DNA from: Paraphysomonas bandaiensis
Lineage: Eukaryota > Protista > Chrysophyceae
Length of the DNA: 64,000 bases
Assembly (NCBI GenBank): GCA_965644295.1
Contig: CBFFRP010000123.1
Coordinates: forward strand, 248,001 to 312,000
Reading direction: 5' to 3'
Positions 1-64,000 of this stretch are shown one piece after another. Numbering within the stretch: the first letter of the stretch is position 1; the number at the start of each line of letters is the position of its first letter. The notes below the pieces were generated by a model, which saw nothing but the letters and a program-made list of their open reading frames with translations, was not told the DNA's origin and made no database searches. The translations under genes were made by a program, and so were the position numbers.

Positions 1-862
1 ACTTAATGTCCTTGTCAGCTCTCTTGTCATGTTTCGGTTTATTGGAACGGTTTCTGAAAGATGTCCCCTTTTTGCGTTTAGAATTCACTTTATTTCGGGA
101 AAACGGGGGTTTTGAGGCTGCAAGCTGAATACTGTCGGTTTTTGTTTCTTCGTTGCTTGACAAGAGCATTCCAACAGACGAGCTTCCTAATCCGCGTAGT
201 CTGCGTATGAGTGTTTTGTAGTCATCGATAGGGTGCATCTGCAGGTTGATCGCCAGTTCACGATACGTCATATTTTCTTTGGATACCAGGCCTTGTCGAA
301 TGCGTGATATGAGATCTTGGTCACTTATCCGATGACCATAATTAATCAGCTTGTTTCGGAGCTTTTCGACAGCGTCAAGAAAGTTGATTATCGACTGACC
401 TTTTTTGATTTTTATGCTCTGAAACTGGCCAATCAGATCGGTGATTACATCGTTAGTCGTTTTTTCTTTGAAGTGGTTGAGCAAGTCCGTCCAGGCGGTT
501 TTACCGTCTCCATCGGGGACGTTCTCCAAAATCCCTTCAGCCTCTTCATTCTGACCAATGATAGAGCTTGCAATGACTGACCATAGGTAGTTATTACCTT
601 CATCATAATATCGTTTCGCATCCTGATACTGTTCGAGTCGATACTGGTAGTCCTCGTCATCTGAGTTTTCTCCTGCTTCAGGCTCAATTGGATGATCGTT
701 CTGTAGAGTATAAACGATCTTAGGCTTGCGATAGAACCATGCACGGCACTTCTTCTGCCACCTGGAGAAGTTCTTCGCATCGAATTTTGGCATTGAGTCC
801 TTTCGCTTGTCGGTTGTCGAATCCGAGTCGGTTGAGTCGTAACTTGTAACTTGAACTGACAT
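1..862 (-). mobile_element. gag: Ty1/copia LTR retrotransposon gag ORF (5' part; runs off the window edge)
   Basis: Manual minus-strand translation from ATG 862 is open to position 1: MSVQVTS...MPKFDAKNFSRWQKKCRAWF...DGDGKTAWTDLLNHF...FQSIKIKKGQSIINFLDAVEKLRNKLINYGHRISDQDLISRIRQGL...KRADKDIK, matching the copia gag (UBN2/Retrotran_gag_2-type) motif order. Absent from the ORF track because there is no stop in the window. Confidence 0.8.
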
Positions 863-872
863 CTCGCTACCA
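863..872 (-). promoter_or_regulatory. Putative primer-binding site TGGTAGCGAG (initiator tRNA-Met type)
   Basis: Minus strand reads TGGTAGCGAG-ATG directly before the gag start; resembles Ty1 PBS TGGTAGCGCC. Confidence 0.6.
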
Positions 873-1364
873 AATAAAGAATTGATCTTTATAATAGTAA
901 AACAATGTTGTGATTATTAGAGTGTAAGTAATGAACACGATAGAGTGAAAATTATGAATAACAATATAGAACGTACTATCATGCACAACGGAATAGTTAG
1001 AAGTGTAACTGATAATGACGACGTTATGATGACGATCACGTATCTTCGACAGATACTCTCTCTAATTCAGTTCATGGTATATTTCATTGAACATTATAAC
1101 TCACAGATACAATCATGTGTTAAGCTGAATCCTAATAAAACCCAATACACCATTAATTAGCTGAAATTGTCACATCAGCAACCAGTGATTTTCTACCATC
1201 ATCCTATATCATATTATTTCCTTTTATCTAGAATACTTTATAAACCCGCTCTTGCCACACAGTATGCATGTAAGCTTTCGACACTAACTGTTATAAACTA
1301 AAAGGTATTACAAGCGACAGCAGATGGTGTAATATATAATACATCTGTCATAACAGCTGCAACA
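873..1364 (-). mobile_element. Probable 5' LTR of the copia element (outer boundary uncertain)
   Basis: Non-coding DNA upstream of the PBS; candidate TGTTG start at 1364. The inner end reads ...TTCTTTA rather than CA and the partner LTR is outside the window. Confidence 0.3.
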
Positions 1365-1438
1365 AGAAACTATTCGCTCTGTAGACATTCCTGCTTATTA
1401 ATAACACACCCGCACATTAATTCTAATATTAACTAAAA

Positions 1439-2656
1439 CTAAATGTTAAACTTCTTGCGGTCTGTGTCGTGCATTTTGCGGCGGTATATCCATTCATACT
1501 CTCCGAACTTTGTGTCAAACGTTCCCTCTTGCAGCCATTTCATTTTCATCGTAAATCGCGGACCTAATTCCTGTAGTCTCGCCCTAGTTTTATCTTTTTC
1601 CTGACGATACACGTACCGATGGTGCCTAACAAAAATGAAGTCTCGCTGGTTGTGAAATGTGACCACCTGACGGCCCTCCAGTTGAGGTTCCTGTTCATGG
1701 GTTCGATGAGACAAAAATATCGGCTAAGAGTGAAGTTCTCTCACCTGAGGAAATATCGACCCAAGAAACCTCCCCGTACGACGCCCAAGACGGGTGGAAA
1801 AATTATTAAGGATGAGCTCCGGAATATGTGAGGTTGAGCGTCCATGTCCAGGTATCTTAGAGCCAGGCTGGAAGCTGCTAACCTACAGTCGCAATTATCA
1901 GAGCCAAGCTTCGAACAGTCCATAACGTACCTTAAAAAATGCCGTTGGTCCCACAGGTAAATGTGTCAATAGAACTCTAACAAAAAGAATTATAATAAAA
2001 TTAAAATTCAATACGTAAACTCCTCACCCATTGCATACTTTGTTTTTCTCCGAAAGGACCATCACATGGGTAAATTCCTTCTTCAAGGCATATTCTTGTA
2101 CCTGACCAACCGTTAACGTCCCTACCCGAAAAAAATTACTCCAACGACATATAACAGAACTTTTAAAAACCTCTGGGGTAGTAAAATGCATTAGGAATCA
2201 TTTGCATAAGGTCTCCAATGAAATCATACAATTTTCTCGAACACTTCGGTCGTGTTGTGATCATTATTTTGGGTTTCTATGTTAAACACTACTTAAATAG
2301 TACACAATAACTGAAAAAGTATAGCAATCACCTTGCCACCTGAATAATACGGTGAAAATTCATCATCCTTCTCGTCTCCAAGTATTTCTTCGTCGTCCTT
2401 TTGCACAGTAGTCTCATCAGCTATTCTTGTGTTTTCTATCGTCCTCGGCACCTACAATTTATTCCTTTAATCAACTGATTACAATAACAGATATATACAA
2501 CACCTGTTTCGGAGGTGCTTTATCACCAAGGGCCTCTGCTTCTTTAATTCTCTGCTCTTTGGCGGCACGCTTTATTTTACTCTTCTGTTGCTTATATTTA
2601 GCATACACTTGAGCCCTCTTTGTCTTATTCCCTATCTTGCTGGGATTCTTCACCAT
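1439..2656 (-). CDS. RPF1: Ribosome production factor 1 (Brix domain), multi-exon
   Basis: N-terminus [22 protein letters not shown]...; C-terminal Brix motifs [18 protein letters not shown] and [21 protein letters not shown]; several short GT-AG introns. Confidence 0.85.
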
Positions 2657-3125
2657 TTTCAATTCGTCTACCTTTTTTTATGACTTAATCAATATATAAT
2701 TGGTAGATATATGTTACTTAGTATATATATACTGTATATGGGACTGGTTATGCTAGGTGAGTTATGTATGCTGTTAATTGATATGGAGTTGATATACACA
2801 ACACCCATACACAGAGAACAGCCACCACTACCATGTTTTTTTAGCCTTTCATTTTCCACTTCCAATATATCGAACCACACAATTATAAAGAAACTTCAAT
2901 ACTTATTGATGATTGGCTAAAAAAGTCAGAAGTTGATTTCGCCGCCCTTGGAGTCATGATTGTTTATGATACAGAGTTATGCATAGCTAAGTATGGATAT
3001 GTCTGGATACACACTCTATATAGACCAAGCCCAACTGCATAATCATATACATCATTGACTCAGGACAGACATATACAAAGAAACACATATCAAGTTTAGA
3101 AAATGATAGACGTATTGATTATATC

Positions 3126-4414
3126 ATGGGGAATAATTTTCCTGGTAAAATGGTTCGTGGAGGAGCGAAACAGTATCATGCACAAGACCTGCTGAGCGAT
3201 CTCCAAGTTCTAGGCATATCTGAAAAAGATACACAGAAATTACACAGTGCTTTTGATGTGATAGATATTGATAGTTCGAATGAATTATATTTATCAGAGT
3301 TTTGTGCACATATCCATGTGGAGGAAACTGGGTTCGTCAAACGAATCTTCAGTGTGTTCGATGAAGATTCCAGCAACTTTATAAGCTTTCGAGAATTTGT
3401 TGTATCTTTATGGAATTTTTTGACTCTTAGTAATTCTTCAATGGGTATGGAAGATTGTGTTATTTTTATATTCTCTTTTACTCGTTTCTATTTATCGAAG
3501 TTGCCTTCGTCTTTGATGTTTATGACAAAGATGGAAGTGGTTACATAGATATAAAAGAGGCTGAATCATTACTAAAAGATATTTATGGAAGTCGCTATGA
3601 ACATAGCGCTCATGCCATGAAGTATTTCGCGCACTTTAAATTATCTTGATTGATTTTGATGCAGACTGGCCATTAAATTGAAGTCTGATGTCAAGGGTAA
3701 AATCAACTTGGAGACTTTCACCACATTGGCAAAAAAATACACCGCAATGTTATTTCCAGCATTTACACTTCGAGATACTATCCGCCGTCATATTTTAGGG
3801 GACAAGTTCTGGAAAATTTACGATGAATATCGACAAATAAACTTCAATGGTGACTATTGTCATGCAGAATGGCTGATTTATACCTGTAGAGAAAGCCAAT
3901 GCTATAGAGGCAATGACAATATAATTTGTTCCCCGGACTCTAGGACTGGGATTTCAACGTTAAATACATCTAGGTGAGTAAGTATTACTGATTTCGTGTG
4001 AACTGGTTTCTGAAATAACTATATTTGAAGACCTAAGACAAGATTACTGGTGGAATCACTTTATGGGTAAGATCCAATTTAGAAACAATAACATCCCTTA
4101 CAAGTTTGTAAAAGAGGTGTCACTATGACATACCATCCACGCTGCTCGAAAAGCAAAAATTTGAAAAGCGTGCACGTAAAGCCTAAGAAGAAGACGACGG
4201 AGTAAGTTATAACTGCAAATTTATTGGGTCTGTACTAACTCTTTCTAAGACATCGAAAATCGGAGAGTTCAGAGTTTTCTTTTACAGAAAAATTCTTTGA
4301 GTGAGATATTCAACATTCTTTTACTCTGCACGTAATGGAATGTTTTCCAGGCGTGTTGAGAAAGCGAAAATAAAAAGTCCGAAAAAGTGGAGGCACAGGA
4401 TTACACCATATTGA
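3126..4414 (+). CDS. EF-hand calcium-binding protein (calcineurin B-like) with basic C-terminal tail, multi-exon
   Basis: EF loops DIDSSNELYLSE, DEDSSNFISFRE, DKDGSGYIDIKE across exons; starts MGNN; 3' exons approximate. Confidence 0.7.
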
Positions 4415-4899
4415 TAGTGTCTGGTTTACACAAGTACTTATGACTTAAGATACCTCTGACTACATAAATTCCCAATCCTTCATGATAAGAGTTAACTTAT
4501 TGTAGCTACATGCTGAATCATATAACTAGTTCGTTGTTTGTTATCCGTAAACTATATACTACACATTTTTTACATTATGTTCATTATTATAAGATATAAA
4601 GTGCTATGTCGAAACACCGCATAACACTTTCACCTCACGATATATATTTTTAAGGTTCTTATATTATTTATTCAAAATCCTGTGGGGTGATACATCAATG
4701 GTTAAGAAATAAGCAACACCAAACACTTGTCGTCACGACAAACCCAGTTCAACTTCACACTGCTTAGACGAGAAAGACAGCTTAGATTTATTATCACGTG
4801 TAATTAATCTCTGATGTAAAATTGACGGAAACCCGAAAAACGCCATAAAGTGGTGATAAGAGTGACCATGGCTGATCAATCAGTTGTCGAGATTATGTA

Positions 4900-5270
4900 T
4901 TTATTCGAAGGAACTGAGCGGAGAAAGGTGCTATTCTGTCACTATATCCGAAAGACGATATAGAGATGTCGACACCATATGCCAGTCCTTTGACGGTGGA
5001 AATGGCTACACAGGACCCCCCATGTCCTAGGGACCGCAAGTGCATGTACCGACGCGGTTCGATTTGGTAACTTCGAAGTGCTTCAAAGGACATGGGGTTC
5101 CTGCGACAGATGACATTTCATCAATTCGTTTCATTTTCAATCTCGAAATGTTAAAATGGCGTCAGTCACAAGAACCTCCATGTCGTTTCAAGATTACGAC
5201 GTTACCAGGTCGGACCGCTTGAAACCCAGGAAATGAATCTTCTTCGGGACATCGTAACAATATATTGTGA
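4900..5270 (-). pseudogene. Degraded Mutator/MULE-like transposase relic (SWIM zinc finger)
   Basis: Minus strand gives HFEVTKSNRVGTCTCGP*DM then, after a frameshift in a G-run, GVLCSHF, a CxC...CxH SWIM pattern; stops and frameshifts present. Confidence 0.35.
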
Positions 5271-5666
5271 ACAAGAACTGTGTTCTATCTCGGAGATTTA
5301 ATGTTTGCAATCCAACTCTTCTACTAAACAAGCAATCCTAACCACACATTATATTTCCCCAACTACATCACTGTATATGTACGTATATTGTACTACACAA
5401 ATACAGGACATACATATTGACAGAAAACAATATCCCATATATGGGATATACTACGTTTTTTTTCCGTTGCACTGAAAGTGGAAACAACTGCATTGTATTA
5501 TATGAAGGAAGTGAATGTTAATATATAGTTTCTTTTAAGACTGATTGGTCAAAGAATTCACTTTCTTGACTGACTTTCACTTCGACGATATATTTGTTTT
5601 GTGTATAACACTGCGTACAGTTTATATGCCATTCATAGTCTTATAGAGTTATCTAGATTCAGAATA

Positions 5667-8600
5667 ATGTCACCGCTGCTGCTATGCATGCTGTTGATCT
5701 GCCCTCTTGTTTCAGCGATATCTGGGTTTTGGTATGGTGATAATCGAGGGCCATTGGTGTATGATACCATTCCTTATGCAAATTTTACGGTTAAAATAAA
5801 TAGACCTATTGATGAGGGTCCTGGACAGAATCTCATGTTTGATCCTGTAGATCCATCATTGAAAATATTCCCCGGTAATTCGATTAATAGGGAATCATTT
5901 GATACACAGTTTGTACTGGATATGGAGTATGCACTTGGTATACATCGTGATAGAGTGTATGTAACTCATGTAGAAGCAGCTAATGTGCACTTTTCTTGGG
6001 AGTCATATAGTGTGTTTGTTGAATTTATTTTCTTGGAAAGGAATTCGTCTGCGGATTTGACTCTTTTGGAAGCAGTTGCAAAGCTCACCGCGCAAATTCA
6101 AACACCAGGATCTCCTATATTCGATGGCACAAACGTGACGATGAATTTGGACCCTCTGTATGGTCTGGATGTGCGGGGGTGGGACATATCATTGCGACTT
6201 TTGTATCCCATTGAAGTGATTGGTAATTCGAGTGTAGTGGACGGTTACTATATCAATCAAGGCGGGTTGGGTTTCTGTGATAATAATGGTACAGCTAATT
6301 TTCTTATTCAATATTGTGAGTTCGAAAGGTTCTTCGAAGATGACGTCTCAGAAGCGCTCAACATATCTTATTACCGTATTCAGATTTTATTTGTGAAGAA
6401 AGCATCAGTAGATTCGAGTCTTATTCACTTTCGAGTTCTTCCACCCATGCAGGACACAAATGAAGATACCGTTTCGACAGCAATCGCAAACTTACTGACC
6501 CAAGTGCAGGATCAGTCTAGTGCTCTATATTTCGGCAACGTTACTATTCGCACAGACCCGCAGTGGGGAGTGTCTAACACCCTCCCCACTCCGCGAAGCC
6601 GAGAAGCGCTATTTACCTACAAGTACTATGATTACGATCCACGTCACCTTACGACAGACCGTGTTCCAGCTCAGCGCCGCCCACAATCCCTGGTCACTGA
6701 CTACTCTCGGTGTAAGGCAAACAGAAGATGTAACTGGGGCCATGTCGGTGTGTATTGTAGTTTGTTGTCATGTTGGAAAATTGTGCATCTGATTCTTGCT
6801 TTGTAGTGCATAACCAGTCGACGAACGATGTGCGCTACTATCAACGCCTTTTCGAGTTTGGTGAGTTAAGACCTATTAACCTATTTCTTGACTTCGAGGA
6901 CTGGCGTCTCGGTGCTCGAGGATTCACATGGGACGGTGACATTCCCCCAACACAGGAGGGACAAACATCTATTCCTTTAGCCCGAGCAGACCCGGGAAAA
7001 ATACGAGGGACACACTTCTGGCCCTTTGATCAGGATTCATTAGGGACAGATATCCCGTGCTTTATGGAAGAACGCAATCAAGGATTAGTACTTGATCGTA
7101 GACTGCATAACTCTCAAATTGGGATGCAGGAGGCACTGGTGTATGATCTTGAAGGAAGGGTGGACTGGATTGATGAAAATATAGAATATGCACGCATGGA
7201 CTCCGTGCGTAGATCACGAAAAGATGTCAAGGAATATATGACGACCGAAAAAATTCACTTCACCCAATGGCTCGAGAATGAGAGGGTAGAGCTGATAGAA
7301 CTGAACACATCGCAGTGTACTCTACAGAAATGCTCAATTACTTTCAACACATCATCGCTTGAGTTAACCGGGGCTGTTGAGGATAAAGGTTTGTATCAAT
7401 TTGTTCATATCCTATCATTTGATGTTAGTTGATAACACACAGGTGTCATTCGCTATACCTCCGCAGGGACTGAAGTGGCGGTTTTTAGTTTCAACTCTAT
7501 ATATCTGGGACCAGACACGGAAGTGATTCTTGTGGGACAGCGCGCATTTTCTTTAGTCAGCAAAACAACGGCTATTATAAATACTACGTTCAGAATTGTT
7601 CCAGGTACACTTGGCGGCTTCCCTGGTGGAAATAGTGTTGCTCGTTTAGCATCAGAAGTCTTGGTGGACAACCCAACAGGTATCGTTATATGTGAGCTCG
7701 GAAACTACTGTCTGAATAGGACTGGAGAGGGGAGCGTCCTCACTGACGAACAGCGGGAGAATCTCATTAGCAATAACGTAAATGGCCCAGGGTCTGGCAA
7801 CCTCCGCGTACATCCTTTTGTAATGCACTTGACGACTGATGACGTAGATGAAGTGCAAACTATCACAACTACCGCGCAAGATGGACAGACACTCGCGGGA
7901 GGATTCAAATTGTATTTCGGTAATTATGCGACTCCTGTCATTCCGTATGACGCGACCGCGGGAGAGATGAAGAAAATCATGGAGGATAGTTTGAACTTAG
8001 TCAAACCGGTCGATTTACCAGTGCAAGCAAATAGGGACACTGGAGGAAAAGCTGGTATTGGGCTAGTTAATGTGACTCGTTCGGCTCCAAGTGACGTGTT
8101 AGGATATGTGTGGACCGTCACGTTCACGACTGCAATAGGAAACATCGAACAGCTACGAGTCAAGAATTACCTGCAAGGTCTCGAAGCAAATGTGTGGACG
8201 AACACTACCGTGGATGGTAACGAGATAGGGGGGTCGTTTACTCTTAACTTTCAAGGACACACTACTGCTCCTATTTTGAGTGATGAGACAGCTGTCGGCC
8301 TGGAGCAGAAGCTTTTAGATCTGCCAGTTATACGGAGTGCATTTGTCGAGAGAAACGACCCGACTGAGAATTGTGATGATGGCCTATGTGCGAATGGGCC
8401 GTTTCAAGGGCGGGGATTTGTGTGGTCTGTGTATGTAACGACAGATGAGACAGTCGACAACTATACTCCTACGTCTCCAACTTCTCCACTAGCTTTGGAG
8501 GAGGGCCCGATCAAAAGGTTCACGGCTGATACATCTTCTCTAACAGGTTCTAACACGACCATTTCTTTCTCATGGGGTCTTGTCGAGTCACCCAACAAAC

Positions 8601-11600
8601 TTATGTCACTTCTCAATCTTTCCATCCCATTCTCTCTAGCTTGGGGCGGTGCTGGGGGATCATATGGGGGTCTAGGTGGGAAAGGATATTCACGTAATCC
8701 CGTTGGAAAGACGTATAGTGACGAGAGAATAAGTGACTTGCTTGGTGGGAGCGGTGGGTGTATGAGATCCGAATTTCCTTTTAAAATAAATTCATTTCGA
8801 GGGCCAACTTCCGGGAAGGGAGGACACGGCGGTGGGGCGATAGAGGTTGTTGCCGCGAATGATATTGTAATTGGAACCTATGGCCTCATATACGTCAATG
8901 GCGGAGATGGAGAGCAAACTTCGGAAGGGGGTGGAGGAGGTGGTAGCGGAGGCTCAATTCTTCTTGCCGCTGGTGGATCTGTAGTAAATGAGGGCATCCT
9001 GGATGCATCTGGCGGGAATGGTGGGTTTGGAGGGCCCGGAAATGGGACGATGCGAAGTCAACTGGCTCGTCAGTACTCTGGGACAAGTGGCAGAGGAGAG
9101 TATGCTGGCGGCGGAGGAGGGGGTGGTAGGGTTGCGATATTCGCCCAGTCTATTGTGAACTCGAACGGAATTATGACGGTTGAAGGCGGGAAATGTGGCA
9201 TATTCAAAATCAGTGTCAATGAAACTGTACAGCAACTTAATGTGTCATTTAATGTCTTGCTTCAAGGCCTTATTGATGAAGATATCTTAGTCAATCTTGT
9301 AGCAACATTCATTAACCAGACAATCGATACGGAATTTGTCAACATTCGTGATGTTGAAGTGAATGGACTGGTAGATGCAGCTCTGAACTATTCTATCATT
9401 GTAGCAGAGCATAGTAATGTGTCTCTTATCGAGGAAAAGTTCAATGACGCAGCTGGAACTAATCTGGCTGATGTTATTATTACGAATACCCGAATTTGGG
9501 GGACTGAATATTTGAGTATTACACCCGTGAGAGAGATTGAAACTCCTTGCAATAACAGTGGTGGCATCGGAACATTATTTACGGAGGCTTCCATGACGAC
9601 AGAGATGTACGTGCGACCTACTGAAGCTGCTGAGGGTACCAATCGTGCATTATTTTTGTCGAATCGAGAATCAACTTTTACAGCCACGGGGAGTGCAAGA
9701 GAAGCTCCTTTTGCTTGGAACGGTCCTATTATCCCGTTTGAACCATCGCAACCCACTCGGGTAACATATTACTCAAGGATGGACGGAGTTCCTGGAGAAT
9801 CAAAGAAATCTAATTTTGGAACGTTGTTTTCTATCCTTAGTCGTGGTGGAGTAGAAGGTTTGAATGTGTCGTCGGTGATAGGAGTTTTTATTGGTGACAA
9901 GATCAAACATGGGGCTAATTTTGGTTCCAATGTGGACGAGGACTTATATCTAAAGCGTTTAACTGTTATCGACGAATTTCCTGCCTTCGATCGGTGGTAT
10001 AAAGTTGATATTCATATTAGATGGGATACTCATACATATTTTATTCTCCTTGATGACACATTAGTGGTTAAAGACCAGAAATTTGTTGGGGATGATGTCG
10101 ACGGCTTGAGGCTATCAGTAAGCAGGGCAACTGATGTATGGTTTGATGAAATTTATGTAGGCTTTGATAATAACTTAAACTTCGAATGTCCTGCAACAAG
10201 TCGTAGTGGTCCGTCCAGTAATATTCCGGAACAAAGGGGTTGGGCACTAGATGAAGTAAATGCAAAGGATTCCAATGGGTTTACTGAGTTCAATAGAATG
10301 TCGAGACATTACTCTCATCTGGAGACCGAGAATGCCGTGCCGTTTGATGGTCAAGGTCACGTTAAAGTGTTCGAAGATATTAAATTCAAGTTCTCCGATG
10401 GTGATTATCCTATTAAACCTGGGAAGTTGCATGCCGGTGCCCTGAGGTACTTGACAAACTCTGCTCGAAGTGGAAGGCGGCCGCTTGGCAACAGTGCTAC
10501 TCTAGTCTCCCCAAATGGGTTGTGGAACTTAGCCAAGGATGGAATAGGGGGTGCTGGAGATGGTCGCCATTACTTGTATGTCGAACACGCTGATAAAGAC
10601 AACTCTTCTTATTCCACTGGAGGTGTAGCAGCCTGCAGTTCTCAAGATCTGAGTTCGTGGAGATTCGAAGGAATTGTGTTCCATAATGAAAATCTAACTG
10701 ACATGGTATTCGGTATAGATGGACCGTTCAGTATCGAGCGTCCGACAATTATCTTTAATCCGACCACATCAGAATATGTGATGTGGGCCACTATGAATGA
10801 CCCAGACAGGGAATTGGCAATTGCAGCTGTGGCGTCGTCGCCATACGAAGATGGGCCATTTTTATTTAGAAGGTCTCTGTACCCTGACGGGAATCGAACT
10901 CGTGATCAGGCGGCGTTTATTAACGATGAGGGTCGTGCAGTATTGGGCCGAACTTATTATTCTACACTGGAGTATATTATGCCGGAAGCTGTCATGCAGC
11001 CTACATGGGAGAGTGTGAAAAATCGTGATGGAACAATAAACTTTCGTCTAAATTATCACCGAGCAAATTATACGGAGGGATACGATAACTTTCACGATAT
11101 ATATCTTCAGAGGTGGCGAAAGGAAGATATTCCGTACAAAGTTGAATGTGTTAACAAAGTCACTAATGAGGTTCGTGAAGTTCCCAGTGGAGTCTATAAC
11201 GAGGATGGTGAGGTGTGTGATGACCCGTTCGAGTATAAAGTTATCACTGGTCAGGGAAATCCGCCTATCGAGACGAAGTTCATCAGTCCCAACAGCTCGG
11301 ACAACTCATGGTGGATGCAGACATCTGTGCCCTCTGTGAAAGCGCAGCCATGGGCAAGTAGCTACCGTGATGGGTACTGTGGTATTCGTAAGCTCGATGA
11401 TGGTATTGAAATTGATGATCCTATTCTTGCGGAATTTACCCCGACATCTCGAGGAGATTGCTCAAATATTGCTGATAATAAACCCCATGGAACTTTACAG
11501 GACAAACTAATTGGTGTACAGAGAGTTGTGCTACAGCGTAGGGCAAAATATATTGCTATCAGTGAACTTACTGGAGACTTTATGGATACAACTGGAAAGA

Positions 11601-11869
11601 TGAGGAGTTTCGAAGGCGAGTTATCTTCCGGAAATCTTATCACACTCATTGCTGAAAATGGGCAGTTTGAATTTGGGCCAGGCGAAAAGTTGGCCACTAC
11701 TTTTCAAGCTCCAAAGCGTTCTGAGTATAACACTGCTTACGATTACAAATATCGCTTCAGACAATACATGTTTAATAGGAATGATCGCGCAGAGTATGCG
11801 TTGGCATGTGTTATTGATAATGTTTGTCCAGTGAACTTCGCAGATCAGCTGACTGTAGGTCACACTTAA
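5667..11869 (+). CDS. Giant secreted multidomain protein (about 2000 aa) with Gly-rich region and C-terminal GH43-like beta-propeller; 3 exons
   Basis: Signal peptide MSPLLLCMLLICPLVSA; introns near 6748-6806 and 7389-7443; EVQTITT/GGFKLYF/WTVTF repeats; GGGGGSGGSI motifs; GH43-type SSQDLSSWRFEG, IERPTIIFNPTTSEYVMW, ASSPYEDGPF, RDQAAF. Confidence 0.8.
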
Positions 11870-12257
11870 TCATAGACAGGATTTGGATATTATTGTATAT
11901 CTTTTTTACTTAGTGAAAATCGAATGATATTTCTCATCATAATAATCATATTGGATGTATTTGTTTCAATTACATTGGCAATAAGGTTTTTAGTAATGTT
12001 TCAGGTTTACTACTCTAGAGATGTGTCATTCTTATATCTCTACTCGGCCACACGAAATTATTATACAACACGCCAATAAAGTATGTTTTTCTTCGATTTT
12101 AATGAAATCTTTGTATTATAGTATATAGGAGTCTATATGAAACAGAGAATGAGTGTGATGTAGATATGTAGATCACCACATAGCCTTATTTTCTATAGAA
12201 CGGAAGGCTAGATGTGCTACATTGGCCTTAAAAATATTATTAGAGATATATTATTCA

Positions 12258-12378
12258 ACCTAGTCAAATTGGTTGAATTTCCTAGTCATACTATTTTCGG
12301 TGTAAATACCTAGTCAAAGCAACCTGGCAAATTATAGTATAAAACCTAGTCATGATTTTGGTGTGACTAGTCTGACAG
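12258..12378. repeat. Cluster of CCTAGTCA motifs (TE subterminal-like)
   Basis: CCTAGTCA four times within about 100 bp plus degenerate copies. Confidence 0.4.
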
Positions 12379-12446
12379 TCATATAGTAGTAAAAGATTAA
12401 TTCCTTGTATTCTAACATATTGTAAAATATATTGATTAGTGGGCAG

Positions 12447-12583
12447 CAGGCTTGCGTAACAATTAATTGGTTTTCAATTTATTGGCAATAATTGCCAATT
12501 AATTGGATTGCCAATTAAATTACTTGGTTTCAAAAGTGATAACTTCAATTATTATATTGGTAAATGTTGCCAATTAATTGGCT
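12447..12583. mobile_element. Solo terminus of hAT family A
   Basis: CAGGCTTGCGTAACAATTAATTGG plus CAATTAATTG subterminal repeats; reverse-complement homolog of 27980-28068. Confidence 0.7.
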
Positions 12584-14120
12584 GTATAAATTATATATAG
12601 AGTCCTACAACTTCTACAAACTCTTTAAGTGTCGATATTAGGCAGTCTAATATGCCCTACATCTCATTGGGTGGCTTAATATTTCACTACGTTTGCCATT
12701 AGGGTGTCTGGTATATTTCACTTACCAAGGTCAGTCAGAGCAGTGTAAATTGATTGCTGTAGTTTCTTAGAGACGTGCACAAACATGTGATGGGGGAGTG
12801 CTTAATACCTGTCAGTTGTATTTTTTGTGAGCGGAGCCAAAAAATGCGTCGACTGTGGTCAACTGATTGGCATTTGAAGCAAGCCGTTGTGGTGCCACAT
12901 TTGAGAAATGTGTTATCGATGCGTATGCCGAACGGCAATGCCAGTGATGCCATCAAATTCTCTTGTAATGTTTGCATGTGTTGCAATGATAAATATGGGG
13001 ATGTATCAAAATCTTTATAAGATCAATTAGAAGCAATCCGGCATCGAAAGGACAAAACAAGAGTAATCCAAGTCAAGAACTATCCAGAGAATTGTAGTCA
13101 AAAGCTATAGATTGCGAAAGGTTTAAACTTGAGACAAAGGTGTACATGAATTACTAAACGAGAAAGCAAAGAAAGTAACTTATATTAGTTTGGATATATA
13201 CAGCTTTAGTAAGCCGATCTTACATATGATAATTAAAAGTTTGAATCATCGCTTGGGGGTGTTGAAGAACTGTGCGAGTAGTTTACGGTAGTTTAAATAT
13301 TTATAATTTTGTAGTGTGTATGTATTGTGATATATCAACATATTAAACTACAACCAATTCCATATCAGGGTGCTGAGGGAGGTTGTAAGGCTCTGTGGTG
13401 CCAGTGGCTAGTGGCTATACCTACGCAGTAGGCAGAAATAGGAAATAGGAGAGCTTAATATTCAATTGTTGTAAAGCATATATATAAAGTTTCAAGATTA
13501 CGAAAGCATTATAGACTTAGTATAGATTGTATTTGGATGCTTTGGTTTCCCTCTGAGGATGATCTGGGGGCTCCTGGGGTGGTGCATGTAGGTGCTTCGG
13601 TGCTTCTGACTGGGGTATAATGTATATTGAGTAACTAATAGGATAAGAATTTCCATAGGTGTCAACATATAGAGAAGAACGATATCTGTAACGCTATAGT
13701 AAATTACAAGCTTATTATTACTATTTCTTGGGTTACCTACTATCACAGTATATATACTTATGATGTATATGCTATTACGGTGTCTGTGAAGATGTAGTCG
13801 GTTGTGTGAGGAATACTGTGATGTGAGGAATGCATAATCAGGGTGTGAGCGTGTGTCGATGTGTTTTTACTCTGTACATATTTTCATACTCTCTCTATAG
13901 AAGAGATAAACGTTACACACTCTATGAGTATACAAGTATATACACTCTGTTTATTGAAGTCAACTTTTGACCTTCGCCCGCTCTCCATCTTCATCATACA
14001 TACCAGACCGCCTGCTTGCTTAATAAGATGCTTAATAACGACTAGAATGACCCACTTAATAGTGACAAGAATAAACCTCGTGTTGTCTTTCTTTTATATG
14101 GTTGTTATATTGCTGCCTTA

Positions 14121-14273
14121 TCGTATCGGCAGTAAGCATCTTATTTTTCGGGATTAAATTGAAGCAGCAATTGTCTATATAACTACAGTACAATTACAGC
14201 TAGAATACAGATAATTGTTGTCTCAATATTAGAGGCATCTTTGAACAAAAATATACAAAGGATGCCGATACGA
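14121..14273. mobile_element. MITE (about 150 bp)
   Basis: TIR TCGTATCGGCA...TGCCGATACGA; inverted homolog at 21529-21667. Confidence 0.6.
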
Positions 14274-14629
14274 TGAAGTCTATACTGTCGTCTAATCTCT
14301 TCCACCCACAGAGCGACAGTGCTCCATTATTGGGGTAAACAGCATGCAATTAATTGGGAATAGTGAGTGGTGATGATGAGTGATAACTTCTCTTGGTATG
14401 TATGTAGGTAGGTAGGTAGGTAGGTAGGTACTGCTGCACGATTGTAGGAATTTCTAGGTATGTTCGTGTGTATGTATGTATGTATATACAGTAATATGAT
14501 TGGAATACGTCAGGACAGTAATATCGTCATTTCAACACGTCAGCAGTGTACTTTGGAACTGCAGATCACCACATGTCAGATGCATGTATGTTAAAGTTCA
14601 GATGTCGATACATTTCATAGTTAACACAC

Positions 14630-15042
14630 ATGAGACAGGACTTACATATGCCAGACATTTCAAACAGCTCTGCATCCAATGCTCAATACCCAGATGCAGA
14701 CTTCATAGAGGACGTGTGGCTACGGGCTGAAAACTTGCCTGAAGTATACGACATACGACTGATACACGATCTGTTCAGTTCCTATGGAAATATTTCATGT
14801 ATTCAGCTTGGGTATGTGAAGAAGGATAGTCAGTGTCTTCTTGATGGTACTTGCACTGTACGATTGAATCTACCGTCCAACAAGAAAGATGCGATATTGC
14901 ATGAACTCAATACAAAGCAACACTCCTGCGGAACAGAAACTCTAAAGGTACGTATATGGTTAGTTGTGTGAATTAATTGATTTTGTGTTGACAGGTATCG
15001 TTGATAAATATGGATTGTCCTGAAAGAGGACCTTTGACGTAA
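14630..15042 (+). CDS. Small RRM-like protein, 2 exons
   Basis: LRAENLPEVYDIRLIHDLFSSYGNISCIQL resembles RNP2/helix 1 of an RRM; intron 14948-14994. Confidence 0.45.
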
Positions 15043-16492
15043 CATGAAATGCCCAAGTTTTGTCGAGACTGTTTATGGCTGTATCTCACCAATATTCACT
15101 CAGAATTGATTTTCTTTAGCCTCCATTTTCTCAGATAGTACAATATCATACCTACCACTCTGCGATATTTTTGACGTTGAATTCAGTTTCAGTGGTCTAT
15201 ACCACATAAATACATTGACGTACTGCAACTGATACCTAAAAATTATTTCTTTAATAAGTAAACATGACAGTTTATCTAGTTTGTCTCTGCTCTTCATCGT
15301 TAATAATAGGAAGTGTCGTTTATTGATATTTGACAGGCAGTAGTCAGATGTTGTGAAACTTAGTTTTCGTCAGGCATACAAGCTACTAATTACGAAAAGT
15401 ATTTCATAGACCCAGGAAAATACTTAACTCACAAACATATCAAAAAAGCTTAGCGCCTTCAGTTTTGAACTTTATTTGGCTAATTGTTATGTGTAGCTAT
15501 TGAATCCCATTACAAGGACACTTCAAAGTACTCAGAACATGTATGTATATTATTACAGCTATATAGGGAATTCAGCACAGCAGCGTATATTTTTTTTTTT
15601 ATTACCATTGAACCACTCGTCATTTTTCAACATTTGTTATCAGCATGTTTCGATCGTACATTATTGCAGTAACTATGGGAGATATATACATTATGTATGC
15701 GTGTCAACTTGTTAAGTATAGACAAAAGCTGTTATGCTATCTATAGTCTAAAGTACATCCTGTTACCCCTACGTTACGAAGAAATTCTACCTAGATGATT
15801 CCTATCATGACCATGAATGAGAAGTAAGATGTACAGTGAAATAATAATCTCCAGACAATTTATATGTTTATAACTCCGTAGTCAATTTGCTCTGTTTTAT
15901 AATATGTTTGGATGCCCTAACAGGAACATCTTCTACGAACATCAGTTAGTTCACAAACAGTCAGTTCCATTGTTAAATGCAAAACTTGTTGTGTATACTA
16001 TTCTGAACACGTGCCCCATACTATATTGAGTAGAGTATATTTATATATGCATTGCAAGATATCAATAGATACAGAAGTAACTGCGTGGTCCACCACTGCA
16101 TCTTGCTTCATAGTGTGGCAATGCAACCACTGTGCACTGTTTGTTGGGATAAACGGGCCGTCTATCAGAAGAGTAGGAATTCCTACTGTATACACCGGTA
16201 TACGAAGAATACACTCATATTTCCGCTGCAAATTGAACGCATATACCCATATATGTACACAATATACATGTACATACACATTACTGTCTGCTCTGTACAC
16301 AGATGTACATATACATACATACATACATACATATATATAACCATAGCATGGAATCACTCCATATGACTGTAAGATCTACACACTGAAATCAATCCCTCTA
16401 AATCACCACATGAATCAACAGTTATCTCCACAGGATCTGTGTGTATACTAGCATCTCATACATACACATACATACATATCCATAACTAAGCT

Positions 16493-17086
16493 ATGATCAA
16501 ACTCTTATCTGATACATGGGAGAAACTATATGAAACATTCATTGATTCTACTTTTAAAGACTGTGATATATCAGATGAGAAGATGGAAGAGTATCGTATG
16601 ACCTCATCATTTGAGCCCAGAGATATTGCCCGATTAAGGAAAGCGTTTCTAGTGGCTACTAATGGAAATGAAGAGATGGATAAGGAATGTTTCTTGAATA
16701 TTCCGTGTATTGCGGTCAACCCATTAAAGGAGCGAGTAGCATGTGTGTTTGGGTTTGATCAACGACCTACGATAGACTTTATTGATTTTTTGGCTAGCAC
16801 GGCACTATTTAATTGTCCAGGAAGGAAAGATCTCAAACTTAAAACTGCTTACAAGCTGCAAGATATGGACAACGATGGCACTGTGTCCCGCAGTGATTTA
16901 AGAGATTATATTAAAGTGGTCACCAATGGAAATTTAGTAGATGTGGAAGTCAACGAAATAGTATCCAAAGTGATATCAGAATGTTCGTCGGATCCCAATT
17001 TGCAAGTCGTTAGTTTTCATGATTTTCAGCGAGTTGTGGCGAAATCAGACTTTGAAACTAAGTTGCATCTAAAATTTTATGTATAG
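16493..17086 (+). CDS. Calcineurin B-like / CHP-like EF-hand protein, intronless
   Basis: 197 aa; FLNIPCIAVNPLKERV, IDFIDFL, KLKTAYKLQDMDNDGTVSRSDL, VSFHDF. Confidence 0.85.
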   Translation: MIKLLSDTWEKLYETFIDSTFKDCDISDEKMEEYRMTSSFEPRDIARLRKAFLVATNGNEEMDKECFLNIPCIAVNPLKERVACVFGFDQRPTIDFIDFLASTALFNCPGRKDLKLKTAYKLQDMDNDGTVSRSDLRDYIKVVTNGNLVDVEVNEIVSKVISECSSDPNLQVVSFHDFQRVVAKSDFETKLHLKFYV

Positions 17087-17429
17087 TGGAATGCATTCTG
17101 ACAATGGGTTATATATGCTATAAGTTATATTACATGAATTAGATAGTTGGTTAAGAAAGATATTGAATCTTGGGGTTAAGTCGTGATTAATGAACACTGC
17201 AATGGAAAATGGGTAGATACTAACCTAATCTATACTTGTATATAAGAAAGGAGTTTTTGTATGTACTGTTACAATCAATAGTCTGATGTACAGAAAGCAG
17301 TGCATCTACTTAGTACTTAGAATCTTAGAATGCTACATCAATTTTAGACTTATTTGGATGGTTTAAAGGGTAACTAACTGAAACGTGATATACATTCAAT
17401 CTATTATAAATTATTTATTGTCACTAGTC

Positions 17430-17540
17430 AAATTCGTTGTATCTCAACTACCAATCATATTCGCGTTATCACACGATCTGAGATAGACACGATCTTACAC
17501 AGTCAATATTTTTCAGTTTAACTACTACTACACCTATCAC
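17430..17540. repeat. Dispersed repeat (homolog at about 47155-47260)
   Basis: Shared CAACTACCAATCA...GATAG.CAC.ATCTTA...GTCAATAT.TTTCAGTTT.ACTACTA. Confidence 0.55.
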
Positions 17541-17989
17541 AACAATGGTTCATGTAAATATTACATGTTACTACTAAGCAAGTGTGATAGTGTTACTAAG
17601 TGTCGAATGTTAGTTAATGTAAAAAATAGAACAAACTAAGAAACTACTAAGGAACAGATAGTAAAACATATTGCTAAGTAGAAACAAACGACGGAAATGA
17701 AGTGGTTTCAGTGAGCTGGTCATGATTCCGTTATTCTCAAGTTCGGCTATTTGTGCTGCCACATGCTGCTGCTCGTTTAAAATATCCATTCTGTTGAGGC
17801 TAGTATTAGTAACAATTTGAATCATTTCATCCAGTGTATCTGGACAAGTGGCGACACCGCCACATTCCACCACACCATCAATTTTCTCAGTGCACACATC
17901 TAGTGCTCGGTACGCTCAGGACCTTAATACAGAGCCCTGTACCTCAGAGCCAGGCGGAAACTTATCCCAAGGGGAGACCCCCGGACAAC

Positions 17990-18122
17990 ACGCGCCAGTG
18001 AGTCATAGAATTTGTGCTGATTAGTTATGGGTAGAAGTCTAACTAGTAGATCTAGCATTCAACTAGCCACTGTATCGGAATGAGTTTTTAACGCCTATTG
18101 CTAAATAAAAAGACTTTCAATA
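17990..18122. repeat. Dispersed repeat X, 3' segment (near-identical to 33298-33414)
   Basis: GAATTTGTGCTGATTAGTTATGGGTAGA...TTTTAACGCCTATTGCTAAATAAAAAGACTTTCAATAT in both copies. Confidence 0.75.
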
Positions 18123-18879
18123 TCTGGACAAGTAAGAGAATGCAATGTCTGATATAAGGGATCAGGACAGCCGGTCTTCCATGATCGAATACTCTGCAGG
18201 ATCGTCAGGCAAGGGAGTAACAATCTTCCTCCAGCTCCAGAGATCCAGGATCGTCAGGCAAGGGATTTTTACTTGCGCTCTAGAGTATATTCTGGATACG
18301 ATGTATAGGAGTTATATGACCTATAATGGGGATACCTTTCGTGCTAACGAGAACAAAAGCGTCGTTTTTTCATTGTTTTGTCCAAAAAAGCATACCGCAG
18401 AAGCCAATCAGAAATGGAGCTTGCCAATTTAAAAGAGTTACTCCAACACACACTGTGAGGACTGACTAAAGTGTGACGTCGAACAGAACATTGAAGTAAT
18501 ATTGGCAGGCACTGGTATATTGAATGAAGTTTTGGTAGCAAACCACTGGTCATTATTAAACTGTAGCTATAATACTTTTACTATTATAATGACAAAATGA
18601 TATACAGTATATGCGAATAACCCGTTTCAAGGAACAAACACTGATAAAAATATCGTAATTATTTAATTCGGAGGCACAAAATATGCTTCTTCATGGTAAC
18701 TGAAACAAGGTCGGAGGATAGAAAGTAAATTAATAAGTAAAAACACAATATCGCTGCCTAGTAATTGTCAAATGGGTAGAATTATAAAATGACAAACCAG
18801 TTTAAACTTGTCTCATCATAGAGAGGGACATCTTCATGTTATAGATAGATTTAAACTTATTCTTGTGGGAAAGGATACA

Positions 18880-21069
18880 CTATGCAGTCATAGGTTCAGG
18901 TTGGGAATTCTCTTCCTGATCGTAGGAGTCATCTTGCTCTAACACCATGCTGCTTTGCTCCCTGATACATGGGACTCCGGACGCTGAAGATGACTCATCA
19001 CTCTCTACATGACTGGAGCTGGTCGTAGTAAAACATTCAGAGAGGCGGTCGTCATATCCATCATTGTCACGGTTAGAAGACCGCAGATCCATCAGATGCT
19101 GGGACAAATTTCCGAAGAGGATCATTGCCTCTGCTTTATCACAGCACTGTAGATCCACAGTTCTATATATATAGGGTTATATAAAATAATTATTACACAC
19201 TCAAACTACGTCACTCATTCGATAAAATTGGTCAGTCTCCCATACGTCAATAACATATTATTGGATAGGACATATATGATAAATACACACCTTTTCGGCA
19301 GTACGAGAGAGAGACAAAGAGGTAGATCCGATGGCTTAGCTTTCCGCCTCAACACAGCTGTCCCGAGTTTCGGAATATGATCGGGATCTAATTCCGTGCC
19401 CTTACGAATCTATATTGCAACAAACGTTATACAGTTTCATAATCGAAGTACTATAGAGAGTTGTCATACCTCCTTCACAGCACCGAGAGGGACAGTACGC
19501 GACTTGTCCTTGACGAGAGCTCCTAAATCAGCCATTGGCTTCTTGCTCCAGTATAAAGTGGTAACACTGGGGTCACAGTAAAGCCAACGTACTTGGGGTT
19601 TGCCGGAGCGAGCTATGAGTAAATGAATAATGAGCAAACATTCAACTGACTGTATCACAGCTATGACATGTCAAAATATATACCACTTCATACAGCATAG
19701 TATATATTACCGTGTTTCAGGATGGGTAGGCCACTAATAAGCATCTGCCGTAGCAAAACAACGGGGTCTGTCTGGTTAATAGATTCTGATCCCGGAATAG
19801 ATTCCATCAGACGAGGAACTTCTACACTAAACACTCCTTCAAGAATTTCCATGAGACTCTTTTTTAGTTTTGGAAGCTTGTTTAGTTCAACTTCTTTCAG
19901 ATGCTCTCGAAATGAAGTCATCTCCGGAAAATCTGCTCTGGCAACATTCTCTCTGTGAATAGTGCAGTCATTTATAGTCAGCATGACATGTGCATTTCCC
20001 AGTACCTAATCTGCAACGTTTCATATATAGTTTCCAGGTCATCTGCCATTTCATTCTGCTTCTTAGCTTTACCCATGATCATTGGCATCTCGCCTTTCAT
20101 ATAATCTAATAGAAGTGCATGGACTTTAACCTTCCGTGCTCGTTTCACGAACCGATTAATTTTACGAATTGCTGCGCCGCGTGGAATGTCCAAAAAGTCT
20201 TTCATCAACGATTCCTTCTCAAGATCAAATAAAGATGCATTGTAATCGTTTTGCAACGGTCCTGATCGAAAGTTCCCAACGTACACCTTAACCACCTCAC
20301 TGACTTGCATTACTTGACCCAGTGACCACAGCAATGCTCCGTAGACCTTCATCAGCCTTTGGCTATCCACTTGATCAGCTTTATTGAGTATAACTCGGAC
20401 TTTACTTTCATGTCCACTGAGTTTTTTTATCACTGAACTAAATTCATCCGATATATCAAGCTTGTCAGTATCAAACATTAGCATAATCATGTCACACCGC
20501 TCGATAAACCACCCTGCAACACCTGCAAAGTCGTAGTGACGATCTATTTTTTGTTTCTTCCCTGAAAGCACACCCGGAGTATCGATGAGAGTAACTTTTG
20601 AGAGCAATTCGGATCGAAATTGAGCTCCTTCAAAGCGCTCGAGGAATGCACTTCCGAATTGTTCCAGGCCACGATAAGGAAGGTTCGACTTTACGGTTAA
20701 CGATTGTCCAGGAATGATTCTATCGTCCGGACCATCCAGAAGGACTGTGAATTTATCTGTTGTGGGCTCTGGCCCAATAGACTGTCCAGGAAATGAGCGT
20801 CCAACAAGATGTTCGATGAACTGCATCACATAAAGCGCATTAACGTTACCTCATAGTGTCTTGTACGTACATACCGTTGTCTTCCCAGTGGAATATTGAC
20901 CAAGAAACATAACATGTGGCTTACTGGTAATCTCATCCAATGTCCACTCAGGTTCATGAAAGTAATGGTATCGAGATACCTCCTCAACTGGCAGCAGATG
21001 ACTGTGGTATATTCTGTTAATCTCAGTGCCCACACGAGCAGTTGCTTCTTCTTCATCTAAGGTTGGCAT
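18880..21069 (-). CDS. EHD-family dynamin-like ATPase with C-terminal PH-like domain, multi-exon
   Basis: P-loop GQYSTGKTT, IGPEPTTDKF, IDTPGVLSG, NKAD, YGALLWSLG. Downstream exons read LPILKH-ARSGKPQVRWLYCD...LYWSK...VKE-IRKG...LCLSLV...RTVDLQC (PH-like). No EH domain seen. Confidence 0.85.
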
Positions 21070-21528
21070 AGTGATTCAATGGAGATGACTAAGACTTTGA
21101 TACTTTGTTTTCAATTCAATTGATATAGAAATCAAATTATTCCCTTATGGAAGTATATCCCTTTAAAATAATGACACACTCATCTATTCATCTACATCTC
21201 AATGCACGTATCCATACATACATATCGTACCATATATATACGTATCGTACCATATCATACTTCATTTATCGTCACTTTGTCCTGACGATGAACTTCAACT
21301 TCCCTCTACGTATGTTGATTATAGAATATTACGTATATAACATATAAGAATTCGTGTTTTCTACCAAAATATTGAGATTTATGTAGTTTTCAATAAAAAT
21401 CGAATATTTACATATAAAAATTCCAATTTTATATCGCTTCTCTGTTGTGGGGCTAGGGGCACTTCTCTGTTTATGTACGCACGTTTGTACACAACGCTGT
21501 CCATATCAAGCAAGATATCAGTGAAGCA

Positions 21529-21667
21529 GTATCGGCATCCTTTGTATATTTTTGTTCCTAGATGCCTCTAATATTGAGACAACAATTCTCTGTATTCCAG
21601 CCGTACATTGTATTGAAGCAATATAGACAATTTATACTTCAATATATTTCCGAAAAATGAGACGCTG
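21529..21667. mobile_element. Second, inverted copy of the 14121 MITE
   Basis: GTATCGGCATCCTTTGTATATTTTTGTTC...GATGCCTCTAATATTGAGACAACAATT is the reverse complement of 14214-14271. Confidence 0.6.
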
Positions 21668-22397
21668 TACGGCAGTGGACATGGCTACTATACTGATGAT
21701 GTTTGAGAAGAATAGAAGCTAATGATGCACGAATGGTATGATTGAGTGTGTAGTTTAGAGGGATCTAATTCGGAATACAATAAACACCATTGTCTTCATC
21801 AGATATCATACATATACAACCATGTACGTACATGGGAATGGTTTATGGTCTATGTATACTAAAGTTTTGAGGCCTATAAAACAGCATGTAGTGATATAGG
21901 ATGAGACAGAGTTTTGAGGGGTGAATTAATTGATCATTTCGTAATGTACATTACTTTCTCACTCACCTGCGTGTTCGGCGTGTTTTAGCTTGCAACAAAA
22001 TCAATACAATTCTAATTACCCTGTTGTAGGAAGAGCTTCAGCTTTACGATGGCAACTGAAGTAGGTCGTACTTAGTAGTGTGGTTGTACCGTAGTGAGGG
22101 TATAAGACGTACAATGCTTTGCTAGTACAAGTGCGTATCATTGGGATCCTACTAAAATTAGGTTGTTTATAGGGTACTTTTTATTCCAGTTTATAGGGTA
22201 TTACGGGAAATATATATATAATTATGTATCGTAGATGTTGCATATTGCTACATCTCATAACCAGCAGTGAAGTAACCAGCTGTACAAGCCAAAGTGAGAC
22301 CAATAGAAGCCCCCAAATATGCCTAATGCATTGGAATCAGCAACACTACCTTCACTTGTGTCTATTCTACAGAAACATGCACAATTCACCACTTCCT

Positions 22398-24032
22398 TCA
22401 TTTCCTGTACCGAAACGAATCCCCTCCCTTCTCTTCCTCATCTTCTTCGAAGTCGCTGTCGTACTGGTCACTGTCATCCGCATGTTTCTCGTCATACGTG
22501 GACTGCTTTCTGTATTTCTTCTTTCCAGGTCGGTCGCTTTCCAAGTCCCTCAGCCACGTTGCTACCCCCTGTAACACATGATAGAGAGCGCATCACATAT
22601 GGTATTCTCGTGATAATAGAACACACTCTCATACCTCACGAGCTGAATCAATGTCAAGGAAATTTTCAGTGAACCAGGCGGCCTCCAAGTACACTCTGAT
22701 AGCATTTCATAATCAAACACTATCAGATTGGATTGAAGTGCGTAATATACTCATCTAAGTGCACACTGCACTGTGTACAACTCACTCTGCTTTTCGCTTC
22801 TGCTTGGGATCAGCCGATAAGGCAGCAGACAGAAACGAAGCCATATTCCTAGAGCAGCTCCGGGGAATGACTTCATCAAAACCGCTGTATGCAAGGTCTT
22901 CTAGTCGCTGCAGAAGGTCGATGGGGGAGATAGAAGTGTCCTCAAAAGGGTACTTTTTGTCCCACACCTCAATGAGAGTAACAGCTACACTCCAGACGTC
23001 AGATGAAGTGTTATACTCGTCTCCAAGCAGTCTAAAACATTAGTATTATACCCATAAGGTTGATACCCACAAAAATCAGTCCATTACCTCTCAATGGACA
23101 TATAACGAAAAGTACCGATGCTGGTGGAGGAAAAGGCTTGGGAGTTGTCCAGAGCGCGCGCAATGCCAAAATCAGACAGCTTAACTTGTCCATATGAATT
23201 CACCAGTACGTTACCAGGCTTGATATCTCTGTTTCAAGCAATCGAAATTGGTGACATAAGCTCAATAAAAGCGAATGAGTAGCAGCAATGACACACACCT
23301 GTGCAACATATTGTCATGATGAAGATAGGCCAGTCCCCACATTATCTACGACACTTGTAAATAATCAGAACTCCCTATATTCTAGTTATACTACCTGGAA
23401 TGAGATACAAGCCATTGCATAATCTGATACTTCCATGTGTGGGTCAAGCATAAACTCGAGAGATCCTCGATCCATGTATTCTAGGATTACCCCAACTTTA
23501 CCACTGTCCTGGTACGCACCGTAAAAGGCAATCAGGGAGTCACACATTACCCCTGAAAGGGTGGATATCTCTTTTCGCAGTTGACTTCTACGCTCCTTGT
23601 CATAAACACTAAATAACTTAATCGCGTAGTGTTGCCCTAGTGGAAACCTTGACTACGAAATCACGACCAACATTTACAATGTACCTGTGCCTTTGTGTCG
23701 ACTTTTATAAACACTCGAACATGCACCTTGGCCAATTCTCTTTCCAAGTATTAAATCATCCTACATAAACCCAGTAATTAATTCCACATACATAGATATA
23801 TAACAGTAGGCTACTGCTATCCACCTGGTTGATCTCCATCGGGAGATGCTCTCCTTGTATCCTGAGGCCCTGCATACTGACACTCAACTCACCATCACGA
23901 AAGGTACCAGTTCCCGTCCCACCAAAATCAATTGAATCTTCAAATCTAAGCCAGATGACTGAGTAATAATAAATCAGTTGTGAGGGTTACTTACTTATCA
24001 TCCACCTGCAAAGCAAGTCCACTGAGCTGCAT
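22398..24032 (-). CDS. Mitogen-activated protein kinase kinase (MAP2K/STE7 family), multi-exon
   Basis: Spliced translation: [41 protein letters not shown], activation loop [13 protein letters not shown] (S-x5-T), SDVWS; acidic C-terminal tail. Confidence 0.85.
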
Positions 24033-24410
24033 TAGGATTCAATGTGAGAAGAATTGGAATATTATACAATTGAAAGTGTTATTATGAGTGAGCTGCTATT
24101 AAATTATATAAGCAGCAGCTATGGATTTAGTGGTGTGACATATATATATATATACATGTATGCGGTATGTATGTATGGAAGTAGTTGTAAAAGCCGTTCA
24201 CGGCGTACCTCTCATGTTGTCATGTAGTACGGCTGTGGTACCGTAGCATGTGTATTTCGTACTGTGGCAGTATCCTCGCAGTACAGCAGTACACTGTACA
24301 GCAATGTAAAGGTGTGATGTACAGTACCAGTGTACTTGTACTGTACAATAGTACATGCACTCCTCTATCGTGTCCATCAACCTCTTCAAGCCCATCACTA
24401 TAACCTCCCT

Positions 24411-26633
24411 ATGCCCTCTGCATACTATTCAGTCAAGAAAGGAAGAAGCACAGGAGTGTTTAACACTTGGGATGAGTGCTCTCAACTAGTGATCGGGTAT
24501 CCAGGTGCTGAATATAAGAAGTTTAAGAGTAAAGCAGAGGCAGAGGCATATGCCTCTATATCGCCTAATATCTCACCCTCTATAAAGAAAAACACACCTA
24601 ATCCCTCACCATCTACAGGTAATTCATCACATCTGTCAGTGGATACCAAAGATCGACTGTCGGGAATAGCCTCCAGCTACTATGCGGTGCGTCATGGTCG
24701 TCATAAGGGGGTGTTTACTACTTGGGAAGAATGTAAACAATCTGTAAGCAGTTTTCCTGGAGCAGAATTTAAGAAATTCAAAAGAAAGAGTGAGGCAGAT
24801 GATTATGTTAACTCAGCTACCCCTTCAAAAATTGCTAAATCTGTCCGTAGTTCCGTTTCAAGGAATAGTGTTTCGGGTAGTCAAAATTTAGAGAATCTTA
24901 AGGAAGAGTTTAAGCTCTCCAATTGTCAGCTGAATGCTATAAAATATGTTCTCAAAGGCTACGATGTGTTTATATCTGGTCCAGCAGGTGTTGGAAAGTC
25001 ATTTGTTGTGGAGGTGCTTCAAAAATGTTACGCCGCCCTTTGTCAATCCCACTCTGCAAGTGAAAATAATGACAATGATATATGCCCGTCTATTGCCTTC
25101 ACTGCCTCTACGGGATGTGCCGCCAGCTGTATTAGAGGAGAGACTATTCATTCATGGGCTGGAGTAGGTATGGGCTTGACGTCTGAGCTCACTCCGCTCG
25201 AGCTTGTAGCGAAAATGGCTACACCTGCCAAAAAGAGATGGAGACGCACGGCGTGCTTACTTATCGATGAAGTTAGTATGCTTGCAGCGGGAGACTTAGA
25301 CAAGCTCTCTGAGATTGCATGTATACTACGTGGTAAGAAGGAACCTTTCGGAGGCATGCAGGTAGTATTGGTGGGGGATTTTTTTCAGTTGCCACCAGTC
25401 AAGCAAGCAACCGCTTATTGTTTTCAATCCCATGTATGGTCTGAGCTGTTCTCTCAGACGTCATCCAGTGAACGGAGGGGTGTTGTAGTATTACTAGATC
25501 AGATTGTACGGCAAAAAGATATGCATTTCTGTAGGATGCTTAATGAAGTAAGATGGGGACGAGTCAGCGAGACAACACACACAACACTTTACGAGAAGTG
25601 TCAGCAGTGTATGGTAGGGCAGAGTGCGACTACGACTACGAAATCAGTAAAACTCTTCAGTTTAGTACGGGACGTCGATCGTGTAAACGAAGAAAATCTC
25701 TTACTATTACCTGGTGACGTAGTGTCGTTTCTCGCGGAAGACTCCTCGCACCACTTGACAGGCCGCCTTAATAGTGAAACGAAGGCAGCAGAGTGCTTGA
25801 ACCTGAAGCGTGGTGCTCAGGTAATGTTAATACAGAATTTGGATCCATCACAAGGGCTAGTTAATGGTACCATTGGCCGAGTAGTTAGATTTGAAAATGT
25901 TCTGTCTGAGGATGGCACAGAACTAGAGAAGAGACCAGTCGTTCGATTTTTTGTGAATCGAGTAAGTGGTACTTCTCATGACGAGCAAAGAGCGATGGCA
26001 CGTGGACTCTCTCAGCGGATTCCGGGGCATAATAAGGGATATATCCGACTCTGTCAGCTTGGGTATACGCCTTGGACTGGTCTGGGAAAGGAGGAGCAGG
26101 GTAGATCTGAGCCTATTAGTCTTCCTCTTGTCAACAAGGTGTCAATGGGATTATCAGTACCAACCAGTGATATCATCGAACGCACAATGGATTATGAATG
26201 TTTTCACCTTCACGATGCGTATCAAGAAGTAATTGGAACTCGAAAGCAAATACCACTAATTTTAGCATATGCTATGACTATTCATAAGGTATGTTCACAT
26301 TGTGACTTGTGGAACCATGTGTCACGGGGTATTTCCATGTTGTAGTCTCAAGGAATGAGCATACCGGACCTAGATATTGATATGAGGGGAATATTTACCA
26401 GCGGTCAAGCTTATGTTGCTCTCAGTCGAGCAATTAGCTTTGATTCTCTTCGATTACACTCATACAACGTCAAGTTGATCAGAGCGAATTCTTCTGTAGT
26501 ACAATACTACTCTGCTCTATCCAAAGATATCTCCAGTAAATGCGATAGTAACGAATTTGTATCGACTTCTATACATGACTTAATAACATCATGTCGACAA
26601 GAAAATGTGGACAAATATAGAGATATAATATGA
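24411..26633 (+). CDS. Pif1-family helicase with two RNase H1 N-terminal hybrid-binding domains and an internal G-patch
   Basis: HBDs YYSVKKGRSTGVFNTWDEC...YKKF and YYAVRHGRHKGVFTTWEEC...FKKF; helicase motifs GPAGVGKS, TASTG, TIHSWAG, IDEVSM, PFGGMQVVLVGDFFQLPPV, RQKD, GAQVMLIQN, LVNG, QIPLILAYAMTIHK|SQG (intron 26289-26345), GQAYVALSR. Confidence 0.9.
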
Positions 26634-27044
26634 CTAAAGTAGTGCCTTTCGTTTTTTATTCGTTTGTCCTTGTGCTCGAAAATATTTTCCTGCCAGCGAG
26701 TTATGAACACACGTGTCAAGGTATCACGATGTGCTACAAACTTTAAAAAGTAAGGGGATGTTTCATTGTTCTGTACTTCAAAGTATTTTAACACCTGTTT
26801 GTTACACCGTGCATGAGTCCCAAAATTTCGTTGTAATAGCGAGATACTAACAGTATTCGAGATACTATAAATGCGATGAAAAAGTACTGCATATGAGACA
26901 TGTGTGTAAGGCGTATGGTTGCACGGGTGTTAATCACAGTTTATTAATCTAACTACTTGTGCAGTATGATACAAAGAAAGAACAACACCATTTTTTAAGT
27001 TATAAATATAATCAAATTAAACCCTAGTCAAATGCACTTCAATG

Positions 27045-28068
27045 CAGGCTTGAGTAACAATTAATTTGTGACGGATTCCCAACAATAATAATTGCTATTA
27101 CTAATCAAGCATCCAATTATTTGCAATGCAATTAATCTCTGAACTCTGAACTATAATCTCATCACAAGGATGCCGATTCTCACGCAGAAACATCAACATT
27201 TCAATGTGTCTAGTTGTCATTCGCTTGAGAAAATCAGTCATAACAATCTTAGCTCTGCTAAAAAAACTTTCACAAACAATTCTTCATGCTACGATATCAT
27301 GTTGGCAGTTTGTGCGTACTTTTTTGCGCGTTCGGTTGTCTTTAAGTAAACGAATGGCCTCGCCTTCCTCCTCCACATCTTTCTCTTAATCGAGTTCACC
27401 TTTATGTGAAAGTACATCATTTATCAAAAAGCGTCGCACCTGTAATTTTCAGCGCGGTCCAGTTCTTCTTCCCTACCACGCTGAATTTTGACTACACTAC
27501 TCTCTCGAAATTTGCATTTTGTATCCAGGTGGGTTTCCGTCCCAGGATACTGACAAATTAAATCATCTAATTGCACCCGGACATCATCTAGATCAAGCTG
27601 TTTTTCTCCAGCTGTACACACACACTACGGTTTCTCTGTATGAGTGTATTTTTGCACACACATATAATTATTTTGATAGTGGTACCTAACAGATACGCTT
27701 TTAACGTCATTTACACCGCTATACTCGAGTATTTCGAAGCAGTTGAATATCTGCAATCACCTTATATGCCATGTATCTAGACGATCATTGTGGAGGTGCT
27801 CTGTTTGTTCTTTGCCAACGACCTTTGACATGACATACTCTATATTACCATTGCATGCTGAGGTTAAAGCGTATGATTAATAAAATGATAAAAAGACTGT
27901 GCATATACATCCAAACTTCTATGCTAACATACATCTATGATCAGTAGCTATACATATTGGATGCTATTTATAACTTAGCCAGCCAATTAATTGCAATTAA
28001 TTGGCAACATTGACCAATAATAATTAAAATTATCACTTTTAAAACCAATTAATTGTTACGCAAGCCTG
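27045..28068 (-). mobile_element. Non-autonomous hAT element, family A (1024 bp)
   Basis: TIRs CAGGCTTGAGTAACAATTAATT / AATTAATTGTTACGCAAGCCTG; 8-bp TSD CTTCAATG/CTTCTATG; hAT dimerisation-domain relic CESFFSRAKIVMTD...IEMLMFLREN. Confidence 0.9.
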
Positions 28069-29086
28069 CTTCTATGATATTCTTTTTTCTACACACATTA
28101 TGACGAGGGTACGTACCCTATTGGCGGCATAACTTCTCAGAATGATTTATCTTGAACGTCTAGTATCTTCAGGTCAAACAGATCGCGGGGCAGATATTCA
28201 ACTACTTTTGCGAATCATAGCACAAATTAATTATACGGCAGGTAACATCAAGTGCATTGGGTATATGGTTCGAGGAATAAGGAGGCAACAGCTAGTGTTA
28301 CATAATGGAATGCAACATAGAGTTACAAGCAGCAACGGGAAATATATATCAAAGTAAACTATAACAAATAAATCTAAAACTTTAGCTCTCATTGACATGA
28401 ATATTCCCATTATCAACATATTCCTCTTTGGGACATATAGTGCATGTGCTATAGGCACTGAATCCCATAATCTTCTTTATGCTGCTGTGAAGTAACCGAT
28501 ACAGGACATGTCTCGAGCGACCACTATAAAATGCTCGACCTCCAAGCAAAGTGATAGCATTCAAGTAAAACATATGGGAAGCGAGAAGTCATTTAGGTCC
28601 GTATCTCTATCGCCACAGTATGGGTATGATATCCTGAGCACACTCTTAGTTGTTGTTGCATTTCAGCAGTTTCTATCCTGATGATGATAATGAGTAGTGC
28701 ATCAACCCCATGGTATAATCTTTAAATTGCTGAAAACAAGTGCTAATCTCAAGTAAATTCTACTCAATTGATTTGTGTTACTATACTACTCGTATATACA
28801 TAGCCATATCTATAGACACATATACACACTGCACATATACAGCAGAGTGTAGTATGAGTATATGCAAATCGAGATCAAAAATGGGAAAAACAGCCTTCCA
28901 TTTTTCCGACATTTCACCAAAATGAGGTCTAATTATTCCATAAAAAAGTCAGATAAAAGGGGAAATATCCTTAAAAATATGCCTAAAATATGTCTGTGTG
29001 TGTGATCTTATAGGGATTTCTACAGACTGAAGAAAAACTTTTGAACTGTTGATAGGAAAAAACTTAAAGTAACAAAAGTCATAAAC

Positions 29087-29140
29087 ATGAAGTGACTTGA
29101 AGTGATATGAAGTGACTTGAAGTGATATGAAGTAAGTGAT
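29087..29140. repeat. Tandem repeat of TGAAGTGA(CT/TA) 10-mers upstream of the DysF-PH gene
   Basis: ATGAAGTGACTTGAAGTGAT twice plus a partial copy. Confidence 0.8.
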
Positions 29141-29261
29141 TATTCATAGTGTTTATATACTGTATACATACATACTATTCCTACTATATCTTATATATAG
29201 TAATCCTCGTTACCATATTTAATATATGAAAACCCCTGTACACATGGAACATATTTAACAT

Positions 29262-31406
29262 ATGGAGGAAGTCGCATTCTATATACAGTAAGTCATATAT
29301 ATGTAACCCAACTATGATTGAATATATATTCAGATCATGTGGATATGATGTGGTGATACAAACAGTATGGGAGAATGAAAGATCACGTTCTGGAAACAGT
29401 TTAAGTTCCTTGTTTAAAGATACATATGATTTTATATATCTACAGCCATCTGATTGTCCTCATTGGCTTTATAACAGTCGACGAGTTAATAACTTATCAT
29501 CGATAGATATACCGAAGGGTTATAGTCCATTATATCCATGGACGTTTCATGTAACATCCACATGTATGAATAGTAATCAACAAACTGATTCCAATGGATG
29601 GATATACGCGACTGACTTTACATCAGATGAATGGTCGCCATATAAATTAAGTGATAGTCAAGTACGTAAAAGAAAATGGCAACGATTATTGATATTAAAT
29701 GAAGATATTCATACTGTTCGTGAGGTTCTTCCTGTCTACTATGCAGAACTTGTTGCATATCGATCATATCACCCTGATATGATATCTCTCGCTTTAGGAA
29801 GTAATGATTACGTCGTTCAAATAATAATTGAAGCTGAGCGATTAGGAACTAATGGTACTTATTCTGCAGACAATCTACTGTTGTCAGACCCGTGTCACTG
29901 GAGTGTGGGAAGGTTGAGCCCAGAGAAGAGTATAATATGTATGGAGAAGTTGTCATATCACAACACTTGTGTACCCCCGGGATGGAGCATATTGCATGAG
30001 TTCATGTTCACATTATATCCAGGAAAAGACCCACTAGGTTGGGAATATAGTTCGTCTTTTACTGATAACTGGTCGCGTGAACCACCTCCTGCATCAACTA
30101 TAGAATCCAACTCACGTTCAGTTCATAGCGGGGAGTGGACTGCAGTTAAATCGGTCCGTCGTCGGATTTGGATGCGAACAATTGTTCCACACTCGGATTT
30201 TTTACGTGCTCGCTCTTTAGTCAGCAATCACATAAGTCTTCATCCTAGAGGAAATGTATATAGGGCACCCATCTTGCGACTACGGCCGTTCTCGAAGATC
30301 TGGTCTCTCGGTGAGGTGCGTATATTATGTATAAATATTATCTATATAGTAGACAGCCCATGTAGAATAATGTATTACCGTTCTTCTGCGATAATCATTT
30401 TACAACTTCACGAACAGGGAATACTCTCAGATGACCAACTTACAATTCTCCTCGATACTCAGGAAACTGTCACCGTTAAACTTAGGGGTCTTGAGGTGGT
30501 ATCTTTACGCCCAGGTGACCATGTTGGGTGTGGAGGTGGGTTCGGTCTACGGAAACGAATACTGGGCAACCCTGATAATGACATGATATGCTATCTTAGT
30601 GCTGAGACAGCGCATGAGCGCGAGAAATGGGAAATTGCACTCACCCACCAGTTGGCCCTGCTTGATATGGACTTCTTTGCTGTACCCTTTGGTCCATGCA
30701 TTCCAGATGACATACTATTGACAGATGATATGTGGAAGCGTGGTGATTTCATTCCCTCATGGAGACTGCGTACTATAGAGCTCCGACAGAGTGGGACGCT
30801 TATATACTACGCTGGGGCGCTTCTCAAGGGAAAGGTTAACACCAACGGCTCCGTTGTTAATAAGAACCCGGTGGATTCAGGCGGAAAGGAGCATGTCTTC
30901 GAGGTATGTATATGATGAGTATGTACAAATGTTACAGCTGATTATTCCAACATTGTTGAATGACTTAATATCCTTAGGTTATAACGCGGGACGACTGTAG
31001 AATTCTCTTGCGGGCGATGACAAGTTCTGTAAAAAATAAGTGGATAGAGGCGCTGGCGGCATTTACCTCGCAATCCAATATTCGTACAGATACAGTTTTG
31101 TCACCATCTAATATCGAGAGTCAGAGCAGTCTCTTATTGGGCGAGTATACCTCGCGGTCATTCAGTACGGGGGGACCTATTCACAAGCCAGTAGGGCGCA
31201 TGAGGTCTACAACAGCGCAAGTATTCCCATGTGAAGAGAACACCGATATTTTGAGCAATGCTATAGAACTCTCTGCAATATATCCTGATAGTAGTCCCAT
31301 GGACACATCGCATGTCCATGCACCTATTTCCCCGTTGAAATCTAATTTGATGTGGAGAGAAGCGAAACCTGTACAACGGGAAGGGGTGCGGAGCAGTTTT
31401 CTATAG
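29262..31406 (+). CDS. Protein with two dysferlin (DysF/Pex24-like) domains and PH domains, multi-exon
   Basis: WENER...TDSNGWIYATDF...VRKRKWQR and DPLGWEYSSSF...VRRRIWMR; PH motifs LSAETAHEREKWEIAL and MWKRGDFIPSWRLR...KNKWIEAL. Confidence 0.75.
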
Positions 31407-31761
31407 TGCATCACACCAAGGTTTTGTTATGCGTATTTGTGTTTTTTGAATATAGCTTCTTGTTTTGAATATATCAACATAACTAATTTGTCATTAGGTG
31501 GCTAGCACAATATATACTAAGTTCATTATACGTCAGTAGAGTTATATTACATGAAAAACTTGTGTGATTTATTACATAGACTCATGAATAGGAGCTCAGA
31601 AATAACACTAAAAGAGTGACTGTTAACTGTATTTAATGTATCTGTTCTGGACAGGCGTATTATATTAAATGTCTTATATTATTTAGCAATAGGCATGTGA
31701 GGGTTATGTGGTACTATAAGCTTAAGTTAATAATCTATACTTTATACTCACACAAGTTTTT

Positions 31762-33597
31762 CAGGGCCTGGTAACCGTTAATGGCCCGTTACTGGTAGTC
31801 CAGTTCCCGGCAATTATAATGGCCGTTAATGGCCATTAGTACCTACTAACTTAAAGTAGATAATACCACTCATACTAGATAGTGTAGTGCTCCCTTAATT
31901 AATAATATTTACTTAATTGCAGACTACGAATTGTAACTACTTCTTGCTATCTACTGACACATCAGGATATTCTTGCAGAGCTTCATGGAGGGTATAAGCA
32001 TCCAACAACATGTAATTGGCTCGTAGGAATAGCAACGATTCTAGACGGTAGAGAATCATGTTTCTACACTCAGGTGTGATTATCAACTTTGCATGGCCTA
32101 AGAACCTCTCAACAACATTAGATATTGTGCTTCAATATGAAGCAAGCAGGGGTAGTTGGACTCATTGGTACCAAGTCGAGATCTCTTGGTGACCTCGGCG
32201 CTCTTCAGAACACGCTGTGCAAAATCAGTTCCTTCACTCTCGTCCTCGTTATTTCTGTCGGGTGTGCCAAAATCAATAGATGACCAGAAAGCATAGAAAG
32301 TAGGATAGCTATGGCAATAAGCTTCAACTAGCTACAAAAACGTACGCAGGAGTGTTGGTTGTAGTAGCCTAATAAATATCCTACAATTTAATGCTAGAAG
32401 CGAATTACTAAATATTAGCAAATAGACGAGTAAGAGTCAAAACTAATGTAGCATAACAATATAACTAAATCGTGCTTAACTCTACTGATATCCTACTATT
32501 TTGCGCTACGAAAGCTGCTTGTTGGTCACCGCAAGCACCAAGGTGCAACTACTTTTGCTCTCTCTGTCCTTAAGATGAACTAGACTCATTCCCAGATTCC
32601 TGTTTATATGCCATGACCCAAAAACTTCTACACAAGTGACACTTATGTTAGTGTCCCTTGTACCACACAAGCATTTGGCTATATGAGTGGGCATAACAAT
32701 GTCTGTTAACTCCGGTGATCCCCCAGAAAACCACGAAAAGGTGCGAGTCCGACTTTGATGAGGGTGTAACTAGTATGAAAGTCTGATTATTACATGAGTA
32801 CGGTTGCGTACAGAAACTAGTTTATGTCGAGGGTGTAACTAGATAATAGCCGACACCGGTCACACTACACACTACACACTACACACTAGATAGTGTGTTG
32901 CCACCTTTTGCAAGACCTTCATCCACATACCTCCGAGCCACTTGGCGCAATGCCTAAAGGAAGGCCACCAGATCGCCAATATAAGCAGGGTATAGTACTA
33001 TGTTCCCCTGGTTGCCGTGAGGTACAAAAGGCAGTCCCCGATGCAAATTGCACACAATGTATGTGTAGTCTTAAGCGTTCCAGTGTTGTAGTAGTAGACT
33101 TAGATCACTGCTTTCACTTGTCATGCTGTACGTTGCACAACGTGTCCCCTACATACACATCTATCATATAGCGCCGGTGAGTCCTAGGACACACGACAAT
33201 GGCGAAACTCGCAATCAACATCAAGGACGGAAGTGGTCGCACCTTGGTGCTTGCGGCGACGCACAAGCAGCTTCTGTAGCGTTAAATAGTAGGATAATGG
33301 AATTTGTGCTGATTAGTTATGGGTAGAGGTCTAACTAGTATGTCTAGCATTCAACTAGCCACTATATTGGCACAGGTTTTTAACGCCTATTGCTAAATAA
33401 AAAGACTTTCAATATAGTGTGTTGCCCCCTGACTTACTAATCTAAACTACACTTATTTTATTGCTCTCCACTGGCACATTGCATATCTGAAAAACACTTC
33501 AATCTTTATAGCATATATCAAGTTCCAGTAAGGAGTGACATTTATTATCCATTAAAGGTGCCCAGTTCCCGGAAATTATAGGGGTTACTAAGCCCTG
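31762..33597 (-). mobile_element. Degenerate hAT element, family B, interrupted by repeat X
   Basis: Ends CAGGGCCTGGTAACC / GGTTACTAAGCCCTG; minus-strand relic SNVVERFLGHAKLIITPECRNMILYRLESLLFLRAN. No matching TSD seen. Confidence 0.7.
32350..33414. repeat. Unclassified dispersed repeat X (longest copy)
   Basis: Segments match 63310-63850 (reverse), 49430-49700 plus 51166-51285, and 17990-18122; internal inverted segment 32488-32548 versus 33238-33296. Confidence 0.7.
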
Positions 33598-33897
33598 GTA
33601 TCATAAGGAACTCAACTCTGAAAATCTAATAACTGTAGAACAGATTATAATATTAGTGCTAATAAAATTATTCTAATTGATAAGGTAAAGGTACTCATTG
33701 CCACGTGGTTTCATCAACTTCGGATATAAGGCTATTAAAAATGCTCTTGAAAAAGACAATTGCGATTTAGTTAGATTGCAAATACAATAATTTAACAATA
33801 TATACGAAACTAACAGCAAAACATGCAAAATAAATATCACCACAAAATGTAGAACAAAGATCAGTGTGTTGACAAAAATTCGTCGTTTTACATGTAA

Positions 33898-36896
33898 CTA
33901 TTTCTGATTTCTAAGTGGCGTATCCTCCACAATAGCACGAGTTCGTCGTACTGGTGTACTCAACGAAGCTGCAGCAGAAGCTGGTCGGGATATCATTGAC
34001 GCTTTCTCGGCTTTTAACTCTTCACTGAGCATACGTCTTCGCTTTGATTGATGTCTCTCTGTCCTTCCCGGTTTTGACTCGAAAAGTGCAGGGGAGAGAC
34101 TTCTGCTCCGTGGCTGGGAGGGAAATGATGATACATGGGTTGCGCATGTCCCGGTGCTGACGCTATGCTGTTTCTTAAGTCGCCCTTCCATGTCGGATCT
34201 CTTCCCCACGGTGGATGAACGAGGAGCTGATAAGAGCGAATTTCTCTTGCGTGGCTGAGTAAATGATGATGATTCAGAGAGAATATCCTTTGCAGATGAA
34301 ATCTTTGCATCAATGGGGAAGACTGGAGATGCTCGATCCCGTCCCTGCGTTGCGGATTGGGCAATACCACTCTTTGAGTGAGTCGGAGCAAGTACATCTG
34401 TCGGTAATCTCCCGCGAATATGATGCTTGAGTGGAGGTCTGACTATGTGCTCCTCTGGTTTATGCTCAGCTGCACATTCTGCATCAGCAGTCTTCTGTTT
34501 TGAAAATGGCCTGAATCTTGGGGTACATGCTGTCACTTGGTCCTCCTCTTTACGAAGGTCATCAGGGTCTTCCATGTCTGCTACAATGCCTTCCACTATT
34601 TCCGAGAGGTGGGTGGCATAGCGGCTCCTAAGAAACCGCACGACATCTCTTATTCCCATATACTGCCTGTCGGGCCGCTGTACCCCTCTCCTACCACCAC
34701 TCAGGGTCACCTGCTGTTCAGAGTACACAACGAAGGACAACCCACATTGCTCCAATAACAGCCAGCGAGTCTCCACCGCCGACAAGTGAATATTAGTAGC
34801 TGAAACATTAGGAACAAAGTCATCATCCGTGGGATTTTGGGCAAAGATGTGAGCAAGTACAGACATCGCTCGCATGACACCTCGCTGAACCATCTTGGAG
34901 AACTTCATTGCGCCGTCCCTCTTCTTCCTTTTTCCGTATTTCTTGGGATCCATAAGTTTTGTTTGCAGATGTAGGAGTACAAATAGGAAACCGCTGGCAC
35001 AGCTCACAAAAAGTTTGCTACTATCAGTCTCGGTGCTGCCGCATTCTTTGCGTCCAGTAGTTAACTCACTATAACGGGACGAAAACCCCATCATCCCCAG
35101 CAGTACAGCGCTTATTCCATTCAATCGTTTCGATACCTTGTTATCATGAATATATTCAGATTCTTCAAGCCCTCTTTTGCGCTTTGTAGAGACCGATGGG
35201 CACACAAGGCGACATAATTTTTCCGCAGCTGTAGTTGGTGGTACCCTCCGGAACAAGACGCAATCTATTAATGTATCCTTACTTTTCGGACCGACCTTAT
35301 GCTCATTGAAGAGTCGCTCCAAGGCATTGCGAACCTCATTTGCTCCTGGACCATCCCATCTATCCGCACCCTCAATTGCTTCAATTGTCACAACTTGCTT
35401 CTCCTTCATATCATCAACGCTGGAAAGAGATGGATCTTTAGTTGGCGTCGACGGCGGTCTCGACGACTTTGAATGCTGTTCAACATTGTGATCAATATTG
35501 GTAGGGGAAGTGGCAGTTCGCACACGAGTAGACGAGCTATTATCGGGCATACCACTGGAGCACTGACTCTTTGGCTCTCCAGAAGCACCACCAAGTACGA
35601 CAGCTGCACCTTGCATGACTGAAGAAAATAGCCCACCCACTGCACTCACCATCTTGCCAAGGGGTGCCTCCCCATTGGAGGCGAAAAGAGGTCCATCCTC
35701 ATCATCTACGTTGCTATATTCCAAGTTCATTGTCTCTCCACCATTCACAGTTTCCATTTGTAGCTCCGGAAAAATGCTTCGAGAGCCAGACTCACCGCAG
35801 GGGGACAGATAGGAGTAGGGTGGGGACACGGAGGTAGTGGCAGACTGAGAAAACGGTATTGTTTGGCGAATGGAATTAGATTGAGGAGTTTCCTCAGGTG
35901 AAAGAGTATCGTCAATACCATCACTGGTAGAATTGAGACTTTCTTGAGTATTAATTACGGGAGAGGGCGAAAGCCCCAACGGAGAAGTTGGTGCAAGAGG
36001 ACTGTTCGGACTGGGGGCCATCTCCCTAAGCCAACAAGGAACTGACTCGCTTGGAGTCTTTGATACTGATGTGGATGTTGTAGTTAGGGCAGCTGAGCAA
36101 GCGGAATTGTGACTATAGCTACGGCGTAAGTTCCGTCGTCCTATTGAGTCGGTGGTTGATAAGGACGATTCAGGTCTCTCTCCAGCAACATTAGTCGTGA
36201 TGCCTACAGATGGTGATGGTGTCATTCTATCAATCCTATCCATACTACTGGGTGCATGACGGGCATAGGACGTAGCATTCGGAGAAACCCTATGCTCCAC
36301 AGCCGAGTTATATGCGTCATTAAGAGGTACTTCTGGGGTCGTTCTGGTGTCATACACAAGAATCAAAGCAGTATCACATCCTACTGCACACAGTAGGCCA
36401 GGATATTCCTTGGAGCTGACACCTTGAAGTGGCAAAGAAGTGGGCCGAGATCTTGATGTTGAATGAAAAGAGCTGGGATGAAACCGAACCATACATTGAG
36501 AGGATGAATTGTTCTTGAAAAGCTCTTCCAAGTATGACGTAAACACATGCGTCTTTCCATTTCTAGTGCACATTTCGACTCCACTGGAGGACAACGTACA
36601 ATGAATAGTTCCACAAATGGACTTTTTCTGCGCTAAATTAACATGCATCTGCGTTGATTTTGAAGCAGTTATTCGAGAGACTGAGTAGTCTGTATTGAAT
36701 ACATTAGAGGGATGTGATTGGAGCTGTATTATAATATACACGTACCGTTTAACTCAGAGCATAAGTTCATATTGCAATCCACGTCACATAAAGACTCTGA
36801 AATATACTGAAAATCCACTCCGCATACAGATGATGTATTGAGGGGACACCCTTCACCCTCAGGAGTGACTTGAGCGACTGTTAATCTCTTATTCAT
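33898..36896 (-). CDS. Large Ser/Pro-rich, partly disordered protein of unknown function
   Basis: 947-aa open exon plus short first exon (ATG 36896, intron about 36690-36745); many SP/TP sites and basic clusters (KRKR, KKYGKRKKR). Confidence 0.75.
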
Positions 36897-37611
36897 TAGT
36901 TCAGACACCTGCTAGTCAATATATATATATATCCTCCTATAAGGCCTTAGAGACCCCTCCGATCAACCCTCATGATAGATTCTATTCCCATCATACAGGA
37001 GTAAAGAATACTAGAGATTTAATTGAGGAGATGGAGTGAGAAGCTAAGAACTACGCAGTTATTTATTATGATCACAGCTCCTATATATATGTATGTATGT
37101 ATGTATGTATGGAATGGATGGCATGTTATGGACACAGTTTGAATTTCGAACAATTTTATTTGAAAATTAATTTTTACAATTTTCAATTTTACACACTGCT
37201 GCAATAGGTTGTCTGTGTTTTTTCTACGTCACTTTTCGAAAATTTCCGTAAAATACTAAAAAAACTTACAAAATATGTAAAAACTGTCCATACTAATCTT
37301 ATTTTTTAGTATATAAAGGAGCTTATACGAAGTAAGTTATATGTAGGTATAATATTGGGATAAACCGGATTCCGTCCCTGCAGCCTCACCATCAGCAGAT
37401 AGATTATCTGGAGTGGAGAAACGGTCACTTGTATATATACACATACACACACACACACATACATATATACATATATATATATATAGATAGATAGCATACA
37501 TATACACAGGAATCAATCAGTCAGATGAACTATTCGTTCAGTAAGTTTTAAAATATTATATCTAATAGTCTTATTAACACTGAGTAATCATACAATTATA
37601 TCTTATATATC

Positions 37612-39705
37612 ATGTCTGTAGCATTAGAGATTGATCATTGTATTGGGCATAGTTCAGGACCGAACTGTTTACATTATCATCCGAATGGGGAGAACTATAT
37701 ATTTTGCTCTGGTTGGAATGTTGGTATTGGAAATTTAACTGATACACATTCACAAGAGTTTCTAAGACGACATGATGATGCTATTACTTGCTTAGCATTA
37801 TCTCCTTCAGGTAAACTTATCGCATCCGGACAACGCGGTACCAATTCTGATATATTTGTATGGGACTACGACACGAAAGAGCTTGTGTATAGTTTTGAAG
37901 AGCATGATTATGGTGTTAAATATTTGGCATTTTCACATGATGAACGAATGTTAATTTCTATTGGTGATGACAATGATGGGAAGTTGATAATATGGGACTT
38001 GTCGAATGGTTGTATTGTTGCTGCTTCGCCGAAACTACATCCTGGCACCACATGTGTATCATTCGGTGGATTTGTAAAAGATATTAAGCGAAGAAACACT
38101 GATTTATATCAAATAGTTACGGGTGGAGCAGATGGCATGTATTACTGGCAGCTCAATCCCTACTCTGGCGAGCTTGGCAACGTGAAGGTAATGGGAGACG
38201 CGCGGGGATCGGTAAGCAGAAATATTAATGCAGTAAAGTTTTCTGAGAGCGAAGAATGGATATACGCCGCTACCACATCAGGGGATTATTTGGTTGCGAG
38301 CGTGAAATCACGTCATATTGTCCACACAGTACAGGCTGCAAAGAAAGGACTTCCTTCACTTGTAGCGTACAGGGATGGGTTAATCACTGGTGGTGGGGAT
38401 GGGAGTGTCAAGCTGTTCGGCGAAGACAATGAATCATATGCTAGTACTACACTGGATGGTTCTGTGGTATCACTCTCTTTGTCTCAAGACATGCTGGAGG
38501 TGTGTTGTGGGGCTCTCGTTGACGTGACTTGACGATATCTACAGGTGATCGCAGGTACTGCAACGGGGTCGATATTTCGCATTAACCTGCAGACTATGAA
38601 CTACATCGCGGTCGCCGAGAGTCACACTGGAAGTGTAATTGCAGTTGCATTCTCAACGAAATATCCTGATCGTTTTGCAACAGCATCTGACGATGCCACT
38701 GTCAGGTACACACCGAAGCACCGCATTTGTATGTAATGTAAACCACCATGTACAGGGTATGGGATATTGTCGAGTATTCGAACTGTTCCATTGGATACCC
38801 TCGGTCCCATCAGCCCTCAGGTTCGAAGCCGTTATGTCTTGGATTTTCAGATATCGTAGTCTCTGGTTGGGATGATGGGAGGTATGTTTAGCTTTTCTTC
38901 AATATATTTAGTGTAAAAGTCTGCTCCAGTATCATTGCTCACGATATTGACACGGGAGAAAATTTATGGTTTATAGAGCGAGCACATCCTGGTGGCGTTA
39001 CTGCCATTCGTCTTAGTCATAATATGCGTTTTCTGCTTTCGGGTGGTGTTGGTGGGGAAGTGCGACTCTGGGAATTGCGAAGCAGGGAACTCATATCACA
39101 TCTCAAGGAGCATACACAGAAAATTACAGACATCGCTATATTCGAGGATGATACCTCAGCATTAACGTCTAGTAAAGATAGATGTATTATGCGCTGGGAT
39201 CTCCGTGAAGAGGTAAAGAGATATCTAATTACGTGCACACGGTTTCCTCTTATTGCATTCTTACTGCTACGCAGCGGAGGAAGTACTGTTACACTCAGCG
39301 CATGGGGGGAATAAACTCCATTGCTGTTTCCAAGGACCAAACGCAGATAATCAGTATGGGACAAGAAAGGAAAATGTGTTTTTGGGAACCCTCCACTCCC
39401 GCTCCAGTACACGAGGAGATATTTGGTGACAACGAGGAAGGCCTATGTCTTGTCAGGTAATGTTTCAAGCACTAGGTATAAGAATGTCTAATCGATTTCA
39501 CAGATCCAATGACGGTGAACTATTGGCATCAGGCAGTTCTAATGGAGTCATTCGGATATGGAGCTTTGAAACGGGTGCAATGTTGGCCTCCGTAACTGCA
39601 CATTCAGGAAATGTAAGTGACATTACATTCAGTTCAGACGATCGCCAGGTCATATCAACAGGACTTGATGGTGCTATTTCGATTTGGTGCCTATTCAAGC
39701 AATAG
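37612..39705 (+). CDS. CFAP52: WD40 protein, CFAP52/WDR16-like, multi-exon
   Basis: N-terminus LEIDHCIGH...LHYHPNG...QEFLRRHDDAITCLALSPSGKLIASGQ typical of CFAP52; many WD repeats; 5 introns. Could be a paralog. Confidence 0.7.
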
Positions 39706-40449
39706 TCATTGTGTTTGTAAATGTGGTTTTCTTCATTGTAAGTTTGATTTTCCGCGGTAGGAGTAAGTAATAGGCATGAGGGATGCTAGTGATAATAACT
39801 CCTTCGTCATATATGACAGATGGACCCAATTTACGTATAAGTAGTGTAGTTTGTAGTTACATTGTTACCTTAGGATATTAGTCCAGAACAAAGTAAATCA
39901 ATGACTGTGTTAAATAACCTGTTTCAACGAAACTGCACGTCAAGCACTCGAAGCATATCGAGTCGAAGCTTACGACATACACGCTCAGTAAAGCATTGTA
40001 TCACTACGTTCCAATATCATTTATCCTATGTGCTGTGTACATAGAAGATTCAGAATTACATATATGTGCAACTAAGTAGGTATATATATAACTAAGTAGA
40101 AAGTGTAAATTGTTTGGAAGAAAATATATATTCAGAATATTGCTAGGATACCGCTACCCCTGGTCGTGTCATATGTCATATCTACCGAAGAAAAATCCAT
40201 AGCGAATATTCAGAGTAAGAAATCTAAGCATTATCAAAATAGCAACCAACAACAATTGAATAAACTTTGCTTCTGTACATACAGAAGAGCATAGTCAATT
40301 TCGCATTAAGCTATCATTACGTTTCTAACTATATAGAAACGCAGTCAGCAGTCACCAGCATCGAAAAGATCGAATACGTATATGTATTTTTCTTTGAATG
40401 CACATTCAACACGGAATGTTTGTACATTACTGAATATAGTATAAAATTA

Positions 40450-41207
40450 TCAACGGCGAGACGCAGGGGCGGTTTTAGGTCGAACTTTTTTAATCGGAGA
40501 GTTCATTAAACGATATGATGACTCACGCTGCGACCGGGCATCAACGTGCACTTTATCTCCCTTGAACTTATACCTTGCGTTCTTTGATATAAATCTGCTG
40601 CCATACACAAATCCTTCGTCTGCTACACGAACTGGAGAGTTAGGACGATACGAATTTGGGTTTTGAAAAGAATCTCGTCCTGAACCTGAGAACATAAATT
40701 GAATTCATGGGAACAGACCTAGTGTAGTAGCCCACCTGCACTGATAAATTTTGGAGGTGGAGCAGTCCTTGGTCGCGGAAGGGGCGACGGTGAAAGTCTT
40801 CTAAAGCTAGTTGACCGCGGGGCATAGGCAGCATCGTATCCACTGACGATAAATAAATCTCGCCCAGATCCTGTAGGCTTATAAGTGGGTGGTGGTGTGT
40901 GTCTAACGGTGCCAGTAACTTCTCTCTTACTAACAACAGGTTTCGAAAAAGAAACAGAAGGTACGACTTTGTCCGCTGCTACTTGACAGAATAAATCTCG
41001 ACCAGATCCATTGGGTATATACTTTGGCATAGGAGGGCGTTTAGCAGACGTGGTTTTAGATGATGTAAAGGGGCATCTCGGTATCGAATGAGGTACACAA
41101 CCGCCATCAGCAAATGATATAAAGGTATCTCTTCCTTTTCCATCAGAAAAATATTTTGGAGGTACACTCGTTGATCGAGCAGCCTTAGTGCTAAGATAGC
41201 TCGGCAT
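40450..41207 (-). CDS. Basic Pro-rich protein with four PxY..xG(S/K)GRDxF repeats, 2 exons
   Basis: PPKYFSDGKGRDTFI, MPKYIPNGSGRDLFC, PPTYKPTGSGRDLFI, PPKFISAG|SGRDSFQ; intron about 40687-40736 splits the fourth repeat in frame. Confidence 0.75.
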
Positions 41208-41930
41208 TATGCTTGTGTGTATATATATGTCTCTCTATGTATATATACCACAGGAGATAATGAAAGCAGTGATGAGAGTTCAGTATGTAAATCAGTAAAT
41301 CATGATTCAGATAAGCGGGATGAACACAGAGTAGTGGTGTATATTACTGTTCCCACTGTCTCCTTCTGTTCATTGAATGCTGCATGAGACTGTCGTGAGA
41401 TACGACCAGCCTGCACACCTCATACGTATACAGCAGTACATATACATATACATATACATACACATACACATACACATACAGAGTACATATGGACGAGTGG
41501 ACACACTGCGGTATGCTATAGATATAACTGAACGCGTATCCTACATCACACATATACGACATATGTTGGAGATATCCTACAGCGTATTCTGTATGCTTAT
41601 TATGGTATACACTGCTGTTACTACATCTGCTGTGTAACTGTCCATATGGTCTCTTTCGTCCACTACCGAATTACCTCAATATACGGTAGTACATCTCTGC
41701 GAATGAATATACAATCAAAACATATGATTTGTTACAAGAAATTCTTCACCTAAATTTGGTGAGTATACATATATATATACATATATAGAACTATAGAGAA
41801 CAATACTATAAGAAGGCCGAGTTTAGAAGGAAGGTGGATGGAATCATAAGAGAACATCATCACACACACTGACCATCATCACATGTCTGTCATAATATAA
41901 TAGATGAAGTATTAAGATTGATTGATTATC

Positions 41931-42848
41931 ATGCCACGACCTAAATATTTATCTAATAGAAAAGTTAATACTGCATTACTTTATAAAACACTTGTATCAT
42001 TGTCTGATGTCGTACGTGGAGAACCTTCATTTGAAGGGGAGTTCTTAGAGAAACTATATGAAGAAAGTGTTTATCCACAACCTGATCTGTCTGAATTAAG
42101 AGAGTGGTTGGTATCATATGGTGGGAGGAGTATATCTGATAAAGAGTTACTGAATCTATTGGCTTATGTTAGCTTATATACACCTGTTAAGTTTGTATCT
42201 CGTGATTATACAGTCGCTGTGCTTAAACAAAGCTGCAAATTAGTTCCACCACAGTTATCTCACTATGACACATGGTGTTATCAGATAAAGGCACATATGG
42301 TTACTCGCAGGGCTGCTCAGAAGTTTGTGTCGATAACTGGAATTCGTCGGTCCAGTTTGCCTAGCGTGCCAGTACTCTCTCCTGCTACTAGCGTCAAAAA
42401 TATTGTCGACACCGAAAATAATCCTGAAAATAAACCGGAGACTAAAAGAGCCCCTGTTAAACGTACGTTTTCCAAGTTGCCCTCGTTCATGGAAGCAGCT
42501 CAACAGAAAATGGGGAAGATTATGACCATAATCACACGCGGGAATTCAAGCTGTCCCATCGCTCCGATGGAAAACTCCCCATCCACAACCGATAGAATAC
42601 AAAGAAGTAATGACGAGGAACACATTAAAAATGTGTCTCCCAGACAAGGCTGTGACCCTGAAGAGGGTTTGGAGTCGAGGTCATCTGATGATAGCGACCA
42701 ATTGTTTCCGCAAGAGACAGAATCAGATGACATGAACGGAACTGATAATGCGGATCAAGTTCCTGAATCAACGTTAGAGGCTGGTACGACGATACCAGAT
42801 GTGCAAATGCACCACGAAATTAATGAGATCATTCCGACAGAGGCTTGA
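41931..42848 (+). CDS. Hypothetical protein (helical N-terminus, acidic disordered C-terminus)
   Basis: 305-aa ORF from ATG 41931; no recognised domain. Confidence 0.6.
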   Translation: MPRPKYLSNRKVNTALLYKTLVSLSDVVRGEPSFEGEFLEKLYEESVYPQPDLSELREWLVSYGGRSISDKELLNLLAYVSLYTPVKFVSRDYTVAVLKQSCKLVPPQLSHYDTWCYQIKAHMVTRRAAQKFVSITGIRRSSLPSVPVLSPATSVKNIVDTENNPENKPETKRAPVKRTFSKLPSFMEAAQQKMGKIMTIITRGNSSCPIAPMENSPSTTDRIQRSNDEEHIKNVSPRQGCDPEEGLESRSSDDSDQLFPQETESDDMNGTDNADQVPESTLEAGTTIPDVQMHHEINEIIPTEA

Positions 42849-43691
42849 GTCACGCCATCGTTGTATGCATCGCCACCGCAGCTATAGTCTTATCGCACTG
42901 ACAGAACATGTTAGCGACTGTGAAAAATTTTCGTCATTAACATTCGCAGAGCATTTGCGTCATGGACGTTATTTTACACTTGTATGTGGTGTACATATTT
43001 ATGACTAACTGCGGTTATTCTGATAGTGCAGAAGTTATTTTCGAATAGAGTATTTCTCTGACAGAGAAAAGGATGAATATCTCAACACCACGCAGTTGTG
43101 CTGTTTACCAGAAGTTATAGTTGTTAAAATTTTGTTACTTTTATATTTCGGTTATAAAACTTGTAATAATTCTGAAGCAAAGATTGTTGCAAATCATGTC
43201 ATGTCGATGTAAGTGTTTACAGAAACTACAATGTACGTGAATTCGTAATAATATAACGTATTGGTAATATATGACAGGAAACCGTGTATGTATATCGATA
43301 TTGGCCATCACAACTATCAGAAGTCGTTTACTGAACAATTATACATTATACACATTCAATAAACATTTCAATTGGGATTGTCTTCTGTCTTTTCTACTGC
43401 CAATCTTAGATATTAGGTAGATACGATCTTATACTACATACTACACTCACCGTATTTCATTTACGCTAACGCATTATCGAACTAATAGCAAAGAAGTTAT
43501 TGGTTACCCGCTATTACATGTTTAAGTAATTATTACACTATCGCCTAGACAATTTATATAGGCATAGCGTTAGCATTTACGTTGTTAGCAACTTGAAGGT
43601 ATTCTACACTCTACGCACCTACGTTTCAAGGGACTCGACACGAATTGCAGAATTATACATACATCAGCTATCACACATTCATTGCGCTGAG

Positions 43692-45238
43692 TTACACACC
43701 CTCATGAGAATAAACAAATTCTTGAATCCATTCCCAGATGATTTTTTCTTCATGTTGTCGCACAGTTGTCACCTCAGCAGGGTCGTTAGGGTGGGGCCCT
43801 CTTAAGTCCAAGTGATGAGCTCCAGTCTCAAGCATAAAAAAATGCATTCCGCGCTTAGCAGCATCCTTTGGCGCGTACTGAGGATAAAACCCACCGCCAG
43901 ACCATGGATCCAAGGCCCCGTTACTCCATATGATATTCGTGATGTCAGCGTCCCCGTTCACAAGAGAGTAGCCCCCATATCGTGACGTCAAGGCATTCGG
44001 GTCAGGTGTAATATGGTAATTGCTCATGCACGGTTCATAAGCAGACGTGGTATAGTCGAATGAGTAATTCCGGATTCCACGGGAAGAAAATTTATGCAAA
44101 GTTTCAGTACAACTCTGGTATCCCCATTGTCCGGGGCCTGGTCCATCGCCGGGAATGTTTCCTGGGCCCTATGTAATAAAAATCATACAGAGTACGACTA
44201 CTAAGAAGAAATGTAAAAGAAACCAACATTCACAACAAGTATCTGCGTGAAGAATACCTGGGGACCTATGGTAGGCATACACGTATCCCTGTCTGCACCC
44301 AGCGCCATATACGTTACCTCCACGGCAGCATCCAGTATATTCTCATCGCTATTGTATGCACGAACAAGAGTATCACATGCAACCGTGACAGGCCAAGCCG
44401 GCATGTTTCCAATCGCATAAGGATAGTTCTGCTGGCACAACCCTTCCAAAGAGTACAAGAAGAGGTCTGAATGCTTGGGGCCCAGTCCGGAACCATCCGC
44501 ATCACAAAGGTTGTACGCACGAACTAACTCATCAACCGTGGACTCATCCATAACCTCTCGAGCTGCAGATATAGCATCCAAACACTGAGGATCCACTGCA
44601 TCATAATTCTTGGTCACGATATCACTGAAGGTGTATGGAGAAACACCATAAGTATCCCAGTTTTCAGGGTCATAATATCCCGTAGGTGCTGACGATGCAA
44701 GGCCACCAATAACAGCAAAGGGATAAGTGGATCTTAAAAATGTGGTCAAAGTTGCGCCATATGACCCGCCAAATGCGACAACGGGGCAACTTTCCGCCTT
44801 ATACTGCTTCTTCACATAGTCCAGAAGTTCAACAAAGTCTTCCAAGACATTTTGCGTCGTAAGATATTCCATAGATGACGATGGAATACTTTCCCCATAA
44901 TAGCGTTGTTCTGGGAATACCACAAGAGCTCCCCACTTAGGAGCAAGATAGTCTATCATAAATCCATTTCCTGACCAGAATGCAGTTATATCTGCTTCAT
45001 TACCAGTGTACATAAGAATAGGTCCTGGACATGAAGAGAATAATGGCTTTGTTCCCCAGTGATCATCATTCAACAAATATCTATGAGACCATCTCGGTGT
45101 ATTAGGATGAAATGTATTAGTGTGATCTAATGTTTGATTGTAGTATAGTGTCTTATAAGTAGATCGTGTGGATGATAGATCAGATGCAACTCCAGTCGAT
45201 ATAGAGGAACATAGAAACCATATGAACCATGCTATCAT
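43692..45238 (-). CDS. Peptidase S28 (Pro-X carboxypeptidase / DPP7-like), secreted, 2 exons
   Basis: Signal peptide; YNQTLDH, GPILMYTGNE, EQRYYGES, nucleophile FGGSYG, NIIWSNGALDPW, AHHLDLR. Confidence 0.9.
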
Positions 45239-45740
45239 CGTTATGAATGGAGTTAATGTGTGTAGTATTGATAATATGTGTGTATTGTTGTGATGAATTT
45301 CATAACTAACACACTGCTGTGCACACAGCAGCAGCACCATATCGACTATACTCTGCATGCATAGGAATGTATATGTCTGGATGTACCAGCAGTAGCCTGC
45401 TACGGTGTTTAATACATACAACAGTACAGTATACAATAAATACACCACACTCTTCGTACCCATATCGTCATGTATACACAGCAGTACAGCAGTACAGCAG
45501 TATAGCAGTACAGCAGCCAGTACAGTATACATATGGGACATAGAGCAGCTTGATGAAACACATGCATATCACACCATATGATTCCCACTCACCATATGAT
45601 CCTTCCATCATCCCTCTACATCTCATACATAGAAACACTCCCTTCCAAATGGAAATAACACATCTAGAAATAGCCATAATTAGCACCTGCATAATACCTA
45701 TAAGATATTACAGTCTTCTCTATATAGTATCTGATACATC

Positions 45741-46757
45741 ATGTCAGAGTATGAGGATCATATCATCGATGAAGGAGATATACCTGATGGAAATTCTGAA
45801 GATGATGGAAGTGTATGTTCCGGTGATTTTATGGGAGAATCATTACGTTATGAGGAGTGTCCTCTTCATAATGGTGTATTGGCTCCTGGAATCGGACGCT
45901 TTGCATTCATGAATCCCGCCACACTGAAAGATATTGTTGTATACTACATTAAATCTGAAAACTATGTGACAGAGGACCCTGTGGTTATGGTTTTTCATGG
46001 TGTTTATCGTAACCCAGATGTATATCGGGACAGATGGATAGAGCTTGCTCTTGAACATGGTTTATTTGTGATTGCTCCGTTGTTTAGTGAAGATCAATTT
46101 CCTGGAACTGAAGGGTATAATTTAGGGAATATATTTGAGCATGAAAAGCCGAAACCTGATTCCACGCTTAAGGACGAGCGAAGCTGGAGTTATCATATCC
46201 CTGGCGTCGTTTTCGATTATCTCAGAGAGAAGCAAGACACTGTCTCTATGGGATACCTTGGTTTCGGCCATAGTGCTGGTAGTCAATTTCTCCATAGAAA
46301 AATTGCGCTTGCGCCCGATCCTCGCTTGCTTCTTGCCATTGCTGCTAACGCTGGATGGTATACAATGCCTACTTTTGACGAAAAATGGCCCTATGGGCTC
46401 ACAAATAGCGGACTAACCGAAGATGCTCTGGGTTTGCTATTCGGTGCAAACCTCATTGTCCTTTTGGGGGACGACGACATCAATCCGAAACACAAAAATC
46501 TTCGCCGCACTAAAGAAGCCAATGCACAGGGACGTAATCGCTTTGAGCGGGGTAAAACCTTCTTTCGAGTAGGACAGGAAATGGCAACACGGTATGGGCT
46601 TACTTTCAACTGGCGAATCGAGTTTGTTGAAGGTGTTGGACACGATAGTGAAGCAATGTCACCAAGCGCTGCCAGACTTATGAGTAATTTCATACAAACT
46701 GTGTACAAATCGAATTGGGGGAGGGACGAAAGTGCAGACCTCTCTCCGGTTAGTTAG
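45741..46757 (+). CDS. Alpha/beta hydrolase of bacterial type, intronless
   Basis: VMVFHGVYRN, GHSAGSQF (Ser), AANAGWY, LLGDDD (Asp), VEGVGHD (His). Confidence 0.8.
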   Translation: MSEYEDHIIDEGDIPDGNSEDDGSVCSGDFMGESLRYEECPLHNGVLAPGIGRFAFMNPATLKDIVVYYIKSENYVTEDPVVMVFHGVYRNPDVYRDRWIELALEHGLFVIAPLFSEDQFPGTEGYNLGNIFEHEKPKPDSTLKDERSWSYHIPGVVFDYLREKQDTVSMGYLGFGHSAGSQFLHRKIALAPDPRLLLAIAANAGWYTMPTFDEKWPYGLTNSGLTEDALGLLFGANLIVLLGDDDINPKHKNLRRTKEANAQGRNRFERGKTFFRVGQEMATRYGLTFNWRIEFVEGVGHDSEAMSPSAARLMSNFIQTVYKSNWGRDESADLSPVS

Positions 46758-47651
46758 CTTCACTTCCACCCCACTACGGATCGGAACTGTGTAGCTCTTC
46801 GCTCCACTTGGGAGGAGTATTTCTTTAAAGCACATTTTTTGTTCTATCATGACATTGTCATAATATTTTTTATATATAGTAAAGTCGTAATAATGATAAT
46901 GCCATCGTCTTTTTGTTCATAGTAGTCAAAGCTGTATACGGACTTGTTAACAAAGAAAGAAATTTGTTGCGGAACAGAATTTGTGTTTAGAGTTTAGACA
47001 GCATCTCAGTGCTTCCTCCTACTACTATCCTGGGTTTATAGAGCTGGTAGGAGTTTATACGCATTCCCAACCAGTGTACTTGGTCGATATCACGTATTAA
47101 CATTGTGGATGGTATACCAATACTTCATATTTCATATCATGTATTATCATTCATCAAATTTATGTTATCACAACTACCAATCAATTTCATACAATCTTAG
47201 ATAGTCACAATCTTATAGCTACTGTCAATATATTTCAGTTTCACTACTATAATTACCATCATATATCGTAATACAGTTAACCACTATTGTGTTCAGTATT
47301 CATCAAGCAATTACCTTAGAAATACAGCTATTAACTGCTTACAAACTGAAAAACACTGAAGGTGTTTAATACAGATCAAGTTAGAGCCCTGACCACAGTT
47401 TGAATCGGAGGTCATTATGAAATACATCATACTTCTTTAATTGAACAAGAACTCCCTCTTGTTATGTACCCACGGTGTGTTTTTCGTGTCTACTGGTTTT
47501 CGTTAGAACTATACTCCAATAGTTGCTCAATACTAAAACACTAGTCGAATATGAAGAGTGAAGAACTTGCACTATATACAATGTAGAAGCAACATTATTG
47601 TCCTACTAACAAGCATCGAAAATATGATTACATTCGTTAAATTCAGCATAT

Positions 47652-48731
47652 TTATGTACTATCTTTCTTCTTACTCTTCAACAAATACCACATTGACAGA
47701 CACGCACGTGGGGTTCGTTTCTTACCGACATCTTCAGCAACTGAATGCCATAGCTCATTTCCTCTTAGATGATTTTGTGTCATATGATTCTCTACTGCAT
47801 TCTCTAGTCGCTCAATCTCGTCTTTCGTCCACAACTTCTTGAAGAAACTCCACCGGGTTTTACATTGATTTGGGGAGCGGACGTGGTTCATATACTTACT
47901 CACGTAAGTCCACGAGATTATTGCAGACGTACTGATTTTGAGATACTCTCGAACAGCTTCCTGTAAGGTCCTATCTTCCTCTTCTGTCCAACAATATTTC
48001 TTTTTCGAATATTTCAGATTCGTGCGCACAGCCCATCTGGAATTGCACTGTACGTGATTTACTTCACCGTTAAACAGCTTGGCTACTTCGTACCATGAAA
48101 TTCCGCCCATTTTACCCGCTCCTTTATACTTTTTTACACCCTCATCAAGCAACGCATCCATCTCTGGTGTCCACCTTATCCTTTTCTTTTTTTTCTTACC
48201 GTCTAGGGAAAACTGGAGATAACGCAGGTACCGTGAGTGACACTGCTGTAAGGTACGGGTTCCTACATGCTCGCATACTTTTGCCCATGATACCCGGCCA
48301 GATCTTCCCTGTCCATCATACAGTTTGACTCCCTCGATGAGCCTTTTATCTTCACTTTCACTCCAAGGCCCTTCTACTAAATCTGTACGACCCCGACTTT
48401 TTGTAAGATAATTCCATCTTAAGGCACACTGAATTGCGGATCTCCTTCCATTCATTAAATCTGAAATAACTTTCCATCTAATCTTATTCGATGTAGATGT
48501 CTGTGTATGTATACCCAGTGCTTCTACTAGAGCGTCAGTTTCCTCAGAGGACCATGCACCTTTACCATAACCAGATGCACTAGTACTTATTTTTGAAAGA
48601 TCAGAATTATAATCATAAGGATTCATACATAAATATCTCCTATTGATACTTCTGAAAGGTTTGTTGCCATTGTTATGAGTTACGTGTATTACAGAGGCAT
48701 ACAGTGCACGAAATGCACTGTACGAGCACAT
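47652..48731 (-). CDS. Five-repeat Myb/SANT protein, paralog 1, intronless
   Basis: Five W-x-x-E-E-D...W..V...R...QC..RW-type repeats; N-terminal about 39 aa with no acidic residues. Confidence 0.85.
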   Translation of the reverse strand: MCSYSAFRALYASVIHVTHNNGNKPFRSINRRYLCMNPYDYNSDLSKISTSASGYGKGAWSSEETDALVEALGIHTQTSTSNKIRWKVISDLMNGRRSAIQCALRWNYLTKSRGRTDLVEGPWSESEDKRLIEGVKLYDGQGRSGRVSWAKVCEHVGTRTLQQCHSRYLRYLQFSLDGKKKKKRIRWTPEMDALLDEGVKKYKGAGKMGGISWYEVAKLFNGEVNHVQCNSRWAVRTNLKYSKKKYCWTEEEDRTLQEAVREYLKISTSAIISWTYVSKYMNHVRSPNQCKTRWSFFKKLWTKDEIERLENAVENHMTQNHLRGNELWHSVAEDVGKKRTPRACLSMWYLLKSKKKDST

Positions 48732-49700
48732 AGCGAATAGATGATTCGAATAGTAACACAGAGGAGGATAGGTTGTGATCTGTTAGTGGGTTGTTTAATG
48801 TAAAGATATAATTCTGGTTAGAGTTTATTAATATGCTGAATATTAATATATATACACACATATACATACATATACACGGCGGCACTGCCTTGTGCATACT
48901 GTACATCCACATTAACGTGTGAGTGGTGGACTGACTCTACATACATGCCATGGCATACTAAAATATGTACGAAATTCGTAATATACGGAGTATGTATACG
49001 TACTGTATTTATCAAAATCCTTCAACCCTACCTACAATACACTGCATATACTGTATATACAAGCATTTTATTCGAGTTTCCACACAAAACCATACTTTTC
49101 ACAGCTTCCAAATAAAACTTAAAAAAATTCTGTTTTCTCAACACTTTTCTGCAGATTTTTCACTCCAACGACCTATAGCAAATTTCAATGTTAGCGTGAT
49201 TCTATGTGATGTGGGAGTGTGTTCTTAGTGCATTTATCGTAAACATCCTCACGTAATCATCTTATTACAATTCACAAAATCCCTTTTCAAACCATTGGGC
49301 AGTTGACTATAAGCCCTTGTGATTACTTTTGGTGTCACGTAGAGCAAAGAACTATAACGCTATAGTATCAAATGTTCAAGAACTTTGGTAGTTCCATATT
49401 AAACGTTTTAGCATCTACTGCAGTAGTAGAACTAAGGTGCAACCACCTCCGCTCCATCGCTTAAAGCAAACGCCGTGAGCAAGCAGAATGTTGATATACC
49501 TGACATCTGCTGACTTCAGGTTTTGAGTCCTTAAGGTGAACATCCCGGATGCTTGACTTCAGCAGGCAGGCCAATACCCAGGTTACCCATCAGGTGGGCC
49601 CATATTCGGATACCTGGGTAATCGTCAAGGCCCAAAGACGTCTAAACAAGTGACACTTTCCCTTGTACCACACAAGCATTCGGCTATGAGTGGGCAGAAC

Positions 49701-51165
49701 CCAGTGATAAGGAAATACTATTGGTAGATAACGTTCCATCAATAGTATGACTAATCAGCAATTAAACACATCCGTAGTTTTTAGTACTTGTCATTATAAG
49801 GTATAAGGTCACTTGATAACCAGACCCACTACTCTTAACTGAATAAAAGCTTCCTCATACTGAGCCATCATCGGTGACATCATCACCACCATATGCTTGC
49901 ACCCGGACACAACTGTGGGTTAGCCTTCAAGAGCAACAGCATATTAAGTGTAGTAGAACGCATACGTTTGCGCAACACTGAAGAGGCGTTCACATGTATT
50001 GGACGTACATACGTACATACTACATGACTCGTGTACCTGTACTTAGATATTTCAGCTTTCCATCTCTTAAATTTTTGAGCTGATTGAAGAATTTTCTCCG
50101 CTTATCCAACTTCGGCTTCATCATCCTCTGTATTGTTGCAATAATCACTGTCTGAAGCAGGGATAGGGAACAATATATTGCAATATTATTGTTAGATAGC
50201 GTTCCATCAATAGTATTGATGGATTTTTTAAACCGGTCCTACAATACAATTACAATATATTGCAATATATTGTCAATGTATTGCGATATATTAGTTTGAC
50301 TAATCAGTAGGTAAACACATCCGTAGATTTCATTTTTAGTATTAGTCATTAAGATCACATGACAACCAAACCAACTGCTGCTTATAGCTACTAAAAATCC
50401 ACCTCGTCCTCATCCTCAGAGTCATCATCGGTGAGGTCAACATCACCATATTCATCCACAGAATTAATTGAAATATGCTAGTATCCGGCCATAACTTCCG
50501 AATAGCTTTCTAAAACAACAGCATATTAAGTAGGATGGATACTTTTGCGCAACACTGATATAATATGTTTAGCTGTGCTGAACAGACGTTCCCATGTATT
50601 GGAAGTACATACCAAGGCCAGGCAACCGTTAATGACTCGTGGATCTGTACGTTTCTTAATTTTTTGAGCTGACTGAAGATTTTTAGTCGCATAGTCAACA
50701 TCAGCTTCATTATCCTTTGTAATGTTGTAATCAATTTCTCGGTTATTTATATCCATTTTGCACCCTACAGTTGAGAATCTTCTCTTATATGACTATCATA
50801 ATATTGATTGCAATATATTGCAATAGTATTGTGAGCTCTTTTAGCAGAAACACTATTGATGGAATATTTGACCAGTCCACCAATCAATATATTTTACAAT
50901 ACATTGCAATATATTGTACAATGTATTGCAATACAATATATTGTTCCCTATCCCTGGTCTGAAGGGAGATGGACATGTTTTTTTACCCTACAGTTTATAT
51001 ACATGGACATATATTTTTTACCCTACAGTTAAGAATCTTTCTGTATATGACTATCATAATATTGATTGCAATATATTGTGAGATACTTTAACAGAAACAA
51101 TATTGATGGAATATTTGACCAGTCCACCAATCAATATATTTTACAATATATTGTTCCTATCCCTG
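49701..51165 (-). mobile_element. Older hAT family C element inserted in repeat X
   Basis: Degenerate left TIR CAGTGATAAGGAA, right TIR TTGTTCCTATCCCTG; TSD GGCAGAAC/GGCAAAAC; internal homology to the nested copy. Confidence 0.7.
50158..50956 (-). mobile_element. Younger hAT family C element (799 bp) nested in its own family
   Basis: TIRs CAGGGATAGGGAACAATATATTG / CAATATATTGTTCCCTATCCCTG; perfect TSD GTCTGAAG; relic CTSNTWERLFSTAKHIISVLRKSIHP. Confidence 0.92.
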
Positions 51166-51440
51166 GGCAAAACAATATCTGCTGTCTATGTTTGCGGCTC
51201 AAGTTAGTTTCCGGAGAAATATATCCGGTACTTATCCCCCAGAACACCACGGATAGGTGCGAGTCCGACTTTGTTGAGGGCCTCAAACGATTCGTGTTAT
51301 GTAGCATTCGTATCAAACATAAGTGTTCATTACACCGTATGACGAATAACGAATATCTATAACGAATAGCTGAAACAGTTACTAAATTATTACACAATCA
51401 GCTTCCTAGATTTTAGACACTATGGTATATAACATACAAC

Positions 51441-52487
51441 TCAAGAAATACTTTTAATTTTCTTTAACCCATACCACCTTGCAACACAAGCATTGGCGCT
51501 ACGCTCTCCATCCATATGTTCACTAACCTTTTTCCATAGGGCTTTCCCCTTGAGATTAGATGTTTTCGTATATAGCTTAACGGCTTCTTCTAGTCGTTTG
51601 GTTTCCTCTTGTGACCAAGTCACAAAAATTTTCGATATGTGCTCTTCTTTATTAAGAAACCTCCATCTGAATCTACATTGACTGGCTGAACGGGTTTCGT
51701 TCATATACATGGACACTTTGTCCCATTCGACTACCAACTGCTGACTCTCAATTTCCAACTTTCGCACGGCATCTGTTAATTTCTCATCTTCCTCAGGAGT
51801 CCATGGAGCACTCTTGTGTTTTCCCTTTGAAGTAATAAGAAAACGCCACCTGTTATAGCACTGCGCATGTGTCTTCGTATTGTTAAAATATGATGCAGCC
51901 TTATTCCATAATTTCCCGCCATGAGCTCCTTCACGAGAATAGCGCTCTATGACCTTTTCCAGTATTACATCCTCTGCAGGTGTCCACTTTGCCCTGGGGG
52001 GCTTCCCATTGACAAAGTACTGAACACTAGCCACCCAACGTCGACGACACTGATCCCCATTACGGCCTCCAACAAGCTCACTCACTTTTGTCCAGGCTAT
52101 TCTTCCGTCTTTTCCTTCTTCACTGTATTTTTTGACAGCCGCAATAAGCTTGGCGTCCTCCTCGGGTGACCATCGTCCACACTTTAAGCTTTCGTGGTAC
52201 TGATACTTTGTTAGATGTGCCCATCTGTTTGCACATTGTGTGGTGGACCTTCTGTCATCCAAAAACCTAGAAACTTCTTTCCAAGCAATTCTATCTGGTT
52301 TCCCTTTTTTTCCCGGAATAGTAAACGTTTTGACACCTTTAAAAAGGGCTGCATCTTCATCATACGACCATAAGCCCTGTTTAAATCCAGCCGTACAAAA
52401 GTACTTCACATTCGCCCTCCTGTATAGGGTATTGATGTTAATACTCGAGATCAGGAAATTATTGCATGTAATCAACATGCGAAACAT
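51441..52487 (-). CDS. Five-repeat Myb/SANT protein, paralog 2, intronless
   Basis: Five Myb repeats (e.g. WSPEEDAKL...WTKVSELVGGRNGDQCRRRW); N-terminus MFRMLITCNNFLISSININTLYRRANVKYFCT. Confidence 0.85.
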   Translation of the reverse strand: MFRMLITCNNFLISSININTLYRRANVKYFCTAGFKQGLWSYDEDAALFKGVKTFTIPGKKGKPDRIAWKEVSRFLDDRRSTTQCANRWAHLTKYQYHESLKCGRWSPEEDAKLIAAVKKYSEEGKDGRIAWTKVSELVGGRNGDQCRRRWVASVQYFVNGKPPRAKWTPAEDVILEKVIERYSREGAHGGKLWNKAASYFNNTKTHAQCYNRWRFLITSKGKHKSAPWTPEEDEKLTDAVRKLEIESQQLVVEWDKVSMYMNETRSASQCRFRWRFLNKEEHISKIFVTWSQEETKRLEEAVKLYTKTSNLKGKALWKKVSEHMDGERSANACVARWYGLKKIKSIS

Positions 52488-52912
52488 ACTAGAGACACAG
52501 CACTTAATATGCAAAATGATTATTACAGTCAGTAAATAATGAAACCAAAATACTAAATAACAAAAAAGTTAAAGATGTTGACTTTCAATGACGAAGTTAT
52601 TCCATAAGTAAGTTATTCCTTAAGACCCCTAGAGTGTGTATGTATTCTACGCTTCCGTCCATTGAGCAGCAATGCTTACCTGCCAATCACCTTGAGCACT
52701 GACCTGCTGCTGGTGATGTTTGAGAGAAAATGTACCTGTAGGTACTGTATATGACTATCGGTACTACAGTACATCTGTGTACTTGTGTATCTATGATGCT
52801 GTAGTATACAGCATCATGACGTCTTTAACATTGACAGGATAGCTATGTATGTATGTACGTATATATAGGCATTGACTTAAGATTCAAGTATAGCCTCATT
52901 AAAACACAAAGA

Positions 52913-54395
52913 ATGGCAAGAATTACTTGTAGTATTATTAATGTATTCCTCATATATATCTTTACAAGTAGTGTATCTGCTTCTAGTAAATATGATGATA
53001 TAATTGAGTTATGTTACCACTACTTGGAAACTAATTTATGTGAGGGGGAAAAATGGGGCCTATCATATCACTTCTATCGCCCTTCCCAAGAAAAATATTC
53101 TCCAGATCAGGTAATATATTCATTTTTTTTTGTAAGGTATTACATCTAATGTGTGTACTGTTAGTGGCTGTGGGACTCAGGCAGTCATATGATTGTATGG
53201 TCACATAAGAATGTGTCAAATTCTGTTGCTGACCTAAGAACTATGCTTCAAATGCAACAAGAAGACGGACGTATACCAGAAGAAATATTTTGGTCCGACC
53301 GGAGTGAGTTGGAAGAAATAGAGTTGCTCTTGATGTACTCCAACACTAAATTTACAGGTATGCAGCTATGTTGTCCAGTCTTATCTTGCGATTAATATAC
53401 ATACAGATATCACGCAGATGCCGGTTCTTCCTTATTCTCTGCGAGCGATATATGCGGCGTCGAAGGACAAGTCTGTTCTATCGGAGTTTTTATATCCCCT
53501 TGTGAGATACTTCCACTGGTGGCGAAACACAAGGGACAGTGGAGACGGCCTTGTAACTGCTATTCACAACTGGGAGACTGGTCTAGATGCATCTCCAGCT
53601 TACGATCCGGCCTACCATGTGTACATTACTGATGTTAATGCCACTAGCAAGCATCAGTTATACCCGAAGTTCATTGAAGTCGTGGAGTCATACAAATTCC
53701 TCTATCACTGGAACGTTACAGAAATTATGGCACGCGAAACAGCTCCATCGCGCCCTGAGAGAATAGATACGTGGTTTAAAGTAAAGGACCTAGCCCTAAA
53801 TTGCATATATGCTGCTGGATGGAGAGTACTTGCCGATCTAGCTCTCGAATTAGGTGACACGGAAACTCACATGGACTGCAAATATCAAGCGGACATGTCC
53901 TCGTCCGCCATCCATCAGCTCATGTGGAATGATGATCAAGAGGGATATCAAACAGTGTATACAGACTGGGATGGTGTGGATCGACTATCATCTGCGAACA
54001 CCATCCAGAATTTATTTCCCTTACTTCTGCTTGATACCCCTCGGGAGCGCCTTGACCTTATACTGGCCCAACTGAAGGACCCTTTGAAGTTTAATTCTCC
54101 ATTCTCTGTACCGACAGTGGCATTGGATGATCCACAGTTTTGCCCGACATTTGAAGCGGATCTTATGTGGCGTGGGCCAGTCTGGGGCTTCACGAATTGG
54201 TTTATTCTCGAGGGATTGGGGATTCATGGGGAATTGGAATTGCAGGAAAGCATTCTGAACAAGTGGGTGGATTTGGTACGCCTATCAGGTATTTATGAGA
54301 TGTACAATCCTCTCACTGGAGAACCATATGGATCGGAGGGATTGGGTATGAGCACATTGGTATGTGACTGGATATATAGATACGGATGGAACTAA
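52913..54395 (+). CDS. Secreted (alpha/alpha)6 glycoside hydrolase, GH63/MGH1-like, 3 exons
   Basis: Signal peptide; PSQEKYSPDQ|WLWDS, QQEDGRIP, TQMP, HNWETGLDASP, MWRGPVW, YEMYNPLTGEPYG. Confidence 0.8.
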
Positions 54396-54760
54396 ATGGC
54401 CAATATATCCTTATCTGGTAATCTATGTTTTATGTATGTGAGTGAAATACAAGCCATGTTTTTGTGCGCAATGATTGTAATAATTTATGAAATTTATCTG
54501 GCACTTCTCGTGTAGATATAGATTATAGATGTCTAGAATTTGACTGCAATACCATACTTTCATATTGAACCATTCAACGGTACGAAAAATAATAGTATAA
54601 ACACGTAAACTACTCTCAACATAAATGAATAAATGTTATTAAAATATCATAGAATGTGTTCAACAACAAGAGTAATAAATTCAAGTAAGCAACTAAAACG
54701 GGTGTAAGAATAAAGGTATAATACGACTAAAATCTATGACCTACACTACTCACAATATAA

Positions 54761-56085
54761 TCATAGTGTACAGAGATAAAAACTATCTACAAGCGCTGCA
54801 GATGCTAATGATATTCGGCTAGAAATGAAAGAGACAGCATCTGCATCCCCGTACTCGTTACACCTGGATGTAGCTAGCTGAATTTTTTGAGAATCCCCAA
54901 CGGGCATCATACCTATAATTCTTCGTGTACTATCCATAACGTAAGCAACTGCAAACTCGACGATTTCTTTGCAGTGCAATAATGTCACATCATCCGAAAC
55001 AACACTTGTGCTTATGCCTTCATAAACCAGTGAAGTGACCACACTGAGTTTTGTATTCATTCCACTGTAGCCATGTTCATCTCCGTCTACTTCTACACCT
55101 GTGTCCACTACAGCTGGGTAAAGGGTGGAAAACAAATTAACCCGACTACCCAAACCTCTTACAGCTACACCAAATAATCGTACGTATAGCTGCAGTTCTT
55201 CTGATACTCGAATCTCTGAAACTTCTTCGGACGAACCCGTATTCAACAACTGTAGCCATAACATTCGAACATCATCGAGTAATAGAGCGGCAGTATTTCT
55301 TGACAAAGCTATCATGCTGAGGTTACTGACAGCAAACGCTTGAAATATTGCTTCGCTCCCACCAGAAGATATCGCATTACATAACAAGGAGTGCTCAATA
55401 CATTCGTGGTAGTTAAAATACTCCCACTGCAATGATACCATGCCATTTGGACGGATTAAATAATACGTGTGTGTGGGAATTCTAAAGCTGCAAAAATTAG
55501 TACCATTGATACTTCCCGAGACAATACTGTAGCTAGCCACAGCAACCAGATAACATTCATAGCAAAAAAATCGTGATATAGGGGAAGTAAATGTAGAGTA
55601 CGTGACAGTCATCCAAGTTGAGTATAAATTGCGGATTGCCATCAATGTTTTCAATGCATTCATCTTTTCTGAATTTGATGGTTGACTTGTTCCAATCGCG
55701 GGTGACACCCAAGTAGCATTCAGGTCATATAACTCTACTAAACCATCAAAATTCTTTTGAGACAGGTAATCTTGAAGTCTGATTACAACCTCCCTGGCGT
55801 AATAGCTATCACTCGTTCTAACAGATTTTGATATATCGGCTGTGGTCCCAAGATAATGTAAGAAATAAAACACACCAATTACTACACCTGATAGATATGA
55901 ATGATATGTATTAACGCTTAATAGATAGTTAGTTATATATACATACCAAACAGTGTGAGTATGATACACATATCTTCAAAACAACACAGACATGTCGCAC
56001 GTGGCGGGTGGTATACTTGATTAGGGGATTCATCATCAGATATTGTGGTGTAGTTATGACGATCTAATGGTTGATTATGATTCAT
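54761..56085 (-). CDS. Type II membrane protein with SnoaL/NTF2-like luminal domain(s), 2 exons
   Basis: ATG 56085; TM CIILTLFG|VVIGVFYFLHYL; KNFDGLVELYDLNATWVSP...NGMVSLQWEYFN is SnoaL-like. Confidence 0.55.
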
Positions 56086-56689
56086 TGTTTATTCTTCTGT
56101 TGGATGATTTCATCATAGCCGTATATTCGATAGTGTATCCTCTAGAGAACTAAACCCTATATATACTATGAGCGATTGATATGTACAGGAGTATCTCCAT
56201 TTACGTGTCATATGAGCACAGGAGGTAGCTACAGGAATGGAGGAAAGTTCTTCTACAGGATCTTCTTCAATCATGGACAAATGAGTTTTTTGGTAGCATA
56301 AAACCATGATTTTTAAGAAAATTTGAAAAGTTCGAGTTTTTGAGTACAACAATGTGCTTCCTACCGCAATCCATGTAAAGTTTTATTAGATTTTCAATTT
56401 TTTCTACACTTCACCAATATAAAAACACCATATTTTGTCAGTCTTTAATCGCTAGAATATCATACATAAAAGACAATTTGAAAGGAATATATATCTTGAA
56501 GAGATTTCAGTGCATAGAATTTCAATTCCTGCAACATATATAGAGGTGGAGTGTGATTGTATAGATAGTAAAAAATCCAAGCATCATAACAGCATTATAC
56601 TGCTGTATATACATATATATTAATGTGCAGTAATAAACTTGGCGAAAGGAGTGTTTTGCCAGTTCATATATACAGTAACGAGTGCTAGG

Positions 56690-59600
56690 ATGGAGGCATT
56701 CGTCCTCAAGACATTGAGGCGTATTAAGAAAGAAGCTCCACGAAGATTTAAAGATCTTCGGAGTATATGTGATGATTTAATAGGTAAGTTAAGTGCATAC
56801 TATCGATATATCACTCAATTAAACTATACAGAAGCTTTGACTGAAAATCAAAAGGTTGGCGGGAGTGATAATGATGCGGATAAGTATTTCGACCCTCTCC
56901 AGGCAGCATGTGAAACACGTCAGCCAAGATTAATGGAAATAGCCTTAGATGCTATTCATTTTTTGATAGGTAACTAAGAGCATATATGCAATTATTATAT
57001 TTATATAATTTGATAATAGAGCATGGTTATTTACGTGGAAGTAAGCGAATTGTGATTGCTGGTAAAACCACTGTGGAGGATGGAGATGTGAAGCCCTCTG
57101 AACGGCGAACTTTGATGGATCTTGTGATCGAGACTGTGGCTAAGTGCTCTGAAGAATTTGACGATGCTGTGCACCTTCAGGTACTATTATCTGGGTTTGC
57201 AGTACATGGATATTTTGTCGTTCTTATTACAATAGCTGCACTAATATTAAATTTCTTTCAACTTTACCACTGTGCAGGTCATAAAGACACTCCTAATGGC
57301 TGTAACTTCACAAAATTGCCAAGTACACGAAGCAAGTTTACTTTTGGCTGTGCGTTCTTGTTTTCACATTCACTTGATCACGAAGAGTCAAGTCAATCGT
57401 ACCACTGCCAAAGCTGCTCTCACTCAAATGCTGAGTGTGGTATTCATTCGAATGGAGTCGTTTGATGCACGTGCAAAATTAGAAACTGAGGCTGCCCTCG
57501 CTGCTCTCGGAAAGGAAAATGAAGAAGATAGCGAAAATGCGTAAGTAGCCGTGTTTTGTGCCTGAATAAGCTGGTTACTTGGTTTGTTGTATATTCTGCA
57601 GCCCCTCTGTGCCATGTGGGGAGTCCATGTTTCCTGAGGTATATGGTAGTTTGGGTTACAAACCCTCCGGCGGGGCCCCAACTCCCTTTGCAGGGTTTGA
57701 TTCTGCTGCCGCCACCATAGGACACGTTTTCCCATCTATCTTACACAAAGATGCTTTTCTAATATTCCGTGCACTGTGTAAGCTCTCGATGAAGGGGCTC
57801 CAAGATGATACCGGGCCACAGGCGGACCCAATCGCCTTGCAGAACAAGTGCGTTTAATATTCAGTCAGGCACTGTGCTTAACTTCTTCTGTGTCTCTAGG
57901 ATTCTATCATTGGAACTAATTCTACATATCCTGCGGCGTAGTGGTCCTGCTTTCAAATCTGGAGACAAGTTCATCTTCGCCATACGACAGTACCTGTGCG
58001 TTTCACTCCTCGGAAACTGCACCTCACAGATTGCGCAAGTGACAGGTCTGTCTCTTGCAGTGTTCGTAGCCCTACTAGATGGCTTCAAAGACCACCTCAA
58101 GGCAGAGCTGGAGGTTTTCATAACCAACATATTCCTGCGCATTTTAGAAAGTGAGAATAGTACATTTGACCATAAGAGCAAAGTATTGGAAGTATTTCAC
58201 AACATCTGCCGGGACCCGGGAGCACAGGTCGAGCTGTTTATAAACTATGACTGCGACTTTGAGGCGATTGATTTATTCCGTCGCATTGTGGATGCGTTTT
58301 CTAAGATTGCCAAGGTACAGTGCTGATTCTGACTGCATTTTTTCTATTAATTTTTTTAATGTATTATTTCAATCAGAACCCGACATTCAGCGGTTCCAGG
58401 AATTCAGATTTCATGACTTCCAAGAAAAACCTGTCTGAAGACTACATCATACGCTACATGGGACTAGAAGGTCTGGTTATGATCTTGCGATCCCTGGTTA
58501 AGACGGGTGGAGTGCTATTGGAGACAGGAAAGGGAACTCTAGGTGGAGCTAGTGGGGCTGATGTAAGTGGAGGTACGTCGAAGCGAGGCTCTGTTAATGG
58601 CCGTTCCTCTGTACTGGTGGAGGATTCTGAGTCAGTGAACGCCGACTCACTTGATGATGAAGACCTAAGTCGGATAGCCCTCGACGACGGAGAGGAATCC
58701 AAGGAAGGAGGGCAGAAGCTAATGCAGAGCTATGACCGTAAGCAGAAGATACAAGAGGAGATTGAAACAGGGATTCTCAAGTTCAACCTATCTCCAAAGA
58801 AAGGCTTAGCGTATTTAGCCTCTCTTGGACATGTGGAGCACACTCCACAAGGCGTGGCGCGATTTTTCAGGCAGTATGTTGATAAACTGGATAAAACTGC
58901 GATAGGAGACTATTTAGGCAGAGAACGTGAGTACGAGGGAGGCTTTTGTGTGAAAGTCCTACATGAATATGTCGACATGATGGACTTCACCGGGATGCAT
59001 TTCGACGAAGCTATTCGTTTGTTTTTATCAGGGTTCCGCCTGCCAGGTGAGGCGCAAAAAATCGATCGGATGATGGAAAAGTTTGCAGAGAGGTATTATA
59101 TCCAAAATAGAGATGTGTTTGCATCTGCCGATATGGCCTTTATTCTTGCGTTCTCTACGATAATGCTGCAGACAAACCTTCATAATCCGGCCATCCGAGA
59201 TGACAAGAGGATGACGAAGGAGCAGTTTATAAAGCAGAATAAGGGTATATCTTCTGATGGAGAGTTACCTGACAGTATGCTGATTGAGATATACGATCGC
59301 ATCCAAGCAAACCCCATCTCGTTAAATCAGGATGACAAATCGCGCAAAGTAAAAAAGGAAGATGCATCTTTCTCTGTGTTCGCCGTATCACAGGACAAGA
59401 AACGGAAGGATGCTTTTAACGATGAGAGGAAGGAAATGGTTCGCGCTAGTGAGGCTATTTTCAAGCAGAAACTGCGAAGCAAGACTCATAACCGTAGCGT
59501 CTTCGTGAGGTCTGCCCAGTCTGATATGGCTTATGTTCGACCCATGTTTGAGGTAGCCTGGGCACCAATGATTGGTGTGTTTAGTCAGATGCTCGAGATG

Positions 59601-62566
59601 ACAGACGACAGTGACGTGATCGCACTATGTTTGGAGGGGTTTCAGTTAGCAATAAGAATAGCTTGTCGTATGGACGTGTCCACTGCCCGGGACACGTATA
59701 TTAACTCCCTTTCGCGCTTTACTACTCTAGAAACAGTAAAGGAAATGAAACAGAAGCATGTAGATGGTATTAAGATGCTGATCAGTGTTTCTCTCACAGA
59801 CGGGGACTACATGTTTGAGAGCTGGGGGCAAATACTGCGGTGTTTGAGTCAGCTATCTCGTTTACAGCTTTTCGGCAATGGTCTACATTCGGATGACATG
59901 TTTTTCAGTGAGTCTGCCCACGGTGAGAGGCCTAAAGGAGGGAAGCGTGGATCAACGAAAATTTCTGGAGGTGCTTCGCAGCAGGGAAGCATGGACCCAT
60001 TCACAAAACTATTTGCAGGCCCTACCAAAGCTGAGACTTCTCGTCTAATCGAGGAAATGAATGCCGAGCTTGTGATGCGTGAGATTGACCCTGTCTTCAT
60101 AGATCGCATATTTATCAATTCTCAGAACTTGTCCACCGACAGTGTACTGCACTTTGTGAACAACCTATGTGCAGTTAGTCTGGAAGAAATCTCAACCACG
60201 TCTAATATGCTGGGCAGCCTGAAAGGCAAAGAGGTTGCTGGAGATGTTTCTTCCACGCCTAGGGTTTTTAGTCTTCAAAAGTTGGTAGAAGTGGCTGATT
60301 TCAACATGCATAGCAGGCCTCGTATTGCCTGGACTAAGCTATGGAGCGTACTTGCCATGCACTTCACCACTGTAGGGGTGCATGACAATCATGCCCTTGC
60401 CATGTATGCTATCGACTCCCTCAAGCAGCTCTCCATTAAGTTCCTGCAAAAGGCAGAGCTCTCTAACTTCAATTTCCAGCGTTTGTTTTTAAAACCGTTT
60501 GAGATAATCATGAATCGATCTACTTCTACTGAAATCAAAGAACTCATATTGCGGTGCCTTGACATTATGGTTCTTGCATGTGCAAGCAATATTAGATCAG
60601 GGTGGAGGTCAATATTTTCTGTTTTTTCTGCGGCAGCAGGTCATGAAAAGCAAGATATTGCTGGCATAGCTTTCGAGATTACTGAGAGACTGATGACACA
60701 GCAGTTCGATCTTTTAATATTTGACTTCGTGGAGTTAATGAATTGTCTTGTTGCTTTTGTGGCAGGGCCCCACTCTCTTATTTCTCTCTCGGCACTTGCG
60801 CATTTATCGCAGTGTGCTGATCATCTGGCCCAGGGCACAGTGGAGCCCGCGCTTTTTGCCCAGCACTCTTCCTCTGATGCTATGGGAATATCATGGGAAA
60901 AGTCTAAGATGCAACAAATTGGAGAGGATGCAGCAGTGTTTCGTCTTTGGTGGCCGCTTCTGCTCGGCCTCTCTACCCGTGTCTCAGACCCTAGACTCGT
61001 CATCCGTACTCGCGCTGTTGAAACCCTGCATCGTGTGCTGCGCACTTATGGTCACCTTTTCTCCACACAGACCTGGGAAGTGATCTTCAAGGGAGTGCTT
61101 TTTCCTATGGTGGATTCCGCAAAGACAGACAGCACACCTCAACCCCAATCCCTTTGGCCAACTCAAAATCCCGCTCAGTCAAAGGATGCGGCCAGCTGGA
61201 TTGCAACCACGGCGTCTACTGTCTTAAGTGTGTGTTTACAGCTATTCAACCAGTTTTATGAGTCCGGGCTCACCGCTCCTTTAATTTTTGAGCTGATATC
61301 AATGCTAGAAGGCTGCATATCTCAAGACATAGAGAGCCTCTCTCGCATGGGTCTCAATGCACTGAACGAACTCGTACTCACTGTTCCATTACAGGAGGGG
61401 GTGGGAACCCTCCCGACCGATGTTGCCACTCTCGTGTGTAATAGGCTATCCAATATTGGACTAAGTAACTTACGACTAGAATTTGGTGACGCAGGAACGC
61501 TGGTAATAGATGATAAGGCGACGGCAACTGTAAAGCAGATGTTCCACACACGGTCCACGTCGAGAAATCGAAATGAAAGGGGTGGTATCAACAACGATGA
61601 TGAGTCGAATAAGGCTGTCCTTCTGCAGACACCGTACGGGGTTGGCACAGTTGTAGGAAATGTAAGTTTTTTATATTGATCGGTAGTTATATGATGTATT
61701 CTGATGTAGGACGGAGGTGACAAACAATCTATTGTGCTCTCATGGGGAGCTGTCCTCTACTCCTTTGAAACTTTTCCACGCGTAGTGCGTGAAACAGAAG
61801 GATCAATGCTCACGCCCAGGTTAACTAAGGAACAGGCCTGGGCTCAGCTGAGCTCTCGTGCCATGTCCGCTATGGTACTCACACTGGATTACGTTAAGGT
61901 CATGGGTGATATCTTACATACACACTACAACTCATGGTCAATGAGTCACCTTCCAGTGCTTCTTGGAACCCTTCAGTGTTGTTATGACCATGCGCGGTGC
62001 TTCAATGCAGATAATCAGCTCCGTTCCCAGTTACGTGTCAGGAATTTTATGCGCTTTAGAGACAACCCCGCAAGACTCCCCCACCTGCTGGAGCAAGAGA
62101 CACAGTCTGCGGCGCAAATATTAATATTTGGCTTCAAACTGTATGCAGAGGAGGGAACTGGACTAACTGGGGATATGAAGGCTAAGTTGGCTGAACCTAT
62201 ATTAAAGAGGTGTGCTCTTGTTTTTTCACAAATATTACTACCCGCTAATTCTTACTTAGGATAATATTAGCCATTCATGAACGCTTCCTTGAAGTGGATG
62301 AGCAAGCCCTTGGTTCCAGTGACTTTTTTATAACGGAAGAGCTTGCCGCCTTTTCTCCCCCTGTCATGATCGCTCTGAAAGGTATTGCAGAGTTCACCTG
62401 CGATCAGTTCAAGAGAAATATAGATTGGATCTCCAACTTGCTATCGTCTGCGCTACTGTGCAATGACAGGATGGTTAGAGCATGTGTTCAGCTGGTCTAC
62501 GAGAAGCAAGTGAACCCTATTTTAGTGTCTCTGAACTGTAGTGCAGTGGCAGATAGTGGGAAATAA
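56690..62566 (+). CDS. Brefeldin A-inhibited large Arf-GEF (BIG/Sec7 family), multi-exon
   Basis: DCB/HUS motifs (KDAFLIFRALCKLS, LFINYDCD), Sec7 FRLPGEAQKIDRMME, HDS motifs (PRVFSLQKLVEVA, NIRSGW, WWPLLLGL). Confidence 0.92.
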
Positions 62567-62825
62567 TCTTGAAGTATGTGGTGGCTGTAAGTTATCGTTA
62601 GTTATTATAAGAGAATAAGAAACTGTTAGGAATGTAGCTTAAAGTAAAAGTCTATTCACATATCCCATGTATGTCCGATTAATATTTTTGATATAGAAAC
62701 AACGATTTATATAACGATCAGTTCACAAACCCTATATGACTGCATAGCAATGGCTGTGGTGAGCTCAGAGTGGAACCAGAACCCCTGTTGGAATATGTAT
62801 GTTTCTCTAAGATAATACTGTAGAT

Positions 62826-62946
62826 CAGGGCCTGGTAACCATTAATGGCCCATTAATGGTAGTCCAGCTCCCGGCAATTATAATGGCATTAATTAAAAAT
62901 GTCCCGGCAATATAATGGCATTACCATTTATGGTTACCAGGCCCTG
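62826..62946. mobile_element. 121-bp hAT family B MITE
   Basis: TIRs CAGGGCCTGGTAACCAT / ATGGTTACCAGGCCCTG; TSD CTGTAGAT/TTGTAGAT. Confidence 0.9.
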
Positions 62947-63309
62947 TTGTAGATTATGTTAAATAAAATGTGTAAAACAGTAATACGTGGTCAAAGCTAC
63001 TATTATATAGCTATAACTGTATAACTGTGAAGTATTATATATTATATCATGACGATTCAAGATACAGAAGTTGAGTAGTGGTTGACACGAACGAAATATA
63101 TTATCATGTGGTTGACATGTTTTACACACATGACAAACACAATTTTATATGCAATTTAATATAAGAGTATATCCAGTTTAATTACAATAAACTTCTCTTT
63201 TAACTATCGTAATTGTGAAAATGACCAATAGTCAATAACCCCTGTATTCCTTGTGAAAGGAGGGGAATTCATTCCTGTTTAATTGAGTATGGCTTATTTC
63301 TATAACTAG

Positions 63310-63850
63310 CTTCCCACTCAACAAAGTCGAACTCGCACCTTTTTGTGGTGTTCTGGGAGATACGTACCGGAGATACTAAATTGTTCTGCCCAATCATCGC
63401 CAAATACTTGTGTAGTACAATGAACACTCATAAAAGTGTCGCTTGTGTAGACTTCTTTGGGCCTTGGAGAATAAACAGATCCACCTCAAGGGCATCTGGA
63501 GTATTGCGTGCTGTGTGCTGTCTAATGAAATCAAGCATCCGAGCTATTCACCTCAAGGACGAGTAACCGTATCCTTTAATGGTAATGGCACTAATGGCCA
63601 TTATAATTGCCGGGAACTGGACTACCATTTATGGGTCATTAATGGTTACCAGTTACCTGGTCCGGAGTGAAAGTGGTTGCACCATGGACCATGATGCTTG
63701 CGGTGACGCACAAGCTGCTTTTGTAGCACCAAATAGTAGGATATCAGCAGAGTTAAGCACTAGTTAGTTAAATCTTTTTGCTACATCAGTTCTGACTCTT
63801 ACACGTCTATTTGCTACAGTCAGGTATTCACTACTATAACTAGAGTCCAT
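63310..63850. repeat. Repeat X copy (reverse orientation) containing a degenerate family B MITE at about 63554-63659
   Basis: Reverse-complement homology to 32400-32765; embedded TAATGGCCATTATAATTGCCGGGAACTGGACTACC...GGTTACCAG. Confidence 0.7.
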
Positions 63851-64000
63851 TGTTAGCTGCACTGTGTATAGTTTATCGTTTATCATAAACATCAAATAAA
63901 TATGTAATTCTAACAGGTATAGATAAATTAATTCTTGAAACGACTAGTCGCACTAGCTTCATTGATACAGCTTACAACACAACCATAAGTAGAACCATGA

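What the first reader, a model, noticed from the sequence alone, without database searches (positions are those of the whole stretch)
26019..26117. G-patch motif inserted inside the Pif1 helicase 2B region
Seen: IPGHNKGYIRLCQLGYTPWTGLGKEEQGRSEPI lies in frame between the LVNG motif and QIPLILAYA, where Pif1 normally has only the SH3-like 2B subdomain. It fits the G-patch consensus (N.G..hL.khGW..G.GLG...qG...PI), with W replacing one Gly. Known: G-patches activate DEAH RNA helicases Prp43/DHX15 and bind RNA. Inference: one protein may recognise hybrids, unwind them and recruit a DEAH RNA helicase, linking R-loop removal to splicing or ribosome-biogenesis machinery.
Basis: partly seen in the sequence, partly recalled or inferred. 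Interest (0 to 1): 0.88.

Follow-up and report, generated by a model that had tools for sequence, protein, structure and literature searches.

The report
Pif1 DNA helicase carrying a G-patch
A golden-alga-type flagellate and its relatives make a DNA-unwinding enzyme (Pif1) that carries two RNA:DNA-hybrid-binding domains and, inside its core, the short peptide that cells use to recruit and switch on the RNA helicase Prp43; I found no description of this combination, and it may pair a DNA motor with an RNA motor to pull RNA off DNA.

Summary
The G-patch is real. It passes Pfam's cut-off, though narrowly (22.2 bits against 22). It is in frame and stays in a spliced transcript; only a 57-nt intron further downstream is removed. 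It belongs to a ~75-residue insert in one loop of the SH3-like 2B domain of a Pif1 that also has two RNase H1 hybrid-binding domains (HBDs). Nine further divergent homologs carry the insert at the same site. Their G-patch core is as conserved as the helicase core (0.50 vs 0.54-0.57; linkers ~0.2). The residues that contact DHX15 in the NKRF structure are kept, but one consensus Gly is Trp in 9 of 10. The insert is closest to the host's GPATCH11/Cmg1. The host has Prp43/DHX15, a second ordinary Pif1, and two RNase H1 genes without a detectable HBD. Best reading (inferred, ~0.5): a hybrid-targeted Pif1 that tethers Prp43; both motors would move the same way on opposite strands. No binding or activity was shown. 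One branch lost the brace-loop and another let the motif decay. HBD-Pif1 fusions are known; I found no paper on a Pif1 G-patch. The scan had noted the HBD fusion on this same gene, and no such G-patch elsewhere in this genome.

The parts
24411..26288 (+). Exon 1 (626 codons): two HBDs, Pif1 helicase 1A/2A/2B, G-patch insert, up to TIHK
24423..24551 (+). RNase H1 hybrid-binding domain 1 (Pfam Cauli_VI, aa 5-47)
24678..24806 (+). RNase H1 hybrid-binding domain 2 (aa 90-132); the Trp and Lys-Lys of human and yeast HBDs are kept
24978..25001 (+). Walker A (aa 190-197)
25260..25280 (+). Walker B (aa 284-290)
25509..25559 (+). Motif IV and Pif1 signature region (aa 367-383)
25764..25949 (+). First part of the SH3-like 2B domain (Pfam Pif1_2B aa 452-494) through the strand ending at aa 513
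25953..26177 (+). Family-specific insert (~75 aa) looping out between two SH3 strands
25980..26030 (+). Helix upstream of the G-patch (aa 524-540); resembles the stretch before the G-patch of GPATCH11 and NKRF, not significant on its own
26031..26156 (+). Full G-patch (aa 541-582): brace-helix 26031-26066, Trp-for-Gly turn 26073-26087, G...P 26100-26117, brace-loop 26142-26156
   Evidence: PMC7132122
26178..26288 (+). Rest of 2B and return to 2A (QIPL ... TIHK)
26289..26345 (+). 57-nt GT..AG intron between TIHK and SQG; a GT follows TIHK in all 7 genomic family sequences checked
26346..26633 (+). Exon 2: end of motif V, motif VI, stop

Best explanation
This is a second, lineage-specific nuclear Pif1 of a chrysophyte-type flagellate. 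It has two N-terminal hybrid-binding domains and a GPATCH11/Cmg1-like G-patch grafted into a loop of its SH3-like 2B domain. SHOWN: the architecture, expression, insertion site, conservation, intact helicase motifs, and a host Prp43/DHX15 with its main G-patch site intact. INFERRED: the HBDs hold the enzyme on RNA:DNA hybrids; Pif1 moves 5'-3' on the DNA strand and frees the RNA 3' end; the looped-out G-patch binds Prp43/DHX15 through brace-helix and brace-loop, and so tethers and probably stimulates this 3'-5' RNA translocase. On an antiparallel hybrid the two motors move in the same physical direction, so Prp43 could keep pulling or strip the released RNA where Pif1 alone is poorly processive. 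The conserved core of the job is probably tethering, since one branch kept the brace-helix but lost the brace-loop.
For: Pfam and PDB matches, with the NKRF G-patch as best PDB hit of the family profile including its brace-loop. Positions equivalent to NKRF G555, L559, G563, aromatic 564 and L569 are kept in 10/10 members, and L591 in 8/10. G-patch core identity 0.50 against 0.15-0.22 in linkers and 0.54-0.57 in the helicase core. Loop length 97-102 aa in most members against a median of 26.5 in 230 Pif1s. Exonic in X1 and X5 and in the intron-free homolog P0002. AF2 model of P0002 (mean pLDDT 84.5) keeps the Pif1 fold and places two helices and an extended, lower-confidence chain between SH3 strands. 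Host DHX15 winged-helix site kept. Nearly all human DHX15-type G-patches stimulate DHX15 in isolation, and Cmg1 binds and stimulates Prp43. Prp43 unwinds DNA/RNA substrates with an RNA tail and G-patches stimulate this (PMC4322301). ScPif1 unwinds only 15-20 bp of hybrid per binding event (PMC8998199). A separate Pif1 (P0135) carries a G-patch in its C-terminal tail.
Against: No binding or activity data, and no complex could be modelled. The window's Pfam score is borderline. Trp replaces the third Gly in 9/10 members, whereas 86 of 93 other G-patches have Gly there and none Trp; Trp this invariant points to some family-specific contact. The G-patch is pinned at both ends in a folded domain, unlike the free tails of known cofactors (my knowledge). 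P0122/P0123 lack the brace-loop, whose mutation in NKRF abolishes stimulation, and P0133 has a decayed insert. Human RBM6 has the key residues yet does not stimulate DHX15. P0135's tail G-patch is not shared by its closest kin.
Confidence: 0.52

Rival explanations
1. The insert came from a G-patch protein but has been repurposed. It now packs on Pif1's own 2B/2A surface or binds a non-DEAH partner and tunes unwinding, much as yeast's 2C insert does from the neighbouring loop.
For: Family-specific invariants that the G-patch consensus does not demand: the Trp, the aromatic after the first Gly, a conserved Arg/Leu before the motif, and S-x-G-L. Tight length conservation. Yeast 2C regulates unwinding through loop3 (PMC5814829). 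2B moves during unwinding (PMC4824106 title).
Against: The conserved positions are the DHX15-contacting ones and the glycines that shape the bound peptide. P0124 has a fully canonical G-patch at the same site (38.1 bits). Two other host G-patch loci also lack the third Gly, with Asp or Lys there. AF2 gives only moderate-to-low confidence for the insert, with no sign of a packed domain.
Confidence: 0.2
2. The G-patch binds a DEAH helicase but not to unwind hybrids together. It anchors Pif1 on a Prp43-containing particle (pre-ribosomes at rDNA, or late spliceosomes), sequesters Prp43, or binds Prp2/DHX16 or DHX35. This includes the first reader's splicing or ribosome link.
For: G-patch cofactors compete for Prp43 and redistribute it (PMC4829300). 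Loss of the brace-loop keeps partial binding but removes stimulation, which fits P0122/P0123. The host has several DEAH helicases. Human GPATCH11 associates with spliceosomal complexes.
Against: No splicing-type domains in the protein. Eight of ten members keep the brace-loop needed for activation. The closest relative type (Cmg1/GPATCH11) is a Prp43 cofactor.
Confidence: 0.17
3. The insert is a tolerated relic of an old gene-capture event and has no current function.
For: Borderline Pfam score in the window; decay in P0133 and truncation in P0122/P0123; SH3 loops of Pif1 tolerate inserts.
Against: The core is about as conserved as the helicase across proteins only 36-49% identical, while the linkers on both sides have drifted to ~0.2.
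Confidence: 0.07
4. The G-patch binds the displaced RNA or single-stranded DNA directly and acts as an extra nucleic-acid grip.
For: Some G-patches bind RNA (GPATCH1, GPKOW, Spp382, Sqs1); exposed Tyr and Trp could stack on bases (inference).
Against: DHX15-type G-patches and Cmg1 do not bind RNA on their own.
Confidence: 0.03
5. The segment is an intron or a chance match.
For: A donor-like GTAAGT lies at 25962 with an in-frame AG at 26138; the public gene model P0005 splices the insert out.
Against: Retained in spliced contigs; open only in the coding frame in nearly all homolog DNAs, and the donor-like site is absent from the other seven; the DNA under P0005 reads through in frame and matches P0001; 0 of 200,000 shuffles match.
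Confidence: 0.01

Closest known systems
G-patch cofactors of DHX15/Prp43: GPATCH11/Cmg1 (closest), NKRF, SUGP1, Ntr1/TFIP11, PINX1/Pxr1
   Same: Brace-helix, Gly-aromatic turn, GLG, G...P and brace-loop Leu. Best host match is GPATCH11 (39.7 bits, next 27.5; hhalign probability 95%); best PDB match is NKRF.
   Different: It sits inside a folded DNA-helicase domain, anchored at both ends; Trp replaces the third Gly; no DUF4187, R3H or other RNA-processing domain.
Pif1 helicases with RNase H1-like hybrid-binding domains (amoebae, Harman and Manna 2016, as cited in 10.1101/163188; Nucleocytoviricota HBD-Pif1, often with uracil-DNA glycosylase)
   Same: HBD fused in front of a Pif1 core.
   Different: Those scanned here have no G-patch. 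This family has two HBDs, a conserved spliceosomal intron, and forms its own clade (100/99); its relation to the viral group is unresolved (55/50).
Saccharomyces cerevisiae Pif1 with the 2C insert
   Same: A large insert protruding from the SH3-like 2B domain, proposed to regulate activity or bind partners (PMC5814829).
   Different: 2C is a helical bundle that starts at the loop matching window aa ~495; the G-patch insert lies one strand later, after aa 513, and is unrelated in sequence.
RecBCD (working analogy only)
   Same: A 5'-3' SF1B motor whose SH3 2B domain contacts a 3'-5' motor on the other strand (PMC5814829, PMC13101046).
   Different: No homology to RecB or RecC; the proposed partner is an SF2 RNA helicase bound through a peptide; the pairing is not shown.

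Membership tests
G-patch (PF01585) | Pfam score at or above the gathering cut-off | tested here: met
   22.2 bits vs 22 on exon 1, 26.4 on the piece; 6/6 aligned members hit; P0124 38.1, P0122 33.0
G-patch (PF01585) | Brace-helix with first Gly and hydrophobic residue, invariant second Gly followed by an aromatic | tested here: met
   G543, L547, G551, Y552; 10/10 members; helix predicted
G-patch (PF01585) | Third consensus Gly (start of GxGlG) | tested here: not met
   Trp in 9/10, Gly only in P0124. Not strictly invariant in the family: NKRF is one residue shorter here and two host G-patch loci have Asp or Lys
G-patch (PF01585) | GlG, later Gly and Pro, terminal G-hydrophobic brace-loop | tested here: met
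   G557-L558-G559, G564, P568, G580-L581; the residue after L581 is Ser, not the last consensus Gly; brace-loop absent in P0122/P0123
G-patch cofactor of DEAH helicases | Binds and stimulates DHX15/Prp43 (or DHX16, DHX35) | not testable with these tools
   No complex prediction or assay available; the host DHX15 winged-helix site is conserved
GPATCH11/Cmg1 orthologs | N-terminal acidic motif and C-terminal DUF4187 | tested here: not met
   Absent from this protein; the host's true GPATCH11 is a separate gene, L014. Only the G-patch module is shared
Pif1 helicases (SF1B) | Motifs I, Ia, II, III, IV, V, VI and Pif1 signature | tested here: met
   (exons searched apart)
Pif1 helicases (SF1B) | SH3-like 2B domain and overall fold | tested here: met
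   Pfam Pif1_2B E 7e-13; AF2 model of homolog P0002 matches human Pif1, TM 0.88-0.89 by target
Pif1 helicases (SF1B) | 5'-3' ATP-dependent unwinding | not testable with these tools
   Inferred from intact motifs
RNase H1 hybrid-binding domain | Cauli_VI match with the Trp and Lys-Lys kept | tested here: met
   123.8 bits, two copies; aligned to 1qhk, 3bsu, 6vrd
Helitron helicase | Fused Rep/HUH nuclease domain, multicopy element | tested here: not met
   No such Pfam domain; single copy in the genome
Nucleocytoviricota HBD-Pif1 | Groups with the viral clade; viral context | tested here: inconclusive
   Family plus viral-type clade has support 55/50; an earlier quick tree with the insert left in placed it with host-type Pif1s. 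Context is eukaryotic with a conserved intron; no G-patch version found in viral contigs

The most novel reading that the evidence does not exclude
A peptide-tethered two-motor machine for RNA:DNA hybrids: the HBDs clamp the hybrid, Pif1 pulls on the DNA strand 5'-3', and the G-patch in its SH3 loop holds and activates Prp43/DHX15 on the RNA strand 3'-5'. It would be a RecBCD-like bipolar helicase built from a DNA and an RNA helicase, in a cell whose RNase H1 enzymes lack their own hybrid-binding domains.
Probability: 0.22. Interest if true: 0.88.

Novelty: new variant of a known kind. Interest (0 to 1): 0.63.

Why it matters
The G-patch cofactors covered in the reviews read here act in splicing, ribosome assembly, capping or retroviral packaging; none is a DNA helicase. 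A G-patch kept under selection inside Pif1 would give Prp43/DHX15 a direct role at RNA:DNA hybrids, and it makes a clean test possible: two purified proteins and one hybrid substrate. It would also show whether a G-patch can work when pinned at both ends and with Trp at a Gly position. A practical point: one public gene model cuts the insert out as a false intron, so the family is easy to miss. Limits: the family is small (about 11 clusters), apparently confined to one algal lineage without strong genetics, and the function is inferred from sequence alone.

Tried and rejected
Intron or annotation artefact: rejected. Helitron or multicopy element: rejected. A word-index search on the insert alone found nothing; the profile search did. 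A first AF2 model from 6 sequences was poor (pLDDT 55) and was not used. The upstream helix alone did not pick out GPATCH11 (E 5.2), so that assignment rests on the whole insert. Origin from giant-virus HBD-Pif1 versus duplication of the host Pif1: two trees disagreed, so it is left open. Pattern scans of metagenome and viral contigs gave only ordinary Pif1 ends. P0135's tail G-patch is not conserved in its kin, so it is weak support. The P. imperforata probe PIMP 663 does not match the 18S; a Chrysophyceae probe matches with 2 mismatches. Paper search for Pif1 plus G-patch gave 4 papers whose titles and abstracts do not concern such a fusion (not read in full). The ESM Atlas showed no cluster combining the two. 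No Rfam hit in the window. The two exons were searched separately and the joined protein was not built or searched; the fold was done on the natural intron-free homolog P0002. Searches were input slips.

Full report
Observation. Pfam finds two RNase H1 hybrid-binding domains (HBD, Cauli_VI), a PIF1 core, a Pif1 2B domain and a G-patch at aa 547-571. The G-patch scores 22.2 bits against a cut-off of 22 on exon 1, and 26.4 bits (E 6.6e-6) on a short piece. A relaxed consensus matched none of 200,000 shuffles.

Gene structure. A 57-nt GT..AG intron (26289-26345) splits TIHK from SQG. A 2558-nt contig from run X1 covers 24413-27027 and lacks only that intron, so the G-patch is exonic. A spliced contig from run X5 also includes part of it, and a poly(A) marine metatranscriptome covers 25957-26239. 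X1 and X5 are guessed RNA runs, and contigs cannot exclude a rare skipping isoform. Exon 2 supplies motifs V-VI. The public model P0005 drops the insert as a predicted intron, but its DNA reads through in frame and is nearly identical to P0001, which has the G-patch.

Family. Two searches found the insert at the same site in P0001-P0004, P0006 and P0121-P0124; the full-length ones are 36-45% identical to the window by BLAST. P0133 has two HBDs and a decayed insert. All 7 genomic family sequences checked have GT after TIHK, and P0002 is intron-free there like a transcript. Neighbouring genes look eukaryotic. With the insert removed, the family is one clade (100/99), but its place relative to viral-type HBD-Pif1s and ordinary Pif1s is unresolved (55/50). 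The host has a second, ordinary Pif1. The host 18S matches a Chrysophyceae probe with two mismatches and not the P. imperforata probe; earlier scan notes call it Paraphysomonas, which I could only partly check.

Selection on the motif. Mean pairwise identity over ten members is 0.50 in the G-patch core and 0.44 in the brace-loop, against 0.15-0.22 in the linkers and 0.54-0.57 in the helicase core. The loop is 97-102 aa in most members and 90-92 in the branch without the brace-loop, against a median of 26.5 in 230 Pif1s. The family profile's best PDB hit is the NKRF G-patch, aligned through its brace-loop. In the DHX15-NKRF structure the contacts are G555, L559, G563, W564, L569 and L591 (PMC7132122). 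The equivalents G543, L547, G551, Y552 and L558 are kept in 10/10 members and L581 in 8/10. The third Gly is Trp in 9/10 and Gly in P0124. Among 93 other G-patches none has Trp there, but two host G-patch loci have Asp or Lys, so the Gly is not essential. Among the host's other G-patch loci the insert is closest to GPATCH11 (39.7 bits, next 27.5), and at least 60 of the 142 further profile hits carry GPATCH11-type motifs. GPATCH11 is listed as the ortholog of yeast Cmg1, a direct Prp43 activator.

Structure. An AF2 model of the homolog P0002 (mean pLDDT 84.5) has the Pif1 fold (TM 0.88-0.89 to human Pif1 by target). It shows the insert as a helix, a short brace-helix and an extended lower-confidence chain between two SH3 strands. 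Against human Pif1 the site follows the strand ending at chain residue 315. Yeast Pif1's 2C insert starts one loop earlier. That the flanking helix and linkers give enough slack for the G-patch to stretch across a DEAH helicase is my inference; I could not measure it.

Host context. A Prp43/DHX15 gene is present and keeps the winged-helix residues of G-patch site 1, with Met for Leu536. The only HBDs detected in the 62.6-Mb genome are the two in this gene. Two RNase H1-type genes show no HBD within the fetched loci; an intron-split or more distant exon could be missed.

Mechanism. Shown: architecture, expression, conservation, and presence of the partner. Inferred: the HBDs bind hybrids; Pif1 runs 5'-3' on DNA and displaces RNA, but yeast Pif1 manages only 15-20 bp per binding event (PMC8998199). 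DEAH helicases run 3'-5' (PMC5473145 abstract), and Prp43 unwinds RNA-tailed DNA/RNA substrates better with a G-patch (PMC4322301). On an antiparallel hybrid these directions coincide, as for RecD and RecB, and RecD's SH3 2B domain is the part that touches RecB (PMC5814829; PMC13101046). I put tethering of Prp43 for work on hybrids at about 0.5, and the strict two-motor version within it at about 0.2. Direct RNA binding is disfavoured.

Comparison and novelty. HBD-Pif1 fusions are described in amoebae and are common in giant viruses. G-patches and Pif1 are both well known. I found no report of a G-patch in Pif1 and no Atlas cluster with both; the paper library lacks most subscription journals, including the amoebal Pif1 paper itself. 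One unrelated Pif1 (P0135) has a G-patch in its tail, not shared by its kin. The protein is a member of the Pif1 family on every feature tested. The insert is a G-patch by profile and by most consensus positions, fails one consensus Gly, and is untested as a cofactor.

Verdict. Real, expressed, conserved and apparently undescribed: a new variant of a known kind, interest 0.63. The function remains a hypothesis with a direct bench test.

Noticed in passing
whole genome G000; L034 (C419) and L035 (C89): The only RNase H1 hybrid-binding domains detected in the genome are the two on this Pif1; both RNase H1-type genes show none. L034 starts with a mitochondrial-presequence-like stretch; L035 has a long unannotated C-terminal extension.
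   Followed up: partly
P0135 / L023:6001-8154: An ordinary-type Pif1 with a G-patch in its C-terminal tail (32.3 bits), apparently a second, independent Pif1-G-patch fusion; absent from close kin P0274 and P0284.
   Followed up: partly
L001:3479-5514 (GCA_964200205.2, labelled Ectocarpus fasciculatus): The NCBI model P0005 omits both HBDs and splices out the G-patch as an in-frame 'intron', though the DNA reads through. The contig may come from a contaminating chrysophyte (inference).
   Followed up: yes
P0122, P0123, P0133: Natural variants: P0122/P0123 keep the brace-helix but lack the brace-loop; P0133 has a decayed insert. Useful built-in controls.
   Followed up: partly
P0001, P0003, P0005: Walker B reads EE instead of DE in these family members.
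   Followed up: no
P0015, P0017, P0018 and many others: A large set of proteins, probably of giant viruses, fuse an HBD, Pif1 and uracil-DNA glycosylase in one chain.
   Followed up: no
window 27045-27278: High-copy repeat just past the 3' end of the transcript (summed contig depth in the thousands in run X11, a poly-T loose end in X1); possibly a short retroposon.
   Followed up: no
window 23824-24096, minus strand: A spliced transcript (49-nt intron 23946-23994) runs away from the Pif1 gene, leaving about 315 bp between the two contig ends; a likely divergent promoter.
   Followed up: no
window 24330: Run X11 has G>A here, which makes an in-frame ATG 27 codons upstream of 24411; not covered by the RNA contig and not seen in homologs.
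   Followed up: no
window 25962: A perfect donor-like GTAAGT at the start of the insert with an in-frame AG at 26138; not conserved in homologs and not used in the contigs seen.
   Followed up: partly
window 47652-48731 (+) and 51441-52514 (-): Two related ORFs with several Myb-like repeats, read by eye from the ORF list; already noted by the scan.
   Followed up: no
window 5601-11869 (+): A very large predicted secreted or surface protein gene with glycine-rich stretches; not annotated here.
   Followed up: no
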